A stretch of DNA of 64,000 nucleotides from an uncultured Pseudomonadota bacterium (GTDB taxonomy: Bacteria > Pseudomonadota > Gammaproteobacteria > Burkholderiales > SG8-39). Made by a program: the position numbers and the translations under genes. Positions 1 through 64,000 of this stretch are shown piece by piece. Below the pieces are notes generated by a model that worked only from the letters and a program-made list of their open reading frames with translations, made no database searches and had not been told where the DNA came from. Numbering within the stretch: position 1 is the first letter of the stretch; every line of letters starts with the position of its first letter. The stretch spans positions 469,145 to 533,144 of the forward strand of contig CAIXPL010000016.1 in assembly GCA_903921325.1 (NCBI GenBank), read 5' to 3'.

Positions 1-78
1 GTCGGCATGGTTCTCCGCCGCATGCGTGAGCAGCGAGGAAATCAGCAGGGGTTGGTCCATCATCAAGCCGCGCAACAT
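1..78 (-). CDS. AMP-dependent synthetase/ligase (acyl-CoA ligase family), first 26 codons only; the gene runs off the window start
   Basis: Minus-strand ATG at 78 is preceded by GAGGAG. The translation MLRGLMMDQPLLISSLLTHAAENHAD resembles N-termini of fatty-acid-CoA ligases. It is absent from the ORF track because there is no in-window stop. Confidence 0.45.
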   Translation of the reverse strand, partial: MLRGLMMDQPLLISSLLTHAAENHAD

Positions 79-164
79 GGTGTCTCCTCAACCTTTTGGG
101 TTTTTCTGTTCGTAAGGTACTTTCGCTAACGCGTCGCCCCGCAAAAAGTATCCCACGAAGGACC

Positions 165-1073
165 TTATTTGTGGGGTGCCCGGCCTTTGCTCGACGCCAG
201 GTATACGCCCCAGGCGACAACGGCCAGCGCCACCAGGTGATACAGGTGGGCTTGCTCGTCCAGGAATACGATCGAGGCCAAGGCACCGAGCACCGCCGTT
301 ACGTTCGAGAACAGGCCGGCGATGGTTGGACCAACCCGCGGGACGGCATAGGCCCAGCACAGATAAGCGGCTATTGAAGGAAATATTGCCAAATACAGAA
401 TCGCAGCAATTGATTGCGGAACGAACTGAGCGTGCAGGCCGCTGTTGAGCTCCCACAGCCAGAACGGCACACAGGCAACCATGCCGGCGAGGCTCGCCAG
501 GTACATGAAACTCATGCCCGACAGCTCGGGCGGCTTCCAGCGCAGGCCCACCGTGTACAGCGCCCAGGCAAAGATCGCCACCATGATGATGAGATCGCCG
601 CGATTGAATTGCAATGTAATGAGCTGTACGAGATCGCCGTGCGCGGCGATCAGCGCGGTACCGAATAAACCGGCCAAAACCGATATCACCATGCGTAGTG
701 ACGCCCGCTCGGCGAGTGCCAGGCGGGTGAGCATCATGGTGAACACTGGAGCGGCCGCATTCATCAGTACCGCATTCATGCTGCTCGTGTATTGCACGCC
801 CCAGTAGCCCAGCAGCGAAAACGTGCTGGTGCCGATGGCGCCAAGCGTAATGATGCGCACCGGTTGCGCCCGCACGACAGGCCACTCGGCTATCAGCCGG
901 TGCAAGGCAAATGGCGTAAGCAGCAAGCTCACCACGGTCCAGCGCCAGAAGGCAAGCGTCATCGGCGGCACCAGTGCGCTGACGCCGCGTGCAAGAACCC
1001 AATTGCCTGCCCATGATGCAGAGGCAAGCAGCAGGGCAAGATAGGCGAGCGCTTTCGCGCTGGGAGGTCTCAA
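165..1073 (-). CDS. EamA/DMT-family transporter
   Basis: 302-aa ORF that is hydrophobic throughout with about 10 predicted TM segments. The N-terminus (LASASWAGNWVLARG) is typical of EamA. Confidence 0.75.
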   Translation of the reverse strand: MRPPSAKALAYLALLLASASWAGNWVLARGVSALVPPMTLAFWRWTVVSLLLTPFALHRLIAEWPVVRAQPVRIITLGAIGTSTFSLLGYWGVQYTSSMNAVLMNAAAPVFTMMLTRLALAERASLRMVISVLAGLFGTALIAAHGDLVQLITLQFNRGDLIIMVAIFAWALYTVGLRWKPPELSGMSFMYLASLAGMVACVPFWLWELNSGLHAQFVPQSIAAILYLAIFPSIAAYLCWAYAVPRVGPTIAGLFSNVTAVLGALASIVFLDEQAHLYHLVALAVVAWGVYLASSKGRAPHK

Positions 1074-1275
1074 ACCGGAGGGAAATTCGTTTTTTTGCGT
1101 TGTTTCGAACGGTACGACGGATGGATCTACGATGGCCTTTGGCGGGCGCTTGCCATCGTAACATTGCCGCCAGTCAATCCGGGCCGCGGGCGCAGGCTGT
1201 CTGCACGCCCGATACGGACGTATGATGGCCGGGTGGCGTCGTCGACGCGAGGGGTAACGGCCATGCCGTTCTGCG

Positions 1276-3540
1276 ATGACTAAGAAGACCGATCTGCTGG
1301 CGCTCCAGACCGCGCAAGGCGGTGGCGGGACGAACCCCGAAACCGGGGTGACGCAGGCCGTGGATCGCGCGGCTGCGGGTGCCGAGCTGATTGGCCGCGC
1401 CCGCAGTCTGGCCGAAGCGCACTATGGCGGATCGCATCTGAGCTCCGGTGAGTCGACCCTGGCCCATGCAGGCGCGATCGCACAAATCATTGAAAGCCTG
1501 CGGCTCGACCACGCGGCGGTTGTGACCGGCTGGCTGTTTTCGTTGCGCACGTGCATACCGCAACACATCGAGCGGGTACGTGAGCAGTTTGGCGATGAAG
1601 TGGCTACCCTTCTTGAGAACGTGGATCGGCTGCACAACCTGCGTCTGGTCACCCGTGGGGTGAGTACCCTGGAGGAAAAGGACGAGCTGCAGGAGCAGGT
1701 CGAGGTGCTGCGCAAGATGCTGCTTGCGATGGTCGATGATATTCGTGCCGTGCTGGTGCGTTTATCGAGTCGTACTCAGACCCTGCGTTACTTCATGTCC
1801 GGCAATATGGACAAGGCACGTCCCTATGCGCTTGAGACGATGCATGTGTATGCCCCGCTCGCCAATCGACTGGGGGTGTGGCAACTGAAGTGGGAGCTGG
1901 AAGATCTCTCGTTTCGCATTCTTGAGCCCGACACCTACAAGCGCATTGCCGGGTTGCTTGATGAGCGCCGCGATGAACGTGAGCGATTCATTGCATCCAC
2001 CATTGCAGCGGTGCAGCGTGAGCTGACCGACGCGGGCATCGTTGCCGAACTGAGCGGCCGCCCCAAGCATATCTATAGCATCTACAACAAGATGCGCTCG
2101 AAGGGTCGGGAGTTTGACGAGCTCTACGACTTGCGCGGCTTGCGGGTGATGGTAGACGACGTCAAGGACTGCTACACCGCACTGGGGGTGATACACAACC
2201 TGTGGACACCCATCCCCAAGGAGTTCGATGACTATATCTCGCGCCCCAAGCCCAATGATTACCGCAGCCTGCACACGGCGGTGATTGGTCCTGACGGCCG
2301 TGCGCTCGAGGTGCAGATCCGCACCCACGAGATGCATCGCCAGGCCGAGCTGGGTGTGGCAGCGCACTGGCGTTACAAGGAAGGGGGCAATCGACCAGCC
2401 AGCCCGTCGGAGCAGCGCATCGCCTGGTTGCGCCAGGTGCTTGCCTGGCGTGATGAGTATGTCGATGCGGCGCAATGGCGCGAGCAGGCCCGCCAGGCGG
2501 CCGTGGATGACACGGTCTATGTCCTCACACCGCAGGGCCGAGTGCTTGATCTTCCGCGCGGGGCAACGCCAGTAGACTTTGCCTACCACGTGCACACCGA
2601 TCTTGGTCATCGCTGCCGCGGTGCAAAGGTCGATGGCACCATGGTGCCGCTTGACTACAAGTTGGAGAATGGTCAGCGAGTGGACATCATCGCGGCAAAA
2701 ACCGGTGGGCCCAGTGCCGACTGGTTGAACCCCAATCTGGGGTATCTCGCCTCGGGCCGCGCACGCAACAAGGTGCGGCAGTGGTTCAACGCGGTTGAAT
2801 TGCGCGAGACCGCGGCCAACGGGCGTGCGCTGCTTGAGCGCGAATTACGCCGCGAAGGGCGCACCGGGGCCAATCTGGATGCCCTGGCCGTGAAACTGGG
2901 GCACGCCAAAGCCGACGAGTTATTTGTCGCCCTGGGGCGTGACGAAGTGGGTACAAATATACTGCGCACGGCGATCCGTGAAGGCGGCGCCCACACCGGA
3001 GCTTCCGCACATTCAAATGCGCATTCGCCGTCGCAACCGCATGCGGTTGCGCCACCGCGCCCGCCCGCTCGGCCCAGCGCGCCGCGTGCCGGCAACCGTG
3101 GAGTGCTGGTCTCCGGGGCAGAGGGGGTCATGGTGCAGTTTGCCAAATGCTGCCGTCCGGCACCGCCTGATGCGATCGCGGGGTTCGTCACGCGGGGGCG
3201 GGGTGTCTCTGTCCATCGCATGGATTGCCGCAGCCTGGCAGCGCTTACCCGCGATGAGCCAGAGCGCGCGGTCGTGGTGACCTGGGCGGAACAGGGTTCT
3301 GGCGGGGTCTATGCTGTGGACGTTCATGTGCGTGCGAGCGATCGTCAAGGGCTGCTGCGCGATATCTCCGAGGTGTTCAGCCGTGAGCGCATCAATGTGA
3401 TTGGCGTGAACACACTCAGCCGCAACGGCATGGCCATGATGGACTTCACCGTTGAGGTGAGCGGCGTGCCGGCGCTCAAGCGTGCGCTGGAATTGGTGCG
3501 CGAAGTCTCAGGGGTGCAGCAAGCAGGGCGTCGGGTCTAG
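1276..3540 (+). CDS. relA: GTP pyrophosphokinase, RelA-type (p)ppGpp synthetase
   Basis: 754 aa with a RelA/SpoT synthetase core (YRSLHTAV, EVQIRTHEMH), a TGS-like region and a C-terminal ACT-like region. The hydrolase HD motif is not evident, so RelA is favoured over SpoT. Confidence 0.85.
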   Translation: MTKKTDLLALQTAQGGGGTNPETGVTQAVDRAAAGAELIGRARSLAEAHYGGSHLSSGESTLAHAGAIAQIIESLRLDHAAVVTGWLFSLRTCIPQHIERVREQFGDEVATLLENVDRLHNLRLVTRGVSTLEEKDELQEQVEVLRKMLLAMVDDIRAVLVRLSSRTQTLRYFMSGNMDKARPYALETMHVYAPLANRLGVWQLKWELEDLSFRILEPDTYKRIAGLLDERRDERERFIASTIAAVQRELTDAGIVAELSGRPKHIYSIYNKMRSKGREFDELYDLRGLRVMVDDVKDCYTALGVIHNLWTPIPKEFDDYISRPKPNDYRSLHTAVIGPDGRALEVQIRTHEMHRQAELGVAAHWRYKEGGNRPASPSEQRIAWLRQVLAWRDEYVDAAQWREQARQAAVDDTVYVLTPQGRVLDLPRGATPVDFAYHVHTDLGHRCRGAKVDGTMVPLDYKLENGQRVDIIAAKTGGPSADWLNPNLGYLASGRARNKVRQWFNAVELRETAANGRALLERELRREGRTGANLDALAVKLGHAKADELFVALGRDEVGTNILRTAIREGGAHTGASAHSNAHSPSQPHAVAPPRPPARPSAPRAGNRGVLVSGAEGVMVQFAKCCRPAPPDAIAGFVTRGRGVSVHRMDCRSLAALTRDEPERAVVVTWAEQGSGGVYAVDVHVRASDRQGLLRDISEVFSRERINVIGVNTLSRNGMAMMDFTVEVSGVPALKRALELVREVSGVQQAGRRV

Positions 3541-3634
3541 GCGGGCGGCACGCCGGAGTGAGGCGCGCGGCTCGTTCGCCGAGGGCGCATTCCCGCTGCA
3601 GCATCAATTTGCGTGGTGCGGTGCTCGCTGCCGC

Positions 3635-4861
3635 TTAGCGATGCGGGTAGCGGCGCGCGATCAAACTCACATTATTGCCACCAAAACCGAAGGAGTTGGT
3701 CATCGCTACCTCGAGGCCGGGCATGGCACGACTGCCCTCGGCAACGTAGTCAAGATCACATTCGATATCGGCGTGCGCAAGGTGCGCGGTAGGTGGCACG
3801 ACCCGGTTGCGCAGCGTCTCTACCAGCGCCACCATTTCCAGGGCGCCGGTGGCGCCCATCAAGTGGCCATGCAAGGCTTTGGTCGCGCTGATGGCAAGGG
3901 CCTGTGCGCGCGGGCCAAATACTGCCCTGATGGCCCGTGTCTCAACCAGATCGCCTACTTTCGTGCCGGTGCCATGGGCATTCACGTGCTGAATGTGCGC
4001 TGGCTCAAGGCCTGCGGCAGCAATGGCCTGGGACATCGCCGCTGCCTGTCCCGTCATGTCCGGTTGGGCAATGTGTCGCGCATCGGTGGTGTTGGCATAC
4101 CCGATGATTTCGGCCAGTATCGTTGCGCCGCGTGCGCACGCGGCATCATGGTCCTCGAGGATCAGCGTGGCAGCGCCTTCGCCGAGTACGAAGCCGCTGC
4201 GGTCCGCCGCAAACGGTCGCGACGATGTTTCGGGACGTGCCGGATCGGGTGTGGCCAAAGTGTGCAGCGATTGCCAGGCCTTGACTACACCCTCGGTGAG
4301 CAAGGCTTCGGCGCCACCGACAATCGCCATAGGCACCAAGCCAAAACGGATTGCCCGATAGGCCTCGCCAATTGCCACCGCCGAGGACGAACAGGCCGAG
4401 GAATAAGTATGGCTGGGACCCTGAATCCCGAGTTCAATCGCAATGTGTGCGGCGGGGGCGTTGTTCATTGCCGCCACGATGGTCATCGGACGAACTCGCT
4501 CAGCGTGCTCCACGTAGAGATCGCGATAGGTTTGCTCAAGGGTCTGTGCGCCGCCCATGCCAGTGCCCCAGTAAATGCCGCTTGCATGCAAGGGTGTACT
4601 GAGGCGTTCGAGGCCGGACTGCGCGAGGGCTTGCCCGGTGGCAAGAAGTGCCAGCTGCGTGACCCGGTCATAGGCGATTCGACGCATCTTCGGAAACGGC
4701 GAGTCGATATCGGCCGACACCCGGGCGACCAGGGTAGATCCCCAGTCAAACGCATGCATCGTGATACCCGAGCGCGCGGCAAGCAGCGCCTGGTAGAAGC
4801 TGCTCACATCGGCGCCGATGGCGCAGATCGCGCCAGTGCCGGTGATGACGACCCGCTTCAC
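3635..4861 (-). CDS. beta-ketoacyl-ACP synthase (KAS I/II, FabF-like)
   Basis: 408 aa with a Cys-His-His triad (SSACSSS, NAHGTGT, HGHLMGATG). It overlaps the upstream ACP gene by 4 nt. Confidence 0.85.
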   Translation of the reverse strand: MKRVVITGTGAICAIGADVSSFYQALLAARSGITMHAFDWGSTLVARVSADIDSPFPKMRRIAYDRVTQLALLATGQALAQSGLERLSTPLHASGIYWGTGMGGAQTLEQTYRDLYVEHAERVRPMTIVAAMNNAPAAHIAIELGIQGPSHTYSSACSSSAVAIGEAYRAIRFGLVPMAIVGGAEALLTEGVVKAWQSLHTLATPDPARPETSSRPFAADRSGFVLGEGAATLILEDHDAACARGATILAEIIGYANTTDARHIAQPDMTGQAAAMSQAIAAAGLEPAHIQHVNAHGTGTKVGDLVETRAIRAVFGPRAQALAISATKALHGHLMGATGALEMVALVETLRNRVVPPTAHLAHADIECDLDYVAEGSRAMPGLEVAMTNSFGFGGNNVSLIARRYPHR

Positions 4862-5097
4862 TGCGATTGCGCGTCCAGAAGCCTGTCCACTTCGCGGGCA
4901 ATATCGCCAATTGTCTTGATGGCGACTGCTTCCTCAGGCATTTTCAGCTTGAAGGTGTCCTCGATGAGAAACATGAATTCAATGGTGGCGAGCGAATCGA
5001 TGTTGAGTTCTTCCAGCGTCGTCGCGGGTTCGACCTGGTGCTCGCTCAGGCCGAATTCCTTGATCAGCAGGGACTGTATGGCATTGAGAGAACTCAT
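4858..5097 (-). CDS. acyl carrier protein
   Basis: 79 aa and acidic, with a phosphopantetheine attachment motif (LNIDSLATIEF). Confidence 0.85.
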   Translation of the reverse strand: MSSLNAIQSLLIKEFGLSEHQVEPATTLEELNIDSLATIEFMFLIEDTFKLKMPEEAVAIKTIGDIAREVDRLLDAQSQ

Positions 5098-5109
5098 GGC
5101 ACTCGATGC

Positions 5110-5874
5110 TCAGGCGATCAGTTTTTCGGCGTGTGGCGAGGGCAGGGTTGGTTCGCAACGCTGCCGCACAAAGTCCAGTGTTTCTTGTACAACAAGATCC
5201 TTGTCGTTATCCATCGTGATGATGTGATAACTATTCTCAAGAATCACCAAGCGCTTGATTGCTGAGGCGATACGTTGTTCGACGCAATAGGCGCTGCGCA
5301 GGCTGCTGGTGTCGTCCTCGCGCGCATGCAGGATCAACGTGGGCACCGTGATCTGGTTCATGTGGGCGCGCAAGTGACGCATCATACGCTCGGTCTGATA
5401 TACCCCGACCATTGACAATTTGGATGCGCCTGCCGCGCTTTTCCCGCTATTTTTCATTTGCGCCGCGATCCACTGGCGAACCCGGCCATCCTTCAGCCCG
5501 TAGGGTGGCCGTTCGTGGAAATACATCACGTAGCGAAGCGGCGTGTAGTAGGCGAGTGCGCGAACGAGCCGCAATCGGGTGATGTTCCAGCCGTCGTAGT
5601 AAAGGGTCGTGGAATACAGACACAGGCTGTGAATGTCGGCGCTGCGCTTGATCGCCAGTGCGAGTGCGAGGTCGGCCCCGACGCAAACCCCAGCCACGCT
5701 CACCGAGTCGTATTCGGCGCGCAGGGTCTCAAAGTGCGTTTCAACCTGATCAGACCAGTCCTCCCAGGTCGTGCGCCATGCGCGGCCAGTGCTGTCGGCA
5801 ACACCGCAGCCGCGGATGTAGGGAATGGATATGCTATAGCCCGCCTGGTTGAGCTTGCGCCCAACAAAGTGCAT
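5110..5874 (-). CDS. alpha/beta-fold hydrolase with a GxCxG nucleophile box; the true 5' end is probably upstream (frame open to 6015)
   Basis: The nucleophile elbow GVCVG is encoded at 5677-5691. The in-frame upstream sequence encodes GGRHAFLLLHG (the oxyanion HG motif), but there is no ATG/GTG/TTG between 5875 and the TGA at 6016-6018. Confidence 0.7.
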   Translation of the reverse strand: MHFVGRKLNQAGYSISIPYIRGCGVADSTGRAWRTTWEDWSDQVETHFETLRAEYDSVSVAGVCVGADLALALAIKRSADIHSLCLYSTTLYYDGWNITRLRLVRALAYYTPLRYVMYFHERPPYGLKDGRVRQWIAAQMKNSGKSAAGASKLSMVGVYQTERMMRHLRAHMNQITVPTLILHAREDDTSSLRSAYCVEQRIASAIKRLVILENSYHIITMDNDKDLVVQETLDFVRQRCEPTLPSPHAEKLIA

Positions 5875-6161
5875 CTCCTGCGGGCTGCTATACAGTCCGT
5901 GCAGCAGCAGGAAGGCGTGCCGACCTCCATTGAGGCTTATCCCGTTGATTTTGAATCCCTCTGTGATGCGGCGCCCATCTCGATCCTGTTCGATCTCAAG
6001 CCGGTAGGTGCCTGATCATAAAGCAGGAATTCGACTTGGTAAGCCCCGGAATGCCGCGTGAGGCTTGAATGTAACAGATTGTATCGGCAGGCATTCGCGT
6101 GCCAAACGTGAATCGAATTCAAGTCCCGGCGGGCGCGCGGCGAGGCAATCCCGCAACAGAA

Positions 6162-7370
6162 TCAGCGCGCTTTCATGTCGGTAACCTGAACAACCGCTGC
6201 CATTGCGCTGTCCCCGGCTGCGCAACCATGAAACAGCCCCACGCCGCCGCCGCGGATCACCAGCTCTTCGATCAGCTCGATGATCGCACGCAGGCCGGTG
6301 GGGCCTTGCGGATGGCCCCATACCAGCGAGCAGCCATAGTTGTTCATCCGTGCGATGTCATAACCGGTCTCGCGGGCAAAACAGATGTCATTCACCGTGA
6401 ACGGGTTGTGTGATTTCACGCAATCAATCTGGGCGATGCCGATGCCGGCGGCCTGCAGTGCCCGGCGTGCGGCACCCACCGGGGCCTCGGGCATGTGGGC
6501 GAGCGTGGTGCGCGACAGTCCGAAGCCACGTAGTTCAATCTCGATGCCGGCATCCGCTGCGAGTTCGCGTGCACGATCCCGAGTGGTGACGATTGTGGCT
6601 GCGCTGCCATCGGCCGGGTGGGTTTGCGAGCCAAAGGTGACTGAGCCGCCCTCGCGCACTGGTTTCAGTGTCGCCAGACCTTCGCGGGTGGTGGCATGAA
6701 TACCCTCATCACCGTCCAGCATGGATTGCGTTTTGCGCAGCCTGCTATCGGGTACCGCAAAGGGCAGACTCATATAGCGCCGGTGAAACGCGTGATCGTT
6801 GGCACAGGCCGCAGCGTATTGCGCATAGCGCATGAGGGCCACCTCGTCCTGCTCGTCGCGCGAAATGCCGTATTTGCGGGCGACGTTTTCGGCGGTATCC
6901 ACCATGGCATGATGGCCCAGCGGATCGTTGGAAAAATTATCGAGTACCCAGTCTTCGTGTTCGCCGGTGCCACCGGGTCCGCCCGGGGCAGGAAAGTACA
7001 AGTGCGGCCCGTTCGAGCACTTGTCGGCGCTGATCGCCAGTGCAACCGTGGCCGCACCGCCATCGACCTCGCGCGCCGCCATATTGAGTAACTGTACCGA
7101 GGTGGCGCAGGCCTGATTGATGGTGGGGCCGGTTACCTGCGGCGCGCCGAGCAAACCGGTCACCCAGGGCAGTCCATAGAAGCTGCTGCGAGAGGGTACC
7201 GTGGTGCCAAGCACACCCCAGTCGAGTATGCTCGGGTCAATGTTTCGTGTTGCCAGCTCCTGTTTGGCGACCCAGGCGCCAAATTCAAGCGGGTGCAGAT
7301 GCGCAAAGGCACCTTGCCAGCGGGCAAACGGCGTGGACCAATAGGCACCATACGGTATGAAAGCATTCAT
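6162..7370 (-). CDS. thiolase-family acetyl-CoA acyltransferase
   Basis: Catalytic residues are present: Cys in NQACATS, His in SHNPF, and Cys in HGCAAG. The start at ATG 7370 (MNAFIPYGAYW) is preferred; the ORF track extends to 7451. Confidence 0.8.
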   Translation of the reverse strand: MNAFIPYGAYWSTPFARWQGAFAHLHPLEFGAWVAKQELATRNIDPSILDWGVLGTTVPSRSSFYGLPWVTGLLGAPQVTGPTINQACATSVQLLNMAAREVDGGAATVALAISADKCSNGPHLYFPAPGGPGGTGEHEDWVLDNFSNDPLGHHAMVDTAENVARKYGISRDEQDEVALMRYAQYAAACANDHAFHRRYMSLPFAVPDSRLRKTQSMLDGDEGIHATTREGLATLKPVREGGSVTFGSQTHPADGSAATIVTTRDRARELAADAGIEIELRGFGLSRTTLAHMPEAPVGAARRALQAAGIGIAQIDCVKSHNPFTVNDICFARETGYDIARMNNYGCSLVWGHPQGPTGLRAIIELIEELVIRGGGVGLFHGCAAGDSAMAAVVQVTDMKAR

Positions 7371-7608
7371 GGAACGAAACACCAGAAAGGACACGGTCGA
7401 GCGCCGGGGTATCCCGTTCAATCGGCGGTGTGGGTTGGGCAGGGTGGTCATGATACCGCTCGCGCTGGTGCCGTTTGCCGGTCAGCTTATGTCCGGAGGG
7501 GCGAACGCCGAGACGGTCCCTGTCGCACTGGAACGCAGGTGAGGCGCCGGTGATTGCTCACCTGATATCGGGATCGGGCATAATCCGCGGCTTTTGGAGG
7601 AGCCTTTC

Positions 7609-8190
7609 ATGGAGATTGAAGTGAGCACCGAGGCTGGTGAAGGTCACTCCGGCCGCAATCGTCGCACGGCACTCATCATCGCAGTTCTCGCCTTGTGTCT
7701 ATCGATCTCCGAGACGCTGGGCAAGGGTGCCCAGACCGAAGCGTTGAGCGCCAATGTGGAGGCATCGAATCTGTGGGGCTTCTACCAGGCAAAGACCTTG
7801 CGACAGACCACCCTCAAAGTGGCCAGCGACACGCTCAAGATCCAGTCAATGAGCACGACTGCCGCGGAGGCGAAGGAGGCGATCGAGGGGCAGTTGGGGA
7901 AGTGGGCCGAGACCATTGCTCGTTATGAGTCGGAACCCGCAACGGGCGAGGGGCGCAAAGAGCTGATGGCGCGTGCCAAGGCAGCCGAAGAGAGCCGCGA
8001 TCATTCCCTGGCGGCCTATCACCAGTTTGAGCTTGCCTCGGCGGCGCTGCAGATCGCCGTGGTGCTGGCCTCGGCACAGATCATCACCGGTGCCACGTTC
8101 CTGCTCTGGATTGTCGGGGTGTTGGGGATCACGGGCATTGCCTTTTGCGCGATCGGATTCTTCGCACCTCTGGCGCTGCATTTATTCTAG
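7609..8190 (+). CDS. DUF4337-family membrane protein
   Basis: A GGAGGA sequence lies 7 nt upstream of ATG 7609. The N-terminal TM segment followed by EASNLWGFYQAKTLRQ, plus C-terminal TM segments, matches my recollection of DUF4337. Confidence 0.55.
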   Translation: MEIEVSTEAGEGHSGRNRRTALIIAVLALCLSISETLGKGAQTEALSANVEASNLWGFYQAKTLRQTTLKVASDTLKIQSMSTTAAEAKEAIEGQLGKWAETIARYESEPATGEGRKELMARAKAAEESRDHSLAAYHQFELASAALQIAVVLASAQIITGATFLLWIVGVLGITGIAFCAIGFFAPLALHLF

Positions 8191-8269
8191 GAACGATCGC
8201 CAGGACCGCGTCCTGCCAGCGCGGGCCAGGCTGGGTAGTCATCGACCGTTCCCGTTTCCGCGCGCCCGA

Positions 8270-9799
8270 TCAGTAGGTGCCGGGCGCCGCTGACTCAGGT
8301 GCCCACGCGCCGCCGGCACGGCTGCGAATCTGATGCAGCGACGTTGCGGCCTCCCGCGCCAGTGCCACGGTGTCGATGCCAACGAGTCGACCGCCATGCT
8401 TCACAAAATGTCCATCGACCACCACGCTATCGATGTTGGCGACGGTGGCAGCGCGCACCAGTGCCGAGTAGACATTGGCAGCCGGCACCATGTTGAGGTC
8501 GGTGGCGCGGATCATCAACAGGTCGGCCCGCTTGCCCGGGGTGAGCGAGCCGACGCGATCGGCGATACCCAATGCGCGAGCGCCATTGATGGTGGCCATT
8601 TCAAGGCAATCGCGAAAGCTGATGCGCGCCAGCTTTTCGGTGGCAGTGCCACGCCAGGGCACACCGAGATACCAGACCGTGCTCATCTGGTCGAACATCG
8701 ATACGCTTGCAAGGGTCGTTGCATCGAGGGACAGGCAGACATTGATGCCCTCTGCCTTCATGTGCAGCACCTGTGCACGAAAGTCACCTTCGCCCTGCAG
8801 CCTCAGTTCCGATTGCGGTGCAAAGCTCACCGACGCACCGACCGCGCGAATCGCCGCGCGATCGGCCTCGGTCTGCATCAGGGCATGCACGAGTACCGTA
8901 TCCGATGCGATCAGCCCATCGGCGTGCAGCTTGGCCGCTGATACATAGGCAAAGCGCGATTGTCCGGTGTGAACGACCACCGGAAGCTTCGCGGCCAACG
9001 CCGCGCGATACTCAATGGCATAGACCGCCGGTGTTGAAAGCGCCGGTCCGCGCGGCGCCACGCCCAGTTGCAGCAGGGCACCTGCCTTGGGTGAGGTCGG
9101 ACCGAACCATTCACGCTGGACGCGCAGCACGTCGTCAATGGGCATCACCTCCTCGTTGGGCATGGGGTCGCGGTTGCCGTAGGAATAGCGCCCGCGCAGA
9201 CCGCTTGCCGCCATCGCTGCGAGCTCAGCATCGACGTGGGCGGGTGTACGGGTGCTGTGAGCGAAATTGTTGACCGTGGTGAGGCCTGCTGCTGCCGCCT
9301 CGGCCAAACCGAGGCGATTGCCGATTGAATAGTCCTCGGGAGTGAAATGCGGCATGAGCGCATTCTTGAGCGGGAAGTACTCGACGCCATCGCGCAGCAT
9401 GTTGCGCGTGACCGAGCTCCATACGTGCCAGTGGGTTTCAACGAAGCCGGGCATCACGATCATGCCGCTGCCATCGAGCACAGGGCCGTTGCGGCCGGAT
9501 GCCGCGCCTGGCCCGACCGCCTCAATGATCCCATCACGGACCACCACATCGGCGGCGGCAAAATCGCCAACGCTTCGGTCCATGCTGACCACAACCGCAT
9601 TGCGTATCGTGAACGTGGGTTCTCTGGGTGTCGGCGTACGCGCCGGTGCCATCACGCTGCAACCGGGCAGGGTGCCGGCGCCAGCGAACCCGAGACCGCC
9701 AGCCAGCGCGGCGCCGAGCAGACGGCGACGCTCAAAGTTTGGCGCTGCTTGTCTGAGCGGTTCTTGAATTGAAACGGCGCGACGGTCTTGTTGTGTCAT
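8270..9799 (-). CDS. metal-dependent amidohydrolase with a twin-arginine signal
   Basis: HxH motif (FVETHWHVW) and a Tat-like ERRRLLGAALAGGLG signal. The start at ATG 9799 has an AGGAAG Shine-Dalgarno sequence. Confidence 0.75.
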   Translation of the reverse strand: MTQQDRRAVSIQEPLRQAAPNFERRRLLGAALAGGLGFAGAGTLPGCSVMAPARTPTPREPTFTIRNAVVVSMDRSVGDFAAADVVVRDGIIEAVGPGAASGRNGPVLDGSGMIVMPGFVETHWHVWSSVTRNMLRDGVEYFPLKNALMPHFTPEDYSIGNRLGLAEAAAAGLTTVNNFAHSTRTPAHVDAELAAMAASGLRGRYSYGNRDPMPNEEVMPIDDVLRVQREWFGPTSPKAGALLQLGVAPRGPALSTPAVYAIEYRAALAAKLPVVVHTGQSRFAYVSAAKLHADGLIASDTVLVHALMQTEADRAAIRAVGASVSFAPQSELRLQGEGDFRAQVLHMKAEGINVCLSLDATTLASVSMFDQMSTVWYLGVPWRGTATEKLARISFRDCLEMATINGARALGIADRVGSLTPGKRADLLMIRATDLNMVPAANVYSALVRAATVANIDSVVVDGHFVKHGGRLVGIDTVALAREAATSLHQIRSRAGGAWAPESAAPGTY

Positions 9800-9866
9800 G
9801 GCAGGCTTCCTGATGAACCTTGATTGAAGTGTAACTGACGCGACATATCGTGTGCCCATGCTGGCA

Positions 9867-9958
9867 CCCTCTCGCGCGGGCGCGCGCTCACCGCATAGGT
9901 GGCGGCGCGCCGTGCCGGCAAGTGCATCCCTCTCGCGCGGGCGCGCGCTGACCGCATA
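9867..9958. repeat. two copies of a 31-bp direct repeat (30/31 identical) in a divergent intergenic region
   Basis: ccctctcgcgcgggcgcgcgctSaccgcata occurs at 9867-9897 and 9928-9958. A 10-bp inverted repeat, ggcaagtgca (9917-9926) and tgcacttgcc (9964-9973), brackets copy 2. Confidence 0.85.
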
Positions 9959-9998
9959 CTATGTGCACTTGCCAGCCTGTTCCTGAAGGGAGGAAGCA

Positions 9999-10535
9999 AT
10001 GAACCCATTTCAATCGCCTGCAATGTGGATTGACCGGCAAAGCCTGGTTTCCCGCCTTGTTGCACTCGCGTTCTGCGTTGTGCTGGGTGCTTGCAGTGTC
10101 GTCGAGCTGTCGCGCATGCAACCAGGAATGTCAGCCGACGAAGTGCGATCGGTTGCCGGCAAGCCGACGGAGACCCGCACACTGAAGAGCGGCGAGGCGG
10201 CCTGGTATTACGTTGGCGGATTTGCCGCCTGGCGCACCTATCGACTGATCTTTGATGACCACGAGCGCGTGCGCGACGTCGAGCAGGTGCTCAGCGCCGA
10301 AAGCTTTCGGGAAAAAGTGCTGCCCCGGCGCAGCAAGCGCGAGGACGTTTTGCAAGCCCTCGGCAGTCCCGGCCTGATCGTACGGTTTGAGGGCAAGGGC
10401 GAAGAGGTATTTTCCTACCGCTTCCTCGTCATTGCCACGCAGATGATCTGCGACGTGCATATCGATCTGGCAAGCGGCTACGTTAAGAGCTACGAGACCT
10501 ATCCCGATCAGGCATACACCAGCCCCGCAACGTGA
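9999..10535 (+). CDS. lipoprotein with BamE/SmpA-OmlA-like domain(s)
   Basis: GGGAGGAAG Shine-Dalgarno sequence and a lipobox (VVLGAC). MQPGMSADEVRSVAGKPT is typical of SmpA/OmlA, and a second similar segment lies near RSKREDVLQALGSP. Confidence 0.55.
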   Translation: MNPFQSPAMWIDRQSLVSRLVALAFCVVLGACSVVELSRMQPGMSADEVRSVAGKPTETRTLKSGEAAWYYVGGFAAWRTYRLIFDDHERVRDVEQVLSAESFREKVLPRRSKREDVLQALGSPGLIVRFEGKGEEVFSYRFLVIATQMICDVHIDLASGYVKSYETYPDQAYTSPAT

Positions 10536-10638
10536 GTGATGCACAGTCAATCAGGGACGGGGCAGCTGGCACACGCCGGCCAGGGTGCAACAGGCTCAGT
10601 CGTGAGTCAGAAATGGGCCCTGTCAGCGCTCACGGCAC

Positions 10639-11157
10639 TCAGGCCTTGGCTGGCAGCACGGCCTGAACGGCAGTCACGCCATCCGGGGTGAACACCTGGC
10701 GTATCAGATCCGGCCTTGGCTCGGCGTCCTCGGCCATGCGCCAGGCGCAATCCGGGGTCTGGCATTCGGCATACAGGTAGAGAGAATGTGCGCGGATGCC
10801 AAATCCGCGCTCCGACGCGATGCGCGCCTGACGCGATTCAATTTCCTCGTCGACAAACTCTTCCACCCGACCGCAGGTCAGGCAGACCAGATGGTCATGG
10901 TGATTTGAGTCGTTGAGTTCATAGACCGCCTTTTCCGACTCGAATCGATGGCGCTGCACAAGCCCAGCCTGCTCGAACTGGGTGAGCACCCGATAAATCG
11001 TGGCCAGACCGATATCGAGTCCGTCGCGACTCAGCGATCGGTAGACATCTTCGGCCGACAAATGCCGTACCGAGGACTTCTCGAACAGCTCAAGAATTCG
11101 CAACCGCGGCAGCGTGGCTTTGAGGCCGATGGTTTTCAGATCGGTCGCGTTGGACAA
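10639..11157 (-). CDS. fur: ferric uptake regulator family protein
   Basis: Fur core (LKATLPRLRILELF, HHDHLVCLTCGRVEEF). A TTG start at 11157 gives 172 aa. The longer ORF to 11412 would overlap bamE antisense. Confidence 0.8.
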   Translation of the reverse strand: MSNATDLKTIGLKATLPRLRILELFEKSSVRHLSAEDVYRSLSRDGLDIGLATIYRVLTQFEQAGLVQRHRFESEKAVYELNDSNHHDHLVCLTCGRVEEFVDEEIESRQARIASERGFGIRAHSLYLYAECQTPDCAWRMAEDAEPRPDLIRQVFTPDGVTAVQAVLPAKA

Positions 11158-11308
11158 GGCACTGGATTCCGAATGTAAGACGGCAACTGGCTTGGCAGCG
11201 GGGCGGGAACCCACGTTTCCGCTATCATAAACACATTCTGCTGACGGTTTGAATTCTGTCAGGCCGGTGCGGCAATCGCGCTGCGCCCTTTCAACGAGAT
11301 TCCACGCA

Positions 11309-11800
11309 ATGATGCCTTCCAATGGCCTGCGCACGAGCGCTTCGCGGGCGCACATTCTGGTGCTGTTGATTTTGATCGGCGCCGCACTGGGCGCGCTGGA
11401 GGGTTGTGGCATCGTCTTTCGCCCTTATCGGATGGATATCCAGCAGGGCAATTTTTTGGACGAATCAAGCATCAGCAAAATGCGTCTCGGGATGACCCGT
11501 GACCAAGTGCGGTTTCTGCTCGGCACGCCCCTGTTGACCGACCCCTTCCACGCCGATCGTTGGGACTATGTCTACCGGCGTCAAAAGACTGCCAGTTCGC
11601 CCCTTGAAGCGAGCCGTCTCGAATTGCATTTCAAGGATGCGCTGCTGGTGCAGGTGCTGAGCGAAGGGTTGCCTGAAGGTGCGTTGGCGCACCTGTCCGA
11701 TGCAACCGTCGCGGCGGGTGAATCCGCACCTGTTGGCAGGACCGGTCAACCGTCCGCGCCGCCGGCGGCAGACCAGGCACCAGCGGGGGAGCAACGATGA
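11309..11800 (+). CDS. bamE: outer membrane protein assembly factor BamE
   Basis: Lipobox LEGC followed by YRMDIQQGNFLD and RLGMTRDQVRFLLGTP. The gene is divergent from fur, as in many betaproteobacteria. Confidence 0.8.
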   Translation: MMPSNGLRTSASRAHILVLLILIGAALGALEGCGIVFRPYRMDIQQGNFLDESSISKMRLGMTRDQVRFLLGTPLLTDPFHADRWDYVYRRQKTASSPLEASRLELHFKDALLVQVLSEGLPEGALAHLSDATVAAGESAPVGRTGQPSAPPAADQAPAGEQR

Positions 11801-12612
11801 GCCAGGCCGACGCAATCCGGGTCGCAATCGCCGGCGCGGCCGGTCGCATGGGCCGCGCCCTGATCGAGGCGGCGTTAGCTGATCCGCTGTTGACATTCAG
11901 CGCCGCGCTTGAAATGCCGGGGCATCCGGCGCTCGGGCGTGATGCGGGCGAGGCGATGGGGCTCAGCACCGGCGTACTGCTCGAAAGCGATATCGAGTCG
12001 GTGCTGGAAAAATCCGATTGCCTGATTGATTTCACCCGCCCGGCGGCCACTCTGGCAAGCCTTGCCCATGTGCGTCGCATGGGTAAAGCCATGGTGATCG
12101 GCACCACCGGATTCAGCGCCGAAGAAAAGCAGCAGATTGCCGACGCGGCTGCCGATGTTGCGGTGGTGTTTGCGCCGAACATGGCGGTCGGGGTAAACGC
12201 CCTGTTCAAACTCGCCAGTGTGGCGGCGAGCATCCTGGGTGACCAATTCGATGTTGAAATCATCGAAGCGCATCATCGGCACAAAGTCGATGCACCCTCA
12301 GGCACGGCACTACGCCTCGGTGAGGCGGTGGCGCAGGCACTGGGCCGTGATCTGGCAAGCGTTGCAGTGCATGGACGCGAAGGTGTCACCGGCGAGCGCG
12401 ACACGATGAGCATTGGTTTTCATGCCATCCGCGGCGGCGATATTGTCGGTGAGCACACGGTGTTGTTTGCCGGTCTCGGTGAGCGTATCGAGCTGTCGGT
12501 GCGTTCCTCAAGCCGGCTTACCTACGCGCAGGGCGCGATGCGCGCGGTGAAGTTTGCCACCAGTCAACCGCCTGGTTTGTATGACATGCAGGACGTGCTG
12601 GGGCTGCACTAG
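11797..12612 (+). CDS. dapB: 4-hydroxy-tetrahydrodipicolinate reductase
   Basis: 271 aa with an N-terminal [11 protein letters not shown]ossmann motif and an [15 protein letters not shown] motif. An ATGA overlap links it to bamE. Confidence 0.9.
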
Positions 12613-12624
12613 CGAGTTTCACGC

Positions 12625-12630
12625 TATAAT
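12625..12630 (+). promoter_or_regulatory. perfect TATAAT hexamer upstream of carA (candidate -10 box)
   Basis: TATAAT lies 44 nt upstream of the proposed carA TTG start in otherwise GC-rich DNA. No convincing -35 element was found. Confidence 0.25.
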
Positions 12631-12673
12631 CGAATGGTTTACCCGTTCGGGTTGTCAGGTTGCGGAGTTCCAG

Positions 12674-13824
12674 TTGCCCCAAGCGCCCAGTGCCCTCCTA
12701 GTTCTCGCGGACGGCACCCTTTTTCGTGGCGTTTCGATCGGCGCTGAAGGCCAGAGCACTGGCGAGGTCGTCTTCAATACCGCGTTGACCGGCTACCAGG
12801 AGATTCTCACCGATCCCTCCTATTGCCGCCAGATCGTCACGCTCACCTATCCGCATATCGGCAATGTTGGGGTCAATCCCGACGATGAAGAGTCCTCACT
12901 CGCCTGTCTGGCCGGGCTCATCGTGCGTGAAGTGCCGCGGACGCCATCGAACTGGCGCTCGATTGAACCCTTGCGGGACTATCTGCGCCGACGCGGGGTG
13001 GTTGCCCTGGCGGGTATCGATACCCGCCGCTTGACCCGCATTCTGCGTGAACGCGGGGCGCAGAACGCCTGCCTGCAAGCAGGCGAGATCGATGCTGATC
13101 GCGCGCTTGCCGCAGCACGGGCTTTTCCCGGTCTGGGCGGGATGGATCTGGCTCAGGTCGTGAGTACCACGACGACCTATGAGCATGACGAACTGAGCTG
13201 GCGCGCACCCGCTGCGGCCAAGCGTACCTTTGCCCGCCGCTACTCGGTGGTGGCCTACGATTTTGGCATCAAGCGCAACATCCTGCGCATGCTCTCTGAT
13301 CGCGGCTGTGCGGTAACGGTCGTGCCCGCTCGCACCCCGGCAAGCGACGTGCTGGCTCTGCGTCCTGATGGGGTGTTTCTGTCCAATGGTCCGGGTGATC
13401 CCGAGCCCTGCGATTACGCGATCAGTGCCATCAGCGAACTTCTCGCGCAGCCCGCATTGCCCATTTTTGGAATCTGTCTGGGGCATCAGTTGCTCGCTCT
13501 GGCCTCGGGCGCACGTACCATGAAAATGAAATTCGGCCATCACGGCGCCAATCATCCGGTGGCCGAACTGGCCACCGGCCGCGTGCTGATCTCCAGCCAG
13601 AACCACGGTTTTGCGGTCGCCGAAGAGACGCTGCCTGCCACGCTCGAGGTGACCCACCGGTCCTTGTTCGATGACACCATCCAGGGTGTGCGGCGCACCG
13701 ATCGCCCGGCGTTCAGCTTTCAGGGGCATCCGGAAGCAAGCCCCGGCCCGCATGACGTGGCCGGCTTGTTCGATGATTTCGTTGCGCTCATGGACAAGGC
13801 GCGGCTCGAGCGGGGAGTGAACTG

Positions 13825-13825
<1 letters not shown>
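12674..13825 (+). CDS. carA: carbamoyl-phosphate synthase small (glutaminase) subunit
   Basis: [19 protein letters not shown] and [19 protein letters not shown] motifs, plus the GATase motif GICLGHQ. The TTG start at 12674 was chosen by alignment logic to known CarA N-termini. Confidence 0.9.
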
Positions 13826-17055
<3,230 letters not shown>

Positions 17056-17111
17056 GGGCTGATTGCCGTATACTGCGGCGCCTACTCTCGGGCCTTTTTG
17101 GCTACTCCCCT

Positions 17112-17591
17112 ATGAGCAACAAGTATCCGCTGACCAAGCGTGGCGCCGAACTGTTACGGGCAGAATTGCAGCGACTGAAAACGGTCGAGCGGCCAGCCGT
17201 CATCCAGGCAATTGCCGAAGCGCGCGCGCAGGGCGACCTGTCGGAAAATGCCGAATACGATGCGGCCAAGGAGCGTCAAAGCTTCATCGAAGGGCGCATC
17301 ATCGAGGTTGAGTCGAAACTGGGCAATGCCCAGGTGATCGACCCCCTGTTGCTCGATACCGACGGACGCTGCGTGTTTGGCGCCACCGTCGAGATTGAGG
17401 ACCTGTCTACCGGCGAGCATCTGACCTATCAGATCGTCGGTGAGGACGAGGCCGATATCAAGGCCGGCAAAATTTCGGTGATATCGCCGCTCTCGCGCAG
17501 CCTGATCGGTAAATCATCGGGCGATGCGGCCGAAGTTCAGGCCCCCGGTGGCAAACGCGAATACGAAATCATCGACGTGCGCTACGAGTAG
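17112..17591 (+). CDS. greA: transcription elongation factor GreA
   Basis: 159 aa with [19 protein letters not shown] and the [15 protein letters not shown] coiled-coil signature. Confidence 0.9.
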
Positions 17592-18009
17592 GCGCAGGAG
17601 CTCGAGTCGCACGTGCCTGGGTTCGGCGTCCCGAACGGGCGACCGTACGCGGTGCGCCGGCCCGGTCCGCCTCGCGCGCGCCGCCCTTGCTCGATGGTTT
17701 GGGCCTGTCGGCAGCGGCGGTCGCTGGCACTTCGGGCGCGTCCAGCGGGCGCGGGCGGAACACAATCAGCATGCGTCCCAGGTGCTGGATCGCTTCAGCG
17801 CCAGTGGCCTGGCACACATCGAGCAGCATGTGTTCGCGTTCATCGCGATCGGCCGCAAGCACGCGAATCTTGATCAGTTCATGGTGATCGAGTGCCCGCC
17901 CGATTTCGGCGAGCACCGCGGGGGCAAGCCCGGCACTACCCACCATGATCACCGGGTCGAGCGCGTGGGCACGCGCGCGCAGAGCCTTACGTTCAGTCGG
18001 ATTCAGCAT
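17569..18009 (-). CDS. yhbY: YhbY/CRS1-type ribosome-assembly RNA-binding protein with an Arg/Ala/Pro-rich C-terminal tail
   Basis: [24 protein letters not shown] and ELIKIRV motifs. The start is ATG 18009. The 3' end overlaps the greA 3' end by 23 nt in a convergent arrangement. Confidence 0.75.
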
Positions 18010-18044
18010 GACGCATTGTACCGCCGCAACCTGAGCATGCCTCG

Positions 18045-18704
18045 ATGAGCACCACAAAATCGACCAGCAAAACCGTCGGTAAAGGCGGCAGTCAGCGGGT
18101 ACGCGGCCAGCGCTGGATGGACGAGCATGTCGCCGATCCGTTTGTGCTGCAAGCGAAGAAAGACGGCTATCGATCACGCGCCGCCTACAAGATTCTCGAA
18201 CTGGATCAACGCGATCGGCTGTTCCGGGCCGGTGCGGTGGTGGTGGATCTGGGTGCCGCACCGGGCAGTTGGAGCCAGGTGGCTGCCACCCGGGTGGGCG
18301 CGACCGGCCGCGTGGTGGCGGTAGACTTGTTACCGATTGATCCGATTGTGAATGTCACCATATTGCGCGGTGACATCACCACCGACCCGGTGATTGCGCA
18401 GATGGATGAGGCGCTGGGCGGGTTGGCGGTCGATCTGGTGCTCTCTGACATGGCCCCCAATATCAGCGGCATCGCGGCGGCTGACTCGGCGCGCCAGGCC
18501 GGTCTGGTGGAGCTCGCAATCGAGCAATCACTGCGCTGGCTCAAGCCCGAGGGGGTGCTGGTGGTCAAGATGTTCCAGGGCGTCGGGTTTGAGGACTGCG
18601 TCAGGCAATTGCGCGCTGCATTCAAAAGTGTGGCGCTGCGCAAGCCCGATGCGTCGCGCGGCCGGTCGAGCGAGACCTTCGCGGTGGCGCGCGGTGTGCG
18701 GTGA
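18045..18704 (+). CDS. rlmE: 23S rRNA (uridine2552-2'-O)-methyltransferase RlmE/FtsJ
   Basis: 219 aa with YRSRAAYKILELD and the SAM motif VVDLGAAPGSWSQV. Confidence 0.9.
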   Translation: MSTTKSTSKTVGKGGSQRVRGQRWMDEHVADPFVLQAKKDGYRSRAAYKILELDQRDRLFRAGAVVVDLGAAPGSWSQVAATRVGATGRVVAVDLLPIDPIVNVTILRGDITTDPVIAQMDEALGGLAVDLVLSDMAPNISGIAAADSARQAGLVELAIEQSLRWLKPEGVLVVKMFQGVGFEDCVRQLRAAFKSVALRKPDASRGRSSETFAVARGVR

Positions 18705-18832
18705 GTGTGACATTTCGCGACATGAGCACCGCAGGGCTTGAATCCGTGTTCGTCGTCCCCATGTGGATTGGGTTTAGAATCAGCCCATTACCTGTTGCCC
18801 GGCTACTGTCGTAGCCACCCGGAGGAATCCTC

Positions 18833-20709
<1,877 letters not shown>

Positions 20710-20733
20710 GCGGGGCGGCGCGTAGTTGCTTCA

Positions 20734-21573
20734 ATGAGACTGCGTGCGGGTCGTTTCGATCTGTCGCTTGATCGTCCGCTGGTGATGGGGATAGTCAATC
20801 TCACACCCGACTCGTTTTCTGATCAGGGTCGCCATTGGGCGCCGCGTGCGGCGATTGACCATGCCCAGAAGCTGATCCAGGAAGGGGCCGATCTGATTGA
20901 CCTCGGTGCCGAATCCTCACGGCCCGGCGCTCAGCCAGTCAGTGCTGCCGAAGAAATCGACCGCCTGATGCCGGTGCTGGAAGCGCTGGTGCCAACCGGC
21001 TGCCCACTGTCGGTCGACACCACCAAGCCGGTGGTGATGCGTGCCGTGATCGACGCGGGCGCTGTCATGATCAATGACATCCAGGCCCTGCGCGAACCCG
21101 GTGCCCTGGATCTGATTGCCACCAGTGGTGCTGCGGTATGTCTGATGCACATGCAGGGTGAACCGCGCACGATGCAGCGTGCGCCGCACTATGATGACGT
21201 GGTGCGCGAGGTAGGCGCTTTCTTGCGCGAACGGGCCGACGCCTGTCTTGCCGCGGGCGTTGAACGTACGCGCATCGTGGTCGACCCGGGCTATGGGTTT
21301 GGCAAGACGGTTGATCACAACCTGACCTTGCTCGCACACCAGTCGGTGCTGGCTGATCTTGGATTCGCGCTGCTTGCGGGTCTGTCGCGCAAGTCAACGA
21401 TTGGCGCTGTGACCGGGCGCGCGGTGGGCGATCGATTGCCCGGCAGCCTCGCCGCCGCTTTGATCGCGGTCCAGCGGGGGGCTAGAATCCTGCGCGTGCA
21501 CGATGTTGCTGCCACCCGCGATGTATTGGCGATATGGGCGGCAACCAGCGAGCACTCACCGAACAGGCACTAA
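20734..21573 (+). CDS. folP: dihydropteroate synthase
   Basis: 279 aa with [15 protein letters not shown] and GLSRKS motifs. Confidence 0.9.
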
Positions 21574-21589
21574 CGTACCCTCGACAAGG

Positions 21590-21658
21590 CACAAAAACCG
21601 AACCGGCACTCGCCGTGCTGCCGACCACAAAAACCGAACCGGCACTCGCCGTGCTGCC
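21590..21658. repeat. tandem duplication (period 36 bp, 33 nt identical) in the folP-glmM spacer
   Basis: cacaaaaaccgaaccggcactcgccgtgctgcc occurs at 21590-21622 and again at 21626-21658. Confidence 0.9.
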
Positions 21659-21706
21659 AACGAGGCACAAGAGTGCCGCAATCAAGGCACTCAACTGACA
21701 AACGCC

Positions 21707-23062
21707 ATGGCACGTCACTACTTTGGAACCGATGGGGTGCGCGGCCGGGTTGGGGTCTACCCGATCGTGCCTGAATTCATGATGCGCCTGGGCTTTGCGG
21801 TGGGCGAGGTGCTCGCTGGATCTGGCCGTGTTCGTGCCGAGCGGCCGCGAGTGCTGATCGGTAAAGATACCCGGGTGTCGGGCTATATGTTCGAGGCCGC
21901 CCTTGAGTGTGGTCTGTCGGCTGCCGGCGTCGATGTGCTGTTGTGCGGACCACTGCCCACACCAGGGGTGGCCTATCTCACGCGTGCATTGCGTTTGCAG
22001 GCGGGCATTGTGATCAGTGCCTCGCACAACGCGTTTGAAGATAACGGCGTCAAATTCTTTGGTGCCCACGGCGGCAAGCTCGACGATGCCCTCGAGCAGT
22101 CGATCGAACAGGCGCTCGAGCAGCCGATGCAGTGCCGCACCTCGCGCGAACTGGGCAAGGCCCGGCGCATCGATGACGCGCAAGGGCGCTATATCGAATT
22201 CTGTAAAAGCACCTTTCCGTCGGCACTCGATCTGCGTGGTATGCGCATCGTGATTGATTCGGCCAATGGGGCGGCGTATCACATTGCGCCCAAAGTGCTG
22301 CACGAACTCGGTGCCGAAGTGATTGCCATGGGCGATCGACCCGATGGATTTAACATCAATGAGGCCTGTGGTGCCACTGCGCCGCAAGCCCTGCGCGAGC
22401 GCGTGCTGGCAGACAAGGCCGACCTTGGCATTGCCCTGGATGGGGATGGCGACCGCCTGATCATGGTCGATGGCAACGGGGTGCTGCGTGATGGCGATGA
22501 GTTGCTGCATGTGATCGTGCGTGAGCGTCATCAACACGAGCCGGTGCGTGGTGTGGCGGGCACGCTGATGACCAACTTTGCGCTGGAGCGCGTGCTTGCC
22601 GATCTATCGATTCCGTTTGAGCGTGCCAAGGTGGGCGATCGCTATGTACTGGAACTCATGCAGCAGCGCGGCTGGCTCTTTGGTGGCGAGAACTCGGGCC
22701 ACATCATTTGTCTTGACCGGCACAGCACCGGTGATGGCATCGTGTCGGCACTGCAGGTGCTCGCGGCGCTCAGCCGTTCCGGTCAAACGCTTGCACAGGC
22801 CTGTGCACCGCTGCGCCTGTATCCGCAGAAGCTGGTGAACCTGCGCGTTGATCGGCCGGCAGAACTGCTTGCACGGCCACGCGTGCTGGCGGCGCGGGAC
22901 GCGGCACAGACGCAGCTGGGAACGAGCGGGCGAATCCTGCTGCGGCCCTCGGGCACTGAACCGGTGTTGCGCGTCATGGTCGAAGGTGAGGATGCGGCAC
23001 AGGTGAGTGCGTTGGCCGAATCGCTTGCCAATGCGCTGCGTGAGGAGAGCAAGGCCGCATGA
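21707..23062 (+). CDS. glmM: phosphoglucosamine mutase
   Basis: [13 protein letters not shown] start and the phosphoserine loop [11 protein letters not shown]. The ORF-track N-terminal extension from 21503 only reads through the repeat. Confidence 0.9.
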
Positions 23063-23167
23063 GGATGTCGATGTGTTGGCGTGGTCCGGGCGCGAAAAAT
23101 GGAAATCGGCCAAGCCTGTGAGTGTGAGGGGAGGACATTGAGTGAGGCGGCAGCATTGAGTACATCC

Positions 23168-24265
23168 ATGTCGACTGAGCAGTTGCTTGAGCTCTATCGG
23201 GTGATGCTGCGCATTCGTGCGTTTGAGGACCTGGCTGATCAGGCGAGTCAGGGCGGGACGTCAGCGTTTGGTCAGGCGACCTCAGCCGCACCGGCGCCAG
23301 TGCGCGGCCCGCTGCATCTGTCGCATGGTCAGGAGGCGGTGGCGGTAGGCGTCTGCGCGAGTCTGCACGCCGATGATGCGATCACATCCACTCATCGCGG
23401 CCATGGGCATTGCATTGCCAAGGGTGCCGACCCCTGGCGGATGTTTGCCGAACTGCTCGGGCGCGCCGATGGCTATAACGCGGGCAAGGGCGGCTCGATG
23501 CATATCGCCGATTTCTCAGTCGGCATGCTCGGCTCCAATGGTGTCGTGGCAGCCGGCATACCGATTGCGGTGGGTGCGGCGCAGGCCTTCAAGCTGCGTG
23601 GTGAATCGCGCATCGTGGCGTGTTTCTTTGGCGACGGGGCCATCAATCGCGGCCCGTTTCTGGAAGGTCTCAACTGGGCTCAGGTGTTTCAACTGCCGGT
23701 GCTCTTTGTCTGTGAGGACAATCGCTATTCGGCCACGACCCGCAGTGCCGATATGACGGCCGGTGAGGGGGCTGCGGCGCGCGCCCGCGCGCTGGGCATT
23801 GCCACTCAGGTGTGCGATGGCAACGACGTCATTGCCGTGGCGCGAGCCGCCGCGGAACTGGCGAGTCAGGTGCGCGCTGGCGGCGGACCGCGTCTGTTGC
23901 ATGCCATTACGTACCGATTCAAAGGCCATGTCTCGGTGGATCCGGCGAGCTATCGTGATCCGCGTGAACTCGATCGCGCACTTGAACACGATCCGATCGA
24001 ACTCACCGAGCGGGTGTTGATGGAACGCGGTTGCGTGGCGAGTGCCCATGCGAGCAAACCGGATTCACGCATCGGCAGCGAGTCTGCAGCACGTGCTGCT
24101 GCGACAGGCCCTGGACCGAGCGAGATCGCCTCACTCGATGAGATCAAGCGGCATGTACGCGAGCAGATCGAGCACGCGATGCAACGCGCGCTGGCATCGC
24201 CCTGGCCAGACGCAGCGGCGGCATTTGAGGATGTGCAGGACAGTGGTGGCGGAGTGTGGCGATGA
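23168..24265 (+). CDS. TPP-dependent 2-oxoacid/acetoin dehydrogenase E1 alpha subunit
   Basis: TPP motif GDGAINRGPFLEGLNWA...CEDNRY. The start is ATG 23168 (MSTEQLLELYRVMLRIRAFE). Confidence 0.8.
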   Translation: MSTEQLLELYRVMLRIRAFEDLADQASQGGTSAFGQATSAAPAPVRGPLHLSHGQEAVAVGVCASLHADDAITSTHRGHGHCIAKGADPWRMFAELLGRADGYNAGKGGSMHIADFSVGMLGSNGVVAAGIPIAVGAAQAFKLRGESRIVACFFGDGAINRGPFLEGLNWAQVFQLPVLFVCEDNRYSATTRSADMTAGEGAAARARALGIATQVCDGNDVIAVARAAAELASQVRAGGGPRLLHAITYRFKGHVSVDPASYRDPRELDRALEHDPIELTERVLMERGCVASAHASKPDSRIGSESAARAAATGPGPSEIASLDEIKRHVREQIEHAMQRALASPWPDAAAAFEDVQDSGGGVWR

Positions 24266-25326
24266 GTGATCGGACGGTTGGCGGCGTCGTGCGCTCGGCG
24301 CCTGCCGCGGGCAATGCGACGAGCGGCGCCACCGGAGTGGAGCAGTCTGTAGACCTGAGCTGCGCCGAGGCCGCCGCCCGTGCTCTAGCCGATGCCATGC
24401 GCGCCGATCCCTCAGTGGTGACCCTGGGCGAGGACATCGGTCGCGGTGGTGTGTTTGCGCAATATCGCGGCTTGCTCGCAGAGTTTGGCGCGCAGCGGGT
24501 GATCGATACGCCGATCTCCGAGTCAACCATCATGGGGGCAGCGGTGGGCATGGCGCTGGCCGGCCTGCGTCCGGTGGTGGAGCTGCGGGTGGTTGATTTC
24601 GCGCTGTGTGCCATGGATGAAATCGTCAATCAGGCAGCCAAGGCGCGCTTCATGCTCGGCGGTCAGGCGCGCGTGCCTCTGGTGATCCGCTTGCCAGGCG
24701 GCATCTGGTCCGGGGCGGCAGCGCAGCACTCGCAGTCGCTGGAGAGCTGGTTTGCCCATATTCCCGGCCTGACCGTGGTGATGCCTGCCACGCCGCTGGC
24801 GCATTACGCGCTGTTGCGCACCGCCATTGAATCGGCTGATCCGGTAGTGTTCATCGAACACAAGGAGCTGTGGACACTGCGCGGCCCGGTTCCTTTGCAT
24901 GATCATTCCGCGATCGCGCACGCCGGGCGCATCGGTGTTGCGCACACGGCACGTAGCGGCAGCGATCTCACCGTCTGCACCTGGTCACGTGGCCTGCAAC
25001 ACTGCGTGCTGGCGGCCGAGCAGCTTGAGGGCCGTGGCGTGTCGGTTGAGGTGATCGACCTGCAATCGTTGTGGCCGTGGGACAAGCAAGCTGTCATCGA
25101 ATCGGCACAACGGACGGGTCGCTTGCTCGTTGTGCATGAAGCCGTGCAGGTGGCCGGGTTCGGCGCCGAAGTGGTGGCCACGGTGGCCGAGGCTCATCCA
25201 GAGGTCAAGCTGCGCCGGCTGGGCGCACCGCGGATTCCGGTCGGTTACTCGCCACCGCTTGAAGCCGTATCCATGCTGACCGCCGATCGCGTGGTGAGCG
25301 CGATCGAACAGTGGCTGGGTCTCTGA
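24262..25326 (+). CDS. 2-oxoacid/acetoin dehydrogenase E1 beta subunit
   Basis: Transketolase-like pyrimidine-binding and C-terminal domains (VIDTPISESTIMGAAVGMALAG). An ATGA overlap links it to the alpha subunit. Confidence 0.8.
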   Translation: MSDRTVGGVVRSAPAAGNATSGATGVEQSVDLSCAEAAARALADAMRADPSVVTLGEDIGRGGVFAQYRGLLAEFGAQRVIDTPISESTIMGAAVGMALAGLRPVVELRVVDFALCAMDEIVNQAAKARFMLGGQARVPLVIRLPGGIWSGAAAQHSQSLESWFAHIPGLTVVMPATPLAHYALLRTAIESADPVVFIEHKELWTLRGPVPLHDHSAIAHAGRIGVAHTARSGSDLTVCTWSRGLQHCVLAAEQLEGRGVSVEVIDLQSLWPWDKQAVIESAQRTGRLLVVHEAVQVAGFGAEVVATVAEAHPEVKLRRLGAPRIPVGYSPPLEAVSMLTADRVVSAIEQWLGL

Positions 25327-25922
25327 TGGCGGGCACGCGAGAGGACGCGCGAGAGGACACGCGAGAGGGCACGCGAGAGGGCACGCGAGAGGGCACCGAT
25401 GCCCGACCAGGGAACGGCCAAGACGAATCCCTGCTTGATCTCCTGGCGCAATCGGGCGCGACATCAGTTCGGCCACTCATTGAAGATCACCTCGCAGTGA
25501 TCGCGATGGCGCTGCTCATGCTCATCACCTTTGCCAACGTGCTGGTGCGCTACTTCACCGATCAGTCGTTTGCCTGGACCGAAGAAATCTCAAGCGTTCT
25601 CATGCTTTTAATGACGCTCATTGCCGCAGCAGCAGCGTGCGCGCGTGATCAGCATATCCGGATCGAGAATTTCTTTGCCGGCGGCAGCGCGGCACGCCAG
25701 CGGCGGCTTGCCCTGGTGTCTGCCGGCGCGACATGGCTGTTATTCATGCTGCTCGCCTTGCTCGCCGCGCGTACGGCCTATGACGAGTATCGCTTCGAAG
25801 AGACATCCCCCGGCATCGGTCTGCCCAAGTGGCTGTATTCCATCTGGTTGCCGATCTTGTGCGCTGCCATTGCGCGCCGCGCAGCCGGACGCTGGAAGAC
25901 GGAATGGCGGCGCACGCGATGA
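25326..25922 (+). CDS. TRAP transporter small permease (DctQ family) with a repeat-encoded N-terminal extension
   Basis: FANVLVRYFTDQSFAWTEEIS is a DctQ signature. No start codon lies between 25326 and the first TM segment, so the 12-bp repeats are translated. A TGATG overlap links it to E1 beta. Confidence 0.7.
   Translation: MAGTREDAREDTREGTREGTREGTDARPGNGQDESLLDLLAQSGATSVRPLIEDHLAVIAMALLMLITFANVLVRYFTDQSFAWTEEISSVLMLLMTLIAAAAACARDQHIRIENFFAGGSAARQRRLALVSAGATWLLFMLLALLAARTAYDEYRFEETSPGIGLPKWLYSIWLPILCAAIARRAAGRWKTEWRRTR
25335..25394 (+). repeat. five tandem copies of a 12-bp unit (acgcgagagg[ag]c), in frame
   Basis: Encodes TRED-ARED-TREG-TREG-TREG at the 5' end of the DctQ-family gene. 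Confidence 0.9.
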
Positions 25923-27217
25923 GCATCGCGGTCTTATTCGGACTGTTCATCCTGCTGATGCTCGCCGGTGTGCCCATAGGCGTGGCGCTGGGCGCGGGCG
26001 GTGTGGTGGCCATCGTGATGTCCAATCTGGACTCGCAACTCTGGGGGCTGCTTGCCGCACCACAGAATCTGTACGCATCGCTTACCAAGTACCCGTTGCT
26101 TGCCCTGCCGATGTTTGTGCTGGTCGGTTCGATTTTTGATCGATCGGGGGTGGCGCTGCGACTGGTGAATTTTGCGGTGGCCATCGTTGGACGCGGCCCG
26201 GGCATGTTGCCGCTGGTGGCGATCAGTGTGGCGATGCTGCTCGGGGGCATCTCGGGCTCAGGCCCGGCCAATGCAGCGGCCGTCGGTGGCGTGATGGTGG
26301 CGGCCATGTCCAAGGCTGGCTACCCGGCAGCGTTCAGTGCGAGTGTGGTCGGTGCGGCTGCGGCAACCGATATCCTCATTCCGCCGTCCATCGCCTTTAT
26401 CGTCTACAGCGTTCTGGTGCCCGGGGCCTCGGTGCCGGCTCTGTTTGCCGCCGGCATGATCCCGGGCATTCTCGCCGGCGTTGCCTTGATCGTGCCGGCG
26501 GTGTGGATTTCGCGCCACCACGGCTTTGGCGCGATTGAGCGCGATATTCCCCGGCCAGCGTTCTGGCGCAGCCTGCGTGAGGCGATCTGGGGGTTGGCCG
26601 CACCTGTGCTCATCCTGGGCGGCATGCGCGCCGGCTGGTTCACGCCGACTGAATCGGCTGTGGTGGCGGCGGTGTATGGCCTGTTTGTCGGCATGGTGGT
26701 CCATCGCACCATCGGCCTGCGTGACCTGTATCCGATCTTTCGCGAGGCGGCCGAACTCTCCGGCATCATCCTGCTGGTGATCGGCCTTGCGTCGATCTTT
26801 GCCTACGCGGTGAGCACGCTCGGGGTGGCCGATCCGTTTACACGCGCGATTGTCAATTCGGGCATGGGTGAATATGGCGTGCTGTCAGCGCTGATCGTGC
26901 TCCTGATCGTGGTCGGAATGTTTCTCGATGGCGTGTCGATCTTCCTGATCTTCGTGCCCTTGCTGATGCCGGTGGCGCAGATCTATCACTGGGACCCGGT
27001 CTGGTTTGGTGTGCTGCTCACCCTGAAGATCGCAGTCGGTCAGTTCACCCCGCCGATGGCGGTCAATCTGATGGTGTCATGCAGGATCGCCGGGGTGCGC
27101 ATGGAGCAGACGCTACCCTGGGTGGGCTGGCTGATCTTTGCCATGATGCTCGTGCTGGTGGCCGTTGTGGCGGTGCCTGATCTGGCACTATGGCTACCGC
27201 GCCAGCTCGGGTTATGA
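25919..27217 (+). CDS. TRAP transporter large permease (DctM family)
   Basis: 432 aa and polytopic. An ATGA overlap links it to the small permease gene. Confidence 0.85.
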   Translation: MSIAVLFGLFILLMLAGVPIGVALGAGGVVAIVMSNLDSQLWGLLAAPQNLYASLTKYPLLALPMFVLVGSIFDRSGVALRLVNFAVAIVGRGPGMLPLVAISVAMLLGGISGSGPANAAAVGGVMVAAMSKAGYPAAFSASVVGAAAATDILIPPSIAFIVYSVLVPGASVPALFAAGMIPGILAGVALIVPAVWISRHHGFGAIERDIPRPAFWRSLREAIWGLAAPVLILGGMRAGWFTPTESAVVAAVYGLFVGMVVHRTIGLRDLYPIFREAAELSGIILLVIGLASIFAYAVSTLGVADPFTRAIVNSGMGEYGVLSALIVLLIVVGMFLDGVSIFLIFVPLLMPVAQIYHWDPVWFGVLLTLKIAVGQFTPPMAVNLMVSCRIAGVRMEQTLPWVGWLIFAMMLVLVAVVAVPDLALWLPRQLGL

Positions 27218-27389
27218 TCGGTGCGTTAGATAAAAAATCTGTCTGGAGACACGCATGATCACCCGGCTGACTTGCAACGGCCTGCCGCGTATTGGCAGAG
27301 TCGCTACTTACCCGATGCGCCGTTCGGACAGCCCGTTGCCCGCGCTTGGTTGGACCCTTGCGCGGACCGTGGCCGCAGTCGCAGAGCGC

Positions 27390-28412
27390 ATGCGGCTGCT
27401 GTTGTTGATTGTGGCAGCCAGCTTTTTGGCCGCCTCGGCATTCGCACAGAGCTACAAGGCCGAGTACCGGCTCTCCACCGTGGTGCCTTCGGCATTTCCC
27501 TGGGGGAAGGGCGCTGACATTTGGGCCGACCTCGTGCGCGAGCGCACGGCCGGCCGTATCAACATCAAGGTCTATCCTGGCGTGTCTCTGGTCGGCGGTG
27601 ATCAGACGCGGGAATTCACCGCGATTCGCCAGGGCGTGATTGATATGGCGATCGGATCCACGATCAACTGGTCGCCGCAGGTAAAGGCACTCAATCTGTA
27701 TTCGCTGCCGTTCCTGATGCCCGATTACGCCGCGATCGATGCGCTCACCCATGGTCCGGTGGCCGATGACCTGTTCGCCATTCTGGAAAAGTCTGGTGTG
27801 GTGCCGCTTGCCTGGGGTGAGAACGGGTTTCGTGAACTGAGCAATTCGCGTCACGAGGTGCGTCTGCCTGCCGATATGAAAGGCATGAAGCTGCGCGTGG
27901 TGGGCTCGCCCCTGTTTCTGGACACCATGAGTGCGCTCGGTGCCAATCCGGTGCAGATGAGCTGGGCCGATGCGCAACCGGCACTGGCCTCTGGTGCGGT
28001 CGACGGCCAGGAGAATCCGGTGTCGATTTTCACGGCGGCGAAGCTGCATCAGGTGGGCCAGAAATTTGTCACCCTGTGGGGCTATGTGGCCGATCCCCTG
28101 ATCTTCGTGGTCAATCGCGAGGTGTGGACAAGCTGGACTGCGGCCGACCGCGATATTGTGCGCGCCGCGGCGATCGAGGCCGGACGTCGCGAAGTGCAAC
28201 TGGCGCGTGCCGGACTGACCGAGTCCGAGCAGCCCGAATGGCAGAAAGTGGCGGCGCAGGGCGTGAAAGTGTCGCGTCTGAGCGCGGCTGAGCGCGAGCA
28301 ATTTGTGATTGCCACGCGCCGCATCTACGCACGCTGGAAAGCCGAGATCGGCAAGGACCTCGTTGATAAGGCAGAGCAGGCCGTGGCGGCACGCAAGCCC
28401 GATCGGCGCTAG
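27390..28412 (+). CDS. TRAP transporter substrate-binding protein (DctP family)
   Basis: Signal peptide MRLLLLIVAASFLAASAFAQ and DctP-like core. The upstream in-frame ATG at 27255 has a better Shine-Dalgarno sequence (GGAGA) but would give a 65-aa leader. Confidence 0.8.
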   Translation: MRLLLLIVAASFLAASAFAQSYKAEYRLSTVVPSAFPWGKGADIWADLVRERTAGRINIKVYPGVSLVGGDQTREFTAIRQGVIDMAIGSTINWSPQVKALNLYSLPFLMPDYAAIDALTHGPVADDLFAILEKSGVVPLAWGENGFRELSNSRHEVRLPADMKGMKLRVVGSPLFLDTMSALGANPVQMSWADAQPALASGAVDGQENPVSIFTAAKLHQVGQKFVTLWGYVADPLIFVVNREVWTSWTAADRDIVRAAAIEAGRREVQLARAGLTESEQPEWQKVAAQGVKVSRLSAAEREQFVIATRRIYARWKAEIGKDLVDKAEQAVAARKPDRR

Positions 28413-28438
28413 GCGGCTCGTAAGTTGGGGATTGGGTC

Positions 28439-29281
28439 ATGAAACTCATTAGTTACACGATCGCCGGGGATGCGAGCTTCGGCGTGGTGGTGGGCGAGGG
28501 CGTCTACGACCTGAAGCAACGCCTCGGTGGGCGCTACGCTGATCTGCGCAGCGCGATCACGGCCGGCGCCCTCCAAGGCTTGGTGGCACCGGGCGGAGCC
28601 CCTGATCACCGACTCGACGCAGTGACGCTGCTGCCACCGATTCCCAACCCGGACAAGATCATCTGTATTGGGTTGAACTACCGTGCCCACGCCGCCGAAG
28701 GCGGGTTCGACATTCCCGTCTTTCCGTCGCTGTTTTCGCGCCTCACCAATACGTTGGTGGCCTCCGGCGCACCCATGCTGCGTCCGCATCAGTCGGGTGA
28801 TTTTGATTATGAAGGTGAGCTCGCCATTGTGATTGGCCGTGGCGGTCGACGCATCGCGCGGGCGCAGGCGCTCTCGCATGTCTTTGGCTATGCCTGCTTC
28901 AACGATGGTTCGATTCGTGATGTGCAGTTCAAGCATTCGGTCACTGCGGGCAAGAACTTTCCATTGACTGGGGGTTTCGGCCCCTGGATCGCCACTGCCG
29001 ATGAGATTCCTGATCCGAGCAAACTCACCCTCACCACGCGAGTCAACGGCCGAGAGGTGCAGCACCGTGGCATCGATGACATGATTTTCGATGTCCCTGC
29101 GATCATTGAATATGTGTCGAGCTTCACCCCGCTGTTACCCGGCGATGTCATCGCCACGGGGACGCCGGAAGGGGTTGGGTTTGCGCGTAAGCCCCCGCTG
29201 TGGCTGCGTCCGGGCGACACGGTCGAAATCGATATCTCGGGCGTGGGGGTGCTGCGTAACCCGATTCAGATGGAGCCGTAA
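28439..29281 (+). CDS. fumarylacetoacetate hydrolase (FAH) family protein
   Basis: KIICIGLNYRAHAAE and DYEGELAIVIG motifs. Confidence 0.85.
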   Translation: MKLISYTIAGDASFGVVVGEGVYDLKQRLGGRYADLRSAITAGALQGLVAPGGAPDHRLDAVTLLPPIPNPDKIICIGLNYRAHAAEGGFDIPVFPSLFSRLTNTLVASGAPMLRPHQSGDFDYEGELAIVIGRGGRRIARAQALSHVFGYACFNDGSIRDVQFKHSVTAGKNFPLTGGFGPWIATADEIPDPSKLTLTTRVNGREVQHRGIDDMIFDVPAIIEYVSSFTPLLPGDVIATGTPEGVGFARKPPLWLRPGDTVEIDISGVGVLRNPIQMEP

Positions 29282-29283
29282 GC

Positions 29284-29546
29284 CAGCCGACTGCGCGCCC
29301 CTGTCGTGTCTCGATGTGCAACAAGCCGATTACGCGCTGGCGATGATCGGCGTCTATGAACAGTGCAATGTCACGCTGGCTGCTGAGCTATTTGCGTGGA
29401 CCTATCAGCGCTCGATCGCCAAGTACCAGGCCGTGGTGGAGGCCACCGACGGCCCTGATCCGATGCGGGTTCGCTGCCGTGAGCAACTTGGCGAGGCGAT
29501 GCGCCAGATCGGTTTCCTTGGGCTGCCGTTTGATGCGGTGCCCTAA
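29284..29546 (+). pseudogene. 3' remnant (about 85 codons) of a Fic-family gene
   Basis: The translation LSCLDVQQADYALAMIGVYEQCNVTLAAELFAWTYQRSIAKYQAVVEATDGPDPMRVRCREQLGEAM resembles the region that follows the HPFxDGNGR motif in one Fic subfamily. No Fic core or start codon is present upstream, because the FAH gene occupies that space. Confidence 0.4.
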
Positions 29547-29640
29547 CTCCTCAGAATCCTGCGGTGCCCTCAGTCCTCAGCGTGCGTGGGGGCAGTGCGT
29601 GCGACCGAGCCCGCACACTCGGTGTGGAATGCGAATGAAG

Positions 29641-30624
29641 CTACAGGCCGAACACTTGCGCCGCGGTCGCCCCGCGCACTGCGTCGACCTGATCGGCCGG
29701 CAGCGCATCGACCCGTGCGAGGCAGCCGGTCATATCGCCGATATTGTGGGGATAGTCAGACCCATACATCACGCGATCGGCACCGGCGACGGCGATGCAT
29801 AGCGCCAACGCCTCCTGGCTGTAGGTGACCGTGTCGTAGTAGAGGTGGCGCATCCAGTCGCTGGGACGGGTCGATGTGCGGGTACGCGTGGCAGGCATTT
29901 TCTCGAAGCACGCATCGAGGCGTCCGACGATATAGGGCAGAGTCGCGCCGGCGTGGGCGACGATCAGTTTCAGGTTCGGGTAGCGATCAAGAAAGCCATC
30001 GAACATCATTCGGGTGACGGCCAGCGTCGTATCGAACATGAACCCGACCGAGGCCACCAGTGCATACTCATTGAGTGTCATCTCGCGCGTGCCAGGTGGC
30101 GCACTGGGGTGCAGCAGCACAGCCAGACCGAGGCGATCAATGGCCTCCCAGATCGGCGCAAAGCGGGCCTCTGTCAGTGCCAAGCCATCAATATTGGCGA
30201 GCACCATCACGCCAACCGCACCGGCCGCGCGCGCGCGGTGCAGCTCGTCAATTGCCTCGTGCGTGTGCAGCCAGGGCATCGAGGCCATCCAGCGCAGCCG
30301 TCCGGGATAGCGCGCCTGTGCCGCGGCCATTGCTTCATTGTTCGAACGCGCGGCCTGCAGGCTCGCCTGGGCACTGCCCCAGTACACATTGGGGCAGGTG
30401 AGCGACAGGATGCCGGTGTCGACGCCGGCTGCATCCATATCGCGAATGCGCAACTCGTAGTCAAAATGCCCGGGTGAGGGCGTGAGAAACGGTGCGCCAT
30501 CAAAGCTGATCGTGGGCAGTCGCCCCGGATTGTCGATTACGGCATAGCGGGGTGCACCGTGCTCACGTAACAGGCGCAGCCACTCATCGCCCAGTACATG
30601 GGTATGGATATCGATCACTGGCAA
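29641..30624 (-). CDS. amidohydrolase-2 (ACMSD-like decarboxylase/hydratase) family protein
   Basis: MPVIDIHTHVL start and the C-terminal SDYPH motif. Confidence 0.8.
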   Translation of the reverse strand: MPVIDIHTHVLGDEWLRLLREHGAPRYAVIDNPGRLPTISFDGAPFLTPSPGHFDYELRIRDMDAAGVDTGILSLTCPNVYWGSAQASLQAARSNNEAMAAAQARYPGRLRWMASMPWLHTHEAIDELHRARAAGAVGVMVLANIDGLALTEARFAPIWEAIDRLGLAVLLHPSAPPGTREMTLNEYALVASVGFMFDTTLAVTRMMFDGFLDRYPNLKLIVAHAGATLPYIVGRLDACFEKMPATRTRTSTRPSDWMRHLYYDTVTYSQEALALCIAVAGADRVMYGSDYPHNIGDMTGCLARVDALPADQVDAVRGATAAQVFGL

Positions 30625-30626
30625 GA

Positions 30627-31657
30627 TCAGTCTCCGCGAATGGCGCCAATGCGCGCAAGTTCGGCCCAGCGTGCGCTCTCGCGCCCAACCAGGGCATCGA
30701 GCTCTGCGGCGGTTGACGGGAAGGGCAGGTACGCCACATTGGCAAAGGCGGCCGTGGCCTCGGCTGAGCGCAGGTAGGCTTGCACTGCCGTGTTGGCATC
30801 GCGAATCACTGCGGGGGCCGTGCCACGCGGGGCAAACAGGCCAAACCAGAGTTGCAGATCAAAGCCCTCGATCCCCTGCTCCGCGAGGGTCGGCACGTCA
30901 GGTAACAGCGACGAGCGCTCGGGTGTCGAAACGCCCAGCACGCGCAGTGCGCCGCTACGCAGATGAGGTTGCACTACGGTGAGATCGGACATCATGCTTG
31001 AGACTCGTGCCGCCAGCAGATCAGGGAGCGCACTGGCAGTGGACTTGTAGGGCACGTGCACGATGTTGACCGCGGTGGCGTGCTTGAGCATCTCAAAGCC
31101 CAGATTCGATCCGGTGCCGTTGCCCGCCGAGGCATAGGTGAGCGCACCTGGGTGGGCGCGGGCCTGGGCGAGAAAGCTGCGTAGGTCATTTGCAGGAACA
31201 CCGGATGCACCACCAGAAAGATCGGTGTCTTGGCAACCCCGGCGACGGGCACCAGATCGCGCACAGGGTCAAGCGGCAGGTTATGTGCGATATGCGGTAG
31301 CACCGAGACCGTTGCCCCGGAGGTAAAGAGCAGTGTGTAGCCATCGGCCGGGGCGCGTGCCACCGCGAGTGCCCCGATGACCGAGTTGCCACCAGGCCGG
31401 TTATCGACCACCACTTGCTGGTGCAAGCGCACGGCCAGATCGGCGGCGAGCGCGCGAGCCGAGAAATCAGGCCCGCCGCCAGTGGCAAAAGGCACCACGA
31501 GATGGACGGGCCGCTCGGGCCAGGTTTGCGCGAACGTCGTGCCGGTTGCAACGAGGCAGGCCAGCGCAGCAAGGCGGCATAGCACGCGGCCCAGTCGAGT
31601 GCCCGGTGCTGAGCCGCCGACCGTCGGGTGCATGGGGTGCCTCTGCTCAGTCTTCAA
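30627..31657 (-). pseudogene. Bug/TctC-family substrate-binding protein, interrupted by a 1-nt frameshift near 31201-31204
   Basis: ORF 30992-31657 gives the N-terminal half up to IFLVVHP. A second frame then reads GVPANDLRSFLAQARAHPGALTYASAGNGTGSNLGFEMLKHATAVNIVHVPYK and continues into ORF 30627-31091. Confidence 0.8.
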
Positions 31658-32621
31658 GTTTGATATGGGTGAGCGAGATCACTTTCTGCCAGCGCCTGGA
31701 TTCACTGGCCAGAAAGCTCACGAATTCATCGCGCGGCAGGCCACCGGCGTCGCCACCGACTGCCGTGACGTGTTGCTGGAAATCCGCGGTGGCCGCAATG
31801 GCGACCAGTTCGCGGCCCAGGCGCGTGGCAATCTCGCTGGGCAGCCCGGCCGGGCCGAAGACACCAAACCAGGACGATGCGGTGTAATCCGGCACACCGC
31901 TCTCAGCCATGGTCGGCACGGCTGGCATCAGAACCGATCGTGTCGGTTTGGCCACGGCAAGGCCGTTCAGATTGCCCGCGAGCACTGACTTGTACACATT
32001 GAACCCGGTAATCAGGATCTCGACGTGTCCGCCCATCACCGACGCGGTGGCCGGCCCACCGCCGGTGAACGGGACGTGCGTAATCTGCGCCCCGGTAAGC
32101 AGATTGAAATACTCGAAGCTCATGTGGTGCACGGTGCCATTGCCCGGCGTGGCATAGCGCAGCGTGCCCGGTTTCGCGCGCGACAGATCCACCATCTCAC
32201 GGATCGAGTGCACGGGTACCGACGGGTGGGCGGCAAACATGAGGTAGCTGTCCGCGACCTTGGCCACCGGACTTAAGTCCCGTGCAGGGTCAAACGGAAG
32301 ATTGTGTCGCAGCAACGGCAGGATGGTGATGGTGTCGGAGCTCGCAAAAATCAGCGTGTAGCCATCGGCCGGTGCGCGTACCCCTTCGGCCACGCCAATG
32401 GCCCCCGAGGCACCGCCACGGTTGTCCACCACGACCTGGACACCCAGGCGCTCACCGAGCGCGAGCGCTGCCACGCGGCCCACGCTATCGAGCGCGCCAC
32501 CGGCCGGGAACGGCACGATGAGCCGGATAGGTTTTGCTGGGTAATTGCCCTGCGCGAGACTCACCTGCGCAGCGAGTAACGTCGCGAGGCAGGCGCCGAT
32601 GGCCAGCATTCGCTTAATCAT
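31647..32621 (-). CDS. Bug/TctC-family tripartite tricarboxylate transporter substrate-binding protein
   Basis: Signal peptide followed by YPAKPIRLIVPFPAGG and HVPFTGGGPA motifs. Confidence 0.85.
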   Translation of the reverse strand: MIKRMLAIGACLATLLAAQVSLAQGNYPAKPIRLIVPFPAGGALDSVGRVAALALGERLGVQVVVDNRGGASGAIGVAEGVRAPADGYTLIFASSDTITILPLLRHNLPFDPARDLSPVAKVADSYLMFAAHPSVPVHSIREMVDLSRAKPGTLRYATPGNGTVHHMSFEYFNLLTGAQITHVPFTGGGPATASVMGGHVEILITGFNVYKSVLAGNLNGLAVAKPTRSVLMPAVPTMAESGVPDYTASSWFGVFGPAGLPSEIATRLGRELVAIAATADFQQHVTAVGGDAGGLPRDEFVSFLASESRRWQKVISLTHIKLED

Positions 32622-33766
32622 CGCGCACCCGCGGTCGGACTGACGACATCCAGATAGTGATTGATCAGGTGATGTACGGCACCCTCCAGGTGCGCCATCG
32701 GTCCCGGGACATAGAAGGGCGAGGCCATCGCCTTTTGCAGCTTCACCACCATCGGCCCATCCTCGTTGGCGATCGCCCCGAGAATGAAGCGCTGGTACTC
32801 ATCGTACTTGCGCGCAAAGTCCGGGTCATCGAAGGCCGAGTGGGCAAACAGGCTATACATGTGCAGCTCGGTGCGACCGGGTGATATCGGCAGGATCTGC
32901 CACATGCGCAGACTGTCATAGCGCAGCGACAGATTCAGATTGGGATAGAGGCCTGCTTTCATCGAGGTCTCCGGTGGCATCCCTTCGAGCCAGGGCAGAG
33001 TGGGAAACATCTGCCGCCCACCGGTCGAATGCGGGCGCGATTTCTGTTCGTAGGTCCAGCCACCCTTGGGCAGCAGCTTGAATTCAAGCGCATTGCGATC
33101 GCTTTTCAGGAAGCCGCCAAAGGAGCCCGCGTGCAGCACCGGCACGTGATAGATGTCGATGAGATTCTCAACCAGCAGTTTCCAGTTGCAGTCGACGCCC
33201 AGCACCTCTCGCTTGTAGAAGCGGCACTCATCGGTACGAAACCACCACAGCTCGTGCTCATAGGGCGCGATGAATTGGGCAAAGGGTTCCACCGCCGGAT
33301 CGAAGCTCACAAAAATCCAGCCACGCCAGAGGGCGATCTGCAGTCGCGTGAGTTGTGCGCCCTTCATGTCGATTTCGCAGCGACCCATATAGGGGCTGGC
33401 AGTGAGTGTGCCGGACAGATCGTAGAGCCAGGCGTGATAGGGACAACTGAAATCGCGCGCATTGCCCGCGCCCTCGGCGATCGGCACACCGCGGTGCAGA
33501 CACATATTCATATAGGCGTGCAGCGTGCCGGCCTCATCTCGCGCAATGATGAATGACTCGCCGGCAATCTCCAGGCATTTGAAGTCACCCGGTTGCGCGA
33601 TTTCTTCCACCCGTGCGGCGAGCAGCCATCCGGTCATGAAAATGCGCTCTTTTTCCAGGGCAGCGACCTCGGGCGAGGAGTACAGCGCACCGGGCAATTG
33701 CCGCGCACGCTCACGGGGCAGCCGGGTGCGCGCGAGTGCGTCCTGCATTGATGCAAACGGGTTCAT
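32618..33766 (-). CDS. Rieske [2Fe-2S] aromatic-ring-hydroxylating oxygenase, alpha subunit type
   Basis: Rieske motif CLHRGVP...CPYHAW. The start at ATG 33766 forms an ATGA overlap with the upstream gene. Confidence 0.8.
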   Translation of the reverse strand: MNPFASMQDALARTRLPRERARQLPGALYSSPEVAALEKERIFMTGWLLAARVEEIAQPGDFKCLEIAGESFIIARDEAGTLHAYMNMCLHRGVPIAEGAGNARDFSCPYHAWLYDLSGTLTASPYMGRCEIDMKGAQLTRLQIALWRGWIFVSFDPAVEPFAQFIAPYEHELWWFRTDECRFYKREVLGVDCNWKLLVENLIDIYHVPVLHAGSFGGFLKSDRNALEFKLLPKGGWTYEQKSRPHSTGGRQMFPTLPWLEGMPPETSMKAGLYPNLNLSLRYDSLRMWQILPISPGRTELHMYSLFAHSAFDDPDFARKYDEYQRFILGAIANEDGPMVVKLQKAMASPFYVPGPMAHLEGAVHHLINHYLDVVSPTAGAR

Positions 33767-35391
33767 GCGGCACCTCTGACTGTATCGATAATGCGCTGCG
33801 GCTCGACCGGTAGCGCGTCGGCGCGCCAGGCGACATGACCATCGGGCCGCACCAGCACCAGGCGGCGCTCGTACAGTCGAGCGATGGCGGGGTCCTCGAT
33901 GCCGTGCACGGCAAGCGGCATGCCGCATTGGCGAGCAGCGGCGAGCAAGGGTTCCGCATCGGGGGCATCAGCGCCAAAGCGCAGCAGCGCGAACCCTTCG
34001 CCGAACAGATCGAGCGTTGAGCGGCCCGGTGCGAGCCAGGCATGCGGTGCGCGGTGCCCTGGCCGGGCGGTGGGCAAGTAGCGAATCGGATCATCGGGGC
34101 TCGTCGGTGTGCCATCGCGCACGACCAGGGGCGATTCGTCATAGCGATAGCCCAGCACCACGCCGAGGGTTTCCCATTCTCCGCGCGTGTTGCGATCGAA
34201 TTCTTCGCCCAGCGCTGCGCGTCGGGCCACACCGGCCGGCCCCTCGTCGAGCACATCGGTGTAATCAAGCGCCGGTGCGAAATTGGAGAAATTGTGGGCC
34301 GCGGCGTTCACGGCACGCCAGGCGACCGGCTGGCGCTCGGTGCCGTAGTGTGCAAGCAGCCCCGGTCCGCCCCAGCCTTGCTCGGTGGCGGCGATCTTCC
34401 AACCAAGGTCAATGGCATCGGCAATGCCGGTGTTCATGCCATAGCCCCCATTGGGTGCGGTGACATGCGCGGCATCGCCTGCCAGGAATATGCGTTGGGA
34501 CTGAAACTGCGCGGCCACCAGGCGGCTGCGCCGCCAGGGCGTGACTGCATCGATTTCATAGGGAATCGAATCATCGCCCAGGCAGCGGCGCATCGCGGCA
34601 TGAGCATCGAAATCATCGGCCTCGACGCGGTCGCGCGCACCCGTGACGGTCAGGCGCCAATAGGCATCGCCATCGACCACGGTGAGATTGCCCCAGGTGC
34701 CCTCCGGACCGATCAGCATATAGCGCTCGGCAGGCCCCATCTTGTGGCGTGCCACCAGGCCCGGTGAACGAAAGTAAATGCCGGTCGAGTAGCTGAGCAC
34801 CTCACCCTGGAATTTGATGTCCATGGCACGGCGTATGCCGCTGCCCGCACCGTCGCAGGCAATCGCATAGCGAGCGCGAATCTCGATCGGGTGGCCATCG
34901 CGCAGATCGCGCGCGATGGCGCTCACGCCCTGTGCATCCTCTTTCAACCCTTCGAGCTCGCACTCATAGCGCAGGGTCACGCGCGGTTCGTGCTCGCGGA
35001 CTGCCTTGGCGAGCAGCGGGTCAAACCACAGTTGCGGGCAGCGTTGGCGCCGCTCGGGGCTCTCTGGCGGGATCGGCTCATTGCGCATGCTGGGGTAGGG
35101 CAGCATCTTGATCAGATGCCCGCCGAGGCTCGTGCAGAACACCTGATTGATCGGATAGTCGGGCGGAAACCCGCAGGCACGGACCCGATCGGCAATGCCC
35201 CAGCGACGACAAAACTCCATGGTGCGCACCGACACCAGTCCCATCTTGGACAGACGCACCACGCCATCGGTGCGCTCGACCAGAATGCAGTCGATGCCGC
35301 GCTGGGCCAGATCCATGGCACAGCTCAAGCCCACCGGGCCACCGCCCACGATAAGGATGGTGGATTCGAGACGTTCGGGGAGGGCTGGCAT
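33763..35391 (-). CDS. FAD-dependent aromatic monooxygenase (PheA/TfdB/MhpA-like)
   Basis: ILIVGGGPVGLSCAMDL dinucleotide fold and LAGDAAH motif. 542 aa. Confidence 0.8.
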   Translation of the reverse strand: MPALPERLESTILIVGGGPVGLSCAMDLAQRGIDCILVERTDGVVRLSKMGLVSVRTMEFCRRWGIADRVRACGFPPDYPINQVFCTSLGGHLIKMLPYPSMRNEPIPPESPERRQRCPQLWFDPLLAKAVREHEPRVTLRYECELEGLKEDAQGVSAIARDLRDGHPIEIRARYAIACDGAGSGIRRAMDIKFQGEVLSYSTGIYFRSPGLVARHKMGPAERYMLIGPEGTWGNLTVVDGDAYWRLTVTGARDRVEADDFDAHAAMRRCLGDDSIPYEIDAVTPWRRSRLVAAQFQSQRIFLAGDAAHVTAPNGGYGMNTGIADAIDLGWKIAATEQGWGGPGLLAHYGTERQPVAWRAVNAAAHNFSNFAPALDYTDVLDEGPAGVARRAALGEEFDRNTRGEWETLGVVLGYRYDESPLVVRDGTPTSPDDPIRYLPTARPGHRAPHAWLAPGRSTLDLFGEGFALLRFGADAPDAEPLLAAARQCGMPLAVHGIEDPAIARLYERRLVLVRPDGHVAWRADALPVEPQRIIDTVRGAA

Positions 35392-35448
35392 TGCTATGTC
35401 GTTCCTGGCAAAAAAAGGCGTTGAGCGGTCGCTCAGGGTGGCAATCGG

Positions 35449-36609
35449 TTAGCGCGGCAGCATCCAGCGGCCGTTGTTGACTTGGGCGATGTACAGTGAT
35501 TTCGCATCAAGGCCCATATGGTCGGTCGGGCTCATGGCGAAGATGCCGCTGCAGCCCACCACGCCGCGGGTCTTCTCGAGCGCATCGCGCAGGGCTTCAC
35601 GAAATTCGCGCGTGCCGGGACGAGCCTTGGCGAGGGCCGCAGGCAAGGCCGCCTGCAGCAAGATGAGCGAGTCTTGTGTATAGGCAAGGAAGATATTGCG
35701 CGTGCCAGCGCCAAACTTGCCTTCGTATTGCGCAACCAGAGCACTTGCCACTGCCCGTACCGGGCTTGATTCGGGCAACTGATCGGCCACCAGCAGCGCG
35801 GCGACGGGCAGGTGCAGGCCTTCGGCCGCAGCCCCCGCGACGCGCAGGAAGTCGTTATTGGCCACGCCACCGGTGTGATACACCGCGCCCTTGTAGCCAC
35901 GTGCGACCAGTTCGAGCTGGGGTAGTGCGGCGGGGGTGCCCAGCGAGGCCACATACACCGCATCGGGTGAGGTGGAGAGCACATGCAGCACCTGGGCGGT
36001 CACGCTGGTATCAGCACGGTTGTAGCGCTCGATGCGCGTGAGTTCGACACCACGCGAGGCGCCCATGGCCTGCAGCGCCGCCAGGTAGCCCTCACCGGTG
36101 GCATCGGCCAGGCCGATGTAACCGACACGATGGATCTTGCGTGCGGCCATGTCATCGAGCGTTGCCTCGATCATTGCTGCATCGTTCTGCACGGTCTTGA
36201 ACACCCAGCGGCGTGCCTTGTCCATCGGACTGACAATGGCCAGGGCCGAGGCGAGCGAGATCATCGGGGTTGCCGTCTCCTCGGCCACCGGGATCATGGC
36301 AATCGAGTTGGGTGAAGTCGATGAGCCGATGATGATGTCGACTTTTTCATCGCTGGTGAACTGGCGCGCGTTCTTGACCGCATTGCTGGGTTCAGACCCG
36401 TCATCGAGCACGATGTATTGCACCGGCTGCCCTGCCAGGGTGGTCGGCCACAGGCTGATCAGGTTGCGCTCGATGGAGCCGATCGAGGCGGCACCGCCGG
36501 TGGACGAGAGGGTGATGCCGACCTTGATTTGCGCGAGCGCCGTAGTGCTCATGACGCCCAGCAGCAGGGCACAGGCGGGTAGCGCAGTCCATCGGGTCCA
36601 TCGGGCCAT
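35449..36609 (-). CDS. ABC transporter substrate-binding protein (type 1 PBP, Leu/Ile/Val-like)
   Basis: Signal peptide and LivJ-like architecture. 386 aa. Confidence 0.8.
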   Translation of the reverse strand: MARWTRWTALPACALLLGVMSTTALAQIKVGITLSSTGGAASIGSIERNLISLWPTTLAGQPVQYIVLDDGSEPSNAVKNARQFTSDEKVDIIIGSSTSPNSIAMIPVAEETATPMISLASALAIVSPMDKARRWVFKTVQNDAAMIEATLDDMAARKIHRVGYIGLADATGEGYLAALQAMGASRGVELTRIERYNRADTSVTAQVLHVLSTSPDAVYVASLGTPAALPQLELVARGYKGAVYHTGGVANNDFLRVAGAAAEGLHLPVAALLVADQLPESSPVRAVASALVAQYEGKFGAGTRNIFLAYTQDSLILLQAALPAALAKARPGTREFREALRDALEKTRGVVGCSGIFAMSPTDHMGLDAKSLYIAQVNNGRWMLPR

Positions 36610-36771
36610 GTTTGTCTCCAGGAGTTGTTCTATTTTCTTAAAATGCTTGGACTGCTGCTTTCGTGCCGTTCTGCTTCTATTCGGTGCCGCTTGCGTTCGA
36701 CGCCGTTCTACTTTTGCGTCTCATTGCTGCGGCTTGGTATTCCTTTAGTGCGATTCGGCGCCACTAATGTG

Positions 36772-37791
36772 TTACTTCGCTGCTGGCTTCATGACCGCCT
36801 CGAGCCCATCGCTCTTGATCGGACCGGGCCGGTAAGGTTCTTCAAGCAGTGCGCAGTCCTCGGGGCTCAAGTGCACATCAAGGGCGGCGACCGCCTCATC
36901 CAGATGATGGGGTTCGAGCGCACCGACCAGTACGGTGCTCACCTGCGGGTGCTTAAGTACCCAGGCCAATGCCACCCGGCCCGGCGGCAGTCCAAGCCGG
37001 GCCGCGATTTCGAGCAGACGTTCGCGCACGGCCTGATCGGCGCTCGATCCGTAGATCAATTTCGCCTTGGCATCGCGATCAACCCGCGTGCGCTCGCGTT
37101 CGGTGAGTGACACGCCGGCCCCGTCGCCATTCACCAGCCAGCCGCGCGCGAGCGGGCTGAACACCATCACGCCGATGCCCTCCAGGCTGCAAAAGGGCAG
37201 CATGTCGCGCTCTTCTTCGCGATAGGCGAGGTTGTACTGCAGCTGCATGGTGGTGAAGCCTGAGCGCTCGCCGCGGCGTGCCAGGTGTTGCGCCTGCGCC
37301 AGTTGCCAGGTCATGTAGTTGGATGCACCGAAATGCAGGATCTTGCCGGCCCGCACCAGGTCTTGCAGCGCGTCGACGGTTTCTTCCACCGGGGTGCTGC
37401 CATCCCAGACATGCATCAGGTACAGATCGAGATAATCAACACCGATCCGCGCAAGCGATGCGTCGATACTCGCGCGGATGTGCTTGCGCGAACCACCCCG
37501 GGCATTGGGCGTGCGGTTCATCGGCAAACCACACTTGGAGGAGATCACCAGGTCTTCGCGGGGCACCAGACCTTTGATCGCCTCACCAAGCGCGAGTTCG
37601 CTCTCGCCGATGGAGTAGAAATCAGCGGTGTCAAAGAAATTGATGCCGTGATCGAGGGCCTGCTTCACGAAGCCGCGCGCTTCGCGGCGATCGAGTACCC
37701 AGGGCTGCCATTGGCGTGAGCCATAGGACATCATGCCAAGGCAGAGCGCCGAGACCGACAGACCACTGTTGCCCAGCTTGCGATACATCAT
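36772..37791 (-). CDS. aldo/keto reductase
   Basis: YRKLGNSGLSVSALCLG and INFFDTADFY motifs. Confidence 0.85.
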   Translation of the reverse strand: MMYRKLGNSGLSVSALCLGMMSYGSRQWQPWVLDRREARGFVKQALDHGINFFDTADFYSIGESELALGEAIKGLVPREDLVISSKCGLPMNRTPNARGGSRKHIRASIDASLARIGVDYLDLYLMHVWDGSTPVEETVDALQDLVRAGKILHFGASNYMTWQLAQAQHLARRGERSGFTTMQLQYNLAYREEERDMLPFCSLEGIGVMVFSPLARGWLVNGDGAGVSLTERERTRVDRDAKAKLIYGSSADQAVRERLLEIAARLGLPPGRVALAWVLKHPQVSTVLVGALEPHHLDEAVAALDVHLSPEDCALLEEPYRPGPIKSDGLEAVMKPAAK

Positions 37792-38834
37792 GCTGTGGTG
37801 CGCTCCTTGCTCATCAGGCCGGCCATGATGCGTTTGTAGCGCTCCACGCCAATATCACTTTCGAGGATCACGGCCTTGAGCGGCTCATCCGCCTCGGCAA
37901 TCCGGTGCTGCTGCGCGCGGATCATCACCTGATCCTGATCTTCGAAGGCGTAGCGGCGCAGTTGCGCAATCTTGTCGCGTATTTCGGTATCGATGGGCTC
38001 GCCCCAGGTAATCGGGTTTTGTCGGACGGCGGCAAAGTGGTACCAGCAGGTGCTATCGGTCTCAGGGGTGAGAAAATGCATGCCAAAGATGCCGGTGCCT
38101 TGAGTGCGCGGTGCCCCGGGGTCGGTCACCCCGGTGTCGTTGATGAGGCATGCGGGCACCATCCAGCGGATATCGGCCCAGTAGTCGACGCGGCGACCGT
38201 CACGGCGGTACATCAGATCGAAGAACCCGGGGATGGGCACATCAGGCGAGAAGCGTCCCACCTTGACGCTGCTTGGGGTTGCCTCGAAGGTGATCTGCGC
38301 CCCGATGGTTTCTTCGTTGCCAAGGATGCCCTCATGCAGGAACGAGGTGTGGCTCAGGTCCATGAGGTTGTCCACGATCAGGTCGTAGCTTGCCTCCATG
38401 CGCAGCCAGTCGCGCCGGCTCACCTCGTGGCCGGAATTCTCACCGAGCATGCTGAAATCCGGAACCGCAGCTGGATCAGCCGGCTGGTCGCCCATCCAGA
38501 TCCAGATGGCCGAGTGGCGCTCGATCACCGGATAGCTGCGCACGTTGGACGCAGGCGGTATGCGCTGATGGCCGTGCGGGTTTTTGACGCAGGCACCACT
38601 CGCATCGAATTGCAGGCCGTGATAGCCGCACTTGATCTGGCAACCATCGACGACCTTGCCGAGGCTTAACGGAGCGAAGCGGTGCGGGCAGCGATCCTTG
38701 AGGGCACCGAGGGTGCCATCCTCGCCGCGAAACAGCACGACTGGTTCATTCAACAGGCGTCGCCCGATGACCTGACCCGGCGCAAGATCCTGGGACCACA
38801 TCGCGACATACCATGTGTTGCGAAGGTATTCCAC
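37788..38834 (-). CDS. Rieske non-haem iron oxygenase, VanA/phthalate-family type
   Basis: CPHRFAPLSLG...CGYHGLQF Rieske motif. 348 aa. Confidence 0.8.
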   Translation of the reverse strand: MEYLRNTWYVAMWSQDLAPGQVIGRRLLNEPVVLFRGEDGTLGALKDRCPHRFAPLSLGKVVDGCQIKCGYHGLQFDASGACVKNPHGHQRIPPASNVRSYPVIERHSAIWIWMGDQPADPAAVPDFSMLGENSGHEVSRRDWLRMEASYDLIVDNLMDLSHTSFLHEGILGNEETIGAQITFEATPSSVKVGRFSPDVPIPGFFDLMYRRDGRRVDYWADIRWMVPACLINDTGVTDPGAPRTQGTGIFGMHFLTPETDSTCWYHFAAVRQNPITWGEPIDTEIRDKIAQLRRYAFEDQDQVMIRAQQHRIAEADEPLKAVILESDIGVERYKRIMAGLMSKERTTA

Positions 38835-39078
38835 TGCCTCCTCCTGTCCGGTTGACTGATTTCATGGCCGGTTCTGATGTGCTTCGGTCACCTCGTTGCA
38901 CGATAAGCAGCGGCTGATCCGGAGAAGGTCTAGTCTAGCGCTAAATCCCGTGTTGATCGCGCGGGAATTCGCTCGTACGGAACAGGGAGTTGAGAGGCGT
39001 GAACTATGGCTGGCCATACGGGCGCTGGCAGTGAACACGGTGCCCTGCGCGAGAGGTGCGCTCGCAAAGGTCAAACGG

Positions 39079-39462
39079 CTATTTGAGCAGCTGCACTCCG
39101 TCTAGCTTGCCTAACTGTCGATCAAAGGTCGCCAACGGGCGATGACCCGCTTTTCGGGCGATTTCCAGAAGCATGCAATCGGAGAAATCAACACCGCGAT
39201 GGGTTCGGAACTGACCGAGTGCGGTTAACACGACTTCACTTTCCTGCACGGAAATGCTTGTGTGATTCAGCAGCATCTCAACGCAGGTCCCGATGGCCTC
39301 GTGGGACATATCGAATACCGACTCCAGGACCCAGACACATTCGACCAGGACAAGATGCGAAATCCATGCCCCGCCCGCAACGGCGTCCTCGGCAAGCCGG
39401 ACTTGAGCCTCATCGTCACGCGCAATCAGTCGGACCAGAAGGTTCGTATCAATCGCGAGCAC
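39079..39462 (-). CDS. vapC: PIN-domain toxin VapC
   Basis: MLAIDTNLLV start, conserved acidic residues and C-terminal ATFD. It overlaps the antitoxin gene by 14 nt. Confidence 0.85.
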   Translation of the reverse strand: MLAIDTNLLVRLIARDDEAQVRLAEDAVAGGAWISHLVLVECVWVLESVFDMSHEAIGTCVEMLLNHTSISVQESEVVLTALGQFRTHRGVDFSDCMLLEIARKAGHRPLATFDRQLGKLDGVQLLK

Positions 39463-39706
39463 GTCGCCACCGGATCGATGCCCGCAGGGCGGATTTCACG
39501 TCGATGGGCTTTGTTGTTGATCCGTTTGGGAACAGCGCCTCGTGGATTTCGGCGGACGTAAAACGTCCTGACCGACTGACTGTCAATGCCCCGTCCTTCT
39601 CGCCCCACTCTATGACCGAGCCTGGGGCTAGTCCGAGGCGTTTACGAATTTCGACAGGGACGGATATTTGCCCCTGGGCGGTCAGCTTTGAAAGCGCGAT
39701 AACCAT
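39449..39706 (-). CDS. vapB: AbrB/SpoVT-family antitoxin VapB
   Basis: 85 aa with the swapped-hairpin motif LTAQGQISVPVEIRKRLGL. Confidence 0.8.
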   Translation of the reverse strand: MVIALSKLTAQGQISVPVEIRKRLGLAPGSVIEWGEKDGALTVSRSGRFTSAEIHEALFPNGSTTKPIDVKSALRASIRWRRARD

Positions 39707-39714
39707 GTCGTTTA

Positions 39715-39728
39715 ATTACCACGGTAAT
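39715..39728. promoter_or_regulatory. perfect palindrome ATTACC-ac-GGTAAT immediately upstream of vapB (candidate operator)
   Basis: Lies 9-22 nt upstream of the vapB ATG. Type II TA operons are typically autoregulated at such palindromes. Confidence 0.3.
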
Positions 39729-39862
39729 GGAATGGGCATAGTCTAGCAGGCCAAAGCATTTTTGTGATCTCGCGAATTGCCTTTGGCGCTGGGCGCCTTG
39801 CCGTGACCTTGCCTGGGTGGGTCACTGCGCCGATGAAAGCGCTTGGTTGCGCGCCAGTGGGT

Positions 39863-40762
39863 CTACGCGCGTCTGCCGCGCGCTGGCACCTGCACGATCA
39901 CGATGGCGGCGAGTACCAGCAGCGCGCCCAGAATCTGCAGTCCGGCGAGGTTTTCGTGAAAGATGATCGCGCTGCCCAGCACCACGGTCAGTGGTTCGAC
40001 ATTCATGAGGATGGCTGATTGGCTTGGGGGCACCCGCCCGACTGCCATGAAGAATCCGGTCACTGCGAGCGGGAAGGTGATGCATACCCCAACGAGCCCC
40101 ACCCACCCGAGCGTGCTCGCAGGCAAGACGAAGCTGCCGGTGACTGCGCACGCGACGAGATAAATCACATTGGCACTGGCGAGCATGTGCACGGTGCGCG
40201 GGCGCGAATCGCCGCGCGGAAAAATCCGGTCACTCAGAATAAAAATCGCCGTGAACCCGATCGCGCCACACGTGGCCGAGATCACCCCAGCCAGGGTGGG
40301 CTCGAGCGTGGTGCCACCACGCAGCGCCAGCGTGAGTCCGCCAAAGGCGAGGATGAGCGCGAGCAGCTTATTGACGGTCATCGGTTCGCGACCGTTCAGG
40401 CTCTGCGCGAGCGTGACCAGAATCGGATAGATGTAGAAGGTGAGGATGGCGAGCGGCCCGGGCATGTGCTCAAAGGCGTAGTACAGGCCAAAGGTATTGC
40501 TGATCAGCAATATCCCCATTGCCAAGGCACGCCAGCGCTGCTCGGGTGGCAGTCGCAACGACACCCCACTGAAGCGCAGAAATAAAATCAACCACGTCAT
40601 GGCGGCAAGTGTTCGCACCACCATGAGCGTGAGCGCATTGGTGCCCCCGCCATAGGCAAATTTGGCGAGCAGGGCGCCTGAGCCAAACATGAAGGCAACG
40701 CCCATCACGAACAGGCAGGCGCCCAGGCTTGGGCGCGCGGTCGATGTGCTGCGGGAACTCAC
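39863..40762 (-). CDS. EamA/DMT-family transporter
   Basis: 299 aa with about 10 TM segments and two EamA-like halves. Confidence 0.75.
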   Translation of the reverse strand: MSSRSTSTARPSLGACLFVMGVAFMFGSGALLAKFAYGGGTNALTLMVVRTLAAMTWLILFLRFSGVSLRLPPEQRWRALAMGILLISNTFGLYYAFEHMPGPLAILTFYIYPILVTLAQSLNGREPMTVNKLLALILAFGGLTLALRGGTTLEPTLAGVISATCGAIGFTAIFILSDRIFPRGDSRPRTVHMLASANVIYLVACAVTGSFVLPASTLGWVGLVGVCITFPLAVTGFFMAVGRVPPSQSAILMNVEPLTVVLGSAIIFHENLAGLQILGALLVLAAIVIVQVPARGRRA

Positions 40763-40768
40763 CAGCGC

Positions 40769-43018
40769 TTAACGCACGCAGTCCACAAAATACTCCGTGC
40801 CCGAGTCGCCCTGGGTGTCCACCAGCCCGTGAATGTCCGTCTCAAAGCCGGGGAACTGCGCATTGAAATCGCGGGCAAAGCGCAGGTAGTCGACGATTTT
40901 CTTGTTGAACCGTTCACCGGGCACGAGGAGCGGGATGCCCGGTGGGTAGGGGGTGAGCAGCACGGCGGTGATGCGCCCCTCCAGGTCATCAATCGGAATG
41001 CGATCGATGTCGCGGTGGGCCATGCGCGCAAACGCATCCGAGGGCTTCATCGCCGGCACCATGTCAGACAGGTACATCTCGGTGGTGAGCCGCGCCACAT
41101 CATTGGCGCGGTACATGCCATGGATCTGCTCGCACAGATCGCGCAAGCCCACCCGCTCATAGCGCGGATTGGCCGCGACAAACTCAGGCAGCACGCGCCA
41201 CATCGGTTGGTTGCGATCGTAGTCATCCTTGAACTGCTGCAGCGCGGTGAGTAGCGTATTCCAGCGGCCCTTGGTGATGCCTATGGTGAACATGATGAAG
41301 AAGGAGTAGAGCCCCGCCTTCTCCACGATAACCCCGTGCTCGGCCAGATACTTGGTGACGATCGAGGCCGGGATGCCGGTCTTGGCAAAGCGACCCTCGA
41401 CATCCAGCCCCGGGGTGATGACCGTGGCCTTGATCGGATCGAGCATATTGAACCCGCTCGCCAGATTGCCAAAGCCGTGCCAGTCTTCATTGGCACGCAA
41501 CATCCAGTCTTCGCGCGAGCCCACACCTTCTGGGGCAAGTGTCTCAGGCCCCCATACCTTGAACCACCAGTCACGGCCGAATTCATCGTCGACCTTGCGC
41601 ATGGCGCGACGGAAATCCAGGGCCTCGGCGATCGATTCTTCAACCAGTGCGGTGCCACCGGGGGGCTCCATCATCGCGGCGGCCACATCGCACGAGGCAA
41701 TGATGGCGTACTGCGGCGAGGTGGAACTGTGCATCAGGTAAGCCTCGTTGAACACATCGCGATCGAGCTTGCGTCGCTCGGAGTCCTGCACCAGGATCTG
41801 CGAGGCCTGTGACAGACCGGCGAGCAGCTTGTGCGTCGACTGGGTCGAGAAGATGAGCGGATCCTGCGAGCGCGGCCGATCGCGCCCGATCGCGTGCATA
41901 TCGCGATAGAAGTCGTGGAAGGTGGCATGCGGCAGCCAGGCTTCATCGAAGTGCAGCGTGTCGATGGTGTTGCCGAGCTTTTCTTTCAGCATCTCGACGT
42001 TGTAGAGCACCCCGTCATAGGTCGATTGCGTGATGGTGAGGATGCGCGGCTTTTTGTCCGCCGCGGCGCGGGCAAAAGGGTTGGCTTCGATTTTTTTCTG
42101 GATGTTCTCGGGACTGAATTCTTCCAGCGGAATCGGTCCGATGATGCCGTAGTGATTGCGCGTGGGCATCAGAAACACCGGGATCGCACCGGTCATGGTG
42201 ATCGCGTGCAGGATCGATTTGTGGCAATTGCGATCGACCACCACGATGTCCCCGGGGGCGACGCAGTAATGCCACACCATCTTGTTCGAGGTGGAAGTGC
42301 CATTGGTGACGAAGTAGCAGTGATCGGCACTGAAAATACGTGCCGCATTGCGCTCGGAGGCTGCCACCGGCCCGCTGTGATCGAGCAACTGGCCGAGCTC
42401 TTCCACCGCGTTGCAGACATCGGCACGCAGCATGTTCTCGCCAAAGAACTGGTGAAACATCTGCCCGATCGGGCTTTTCAGAAACGCCACGCCACCGGAG
42501 TGTCCCGGGCAATGCCACGAGTAGGAACCGTCCTGGGCGTATTCGGTGAGCGCGCGAAAAAACGGTGGCGCGAGCCCATCCAGATAGGCTTTTGCTTCAC
42601 GGATGATGTGGCGCGCGACAAACTCCGGCGTGTCCTCGAACATGTGAATGAAGCCGTGCAGCTCGCGCAGGATCTGATTCGGGATGTGGCGCGAGGTGCG
42701 CGTCTCGCCATACAGATAGATCGGAATGTCGGCGTTCTTGAAGCGGATTTCATCGACGAAGGCGTGCAGGCTTTTGAGGGCATTGGCAGTCTCGGCCGCC
42801 GAGCCTTCGCCAAACTCCTCGTCATCGATTGACAGAATGAAGGTGCTGGCGCGGCTTTGCTGCTGGGCGAATTGCGACAGATCACCGTAGCTGGTGACCC
42901 CGAGCACTTCCCAGCCTTCTTCTTCCAGGGCTTTGGCCAGTGCGCGAATGCCGAGGCCGCTTGCGTTCTCGGAACGAAAGTCCTCATCAATGATCACAAT
43001 CGGAAAACGAAATCGCAT
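40769..43018 (-). CDS. PLP-dependent Orn/Lys/Arg decarboxylase (large, wing-domain type)
   Basis: 749 aa with MRFRFPIVIIDEDF wing-domain start and the PLP lysine in STQSTHKLL. Confidence 0.9.
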   Translation of the reverse strand: MRFRFPIVIIDEDFRSENASGLGIRALAKALEEEGWEVLGVTSYGDLSQFAQQQSRASTFILSIDDEEFGEGSAAETANALKSLHAFVDEIRFKNADIPIYLYGETRTSRHIPNQILRELHGFIHMFEDTPEFVARHIIREAKAYLDGLAPPFFRALTEYAQDGSYSWHCPGHSGGVAFLKSPIGQMFHQFFGENMLRADVCNAVEELGQLLDHSGPVAASERNAARIFSADHCYFVTNGTSTSNKMVWHYCVAPGDIVVVDRNCHKSILHAITMTGAIPVFLMPTRNHYGIIGPIPLEEFSPENIQKKIEANPFARAAADKKPRILTITQSTYDGVLYNVEMLKEKLGNTIDTLHFDEAWLPHATFHDFYRDMHAIGRDRPRSQDPLIFSTQSTHKLLAGLSQASQILVQDSERRKLDRDVFNEAYLMHSSTSPQYAIIASCDVAAAMMEPPGGTALVEESIAEALDFRRAMRKVDDEFGRDWWFKVWGPETLAPEGVGSREDWMLRANEDWHGFGNLASGFNMLDPIKATVITPGLDVEGRFAKTGIPASIVTKYLAEHGVIVEKAGLYSFFIMFTIGITKGRWNTLLTALQQFKDDYDRNQPMWRVLPEFVAANPRYERVGLRDLCEQIHGMYRANDVARLTTEMYLSDMVPAMKPSDAFARMAHRDIDRIPIDDLEGRITAVLLTPYPPGIPLLVPGERFNKKIVDYLRFARDFNAQFPGFETDIHGLVDTQGDSGTEYFVDCVR

Positions 43019-43113
43019 GATGTCCTCAGCTAGGCAGGCAGGCGTGCTGCAATCGACCGGGGCAGGCGCCGGCGATCGATTGGCAGATCGATGGATGTAA
43101 AGGGGGCAGGCAG

Positions 43114-43142
43114 CGCACGCTCAAGGACATCTTGAGCGTGCG
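43114..43142. terminator. 12-bp perfect-stem hairpin (cgcacgctcaag-gacat-cttgagcgtgcg)
   Basis: Lies 58 nt downstream of the cupin gene stop and 96 nt upstream of the decarboxylase start (both minus strand). No U-tract follows. Confidence 0.3.
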
Positions 43143-43199
43143 ACGGTCGGTCCGGTGGGGGCGGTGGTTTCAAGCGCGTCAGGGCTCAACGCGCGGCAT

Positions 43200-43775
43200 T
43201 CATTGAGCGGGCCATACGCCAGCCTGCTCAAGGGCGGTCATGGATTCACGGGTAAATTCGGCGCGCGGTGCGTCGCCGCCGATGACAAACATGAGCACGG
43301 AATAGGCCGTGGGGTCATTGGCATCGTTGTTCACGTTCATGAACCGGCGTGAGGCACCGGCCGGAAACGAGACCACATCGAAGGGGCGCAGGTCGACATG
43401 CTCGATCTCGCCCTTCTCGTTCTCCCAGCTGCAGCGCCAGGTGCCGGTCATCGGAATGAAGGTCTCATTGGTGTCATGGTTATGCAGCATCGGTCCGTGG
43501 CCGGGCAGGGCGCGGCAATAGCCCAGATTGAACCCTTCGCGGATCTTGATCGCGGCCAGGCGCGAGGCATCGTCACCGACCGGCGAGGTGACCGCGCCGC
43601 CTTCGCCCTCCGGTGGCTGAAAACCGATCACGTTATAGAGAATGCGCTCGCTGCCGGGCATACGGCTATCGGGCAGACCACCATCGAATCCGACCAGGGT
43701 GTCAAAGCGCGCGATGCGTTTTGTCATCTCTTCGCGCGACACGCCGATGCGTGGCAGGGTTTCTTCAAAGGCCAT
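43200..43775 (-). CDS. cupin-domain protein
   Basis: Cupin metal motif GHGPMLHNHDTNETFIPMTG. The start is ATG 43775 (MAFEETL). Confidence 0.65.
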   Translation of the reverse strand: MAFEETLPRIGVSREEMTKRIARFDTLVGFDGGLPDSRMPGSERILYNVIGFQPPEGEGGAVTSPVGDDASRLAAIKIREGFNLGYCRALPGHGPMLHNHDTNETFIPMTGTWRCSWENEKGEIEHVDLRPFDVVSFPAGASRRFMNVNNDANDPTAYSVLMFVIGGDAPRAEFTRESMTALEQAGVWPAQ

Positions 43776-44001
43776 GGGCAAGATCTCCTCAGGCGCGCGC
43801 CGGGCTGGGATCGCTTCGCGCGGTCGCAATCATGGAGCAAAGGCGCGCTCGCGGGCAAGTGTTTCTATATGACAGTTTGACGCAATCCGGTCTGCGGGTT
43901 TCAGAGGCCCGGCGCACGGCGTTTTGCGATCGCGCCTGCCGCTGGCGTACCATCAGAGCGCAGCGGGCTACCGGCTGCGCGGCCGCACGGAGGAGACTGG
44001 C

Positions 44002-44694
44002 ATGAAGATGTACGGATTTTGGCGCTCGCTTGCGAGTTTCCGGGTGCGCATGGCGCTCAATCTCAAAGGCGTGGCCTGCGAGGAGCTGCCCGTCAACCTG
44101 CTCAAGGGCGAGCAAAAGGGCAGCGCATTTCGTGAAGTGAATCCGCAGGCGATGCTGCCCGCGCTCGATATCGGTAGCGGTTCGCCGCTTTTTCAATCGC
44201 TTGCCATTCTCGAGTACCTCGATGAGATCTACCCGACCCCGGCCCTGCTGCCGCAAGGCGCAGCCGCGCGTGCCCGGGTGCGTGGTCTTGCCCTGATTGC
44301 GGCCTGCGAGGCCCATCCGCTGGTGGTGCCGCGGGTGCGTGAATATCTCGAACAGGACTTGAAGCTCGATGAGCCGACGCGGGCCACCTGGCTGCGTCAC
44401 TGGTTGAACGAGGCCAATGATGCACTGGAATTTCATCTGACTCATGATCCTGAGACCGGACGCTTCTGCCACGGTGACACGCCCGGGCTGGCCGATATCT
44501 GCCTGGTGTCGCATGTGGTGGGCTGCGGCTTTTTTCAGTGCGATATGACACCCTATCCGCGGCTGCGCGAGCTCACCGCTCGCGCCTTTGAAATCGATGC
44601 CTTTGCGCGGGCTCATCCGCTCAATCAGCCTGGTGCACCGGCGTCCTTGCCCGGGGCACCGCCACCCCCACCGATTTCGGGAGTGGCACGATGA
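44002..44694 (+). CDS. maiA: maleylacetoacetate isomerase (zeta-class GST)
   Basis: MKMYGFWRSLASFRVRMALNLKG and QSLAILEYLDE motifs, with a GGAGGA Shine-Dalgarno sequence. Confidence 0.8.
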   Translation: MKMYGFWRSLASFRVRMALNLKGVACEELPVNLLKGEQKGSAFREVNPQAMLPALDIGSGSPLFQSLAILEYLDEIYPTPALLPQGAAARARVRGLALIAACEAHPLVVPRVREYLEQDLKLDEPTRATWLRHWLNEANDALEFHLTHDPETGRFCHGDTPGLADICLVSHVVGCGFFQCDMTPYPRLRELTARAFEIDAFARAHPLNQPGAPASLPGAPPPPPISGVAR

Positions 44695-45674
44695 AGGCCG
44701 CCTGGTATGACCGCAGCGGCGCTGCGCGCGACGTGTTGCAGGTGGGCGAGCTGCCCGATCCGCAGGCAGGCCCGGGCGAGGTGCGGGTGCGTATCGCCGC
44801 ATCGGGTATCAACCCGTCGGATGTCAAGCGACGCGCGGCACTCACCGGCCCGCCCACCACTCAGCGCATCATTCCCAATTCCGATGGCGCCGGTGTGATC
44901 GATCAGGTGGGTGAGGGTGTCAAAACCCGCCACCTGGGTGAGCGGGTATGGACCTGGAACGCTCAGTGGCAGCGCCCCAATGGCACCAGCGCGCAATACT
45001 GCGTATTGCCAGAGCGGCTGGTCGCGCCCTTGTATGAGGCCGAGTTTGCCGCCGGCGCCTGTCTGGGCATCCCGGCGATGACCGCACATCAGGCGGTGTT
45101 CTCGCATGGGGATGTGCGCGGGCTCACGGTGCTGGTGAGTGGCGGCGCCGGCGCGGTAGGACACTATGCGGTGCAACTGGCGCACTGGGGTGGGGCGCGG
45201 GTGATTGCCACGGTCAGCACGCCTGAAAAAGCTGCTCTTGCCCGTGCTGCCGGTGCCGATGAGATCATTGACTACAAGACCGAGGATGTGGTGGCGCGGG
45301 TGCTGGAACTCACCGCGGGTGCCGGTGCCGATCGCGTGGTGGAAGTGGACTTCACCGCGAACGTCGCGAGCGATGTGAAACTGCTCAAACCCAATGGCGT
45401 GATCGCCTCCTATGCCTCGTCGGCGCGCGAATGCATGGTGCCCTGGCAGGCACTGATGGTGCGGGGCATCGAGATCGACGGGGTCTATGTGTACACCATG
45501 AAGCCGGCTGAGCGGAATCGTGCGCTGGCCGATCTGGATGCGCTGCTGCGCCGTGGCACATTGATCCATCAGATTGCGGCGCGCTACCCCCTGGAGGAGA
45601 TCGTGGCAGCGCATGAATTGCAGGAGTCGGGCCGCGCGGTGGGCAATGTCATTCTTGAGCCCGCATTTGAATGA
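44691..45674 (+). CDS. NADPH:quinone oxidoreductase / MDR-family zinc-type dehydrogenase
   Basis: GEVRVRIAASGINPSD and VSGGAGAVGHYAVQLA motifs. An ATGA overlap links it to maiA. Confidence 0.8.
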   Translation: MKAAWYDRSGAARDVLQVGELPDPQAGPGEVRVRIAASGINPSDVKRRAALTGPPTTQRIIPNSDGAGVIDQVGEGVKTRHLGERVWTWNAQWQRPNGTSAQYCVLPERLVAPLYEAEFAAGACLGIPAMTAHQAVFSHGDVRGLTVLVSGGAGAVGHYAVQLAHWGGARVIATVSTPEKAALARAAGADEIIDYKTEDVVARVLELTAGAGADRVVEVDFTANVASDVKLLKPNGVIASYASSARECMVPWQALMVRGIEIDGVYVYTMKPAERNRALADLDALLRRGTLIHQIAARYPLEEIVAAHELQESGRAVGNVILEPAFE

Positions 45675-45870
45675 AGTCGGAGTAGGGATCAGGACACGTC
45701 ACGCGTGTGTGATTGGCTTGGCCAGGCGCATGCCATTGAATTTGCCAGGTCGGGTGGACAGGCGCCTGTGATGGGCTGGCGCAGCACGGGTGCGTGAGCA
45801 AGAAAGTGGCATGGACAAGCGCAGGTCATGGCGCTATAAATGACCGACAAAACAAAAACCGGAGACAGGC

Positions 45871-47121
45871 ATGAGCATCGGACGCAGGCAGTTCATTCGT
45901 GCAGGCGGTGCAGCGGGCGGCGCGGCGTTGCTCGCCATGCCAGCGATCACGCGGGCGCAGTCGAGCACGATACGCATTGGTCTGATGACCGTGAAGACCG
46001 GGCCGCTTGCCTCTGGCGGCATCGACATGGAACGTGCTCTGGTGATGTATCTCAAAGAGCGCAACTACATGCTCGCCGGGCGCAAGGTCGAACTGTTTGT
46101 CGGCGACAGCGCCGGGGTGCCTGCCACTGCCCGCACCAAGCTGCAGGAACTGGTCGAGAAGAACAAGATCCATGTGATGATCGGCCCGCTCGATGCGGGC
46201 TCGGCACTGGCTGTGGATGATTACATCCGTGCGCAATCGCTGCCCACGCTCTCGGTGGCCGCGGCCGAGGACATGACCCAGCGCAAACCCAATCCGTGGT
46301 TTGTACGCGGCACATCAACCTCGTCGCAATGCTCGCATGCGATGGCTGACTATTGCACCAAGACGCTCAAATGGAAGCGCATGGCGCTCATTGCCGATGA
46401 CATCGCCTATGGCCATGAAATGCTGGCCGGGTTTCAGCGGGTGTTTGAAGAAAATGGCGGCCGCATTGTCCAGAAGTTCTTCTCACCGCTGGCTGTGCCT
46501 GACTACGGCACCTATCTGGCGCAGTTGAAGACCAATATCGATGGCATCTTCCTGGGCTTTGCCGGATCAAACGGGTTTCGCTACCTGCGGCAATTCAATG
46601 AATACGGCTTGAGCAGCAAGGTGGCAGTGGTCGGTGGTATGACCGCGCTGGATGAGTCGGTGCTACGCAATATGGGCGATGAGGCCCTGGGCATCCTCAC
46701 CGCGTGCTGGTATTCAGCCGAACTGGCCAATCCGCTGAACAAGGCCTTTGCCGCCAACTTCAGGAGTGAATTCAAGTACGACCCGGGGTTCTATGCCGCC
46801 GCCACCTATGTCGAGGGGGCGGTGCTCGAGACGGCGTTGAAAAGCGTGGATGGTCGGATCGAAGACAAGGTCGCGTTCATGAAAGCGCTGCGCGCAACCA
46901 AGGCCTTCACCGTGCGCGGTCCGGTGGCCTTTGATGACCATGGCAATGTGGTCGGTGATGTGTTCATCCGCAAGGTGGAGCGCAAGGAGGGCCGTCTGGT
47001 GAATACCGTGCAGTACACCTACCCGTCGGTGAGTCAGTTCTGGACCTATCCGCCAGCGGAGTTCCTCAAGAACCCGGTGTATTCACGCGACTATCCACCG
47101 GCGCGCAACCTGGAGCCCTGA
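45871..47121 (+). CDS. ABC transporter substrate-binding protein (Leu/Ile/Val-type) with a Tat-like signal
   Basis: MSIGRRQFIRAGGAAGGAALLAMPAITRAQS signal, followed by a type 1 PBP. Confidence 0.85.
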   Translation: MSIGRRQFIRAGGAAGGAALLAMPAITRAQSSTIRIGLMTVKTGPLASGGIDMERALVMYLKERNYMLAGRKVELFVGDSAGVPATARTKLQELVEKNKIHVMIGPLDAGSALAVDDYIRAQSLPTLSVAAAEDMTQRKPNPWFVRGTSTSSQCSHAMADYCTKTLKWKRMALIADDIAYGHEMLAGFQRVFEENGGRIVQKFFSPLAVPDYGTYLAQLKTNIDGIFLGFAGSNGFRYLRQFNEYGLSSKVAVVGGMTALDESVLRNMGDEALGILTACWYSAELANPLNKAFAANFRSEFKYDPGFYAAATYVEGAVLETALKSVDGRIEDKVAFMKALRATKAFTVRGPVAFDDHGNVVGDVFIRKVERKEGRLVNTVQYTYPSVSQFWTYPPAEFLKNPVYSRDYPPARNLEP

Positions 47122-47140
47122 TCAGGTCTGCGGTCGCGCC

Positions 47141-48025
47141 ATGTTTGCCCAGCTTGGCAATGCCAATTTTGTGGTGATCCAGACCTTGAACAGCCTTGCG
47201 CTGGGGGGCTTGCTGTTTTTGCTGGCCGCTGGGTTTTCGCTGATCTTTGGCCTGATGCGCATTGCCAATCTCACCCACGGGTCACTGTTCATGCTCGGGG
47301 CCTATCTGGGGGTGACGCTGCTCTCCCTCGGGGTGCCCAATCTGTGGCTGGCTGCGCTGCTCGCGGGGCTCGCCACAGCGCTCATGGGCGGCTTGTTTGA
47401 ACGGCTGGTGCTGCGGCGACTGCCCGGTAATAGCCAGGGTCAGGTGCTGGTCACCCTTGGGGTGTCCTTTATCGTGGCCGATCTGTGTCTGATGCTCTGG
47501 GGTGGTGACCCGATACCGATTGCCACGCCAGCGTTTCTGCGCGCGCCGCTGCAGGTGGCCGGCTTTGTGTTCCCGACCTATCGGCTGGCGGTCATTGTGC
47601 TGGCGGTCATCGTCGGCATCGGTCTGCATGCCCTCATCGAGCGCACGCGCCTGGGGGCGATGATCCGCGCCGGAGTCGATGATCCGCAGATGGCGCGTGC
47701 GGTGGGTATTCCGGTATCGCGCCTGTTTACCGTGGTGTTTTGCCTGGGCGCCGGCATTGCCGGAGCCGGTGGGGTGATCGGCGGACCGATCCTGTCGGCC
47801 TACGCAGGGTTGGATGCCGACATGCTGCCCCTGGCCCTCATTGTGGTGATCCTCGGTGGGGTGGGAAGTCTCGTTGGGGCATTTGTAGGCAGTTTCATCA
47901 TCGGGTTCATCTACACCTTTGGCACGGCTCTACTGCCTGATCTGGCCTATGTGATCCTGTTCCTGCCGATGATCATTGTGATTGCCTTTCGTCCCACCGG
48001 GCTCTTTGGGCGGATGTCGGCATGA
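47141..48025 (+). CDS. branched-chain amino acid ABC transporter permease (LivH-like)
   Basis: 294 aa, polytopic, LivH-like. Confidence 0.85.
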   Translation: MFAQLGNANFVVIQTLNSLALGGLLFLLAAGFSLIFGLMRIANLTHGSLFMLGAYLGVTLLSLGVPNLWLAALLAGLATALMGGLFERLVLRRLPGNSQGQVLVTLGVSFIVADLCLMLWGGDPIPIATPAFLRAPLQVAGFVFPTYRLAVIVLAVIVGIGLHALIERTRLGAMIRAGVDDPQMARAVGIPVSRLFTVVFCLGAGIAGAGGVIGGPILSAYAGLDADMLPLALIVVILGGVGSLVGAFVGSFIIGFIYTFGTALLPDLAYVILFLPMIIVIAFRPTGLFGRMSA

Positions 48026-48110
48026 GGCGGATGGCACTGGCTGAGGCGGCACGCGCGGGCAGGTGGTCATCGATGATGGTTGCAGGTCGGCTCATGGCAA
48101 GGTGGGTTCG

Positions 48111-49064
48111 GTGACCAGCGCGCGGCGATCAATTGCCATCGGTGTGCTCCTGCTTGTTGCTGCCCTCGTGCCGCTGGTGGCCGGTGACTACTATGTGAAT
48201 CTGTTGAGCCAGATGATGATTGCCGCGCTGCTGGCGGCCAGTCTCAATCTGTTGGTCGGTTATGCGGGGCTCACCTCCCTTGGCCATGCGAGCTTTCTGG
48301 GGGTGGCGGCCTACAGCTCGGCCTGGCTCAATCTGCACTCGGGTCTGGGGCCACTGGCCAGTGCCCCGCTTGCGCTGCTTGGCACGCTGTTGGTGGCTGC
48401 CGTGTTTGGCTGGATTGCGCTACGCGCCAGTGGCCTTGGGTTTCTGATGCTCACCCTGGCTCTGTCGCAAGTGCTCTGGGGACTGGCCTATCGCTGGGTC
48501 GGGGTGACCGAAGGGGACAATGGTCTGCGTGGGCTCACCCGGCCACAGCCTCTCGGACTGGATCTGGACAGCGCGGCAGCCTTTTACTGGATGGCGCTGT
48601 TGGTGGTGACGATTGCCCTTGGCCTGATTGCACTGTTGGTGCGCTCGCCCTTTGGCGCGGCACTGCGTGGCACGCGCGATCAGCCGCGCCGCATGAGCGC
48701 GCTGGGTTATGACGTCTGGCTGATCCGCTGGCTCACCTTTGTGATGGCGGGCTTCTGGGCCGGGGTCGCGGGCGTTTTGTACATCTGGTATCACCAGTAC
48801 ATTCACCCGAGTTCGCTCAGCCTGCAAGCCTCGGCCGAAGTGTTGCTGGCAGTCATCGCCGGGGGCGCGGGCACGCTTGCGGGGCCGGTGGTGGGTGCGG
48901 TGGTGGTGGTGTTTCTGAAGAACTTCGTCTCGTCCTATGTCGAACGCTGGAACATGTTGCTGGGCATCGTATTTCTGCTGATCGTGCTGTTTCTGCCTGA
49001 AGGGTTGGTGCCGGGGGTAAAGCGGTTGCTGACGCGGCTGCGTTCAGGGGCGCTGCGGCCATGA
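48111..49064 (+). CDS. branched-chain amino acid ABC transporter permease (LivM-like)
   Basis: Polytopic. The GTG start at 48111 is preceded by AAGGTGG. The ORF track begins at 48063. Confidence 0.8.
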   Translation: MTSARRSIAIGVLLLVAALVPLVAGDYYVNLLSQMMIAALLAASLNLLVGYAGLTSLGHASFLGVAAYSSAWLNLHSGLGPLASAPLALLGTLLVAAVFGWIALRASGLGFLMLTLALSQVLWGLAYRWVGVTEGDNGLRGLTRPQPLGLDLDSAAAFYWMALLVVTIALGLIALLVRSPFGAALRGTRDQPRRMSALGYDVWLIRWLTFVMAGFWAGVAGVLYIWYHQYIHPSSLSLQASAEVLLAVIAGGAGTLAGPVVGAVVVVFLKNFVSSYVERWNMLLGIVFLLIVLFLPEGLVPGVKRLLTRLRSGALRP

Positions 49065-49155
49065 GCGCGGTTGCGCGGGTGCAATCGATCAAGGGAAATC
49101 GCGCCGCGAAGCCTGCACGCGAAGGTTCGCAGCTGAATTTGAGGGAGGCCAGCGC

Positions 49156-49896
49156 ATGACGAGCGCGCTTGAACTCGCGCACCTGCGTAAAGCCTTTGGC
49201 GGTCTGACCGCCACCGATGATGTGTCGCTTAGCGTTGCGCAGGGCGAGCGCCGTCTGATCATTGGCCCTAACGGGGCAGGCAAGACCACGCTTTTCAATC
49301 TCATCACCGGCGATCTGCGCCTGGACTCAGGCCATGTCCGATTGTTTGGTGAAGATGTGAGCGCGCTGCGCACCGACCAGCGCGCGCAGCGCGGGCTCGC
49401 GCGCACGTTTCAGATCATCACGCTGTTTGCCCGCGACACCCTGGAACACAATCTGGTGCTCTCACTACTGGGCGTGACACGCTCGCGCTGGAATGCGCTC
49501 TCAACCCTGAGCCGGCGCCGGGATTTACGCGAGCGTGCACGCGGCTTGCTCGGGCAGGTCGGGCTTGAGGCGCTGGCCGAGCGCACCGTGGCATCGGTGT
49601 CCTATGGCGAGCGTCGCCGGCTCGAGATTGCCATGGCGCTGGCACAGGCACCGCGTGTGCTGCTGCTGGATGAACCCCTGGCCGGTTTGTCGAAAGAAGA
49701 GCGGGTGACGGTGAGCGCGCTGGTGGCGGCGATTCCGCGCACCACAACAGTAATCCTGATCGAGCACGACATGGATAGCGCACTGGAACTCGCTGACCAG
49801 ATCACGCTCTTGCACTATGGCCGGGTGATTGTGCAGGGCGATCGCGCGCACGTGGTCAACGATCCGCGCACGCGCGAGGTTTATCTTGGCAACTGA
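49156..49896 (+). CDS. ABC transporter ATP-binding protein (LivG-like)
   Basis: Walker A GPNGAGKTT, signature SYGERRRLE and Walker B LLLDEP. Confidence 0.85.
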   Translation: MTSALELAHLRKAFGGLTATDDVSLSVAQGERRLIIGPNGAGKTTLFNLITGDLRLDSGHVRLFGEDVSALRTDQRAQRGLARTFQIITLFARDTLEHNLVLSLLGVTRSRWNALSTLSRRRDLRERARGLLGQVGLEALAERTVASVSYGERRRLEIAMALAQAPRVLLLDEPLAGLSKEERVTVSALVAAIPRTTTVILIEHDMDSALELADQITLLHYGRVIVQGDRAHVVNDPRTREVYLGN

Positions 49897-50599
49897 CGCA
49901 CTCCAGATCAGCGCGATCGACGTGCTCTATGGCGATAGCCATATTTTGCATGAAGTGAGCCTCAGCCTGCGCGAGGGCACGGTGCTGGGCCTCCTGGGTC
50001 GTAATGGCGCTGGCAAGACCACCTCGATCAACGCCATCATCGGTTTTTTGCCACCCCGCGCGGGGGCTATCCTCTTGCACGGTGAGCGCATTGATCATCG
50101 GACACCGGAGGCGATCGCCCGGCTGGGCGTGGGTCTGGTGCCCCAGGGGCGGCGGATATTCCCCAGTCTCTCGGTGCGTGACAATCTGCTGGTCGCGGCG
50201 AACGCGCGAGGCCAATCGCCGCGTTGGCAGTTGCCATCGGTCTATGAGTTGTTTCCGCGATTGCGCGAGCGCGAGCGCCAACTGGGTGGATTGCTCTCGG
50301 GGGGCGAGCAGCAGATGCTCGCGATCGGCCGCGCGCTGATGGGCAACCCGCGGATGTTGCTCCTTGATGAACCCTCCGAGGGCCTCGCGCCCCTGATCGT
50401 CACCGAGTTGGGTCACACCATTGCGCGGCTCAAGGCCGAAGGCTTGTCTATCGTACTGGTCGAGCAGAACCTGACCCTGGCGCTGGGTCTGGCTGATGAT
50501 GTGGTGATACTGAATACCGGGCGAGTCGTTCATCAGGGGCCGGCGGCGGCCTTGCGTTCGAGCGATGCCGTCATCACTCAGCATCTGGGGGTGGTGTAG
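49886..50599 (+). CDS. ABC transporter ATP-binding protein (LivF-like)
   Basis: Walker A GRNGAGKTT, signature LSGGEQQML and Walker B LLLDEP. The TTG start at 49886 gives an 11-nt overlap with the LivG-like gene. Confidence 0.85.
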   Translation: MATDALQISAIDVLYGDSHILHEVSLSLREGTVLGLLGRNGAGKTTSINAIIGFLPPRAGAILLHGERIDHRTPEAIARLGVGLVPQGRRIFPSLSVRDNLLVAANARGQSPRWQLPSVYELFPRLRERERQLGGLLSGGEQQMLAIGRALMGNPRMLLLDEPSEGLAPLIVTELGHTIARLKAEGLSIVLVEQNLTLALGLADDVVILNTGRVVHQGPAAALRSSDAVITQHLGVV

Positions 50600-50730
50600 T
50601 GCGCCCCCAATTCCAATTCGGGCAGACCGGCGATCATCGAGCCTATGCCGGCAGCAAGCGCGGAGGCGAAGGCAGCTCTAGCCTCAATTGGCAGCCTATC
50701 GATAGTCGCAATTGCACCGGGATGGTTAGC

Positions 50731-51456
50731 TCATTTCGCCGTGCCGCTATCGTCGGGATCGTCAGCTGTGAGATCACACACTCGATCAAAAATGATCATC
50801 GCGAGATGCGAGCACGCGATTTTCACGGTGGCCCAGTCATGCCAGCGCGAATCAAGCCCTTTGTATTCGCTCAGTTCAATCTCGTCCAGATCGTAAGGCA
50901 GCGCATTGGCGAGTTGAATTTGCAATTGCTGCAGAGACGATTCGCCACTGGCATTTGGGTACAAGCCGTCAAAGGTCTGCAGCGCACGCGCGACATGGTC
51001 ATCGCCCATGTGATTGGCGAGTGCCACAAAATCAAGGTAATCGCGGGTGGCGTTGCGGTTAAGAATCAACACGCCCTTAATGCGCAGAATCTCCCCTTCG
51101 GTCGGAATGGTGATCCGCTCGCCGTGGAATTCCACGATGGTCGTCTCCAGCGGTTGATCGCGAATCAATTGCCGAACGCCGGTCTCGATGCCATCAAGGC
51201 TACCGAGAATTTGCACGGGACGCCGCACACGGGCCGTTTTCCAGCCCGCGACCGATTCAAGTTCCTGCAAGACCTCATCAAAGCGACCGCGCAGGTCGGT
51301 CAGCACATGATCCGCGTCGCGCGAGAAGCGATGCTCGGCGTGAATGGCCGAGGCGGTTCCGCCCACCAGTACGGCATCGGGCAGCAGGCGCTGAAGGCGT
51401 GCCGCGGAGGACAGCACCCGTTCCCAATCAGGCAGCGGTGCGATGCTCTTTGGCAT
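50731..51456 (-). CDS. AbiEii/AbiGii-like nucleotidyltransferase (putative type IV TA toxin)
   Basis: Minimal NTase motif VGGTASAIHAEHRFSRDADHVL (hGG...DxD). About 241 aa from ATG 51456, in a lower-GC region. Confidence 0.6.
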   Translation of the reverse strand: MPKSIAPLPDWERVLSSAARLQRLLPDAVLVGGTASAIHAEHRFSRDADHVLTDLRGRFDEVLQELESVAGWKTARVRRPVQILGSLDGIETGVRQLIRDQPLETTIVEFHGERITIPTEGEILRIKGVLILNRNATRDYLDFVALANHMGDDHVARALQTFDGLYPNASGESSLQQLQIQLANALPYDLDEIELSEYKGLDSRWHDWATVKIACSHLAMIIFDRVCDLTADDPDDSGTAK

Positions 51457-51664
51457 AGTGCATCCAGAAGTGATGCCGTTGTGCGTACGGGTCCGACACG
51501 TGGGCGCGGCAGATACGCTCGACCTTGTCGAGCAGGGCGCGGTCAGCCAGCACGGCCCGGCGCAACTCGACCCAATCATCCCAGCGCCCGCGCGAGATCA
51601 CATCGTCGATGGCGGCGAGCGTGTAGCGCTGGTGGTTGAGATGGCGGTGGAGCATGACGAGCAA
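51428..51664 (-). CDS. 78-aa protein of unknown function, putative cognate partner of the nucleotidyltransferase
   Basis: Lies immediately upstream of the NTase gene and overlaps it by 29 nt. I could not see a recognisable HTH. Confidence 0.45.
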   Translation of the reverse strand: MLVMLHRHLNHQRYTLAAIDDVISRGRWDDWVELRRAVLADRALLDKVERICRAHVSDPYAQRHHFWMHYAKEHRTAA

Positions 51665-51814
51665 TGAGCCACATTCAAATGGTTAGACGGAACTCTAGCA
51701 GGGTTGTTTGCCCCGGAGCAGTACAGTTTGACGATCTTGAGGCACCATGCGTCGAGCGTGGTTTTTAGAGGGCGGCAGCCCGATTGGACGACTAGCTAAT
51801 AAAGGATCCGCATC

Positions 51815-53110
51815 ATGATGTTCACCTGCTCTCCGGCCTGCGCTGACCCCACGCATCGCCACGCCAATCGCGGCGCCAACGCTGGCGATGACGCCGGCGA
51901 TGACGACCCAATGGACGACATCCGCCACGCCCAATCGCCACGTTCAGCCGCCGCACGCATCAAACCCGCACCTGCGGCCAAGTCCGCACCTGCGGCCAAG
52001 TCCGCACCTGCGGCCAAGTCCGGGGTCAAGGCAAAACCCGCCAGCACCAAGCGCTCAGCCACCATCAAAACCGTGCCGCGGCGCAAAGGCGGCCTCGCGC
52101 GGGTGGACATCCACTGTCATTACTTCAACCCCGAGGTGGGCGCACAGGTCGCATCGCTCAATCCCAATCAGTACGAACCTTCGGTGCAGTTTGCCGATGC
52201 GTTCACGCGCGAGGTCAATGTCGCGCAGATGCGTGATCGTGCGCCCAAGCTCTCCTCGATCGATGTGCGCCTGCGTGATATGGACCGCATGGGCATCGAC
52301 ATCCAGGCAGTCTCACCGGCACCGTTTCAGTACTACTACTGGGCCGAGCCCGATCTGGGCGCAAACCTGGCTGCTCAGGTCAATGACCGCATCGCCAGCA
52401 TCGTGGCCGATCATCCGGATCGCTTTGTGGGCCTGGGCACCGTCCCCCTGCAAAACCCGCAACTGGCGGTGAAGGAGCTCGAGCGCGCCGTCGGTAGCCT
52501 GGGCCTGCGCGGGATCGAGATCTGCACCAATGTGAACGGACTCAATCTCACCGATCCGCAGTTGGGCCTGGAGCCGTTTTTCAGGCGAGTGCAGGAGTTG
52601 GGGGTGGTGCTATTCATGCATCCCAATGGCTTCACGCATGCCGATCGGCTTACCCATCACTATCTCAATAACGTGATCGGTAACCCGCTCGAATCGACCA
52701 TCGCGGTGAGCCACCTGATATTTGACGGGGTGATGGAGCGCAATCCGCGCCTGAAGATCGTGGTGGCGCATTCCGGTGGCTATCTTGCGCATTACTGGGC
52801 GCGCATGGATCACGCTCACCGCGCACGGCCCGATCTGCGCACCGTGATCAGCCGGCGCCCCTCGTCGTATCTGAAGCGCTTTTACTTTGACACCATCACC
52901 TTTGATCCGGACATGCTGCGCCATCTGATCACGCGCTGGGGTGCCGATCACGTGCTGCTCGGTACCGATTACCCCTATGACATGGGCGAGAACGATCCCC
53001 TGGGCCTGATCGCCTCGGTGAAGCGTCTCACCCGCGCTGAGCGAGACGCGATCGAGGGTGGCAACGCGGCCAAGCTGTTGCGCATCAAGCCTGCACAAGT
53101 TCGATCGTAG
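51815..53110 (+). CDS. amidohydrolase-2 family protein with a 96-aa Ala/Lys/Pro-rich N-terminal extension
   Basis: Core starts at VDIHCHYFNPE and contains GTDYPYD. AAGGA lies 8 nt upstream of ATG 51815. The alternative GTG start at 52103 gives a canonical 335 aa. Confidence 0.75.
   Translation: MMFTCSPACADPTHRHANRGANAGDDAGDDDPMDDIRHAQSPRSAAARIKPAPAAKSAPAAKSAPAAKSGVKAKPASTKRSATIKTVPRRKGGLARVDIHCHYFNPEVGAQVASLNPNQYEPSVQFADAFTREVNVAQMRDRAPKLSSIDVRLRDMDRMGIDIQAVSPAPFQYYYWAEPDLGANLAAQVNDRIASIVADHPDRFVGLGTVPLQNPQLAVKELERAVGSLGLRGIEICTNVNGLNLTDPQLGLEPFFRRVQELGVVLFMHPNGFTHADRLTHHYLNNVIGNPLESTIAVSHLIFDGVMERNPRLKIVVAHSGGYLAHYWARMDHAHRARPDLRTVISRRPSSYLKRFYFDTITFDPDMLRHLITRWGADHVLLGTDYPYDMGENDPLGLIASVKRLTRAERDAIEGGNAAKLLRIKPAQVRS
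51968..52021 (+). repeat. three perfect tandem copies of an 18-bp unit (gcacctgcggccaagtcc)
   Basis: In frame with the 51815 ORF, encoding APAAKS three times. Confidence 0.9.
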
Positions 53111-53121
53111 GGAGCGCGCCA

Positions 53122-54120
53122 ATGCTTGATACCGCAGTGGTGGGCCTTGGTTGGTGGGGCAGGGTGATCGTGCCCCTCGTGCAATCCAGTGCCGCGTTCA
53201 GGGTGCGCAGCGTGGTCGATCCGGATCGCGAGCGCGCCTTGCCATTTGCAAGCGAACGCGGCCTCAATCTCGCACCTGACCTGGGCTCGGTGCTGCGCGA
53301 TCCGGCGGTGCAGGCGGTGGTGCTGTGCACGCCGCACACCTTGCACTGCGAGCAGATCATTGCCGCGGCCGAAGCCGGTAAACACGTCTTTTGTGAAAAG
53401 CCGCTCTCGCTCAATCGCGCCGATGTGCTGCGCGCGGTGGCCGCCTGCGAGGCAAACGACGTGGTGCTCGCGGTCGGTCATGAACGCCGCTTCGAGCCGC
53501 CCGTGATCGAGGCGATGCGCCGGGTGCGCTCAGGCGAGCTGGGCCGCCCGCTGCAGGTGGAGGCCAATTTCAGTCAGGACAAATTCCTTGGCATGGCCGC
53601 AGACAACTGGCGCATGACCGAGCGCGAGGCCCCGGCCGGGCCGCTCACCGCAACCGGCATTCATCTGCTCGATCTTTCGGTCGGGGTGTTCGGGCCGGCG
53701 CAGCAGGTGTTTGCGAGCGTGCGCCAGCTGGGTAGCGATCTGCGCAATGGCGACACGCTGGCGATGCTTGTCACCTTCAAAGGCGGCGGGCACGCGCTCA
53801 TCAGCGCCATTCTTGCCACACCCTTCGTGGGGCGCTTTGCGGTGTATTGCAGCCGTGGCTGGGTGGAAGTACGCGATCGCGCCCATCCGGAATCGCCGCA
53901 AGGCTGGACTTTGACCGAGTGCGTGCGCGGGTCCGATCCGGTGAGCCGGGATTACCCGGCCGCCAGTTCGGTGCTTGCCAATCTGGAAGCCTTTGCGCGG
54001 GCGGCACAGGGCATCGAACCCTACCCGGTGAGCCGTGCGGAGATGATCGCCAATATCTCGGCGCTCGAGGCCGTCATTCGATCGACAGGCTCGGGCGCGG
54101 CGGAGGCGGTCGAGGGATAA
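53122..54120 (+). CDS. Gfo/Idh/MocA-family oxidoreductase
   Basis: VGLGWWG Rossmann motif and the EKP motif (FCEKPLS). Confidence 0.85.
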   Translation: MLDTAVVGLGWWGRVIVPLVQSSAAFRVRSVVDPDRERALPFASERGLNLAPDLGSVLRDPAVQAVVLCTPHTLHCEQIIAAAEAGKHVFCEKPLSLNRADVLRAVAACEANDVVLAVGHERRFEPPVIEAMRRVRSGELGRPLQVEANFSQDKFLGMAADNWRMTEREAPAGPLTATGIHLLDLSVGVFGPAQQVFASVRQLGSDLRNGDTLAMLVTFKGGGHALISAILATPFVGRFAVYCSRGWVEVRDRAHPESPQGWTLTECVRGSDPVSRDYPAASSVLANLEAFARAAQGIEPYPVSRAEMIANISALEAVIRSTGSGAAEAVEG

Positions 54121-54173
54121 TTGCGCCTGCCATTCCAAGACCTTAGTGTTACTGAACCCGGAAGGACCGAACC

Positions 54174-55310
54174 ATGAAACTCGGAACGTTCATGATGCCG
54201 CTGCACCCGCCGGGTCGCAATCCGGCTGAGACCCTGGCTGAGGACCGCGCGGCGATACTGCTTGCCGATCGTCTGGGCTATACCGAGGCCTATGTCGGTG
54301 AGCATGTGACCGATCTCGCCGAGAACGTCACCTCGTGCCTGATGTTTCTGGCGAGCCTGGCGGCCGAGACACGCCAGATCGTGTTGGGTAGTGGCACCAT
54401 CAACCTGCCCAATTCTCACCCGGCGGCGATTGCTGCACAGGTGGCGATGCTCGATCACATGCTCAAGGGTCGCTTTCATATGGGGATCAGCCCCGGGGGC
54501 CTGATGTCTGATGCCGAAGTGTTTGGCAATTACGGCAAGAACCGCAACGAGATGTTTGTCGAGGGCATCAATATGGTGCTCGATATCTGGGCCGGCAACC
54601 CGCCCTACGACCTGCAAGGCAAATACTTTCAGGTGAGCACCGCGCGCACCATGATCCCCGAGATCGGGCAGGGCATCATCCTGAAGCCCTATCAAAAGCC
54701 GCACCCAAAAATCATGGTGACCGTGGTGGCGCCGCACTCGCAAGGGGTGACGGAGGCAGCCAAGCGCGGCTGGTATCCGATCTCGGCCAATTTTCTGTTG
54801 CCGCAATGGGTGGCCTCGCACTGGCCCAAATATGTGGAAGGGCGCGCGGCGGTGGGGGCGGTGGCCGATCCGGCCGATTGGCGTGTGGCCAAGTCGATTT
54901 TTGTGGCAGACGATGAGGCCACGGCCAAGCGCTATGGGCATGGGCCGCAGGGGCCGTACTACTTTTATTTCAAGCAACTGACGCGCAAGCTGGTGGGGTT
55001 TGGCGGACGCGCGAATCTATTCAAGCTCGATCAGAGCGAACCCGATGAGCGGATCACACCGGAGTACGTCACCGAGAAGCTGGTGATTGCCGGTACGGTG
55101 GACAACGTGGTCGATCAGATTCTTGAGTTTCGTGAACAGACCGGGGATTTTGGGACGCTGTTGTACCCCTGCCATGACTGGGTTGACCCGAGCCTGGGCC
55201 AACGTTCGATGCAGTTGATGGCCGAAGAGGTGATGCCGCGGGTGAATCGGGCGCTCGGGGATAGTGCGCGTGCGCGTGGCATGACCGACGCGGCGCAGAG
55301 GCGCAGCTGA
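54174..55310 (+). CDS. LLM-class (luciferase-like) flavin-dependent monooxygenase
   Basis: MKLGTFMMPLHPPG start and LGYTEAYVGEH motif. 378 aa. Confidence 0.85.
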   Translation: MKLGTFMMPLHPPGRNPAETLAEDRAAILLADRLGYTEAYVGEHVTDLAENVTSCLMFLASLAAETRQIVLGSGTINLPNSHPAAIAAQVAMLDHMLKGRFHMGISPGGLMSDAEVFGNYGKNRNEMFVEGINMVLDIWAGNPPYDLQGKYFQVSTARTMIPEIGQGIILKPYQKPHPKIMVTVVAPHSQGVTEAAKRGWYPISANFLLPQWVASHWPKYVEGRAAVGAVADPADWRVAKSIFVADDEATAKRYGHGPQGPYYFYFKQLTRKLVGFGGRANLFKLDQSEPDERITPEYVTEKLVIAGTVDNVVDQILEFREQTGDFGTLLYPCHDWVDPSLGQRSMQLMAEEVMPRVNRALGDSARARGMTDAAQRRS

Positions 55311-55383
55311 TAGAGTTCTACTGGGTTTTCATCCAGTCAGCTGGCTGAATTTTGGCGGTCACACGAATCTGTTCAAACTTGAT

Positions 55384-56172
55384 ATGACGCTCTTCTCTGC
55401 ATTGGGGTTCCACTGGGACAGGTCACTCGTGCCTGCGCTCCTGCCCACGCATTCTGTTGAGCGAGTGGCCTTCCGCTTTCATCGCATGTTGCCCGAATTC
55501 GTCTGGGATGCCTCCGTCCTCGAAGGCAATCCATTCACCTTTCCGGAAGTCAAAACGTTGTTAGACGGTGTGACCATCGGCGGGCGAAAAATCTCGGATC
55601 AGGAGCAGGTCCTCAACCTGGCGGCGAGCTCCCGTCACCTTCTGGCATTGGTAAAGGCGGGCAAGTTTGCACTGGATAAAGCCACCTTCACCGAACTGCA
55701 TGGTCTTGTGGCCCGCAATGAGGCGCTCGAATGGGGGCTTTTTCGGGGTGAGGGCAAAGAAACGAGCTATACCCCTGATGTTGGCCTGGGTGAGCATGGT
55801 CGCTTCACGCCACTGGCAACAGTAGCCGGTGCGCCTGAGCTGAATCGTGTCTTTGCTATGGGTCTGCAAACGCTTCAACGCGAGGCAGAGCATCCTTTTG
55901 AAAAAGCGGCTGCTTTTTTCCTGTTCGGCGCATTGCAGCAGTTTTTCTTCGATGGCAACAAGCGCACATCGCGCTTCATGATGAATGGCATTCTGATGTC
56001 AGCCGGTATTGATGCGATTAGCGTCCCGGCCGCCAAGGCGCAACAATTCAACGAAAGCATGGTGCGGTTTTATCTAAAAAAAGACGCCACCGAAATGATG
56101 GCATTCCTGATCGAGTGCCATCCGGACGCGCAGACCATCCATCAGCACAACCCCGGTCGCTCAGCGGATTAA
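55384..56172 (+). CDS. Fic/Doc-family protein with a degenerate catalytic motif
   Basis: The motif QFFFDGNKRTSR at 55939-55974 aligns with Doc-type HxFxDGNKRT. Gln (CAG) sits where the catalytic His is expected. Lower-GC region. Confidence 0.7.
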   Translation: MTLFSALGFHWDRSLVPALLPTHSVERVAFRFHRMLPEFVWDASVLEGNPFTFPEVKTLLDGVTIGGRKISDQEQVLNLAASSRHLLALVKAGKFALDKATFTELHGLVARNEALEWGLFRGEGKETSYTPDVGLGEHGRFTPLATVAGAPELNRVFAMGLQTLQREAEHPFEKAAAFFLFGALQQFFFDGNKRTSRFMMNGILMSAGIDAISVPAAKAQQFNESMVRFYLKKDATEMMAFLIECHPDAQTIHQHNPGRSAD

Positions 56173-56176
56173 AGCA

Positions 56177-57211
56177 CTACAGCGCTCGTGCCGCTTCAAT
56201 CAGCGCCTTGACCGTGGCCGCTTCGATATTCCGGGTAATGAACACCAGCCGCGTCGATCGCTCGCCCCCGGGCCAGCGCTCAAGCTTGGCTGGCGGATGA
56301 AACACATGCTGCACGCCTTGCACCACCACCGGCTCGCCTTCGACATCGACAATGCCTTTCACGCGCAGCAGATCGGGTCCGCGCAGCGAGGTGAGCAAGT
56401 CCATGGCCGCGCTAAACACCGCCCAGCTGAACGGTTGATCGAACCGCAAGGAGAACGTGCGAATCGAGCGATCGTGAAGGCCGCGAAGCTGGGTGCCCAG
56501 ATAGGCCGCCTCATCAGTGCTGCCTGAATTCCAGCCCAGAAACCGATCCACCGCCCCCAGATCACTGCGCGCACTGCGCAGGCCCAGGTTGAGCAGAAAC
56601 TCCGGCTCAATCTCGCCCATCACCACCGTGCGCAGGGCGGCATGGCCATTGAGTGCCTGCAGGCGTGCCCGCAGCGAGGCAAGGGCCGCCTCGGTCACCA
56701 GATCGGACTTGGTGATCAACAAGCGATCAGCGATCGCCACCTGTTTGACGGCTTCGATCTGGCGATCGAGCTGATCGGGGGCGTTTAGCGCATCAACAAG
56801 GGTCACCACCCCATCGAGCCGGTAGTGCGCGCTGATGAGGGTATCCAGTGCAAACACCTGTACCACCGGGGCGGGGTCAGCCAGTCCGGTGGTCTCGATC
56901 ACCACCCGATCAAAATCAAACACCACACCAGAGCGTCGCTCGGAGAAGAGCGTGCGCAGAGTGTCTTGCAGATCGGTGCGCACCGAGCAGCAGACACAGC
57001 CATTGGCAAGCAGCGTCATGTTCTCCGATGACACGCTCACCAGATCGTGATCGATGCCGATCTCACCGAGCTCGTTGATCACAACAGCCACGCGCGACAT
57101 CTGTGGCTGTTGCACCAGGCGACTGATCAGGGTGGTTTTACCGGCGCCCAGAAAGCCGGTGAGAACGGTGACCGGGATGCGCCCGGCCAGGGCATCGCGT
57201 GAGGCGTTCAG
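56177..57211 (-). CDS. COG0523 (CobW/G3E-family) GTPase metallochaperone; start codon uncertain
   Basis: P-loop GFLGAGKTT and metal motif GCVCCS. The first canonical start (GTG 57115) lies downstream of the P-loop. An in-frame CTG at 57211 overlaps the upstream stop codon as CTGA. Confidence 0.8.
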   Translation of the reverse strand: MNASRDALAGRIPVTVLTGFLGAGKTTLISRLVQQPQMSRVAVVINELGEIGIDHDLVSVSSENMTLLANGCVCCSVRTDLQDTLRTLFSERRSGVVFDFDRVVIETTGLADPAPVVQVFALDTLISAHYRLDGVVTLVDALNAPDQLDRQIEAVKQVAIADRLLITKSDLVTEAALASLRARLQALNGHAALRTVVMGEIEPEFLLNLGLRSARSDLGAVDRFLGWNSGSTDEAAYLGTQLRGLHDRSIRTFSLRFDQPFSWAVFSAAMDLLTSLRGPDLLRVKGIVDVEGEPVVVQGVQHVFHPPAKLERWPGGERSTRLVFITRNIEAATVKALIEAARAL

Positions 57212-58461
57212 ATGTCGAGTTCCAGGATGTAGAGGCCACCGACGAAGCGATCGACCGCGTAGACGATGCGGTTTTCATCGACATAGACATCGTTGAACTG
57301 GATTGTTCCGGTGGGCGACAGGCGTGGTGCCCCCGGCACAAAATACGCAATCTCCTGCGGCTGGAACGGATCGCTCAGATCGTAGGCGCGCACGCCTGCG
57401 TTAAAGAAGCTGCCGATGATGATGTCCTCGGATTGAAACGAGGTGGCCAGGGGCAGATTCTCGTGCAGATTGTGCGCACCGAAGCGCCCGCCACGTTTGG
57501 CAAAGGCGCCATGCGGTGGCGGCGGGAAGGTGCCAATCGGGACCAGATTGGTCTCGACCCGGTTATCGACCACCCAGACCAGTTTTGGCCAATCCTCGCC
57601 CTTGTCCATCACGCACTCATCGCTCACGATGAGCAGATCGCGGCTGAAAAGCGGCAGCACCGTATGACAAAACCCGTTGAACGGAGGCGAGTAGCGCCAC
57701 TGGCTCACGAGCTTGGGGTTGGCGCGATCGGCAATGTCGAGCACACAGGCCCCGCCATCGATATAGCCCACATAGGCCCGATCGGGACGCTGCGGAAACA
57801 CATTGGTGTTGTGCGCCCGAAAACCCGCATCGTATTTGGGCGCAAGGCGCGAAGGGGGCGGCGCCGCATCGCCCTCGCGGGTGCCAGGCAGCCACCAGCG
57901 GCCGAGCTCCTGCGGTCGCGAGGTGTTGCGCACATCGACGATTTGATAGAACTGGTCATCGAGCGGATTGCGCGGCTGAAAGTCAGGCGCACCACCTGAG
58001 AGGTGCACCGTCTCGCCATCGACAAACCACAGCGCATGCACACCGCGCGAATGCGGGCCCGAGCAGTCGTAGTGCGAGATCAGGCGCGGGGTCTCGGGCC
58101 GGGAGATATCAAAAAGATCAAAGCCGGCGGGCTTGAGACCCACGGTGGTGGTCTGATAGGCCACTGCCATGATGTCACCGACCACATCGAGTGAATTGGA
58201 GCGCAGCTTTGCGTGCGGCAGTTCGGTCTGGGTGATCATGCGCGGGGCGCGCGGATCGGTGACATCGACGCCGGTAAAGTTCTTGGGTGCCGACTCGTGG
58301 GCCAGCCACAGGATGCGACGGCCATCGCGGGTGGCCTGCAGGGCCATGCCTTCGCCCAGGCCGCCAAAGCCGCCCAGATCATGGTGGGCGATCTGGCGCA
58401 TATTGAGGGCCAGAGTCTGATCGGCGCGCGCGGCCGGCGAGGGATTGCTCAGTGAGGACAT
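57208..58461 (-). CDS. LVIVD-repeat beta-propeller protein (COG5276-like)
   Basis: Repeated G..v.Dis.P..P segments (FDLFDISRPETPRL, CVLDIADRANPKL, VRAYDLSDPFQPQ). The start is ATG 58461. Confidence 0.6.
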   Translation of the reverse strand: MSSLSNPSPAARADQTLALNMRQIAHHDLGGFGGLGEGMALQATRDGRRILWLAHESAPKNFTGVDVTDPRAPRMITQTELPHAKLRSNSLDVVGDIMAVAYQTTTVGLKPAGFDLFDISRPETPRLISHYDCSGPHSRGVHALWFVDGETVHLSGGAPDFQPRNPLDDQFYQIVDVRNTSRPQELGRWWLPGTREGDAAPPPSRLAPKYDAGFRAHNTNVFPQRPDRAYVGYIDGGACVLDIADRANPKLVSQWRYSPPFNGFCHTVLPLFSRDLLIVSDECVMDKGEDWPKLVWVVDNRVETNLVPIGTFPPPPHGAFAKRGGRFGAHNLHENLPLATSFQSEDIIIGSFFNAGVRAYDLSDPFQPQEIAYFVPGAPRLSPTGTIQFNDVYVDENRIVYAVDRFVGGLYILELDI

Positions 58462-58588
58462 GGGCAGTGGGTCTGTGGTAGTTTGAGGGTCAATGCGGTG
58501 GCAGCAGCGGCAGTGCGAACAGCGAGCTCGACAGGTGGCTTTGCATGCGCGATTGACCGCCTGAGCGCCACCCCCAAGGGGGAGACTG

Positions 58589-59587
58589 ATGCAAAACCGT
58601 TCATGGACCACCGTGGCTATTGTCTGTGTGGCGCTCGCGCTCAGCCAGCCTGTCCGTTCGCAGACAGGGGCCAGCACGGCCGCGGCGTCATCATATCCCA
58701 GCCGCCCGGTGAAACTGGTGGCCACCTATCCGCCCGGGGGCAGCTCTGATCTGATGGCGCGCATCCTTGCGCAGAAATTGACCGAGCTGTGGGGCCAGCA
58801 GGTGATCGTCGATAACCGCGCCGGGGCCGCAGGATCGATCGGCATGGAGTACGCCGCGCACCAACCCGCCGATGGCTACAGTTTTGTGATCGGCAATCTG
58901 GGTCCGGCCGCGGTCAATCCGCTGATCACGCCAGTGGCCTATGACGTGGCGCGGGATTTTATTGCGGTGTCGATGATCTGCACCGGCCCGAACATCCTGG
59001 TGGTCAATAGCCAGTCGAGCATGAAGACGGTGCAGGATGTGCTCACCGAGGCACGCGCCCATCCGGGGACGCTCAATTTTGGGTCAGGGGGCACGGGTAG
59101 TCTGGCTCATCTGGGCGGCGAGTTACTGAAGCGCGAGGCATCGATCCAGATCACCCATGTGCCCTACAAAGGCGGGGTGTTGTCGGTGAATGACCTGCTC
59201 GCAGGCCAGGTGCAACTGGTGTTCTCTGATGCGCTGCCGGTGATGCAACACATTCGCGCAGGACGGCTAAGGGCGATCGGGATTACGGCCAGCCAACGCT
59301 CGGCGCTCGCACCGGAGATCGCGACCTTTGTGGAACAGGGGCTCACCGGCCTGGTGGCAACCAACTGGTGGGGGGCACTGCTGCCCGCAGGCACACCGGC
59401 AACCATCGTCGAGCGGCTGCATGATGGGCTGGTGCGGGCATTGGCCACGGCGGATGTGCGCGAGAAATTCGCACTGCTGGGCGTGGAGCCCGGGTCATCC
59501 AGCCCGGAGGCGTTCAAGGCGTTTATTCAGAGTGAAGCGGCACGGTATGGGAAGCTGGTGAAGGAGGCGGGGATCAGGGGGGAGTAG
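58589..59587 (+). CDS. Bug/TctC-family substrate-binding protein
   Basis: Signal peptide followed by YPSRPVKLVATYPPGG and HVPYKGG motifs. Confidence 0.85.
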   Translation: MQNRSWTTVAIVCVALALSQPVRSQTGASTAAASSYPSRPVKLVATYPPGGSSDLMARILAQKLTELWGQQVIVDNRAGAAGSIGMEYAAHQPADGYSFVIGNLGPAAVNPLITPVAYDVARDFIAVSMICTGPNILVVNSQSSMKTVQDVLTEARAHPGTLNFGSGGTGSLAHLGGELLKREASIQITHVPYKGGVLSVNDLLAGQVQLVFSDALPVMQHIRAGRLRAIGITASQRSALAPEIATFVEQGLTGLVATNWWGALLPAGTPATIVERLHDGLVRALATADVREKFALLGVEPGSSSPEAFKAFIQSEAARYGKLVKEAGIRGE

Positions 59588-59595
59588 GGGGGCTT

Positions 59596-60027
59596 ATGTC
59601 TGAATCGACGCGAATACACCCCGACAAGCTCCGGGCGTATCGGGCAAGCGAATACCGAATAGCCCAAGGCCCGCAAGCTATCGTCCTCAGAATCGGTCAG
59701 CGCTCGGCGCCACTGGCTGCCCTGTTTGCCACCCATGGTGCCACCTGCGGTGCGTTCATCACCGCCTGCAATCCGCACGGCACGCAACAGTCGGATGCGG
59801 CTAACGGTGAGTGCAATGCGCGACTGGCTGCGCATCTTCATTCGCTCGGCTTGCTCACTATCGAAGGCGCAGGCAGCGAGCCTGGTACGGACTGGCCAGC
59901 CGAGAAAAGCTTCTTTGTTTTTGGCCTTGCGCTTGCGCCCGCCAAGGCGATTGGCAGGCAGTTTGAGCAGGACGCGATCGTGTGGGTTGGACCTGATGTA
60001 GTGCCGCAATTGATACTGCTTCGGTGA
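59596..60027 (+). CDS. DUF3293-family protein
   Basis: 143 aa. GAFITACNPHG and WPAEKSFFVFG segments match my recollection of DUF3293. Confidence 0.5.
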   Translation: MSESTRIHPDKLRAYRASEYRIAQGPQAIVLRIGQRSAPLAALFATHGATCGAFITACNPHGTQQSDAANGECNARLAAHLHSLGLLTIEGAGSEPGTDWPAEKSFFVFGLALAPAKAIGRQFEQDAIVWVGPDVVPQLILLR

Positions 60028-60115
60028 AAGAGGGGCACTACACAAGGGCTGAGGACATTTGCCGCAGTTTTGCAGGTAACAGCACGCTCATCTGGTGAGC
60101 CACTGATCAGGTAAA

Positions 60116-61174
60116 TTGCCGGGAAGGTATTCGTTTGGGCGAGGCGATTTGTCCACCGGGGTTCACAGGTACGCAGGATCGATTCGAGGCGTGTTGCTCG
60201 CCCTCGCAGTGTTATGCGCGCATGGCGCTTACGCCGATGACTTCGAAGATGGTGTGGAAGCCTATTGGAGCGGTGATTACGCAACAGCACTGGCCAAGCA
60301 TCGCCCTCTGGCTCAGAGCGGCAACACTCGTTCGCAATACCGACTGGGTGTCATGTACGCCCACGGTCAGGGTGTGCGGCGCGATGACCAAGAAGCGCTG
60401 CGCTGGTACCGCCTTGCCGCCGAGCAAGGTGAGGCGTGGGCGCAGTTCAGTTTAGGCACCATGTACGCGCAAGGCTGGGGAGTGCCGCGAGACTACAAAG
60501 CGGCGATGCGCTGGTATCGCCTCAGCGCAGAGCAAGGTGATGCCCGGGCGCAGTACCAATTGGGCGCCATGTACGCCCGCGGCGAAGGGGCTCGGCGCGA
60601 CTACAAAGAAGCCAGGCGTTGGTATCTTCTGGCGGCGGAGCAGGATTTTGCAGATGCGCAGGAGAGTTTGGCTGTCATGTATGTCACCGGCGAGGGTGTA
60701 CGGCAGGACGCCAACGAAGCCCAGCACTGGTACCGCCTCGCTGGCATGCCGCAAGGCATGCATGCCCTGGGTTATCGCATCCCGGAAGATCCCTTTGAGG
60801 CTATACGCTTGATTCGACTCTCCCTTGAGCGAGATGATCAGAACGCGCGCTACAACAAGCAGGGCGATCTGCATAACAAGCCGCGTGGCAACCTGCAGGA
60901 CTACAAAGAAGCGATGCGCTGGTATCGCCTTGCGGCCGAGCAGGGTGATGCGCTGGCGCAGATCACCCTGGGCATGATGTATTACAAAGGCCAGGGCACG
61001 CCGAAGGATTATGTTCACGCCTACCTGTGGGAAACCCTGGCAGCGGCACAGTGGAACGAGAGGGCGGTTGACAACCGAGCCATCGTCGCAAGCAAAATGA
61101 TGCCTTCGCAGCTTGAGCAGGCAAAGACATTGGCCAGGGAATGCGTGGCGAGGAACTTCAAGAGTTGTGATTAG
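60116..61174 (+). CDS. Sel1-repeat (SLR/TPR-like) protein, probably secreted
   Basis: At least five tandem A.Y.LG.MY..G.GV..D...A..WY..AA.QG units. The likely start is TTG 60149, giving the signal peptide ...RGVLLALAVLCAHGAYA. Confidence 0.85.
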   Translation: MPGRYSFGRGDLSTGVHRYAGSIRGVLLALAVLCAHGAYADDFEDGVEAYWSGDYATALAKHRPLAQSGNTRSQYRLGVMYAHGQGVRRDDQEALRWYRLAAEQGEAWAQFSLGTMYAQGWGVPRDYKAAMRWYRLSAEQGDARAQYQLGAMYARGEGARRDYKEARRWYLLAAEQDFADAQESLAVMYVTGEGVRQDANEAQHWYRLAGMPQGMHALGYRIPEDPFEAIRLIRLSLERDDQNARYNKQGDLHNKPRGNLQDYKEAMRWYRLAAEQGDALAQITLGMMYYKGQGTPKDYVHAYLWETLAAAQWNERAVDNRAIVASKMMPSQLEQAKTLARECVARNFKSCD

Positions 61175-61483
61175 GTGCCTGAAACTGCAACCGACTGACA
61201 CACGGGCTTACTCTAAGACCGGCGAGTTACCCTATCCCCTAATCGGAACTCTTTTTCGCGCGAGGTGACCGTTGTAGGCGAAAAAGTAAGTCGAGAAGCA
61301 GGGAGAAATCTCGCGTGCTCCCTGGAAACCACGAGGTGGCCTTATTTTTGGCGGAACTGGTCAGCGCGTACCTTGCCCGCCAGGTTCGCTCACGCGCAAG
61401 AACATGCGTGGAGTACGCTAGTGGGACTGGTATACGATCTGCCAAAAGCCCGTCAACTTTGGCAATCTTGGACACTTTTCTTG

Positions 61484-61681
61484 ATGGTCAAGCCTAAATT
61501 TCGCATCCGGACGATCACCGAAGTCGCTGAAGACCTCAAGGCTGTCGAGCGGACTCATTACCGTATGGCTGCCGCCGAGATGGTGCCAGCCTTAAAAAAC
61601 GGAGGAACCTGGCGTTTCCCGCGGGTCGACGTCGATAGCTGGATCGGGCAGCAGTCGATGGGGACTCGAAACCATTCGTGA
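61484..61681 (+). CDS. excisionase/AlpA-type helix-turn-helix (HTH_17-like) DNA-binding protein
   Basis: 65 aa. TITEVAEDLKAVERTHYRMAAAEMVPALKNGGTWRFPRVDVDSWI follows the HTH_17 pattern (..RWRF....L..WI). Confidence 0.6.
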   Translation: MVKPKFRIRTITEVAEDLKAVERTHYRMAAAEMVPALKNGGTWRFPRVDVDSWIGQQSMGTRNHS

Positions 61682-61729
61682 ACAAGATAGCGATGCCACT
61701 GGCGAAACGAACAATGGAGAGCGAAAGTA

Positions 61730-64000
61730 ATGCTTGGACTGACTCTACGAGAAGAATTTCGGGGTAGTCGCCTCAAAGGCACAGCCATTGAGCTCTCCAA
61801 CGACACGAACACCGGCGCGACTCAGATCACAGCCCAGGAGTTCTTGGAGATTACGTATCCAACCCATGACCTGCTAAAGGGGATTGAGGCTGTCGGCCCG
61901 AACCAGGGGCGTCCGGTTGTGGTGATCGGCGAACGGGGCCTAGGAAAATCTCACTTGATGGCTGCGCTGTACCACGCGCTGAACGATACGAAATCGACGG
62001 GTGCGTGGCTGAAATCCTGGGCCACCACCTTGGGCGACCCGCAGATCAGCCAGATCGGGTTGCGCAGCGGAATGATGGTGATCGGAGAGAGCCTTCACCG
62101 GCAGCGCAACAAGTTTCTATGGGACTTGCTTTTCGAGCGCCATCCCAATGGCACCTACATCAAGGGCAAGTGGGAGGGTATGGGCGCAGCGAAAACCGAC
62201 ATCCCGTCCGACAAGCTGATTCTTGAGCTGTTGCAGCACACGCCGACGATGCTGCTTCTGGACGAATTCCAGACGTGGTACGACGGCCTGACCAACACCA
62301 AGCAGTACCCCTGGAAGAACTGGGCGTTCAACTTCATCCAGATCCTGTCCGAGATCGCCAAGGAGCATCCGGAACTGCTGGTGCTCGTGATTTCGGTTCG
62401 CAACGGTGGCAGCGACGCCTATCAACAAGTGCATCGCGTCAATCCGGTCGCCATCGACTTTATGGCGGGCGGCAACCCCGAGCGGGTCCAGCAGGATCGA
62501 CGCCGGATGCTGCTGCATCGTTTGTTCACCAACCGGCTTCAGATCACTAAGGCCCAGATCGCTTCGCTCATTGAATCTCACGTGACCGAGAGCTTGCGTT
62601 TGATGGAGGTGCCCACCGCTGAGCACGAGCGCAAGCGTAAGGAATTCCTTGTCTCTTGGCCGTTTGCCCCGCATCTGCTGCGCCTGCTTGAAGAACAGGT
62701 GCTGATCGCCACAGATGCCCAGGACAAACGCGACATGATTCGCATCCTGGCCAACCTCTACAAGAGTCGTGGCGAGATGGCCCCGGTGCTCACGGCTGCG
62801 GACTTCCGTCTTGACGACGATGCTTCGGGTATTGGCGCGCTGCTCGACTCCGTTTCCAATGCGCATCACCGAACACTGCGTGCGAAGGCTCAGCAAAACA
62901 TTATTTCGGTTACCGAGGCAGTCTCCGACCACGCCAACCTTGCCCCGCACCTCCAGGAGATCGTGAGCGCGTTGTGGCTGCGATCCATTGCTGTCGGCAA
63001 CTTGGCTGGTGCCGAACCGGCAACCCTGCAGGTCGACATCACGCGCACGAAGGCCGTTGACGACAACGCCTTCCAGGTGGAGCTAGCGACCATCGTCGAG
63101 AACAGCTTCAACATCCACCAAGAAGGCCCCCGGCTCGTCTTCAAGGAGGAAGAGAACCCTCGCGCCAAGCTGATGGCTTGTGCTCGAAACGACAAGCTGT
63201 TCACGGACCGCTCTGACCAAGCCCAGCTTGCCAAGGAGGTTCGCTACGTGATCGGTGGCACCGAAGAGGTCGCCAAGACCTTCCGTGTGATCGCGCTACC
63301 GAAGGCTTGGCAGACCGATCCTTGGGTCAGTCTGGATGAAGCTGAGCAACCGGAGCGTTGGGACGACCGCCTGCCCGTTTTGGTGCTGCCAGAGGAACCG
63401 GACAACATCGACCAGCGCCTGGGCCGCTGGATCAAAGATCATCTGCAGAAGCGCCGCAACACCATCCGCTTCCTGCTGCCGCGATCCGGCTCCACCAATG
63501 CCTTCCTGGATCGCGACCTGTTGATCCTGGCGCGTGCTGAGATGAAGGCGCAGGAATGGAGCGGCCAAAGCCCCGAGTACAAGAAACTGCACACCGAGTA
63601 CCAAGGGGCGCTGCGCGACATCCTGAAAAAGCGCTTCGACCGTTTCGCGGTTCTGCATCGCTGGAATTTCGCAGATCCGAGTCAGTGCGTATTCAGCGTC
63701 GAGAGCCTGAAAAAGCAAGGGGCTCAGATTCCCGAGTGCATCGAGGAGGCGCTGATTAACGATCTGTTCGTGCCCGAGGACTTTGAAGACCTCGTGCTCG
63801 AAGCTGCGGCAGACAACTCGGCCGTTGGCAAGCTGCTGCGCGAGCTGCAAGAGCCTCGCCCTGCTGGTCAGGACTGCATTCCTTGGCTTGGCGAAACCGC
63901 AATGAAGGAACGCATCCTGCGGCTGTGCGCGCGGGGCAAGGTCGTCATCAACTTGCGCGGCCGTGACTACTTGCAGACCCAGCCTGGCGAGGATGAAGAC
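61730..64000 (+). CDS. DUF499/COG1483-like P-loop ATPase (BrxC/PglY-related), 5' partial; the gene runs off the window end
   Basis: My own translation gives ATG 61730 (GGAGA 9 nt upstream) open for 757 codons to the window edge. Walker A GERGLGKS lies at 61928-61951 and Walker B MLLLDEF at 62249-62269. ITYPTHDLL...SHLMAALYHAL and WPFAPHLLRLLEEQ resemble DUF499. The ORF is not in the supplied track. Confidence 0.65.
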   Translation, partial: MLGLTLREEFRGSRLKGTAIELSNDTNTGATQITAQEFLEITYPTHDLLKGIEAVGPNQGRPVVVIGERGLGKSHLMAALYHALNDTKSTGAWLKSWATTLGDPQISQIGLRSGMMVIGESLHRQRNKFLWDLLFERHPNGTYIKGKWEGMGAAKTDIPSDKLILELLQHTPTMLLLDEFQTWYDGLTNTKQYPWKNWAFNFIQILSEIAKEHPELLVLVISVRNGGSDAYQQVHRVNPVAIDFMAGGNPERVQQDRRRMLLHRLFTNRLQITKAQIASLIESHVTESLRLMEVPTAEHERKRKEFLVSWPFAPHLLRLLEEQVLIATDAQDKRDMIRILANLYKSRGEMAPVLTAADFRLDDDASGIGALLDSVSNAHHRTLRAKAQQNIISVTEAVSDHANLAPHLQEIVSALWLRSIAVGNLAGAEPATLQVDITRTKAVDDNAFQVELATIVENSFNIHQEGPRLVFKEEENPRAKLMACARNDKLFTDRSDQAQLAKEVRYVIGGTEEVAKTFRVIALPKAWQTDPWVSLDEAEQPERWDDRLPVLVLPEEPDNIDQRLGRWIKDHLQKRRNTIRFLLPRSGSTNAFLDRDLLILARAEMKAQEWSGQSPEYKKLHTEYQGALRDILKKRFDRFAVLHRWNFADPSQCVFSVESLKKQGAQIPECIEEALINDLFVPEDFEDLVLEAAADNSAVGKLLRELQEPRPAGQDCIPWLGETAMKERILRLCARGKVVINLRGRDYLQTQPGEDED

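Follow-up and report, generated by a model that had tools for sequence, protein, structure and literature searches.

Genes and features at the window edge

The window, that is, the whole stretch of 64,000 nt that was analysed, ends inside a long open reading frame (ORF) preceded by a small gene for a DNA-binding protein. The features of this terminal segment are listed here by position.

61484–61681, plus strand: 65-aa HTH_17/excisionase-family DNA-binding gene (Pfam HTH_17, TIGR01764)
61504–61505, no strand: left limit of the DNA match with related cassettes, located seven codons inside the HTH ORF (blastn)
61716–61720, plus strand: Shine–Dalgarno-like GGAGA, 9 nt before the ATG (read directly)
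61730–64000, plus strand: DUF499-family AAA+ ATPase, residues 1–757 (open frame, Pfam DUF499; cut by the window edge)
61928–61951, plus strand: Walker A motif GERGLGKS (read from the translation)
62201–62752, plus strand: Pfam DUF499-matching segment, residues 158–341
62249–62269, plus strand: Walker B motif MLLLDEF (read from the translation)

Translation from the ATG at 61730 gives a frame without an in-frame stop for 757 codons, up to base 64000, as an earlier note on this DNA had reported. The GGAGA and both Walker motifs were likewise recovered exactly where that note had placed them. The ORF is indeed absent from the supplied ORF track, only because ORFs running off the end go unlisted. 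The full-length ATPase measures ~912 aa; thus, ~155 codons are missing past the edge and the window holds the first 83 % of the gene. Residues G70, G72 and K73 of Walker A and D178 and E179 of Walker B are invariant in a 13-sequence alignment that reaches down to 19 % identity. More than 2300 homologues were found, the best 120 of which are 87–95 % identical over 100 % of the 757 residues; by this homology the ORF is therefore a real gene and not a chance ORF.

The upstream gene ends 48 nt before the ATPase ATG. Its product scores above the cut-offs of both Pfam HTH_17 (PF12728; 31.5 bits vs 27) and TIGR01764 ‘excise’ (33.5 bits vs 28.8), in agreement with the earlier description of an HTH_17/excisionase-type gene. 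In ~60 % of relatives the gene immediately before the ATPase gene is a homologue (45–68 % identity), and a CopG-like RHH gene takes its place on a Ca. Tenderia plasmid. Besides the HTH gene, nothing upstream of the ATPase gene is conserved in the relatives’ loci. For the cassette described below, the HTH gene is an upstream accessory that is not always present; its product is likely a transcriptional regulator and probably controls transcription of the operon. The one exact match to the HTH protein comes from a metagenome contig of 2.1 kb, which ends where the ATPase gene starts. Except for one mismatch and the final few bases, this contig is identical to the window.

When positions 59000–64000 were compared with 82 loci by blastn, ~15 loci began to match exactly at 61504–61505, and a second group began to match only at 61701–61713. 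Judged from these alignment ends, 61504–61505 is a probable recombination junction of a mobile cassette with local DNA. GC content is 0.54–0.56 at 61000–61750, 0.60–0.65 upstream and 0.58–0.61 inside the ATPase gene, so that the lower GC noted earlier for this region is seen as a modest dip at the junction. No tRNA gene or tRNA integration site is present within 14 kb, and promoter, terminator and repeat scans of 61100–61800 returned nothing notable.

Family membership of the ATPase

The window fragment scores 30.3 bits against Pfam DUF499 (PF04465; gathering cut-off 23, E 1.3e-7), a match that spans only model positions 76–264 of 1024; a full-length relative of the ATPase reaches 35.7 bits. 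The best 120 homologues are 905–941 aa long, with one listed match of 839 aa, and those annotated are named ‘DUF499 domain-containing protein’. Archaeal (haloarchaeal) proteins annotated as DUF499 are matched by tblastn over residues 4–487 at 22–26 % identity (E 1e-10 to 1e-21), and HEPN-fused Thermus proteins are matched at E 5e-5 to 5e-4. On these profile and pairwise matches the product of 61730–64000 is a DUF499-family AAA+ ATPase, the assignment that the earlier note had made from sequence motifs.

The architecture used as a criterion for DUF499 proteins is an ORC/Cdc6-type AAA+ domain followed by a wHTH, an alpha+beta, a second wHTH and a C-terminal RRM-like domain. The ATPase has weak profile matches to AAA_16, DnaA, Hda and ORC-CDC6-like families, and its C-terminus in relatives consists of a Gly/Pro-rich linker (‘GGLFGGG’) and a small C-terminal domain. 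Searches against solved structures (phmmer, and shallow and deeper profiles against PDB) returned nothing beyond the Walker-A region. An AlphaFold2 model of the full-length protein, made with 64 close homologues, had a pLDDT of 38 and a pTM of 0.28, and a fold search with it gave noise. The ATPase is not called by the PADLOC 2023 models (HmaC, 15.7 bits, E 8e-4).

The earlier note had counted BrxC/PglY as members of DUF499. These proteins are now assigned to DUF6079, a family related to DUF499 but distinct from it (PMC12839542). The Walker-A signature GxGKSH[LF] is common to the ATPase and to BrxC of pEFER. Beyond the Walker-A region no link to BrxC was detected at the sequence level: Pfam DUF6079 gives 9.3 bits with a full-length relative, on the P-loop only; hhalign against pEFER BrxC gives 2–16 % probability, at the Walker-A region only; and neither a PADLOC search of the ATPase nor its profile search of PDB matched BrxC.

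The cassette in relatives and its system type

The window stops at ATPase residue 757, and the partner genes are known from relatives. In nearly all of the ~60 loci with enough flank, the ATPase gene is followed in a conserved order by genes for a 330-aa PglZ protein, a 1076-aa DUF1156-type N6-methyltransferase, a 166-aa protein and a 922-aa SNF2 helicase. The Ca. Tenderia plasmid has the same order, with 64 % identity, and haloarchaea have the order DUF499–‘alkaline phosphatase’–methyltransferase–small protein. The ATPase gene is in relatives the first large gene before the methyltransferase and helicase genes, which bears out the suggestion that it forms the 5′ start of a defence or DNA-modification locus. 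By synteny, the DNA beyond 64000 would encode the ATPase C-terminus, a PglZ protein of phosphodiesterase/nuclease type that stands alone, an N6-adenine methyltransferase of the DUF1156 type whose target-recognition insert is variable, the 166-aa protein and, last, a nuclease-less SNF2 (BrxHII-like) helicase. Current annotation leaves two of the cassette genes as ‘hypothetical’, and neither PGAP nor PADLOC 2023 recognises the system.

A shallow profile of the 330-aa protein matched neither PDB entries nor PglZ; the profile matches to PglZ came from a deeper profile, built from an exhaustive search of representatives. With 38 diverse relatives, this profile matched the ‘PglZ domain-containing protein’ 9nv3_C in PDB (E 5.6e-7), and hhalign gave 82.5 % probability against pEFER PglZ and 99.3 % (E 5e-20) against the archaeal ‘alkaline phosphatase’. 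Pfam PglZ matches 9 of the 38. The top 14 Foldseek matches are to PorX (E 9e-8 to 1.5e-5), followed by the BREX PglZ 9zn5_B. Four residues (D97, S100, D191 and D238) do not vary, and three histidines (H195, H239 and H312) are conserved to 90 % or more. By profile and fold comparison, the protein is, in relatives, a standalone PglZ with predicted metal-site residues.

The methyltransferase matches N6_N4_Mtase at 33.5 bits (cut-off 26.7), DUF1156 at 17.1 bits (under the cut-off of 24) and, in part, NCBIfam DUF1156_antiphage at 84 bits; it also matches HmaB (108 bits) and PglXI (70 bits). Its variable central segment, the TRD insert, lies at residues ~360–680. The helicase has SNF2, Helicase_C and ResIII domains, and among the PADLOC models it scores highest with BrxHI|BrxHII (333 bits). 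Pfam searches detected no nuclease domain in it. Its match to HmaA (299 bits) ends at HmaA position 652 of 1176, before the nuclease of that protein, and the NCBIfam PLD-helicase model matches the helicase core only. The 166-aa protein had no match in Pfam, PADLOC or NCBIfam, none to pEFER BrxB by hhalign, no real match in PDB and no significant match to the archaeal small protein. This protein also occurs in Pseudomonas aeruginosa and Stenotrophomonas genomes.

A Type-3 DUF499-centred BREX-Related (BR) system was defined bioinformatically in 2026 (Rakesh & Krishnan, NAR 2026, PMC12839542), with Hma (Type-1) and MANTIS, formerly Gao_RL (Type-2), as sister subtypes. Type-3 BR is set apart from Types 1 and 2 by PglZ together with a nuclease-less helicase, and 82 % of Type-3 BR taxa have an inactive STAND (iSTAND; BrxB/BrxF-like) protein (PMC12839542). 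The present clade is similar in its DUF499 ATPase and, as seen in relatives, in PglZ as a separate standalone gene, an N6-methyltransferase of the DUF1156 type that carries a TRD insert, a Swi2/Snf2 helicase not fused to a nuclease and a small conserved gene at the place expected for iSTAND; both occur in bacteria and haloarchaea. It differs in that an HTH_17 gene, unmentioned in PMC12839542, is often present upstream. For the relatives’ 166-aa protein, which may be the iSTAND, no similarity to BrxB was detected. The likeness is one of architecture: accessions or motifs of the clade were not found in the supplements of PMC12839542, because the alignments are stored as images, and the representatives KAA0250883.1 and EKO9556875.1 are absent among the cluster lists shown.

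Taken together, positions 61484–64000 are best read as the 5′ end of a horizontally mobile Type-3 DUF499-centred BR defence cassette, with a probability of roughly 0.75. The system type, earlier held to be unassignable, can now be assigned from relatives, with any partner genes in this genome lying beyond 64000, as the note had said. The option of a three-gene locus of DUF499, DUF1156 methyltransferase and helicase holds for the latter two genes in relatives but falls short of the five found, PglZ included. The idea of a non-standard arrangement has to be given up, as the arrangement is standard for the Type-3 BR subtype (PMC12839542).

By analogy with MANTIS and BREX, the ATPase would be an ATP-driven scaffold and loader that positions the methyltransferase at short asymmetric sites, where methylation would mark host DNA as self. 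The same ATPase–methyltransferase complex would also recognize such sites when they are unmarked, as on DNA entering from a phage or plasmid. It would then engage PglZ and the SNF2 translocase, so that the foreign DNA is blocked or cut. PglZ would probably dock via the small protein, which may be the inactive-STAND adaptor, in the way that BrxB links PglZ to BrxC.

It is possible, but doubtful, that the clade is instead a distinct, nuclease-free, minimal BREX-like machine, in which the 166-aa protein would be a new adaptor and not iSTAND, the linker would be functional and PglZ would be the sole effector. The ‘GGLFGGG’ linker may then have a function of its own, e.g. in multivalent or condensate-like assembly. 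Such a machine would offer the simplest tractable setting in which to study how phage DNA is stopped by PglZ-based systems.

Mobility of the cassette and comparison with known systems

More than 80 genomes encode relatives of the ATPase at 78–96 % identity, as do 40 plasmids (34 conjugative); none were found on phages. The nearest among species-representative genomes is 96 % identical. The clade spans Alpha-, Beta- and Gammaproteobacteria, is carried by clinical Klebsiella and related Enterobacteriaceae on conjugative plasmids, and has integrases near its cassettes. Known defence modules are often embedded inside the relatives’ cassette, namely SIR2-HerA, Iet (IetAS), Ppl and type I R-M, as is a MazF-like toxin. 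The cassette is a horizontally mobile carrier of other defence modules.

Disrupted copies also occur, in a few relatives. In Hydrogenophaga defluvii, the closest isolate, the methyltransferase gene is broken by a serine-recombinase element, and the genes for the 166-aa protein and the helicase were not found within 5.5 kb. The locus of another relative (L065) is rearranged too, and many Klebsiella plasmids retain only ATPase residues 214 onward. Such copies, together with a left junction that falls inside the HTH ORF and partner genes that lie outside the window, would fit an orphan ATPase gene or a truncated or decayed cassette, a defence-island remnant with no functional system past 64000. 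However, the 757 codons are intact, free of frameshifts and 95 % identical to full-length relatives, and the cassette is complete in nearly all relatives with enough flank; a remnant is thus unlikely.

A primary role other than defence, as a plasmid/ICE maintenance or epigenetic-regulation module (e.g. methylation-based addiction or competitor exclusion), could account for the location mostly on conjugative plasmids and integrase-bearing islands and for the very high conservation across distant hosts. It would also agree with the literature, in which no phage test of, or other experiment on, any Type-3 BR system was found. However, known anti-phage modules are repeatedly embedded in the cassette, experiments have shown restriction of phage and plasmids by the homologous Type-1 and Type-2 systems, and plasmid restriction itself counts as a defence function, which together make this role very unlikely. 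As a Type-3 BR locus, the window adds one more copy of a widespread defence cassette, and because the family was already catalogued in 2026 a single new copy changes little. Its value lies in the context: the clade is highly conserved, plasmid-borne and carries other defence modules, and the restriction step of BREX-like immunity would be convenient to study in a compact system of five genes that has a 330-aa PglZ and lacks a nuclease.

Among the sister systems, MANTIS shares with the present clade a homologous DUF499 ATPase (MtsA) and an N6-methyltransferase (MtsC; preprint 10.64898/2026.09.23.753747). In the experimentally supported model for MANTIS, the methyltransferase is loaded in an ATPase-dependent way, asymmetric sites become hemimethylated and restriction relies on a second ATPase motor (preprint 10.64898/2026.09.23.753747). 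However, MANTIS has a small protein (MtsB), given as DUF3780 in PMC12839542 and as DUF3870 in the preprint 10.64898/2026.09.23.753747, and a helicase–PLD nuclease (MtsD), whereas the relatives’ cassette has PglZ, another small protein and a nuclease-less helicase. Hma (HmaA/B/C) shares the triad of DUF499 ATPase, DUF1156 methyltransferase and SNF2 helicase (PMC11232893), and both operons harbour insertions of other defence genes. Unlike the relatives’ cassette, Hma lacks PglZ, and it requires for defence a PD-(D/E)XK nickase domain at the C-terminus of HmaA (PMC11232893). Assignment of the ATPase to one of these nuclease–helicase DUF499 systems would be consistent with the common ATPase family, with its weak HmaC match and with the HmaB and HmaA matches of the relatives’ methyltransferase and helicase. 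Such an assignment is nevertheless most improbable given the relatives’ genes: their helicase carries neither a PD-(D/E)XK nor a PLD/HKD nuclease, and no DUF3780 gene was found in them, a standalone PglZ gene being present instead.

MADS, the methylation-associated defence system (mad1–mad8), is also a methylation-based multi-ATPase operon that begins with a similar small HTH gene (preprint 10.1101/2023.03.30.534895), and in both NCBIfam and PADLOC the HTH protein finds its best match in MAD1 (50 and 24 bits, respectively); this MAD1-like HTH prompted MADS as a candidate. MADS was rejected after the neighbours in relatives were scored, and can be regarded as virtually discounted: the NCBIfam score is under the equivalog cut-off of 80, mad2 encodes a methyltransferase and MAD6–8 are mandatory markers (preprint 10.1101/2023.03.30.534895), the ATPase matches mad8 at the P-loop only, the relatives’ neighbours have no mad3–mad7 matches, and every other component differs.

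Equally hard to sustain is an identity of the ATPase as the BrxC/PglY component of BREX or Pgl in canonical form. This identity would account for a P-loop ATPase that is similar in size and sits in a defence context linked to methylation, for the Walker-A signature shared with pEFER BrxC and for the PglZ of relatives. However, beyond the failed DUF6079 and BrxC matches, no brxA or brxB lies upstream, where the HTH_17 gene and a Sel1-repeat gene are found, in line with the earlier observation that both brx genes are missing on that side. Additionally, the relatives’ methyltransferase is DUF1156/PglXI-like, neither BrxL nor PglW is present, and their PglZ is a 330-aa standalone form vs ~850 aa in BREX. 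Compared with BREX types 1 and 3, the cassette thus differs in an ATPase of DUF499 and not DUF6079, a PglZ reduced to a minimal standalone domain and the lack of BrxA and BrxL. The PglZ is nonetheless homologous, the helicase has its best PADLOC model in BrxHI|BrxHII, and all five cassette proteins have functional counterparts in BREX (BrxC, PglZ, BrxB/BrxF, PglXI and BrxHII). The published BrxC–PglZ–BrxB complex of BREX could serve as a model for how the cassette proteins assemble.

The ATPase gene at the right edge of the window

The window ends within the ATPase gene, at residue 757. Two ordinary genes stand directly upstream of the HTH and ATPase genes, with no integrase visible on that side.

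58589–59587: Bug-family (tripartite tricarboxylate transporter) binding protein
60116–61174: Sel1-repeat protein
61484–61681: HTH gene, 65 aa
61716–61720: GGAGA, 9 nt before the ATG
61730–64000: ATPase gene
61928–61951: Walker A, GERGLGKS
62249–62269: Walker B, MLLLDEF

An earlier note had read this arrangement from the sequence alone, and its details were borne out. Translation from ATG 61730 meets no stop in 757 codons and reaches base 64000, the GGAGA and both Walker motifs lie where they had been placed, the 65-aa ORF stops 48 nt short of the ATG, and GC content is lower around 61000–61750 (0.54–0.56) than upstream (0.60–0.65). The ATPase ORF is indeed absent from the ORF track, for the sole reason that the track omits ORFs running off the end. 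It is a real gene, with more than 2300 homologues, the best 120 of which are 87–95 % identical across all 757 residues. These 120 are 905–941 aa long, apart from one of 839 aa; the window therefore lacks the last ~155 codons. In full-length relatives (for example P0002, residues ~785–850) the part beyond the window edge comprises a Gly/Pro-rich low-complexity linker with GGLFGGG/GGIFGGG repeats, followed by a conserved domain of ~70 aa. Because of this linker, one homologue is annotated as a ‘nucleoporin FG repeat-containing protein’. No tRNA gene was found near the ATPase and HTH genes.

The ATPase had also been described as a BrxC/PglY-like member of the DUF499 family. Membership in DUF499 held (Pfam, 30.3 bits against a cut-off of 23, limited to residues 158–341), but no sequence link to BrxC was detected past the GxGKSH Walker A signature, even when the profile reached Neff 3.1. 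The label ‘BrxC-like’ therefore rests on published structural comparisons of the DUF499 family. Below threshold, profile searches returned AAA_16, NACHT, DnaA, Hda and ORC-CDC6-like models, which fit a predicted ORC/Cdc6/STAND-type AAA+ core; PADLOC (2023) returned a weak match to HmaC alone (15.7 bits). In tblastn searches of plasmids, residues 4–487 aligned with haloarchaeal proteins annotated as DUF499 (22–26 % identity, E down to 1e-21) and with HEPN-fused ‘Swt1’ proteins of Thermus, a HEPN–DUF499 variant known from Type-1 BREX-Related (BR) systems. Residues G70, G72, K73, D178 and E179 do not vary down to 19 % identity, and the ATPase site is therefore probably active. Structure prediction was poor (pLDDT 38), and a fold search with that model was meaningless.

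Cassette order and left junction in relatives

The genes expected 3′ of the ATPase gene were taken from relatives, and the comparison covered 80 loci and two further contigs from metagenomes or isolates; the closest species representative is 96 % identical. A tblastn map revealed a single conserved order: the ATPase gene, optionally preceded by an HTH gene, and then four further genes (g3–g6). No further conserved genes flank the cassette on either side in the relatives.

Genes following the ATPase gene in relatives, in order
g3: 329–340 aa, after the ATPase gene; PglZ
g4: ~1076 aa, after g3; methyltransferase
g5: 165–173 aa, after g4
g6: ~922 aa, after g5; SNF2 helicase

A similar series is found on haloarchaeal plasmids: behind the DUF499 gene come genes for an ‘alkaline phosphatase’ and a DNA methyltransferase, then a small gene. 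The cassette is disrupted in a few relatives, among them the closest isolate, Hydrogenophaga defluvii (L004). Its methyltransferase gene diverges past residue ~1016, where an inserted element (L004:16786–18446) codes for a large serine recombinase of 455 aa; neither g5 nor g6 was found in the 5.5 kb left after this element.

The HTH protein, earlier called excisionase-type, does pass the HTH_17 and TIGR01764 ‘excise’ domain models; among named models, the MAD1 protein of MADS matches it best (50 bits, under the model cut-off of 80). In ~15 related cassettes, DNA homology to the window begins abruptly at 61504–61505, seven codons into the HTH ORF, and in a second group of relatives at 61701–61713. 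The left junction of the cassette is thus placed at ~61504, the ATG and first seven codons of the HTH gene derive from non-homologous DNA, and the HTH gene is an exchangeable accessory. The abruptness of the first boundary suggests a recombination junction. A Ca. Tenderia plasmid carries an equivalent set of six genes (ATPase identity 61–64 %) in which a 65-aa CopG-like ribbon-helix-helix gene (L086:8763–8957) takes the position of the HTH_17 gene; hence the small upstream DNA-binding gene is exchangeable between cassettes. Additionally, the single contig found to share the window's own sequence, from a metagenome (L003; ENA ERZ27229610 k141_56576), reproduces the window from 59653 to ~61785 with one mismatch, apart from the last few bases, which differ. 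It stops ~55 nt past the start of the ATPase gene; this assembly break coincides exactly with the beginning of a widely shared cassette.

Neither g3 nor g5 matched Pfam, NCBIfam or PADLOC. The AlphaFold2 model of g3 is weak (pLDDT 54, pTM 0.61), but the fold search with it was coherent, with 14 chains of PorX at the top (E 9e-8 to 1.5e-5), followed by the BREX PglZ 9zn5_B and then NPP enzymes. An exhaustive HMMER search found 394 relatives of g3, and a profile of 38 full-length ones (29–59 % identity) matched the ‘PglZ domain-containing protein’ 9nv3_C in the PDB with E 5.6e-7, and PorX with ~4e-3. By hhalign, g3 pairs with the pEFER BREX PglZ at 82.5 % probability, aligning ITSDHGY with ITADHGF and HGGLSLLEV-VP with HGGAMLQEVCVP, and with the haloarchaeal ‘alkaline phosphatase’ at 99.3 % (E 5e-20). 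The Pfam PglZ model itself matches 9 of the 38 relatives. Taken together, profiles and fold identify g3 as a PglZ. In the 38-relative profile no substitutions occur at D97, S100, D191 or D238, and H195, H239 and H312 each reach 90 % conservation or more, which makes an active metal site likely.

The g4 gene encodes a DUF1156/PglXI/HmaB-type N6-adenine methyltransferase. Its divergence is concentrated at residues ~360–680, as expected for a target-recognition insert. The SNF2 helicase g6 has BrxHI|BrxHII as its top PADLOC model (333 bits); it contains no nuclease domain, and its match to HmaA ends before the HmaA nuclease. No match was found for g5 against the pEFER BrxB, the PDB or the archaeal small protein.

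Embedded modules and mobility

The cassette carries an embedded module in about 45 % of loci, most often in the g3–g4 interval. It contains internal insertion hotspots for complete known defence modules.

Modules embedded in the cassette
SIR2+HerA: 8 loci
IetA+IetS: 9 loci
Ppl: 3 loci
MazF-like toxin; type I R-M: each embedded in the cassette
AAA_15/AAA_21 ATPase with DUF4276, or HATPase_c_4–TPR protein: between g5 and g6
Examples between g3 and g4: L008:13741–16620, L023:13777–17420, L042:4001–6799, L013:13842–15229, L065:15639–21281
Examples between g5 and g6: L002:17483–19262, L083:17632–19455

Several unannotated genes of 306–321, 253, 153 and 173–195 aa also recur in these inserts, and could be defence candidates.

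The ATPase was found on no phages but on 40 plasmids, of which 34 are conjugative and 28 come from Klebsiella. On pKPN-262 the NCBI gene names run HTH, DUF499, hypothetical, SIR2, ATP-binding, DUF1156, hypothetical and SNF2-related. In two of the related loci, L001 and L002, there are integrase genes no more than 8 kb away. Many Klebsiella and Enterobacter plasmids of 120–160 kb (plasmid matches H25–H38) retain the ATPase from residue 214 onward only, often at an identical plasmid coordinate (14256–15086), which suggests that a 5′-truncated copy spread with one plasmid lineage. MAGs bearing the labels Akkermansiaceae, Pirellulales, Gemmatales, Acidobacteria and Chlorobiaceae also contain copies, at 80–92 % identity (L018, L025, L033, L048, L065, L067). 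Several of these copies sit on short contigs and may reflect binning errors; the 118-kb Acidobacteriaceae and 57-kb Chlorobiaceae contigs are more credible signs of inter-phylum transfer.

Proposed mechanism and relation to known systems

Three DUF499-centred BR subtypes have been defined (Rakesh and Krishnan, NAR 2026; PMC12839542). Type-3 is described there as a DUF499 ATPase, a DUF1156-type methyltransferase, a BrxHII-like helicase whose nuclease has been lost, an active PglZ that stands alone and is nearly universal and, in 82 % of taxa, an inactive STAND protein. Four of these five features are found in the cassette of the relatives; for the fifth, position and size make it plausible that g5 is the iSTAND protein. 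The supplements of that study gave no confirmation of this exact clade in the authors' set, and the papers found contain no experiments on any Type-3 BR system.

In MANTIS, the DUF499 ATPase MtsA puts the methyltransferase on DNA, and methylation requires nucleotide binding and a small partner protein; self is marked by hemimethylated asymmetric 6-bp sites, and the same complex triggers a helicase–nuclease on unmodified DNA (10.64898/2026.09.23.753747). In BREX, PglZ–BrxB is bound by BrxC dimers, stimulating ATPase activity and DNA binding. The ATPase of the window may likewise act as an ATP-dependent scaffold and methyltransferase loader, and also as a docking platform for PglZ, perhaps via g5. 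Translocation would come from the SNF2 motor and restriction activity from PglZ, with the operon presumably regulated by the HTH protein.

MADS was ruled out because the HTH protein is the sole resemblance. Canonical BREX was likewise ruled out: brxA/brxB and a DUF6079 match are lacking, and the PglZ is minimal. The earlier interpretation of a defence or DNA-modification locus is supported and sharpened, the system type now being drawn from relatives. Of the other subtypes, Type-1 is Hma, in which the helicase–nickase HmaA defends against T4 (PMC11232893), and Type-2 is MANTIS/Gao_RL, with its mechanism reported in September 2026; the comparison supports placing the feature in Type-3 BR, a subtype already known and recently catalogued.
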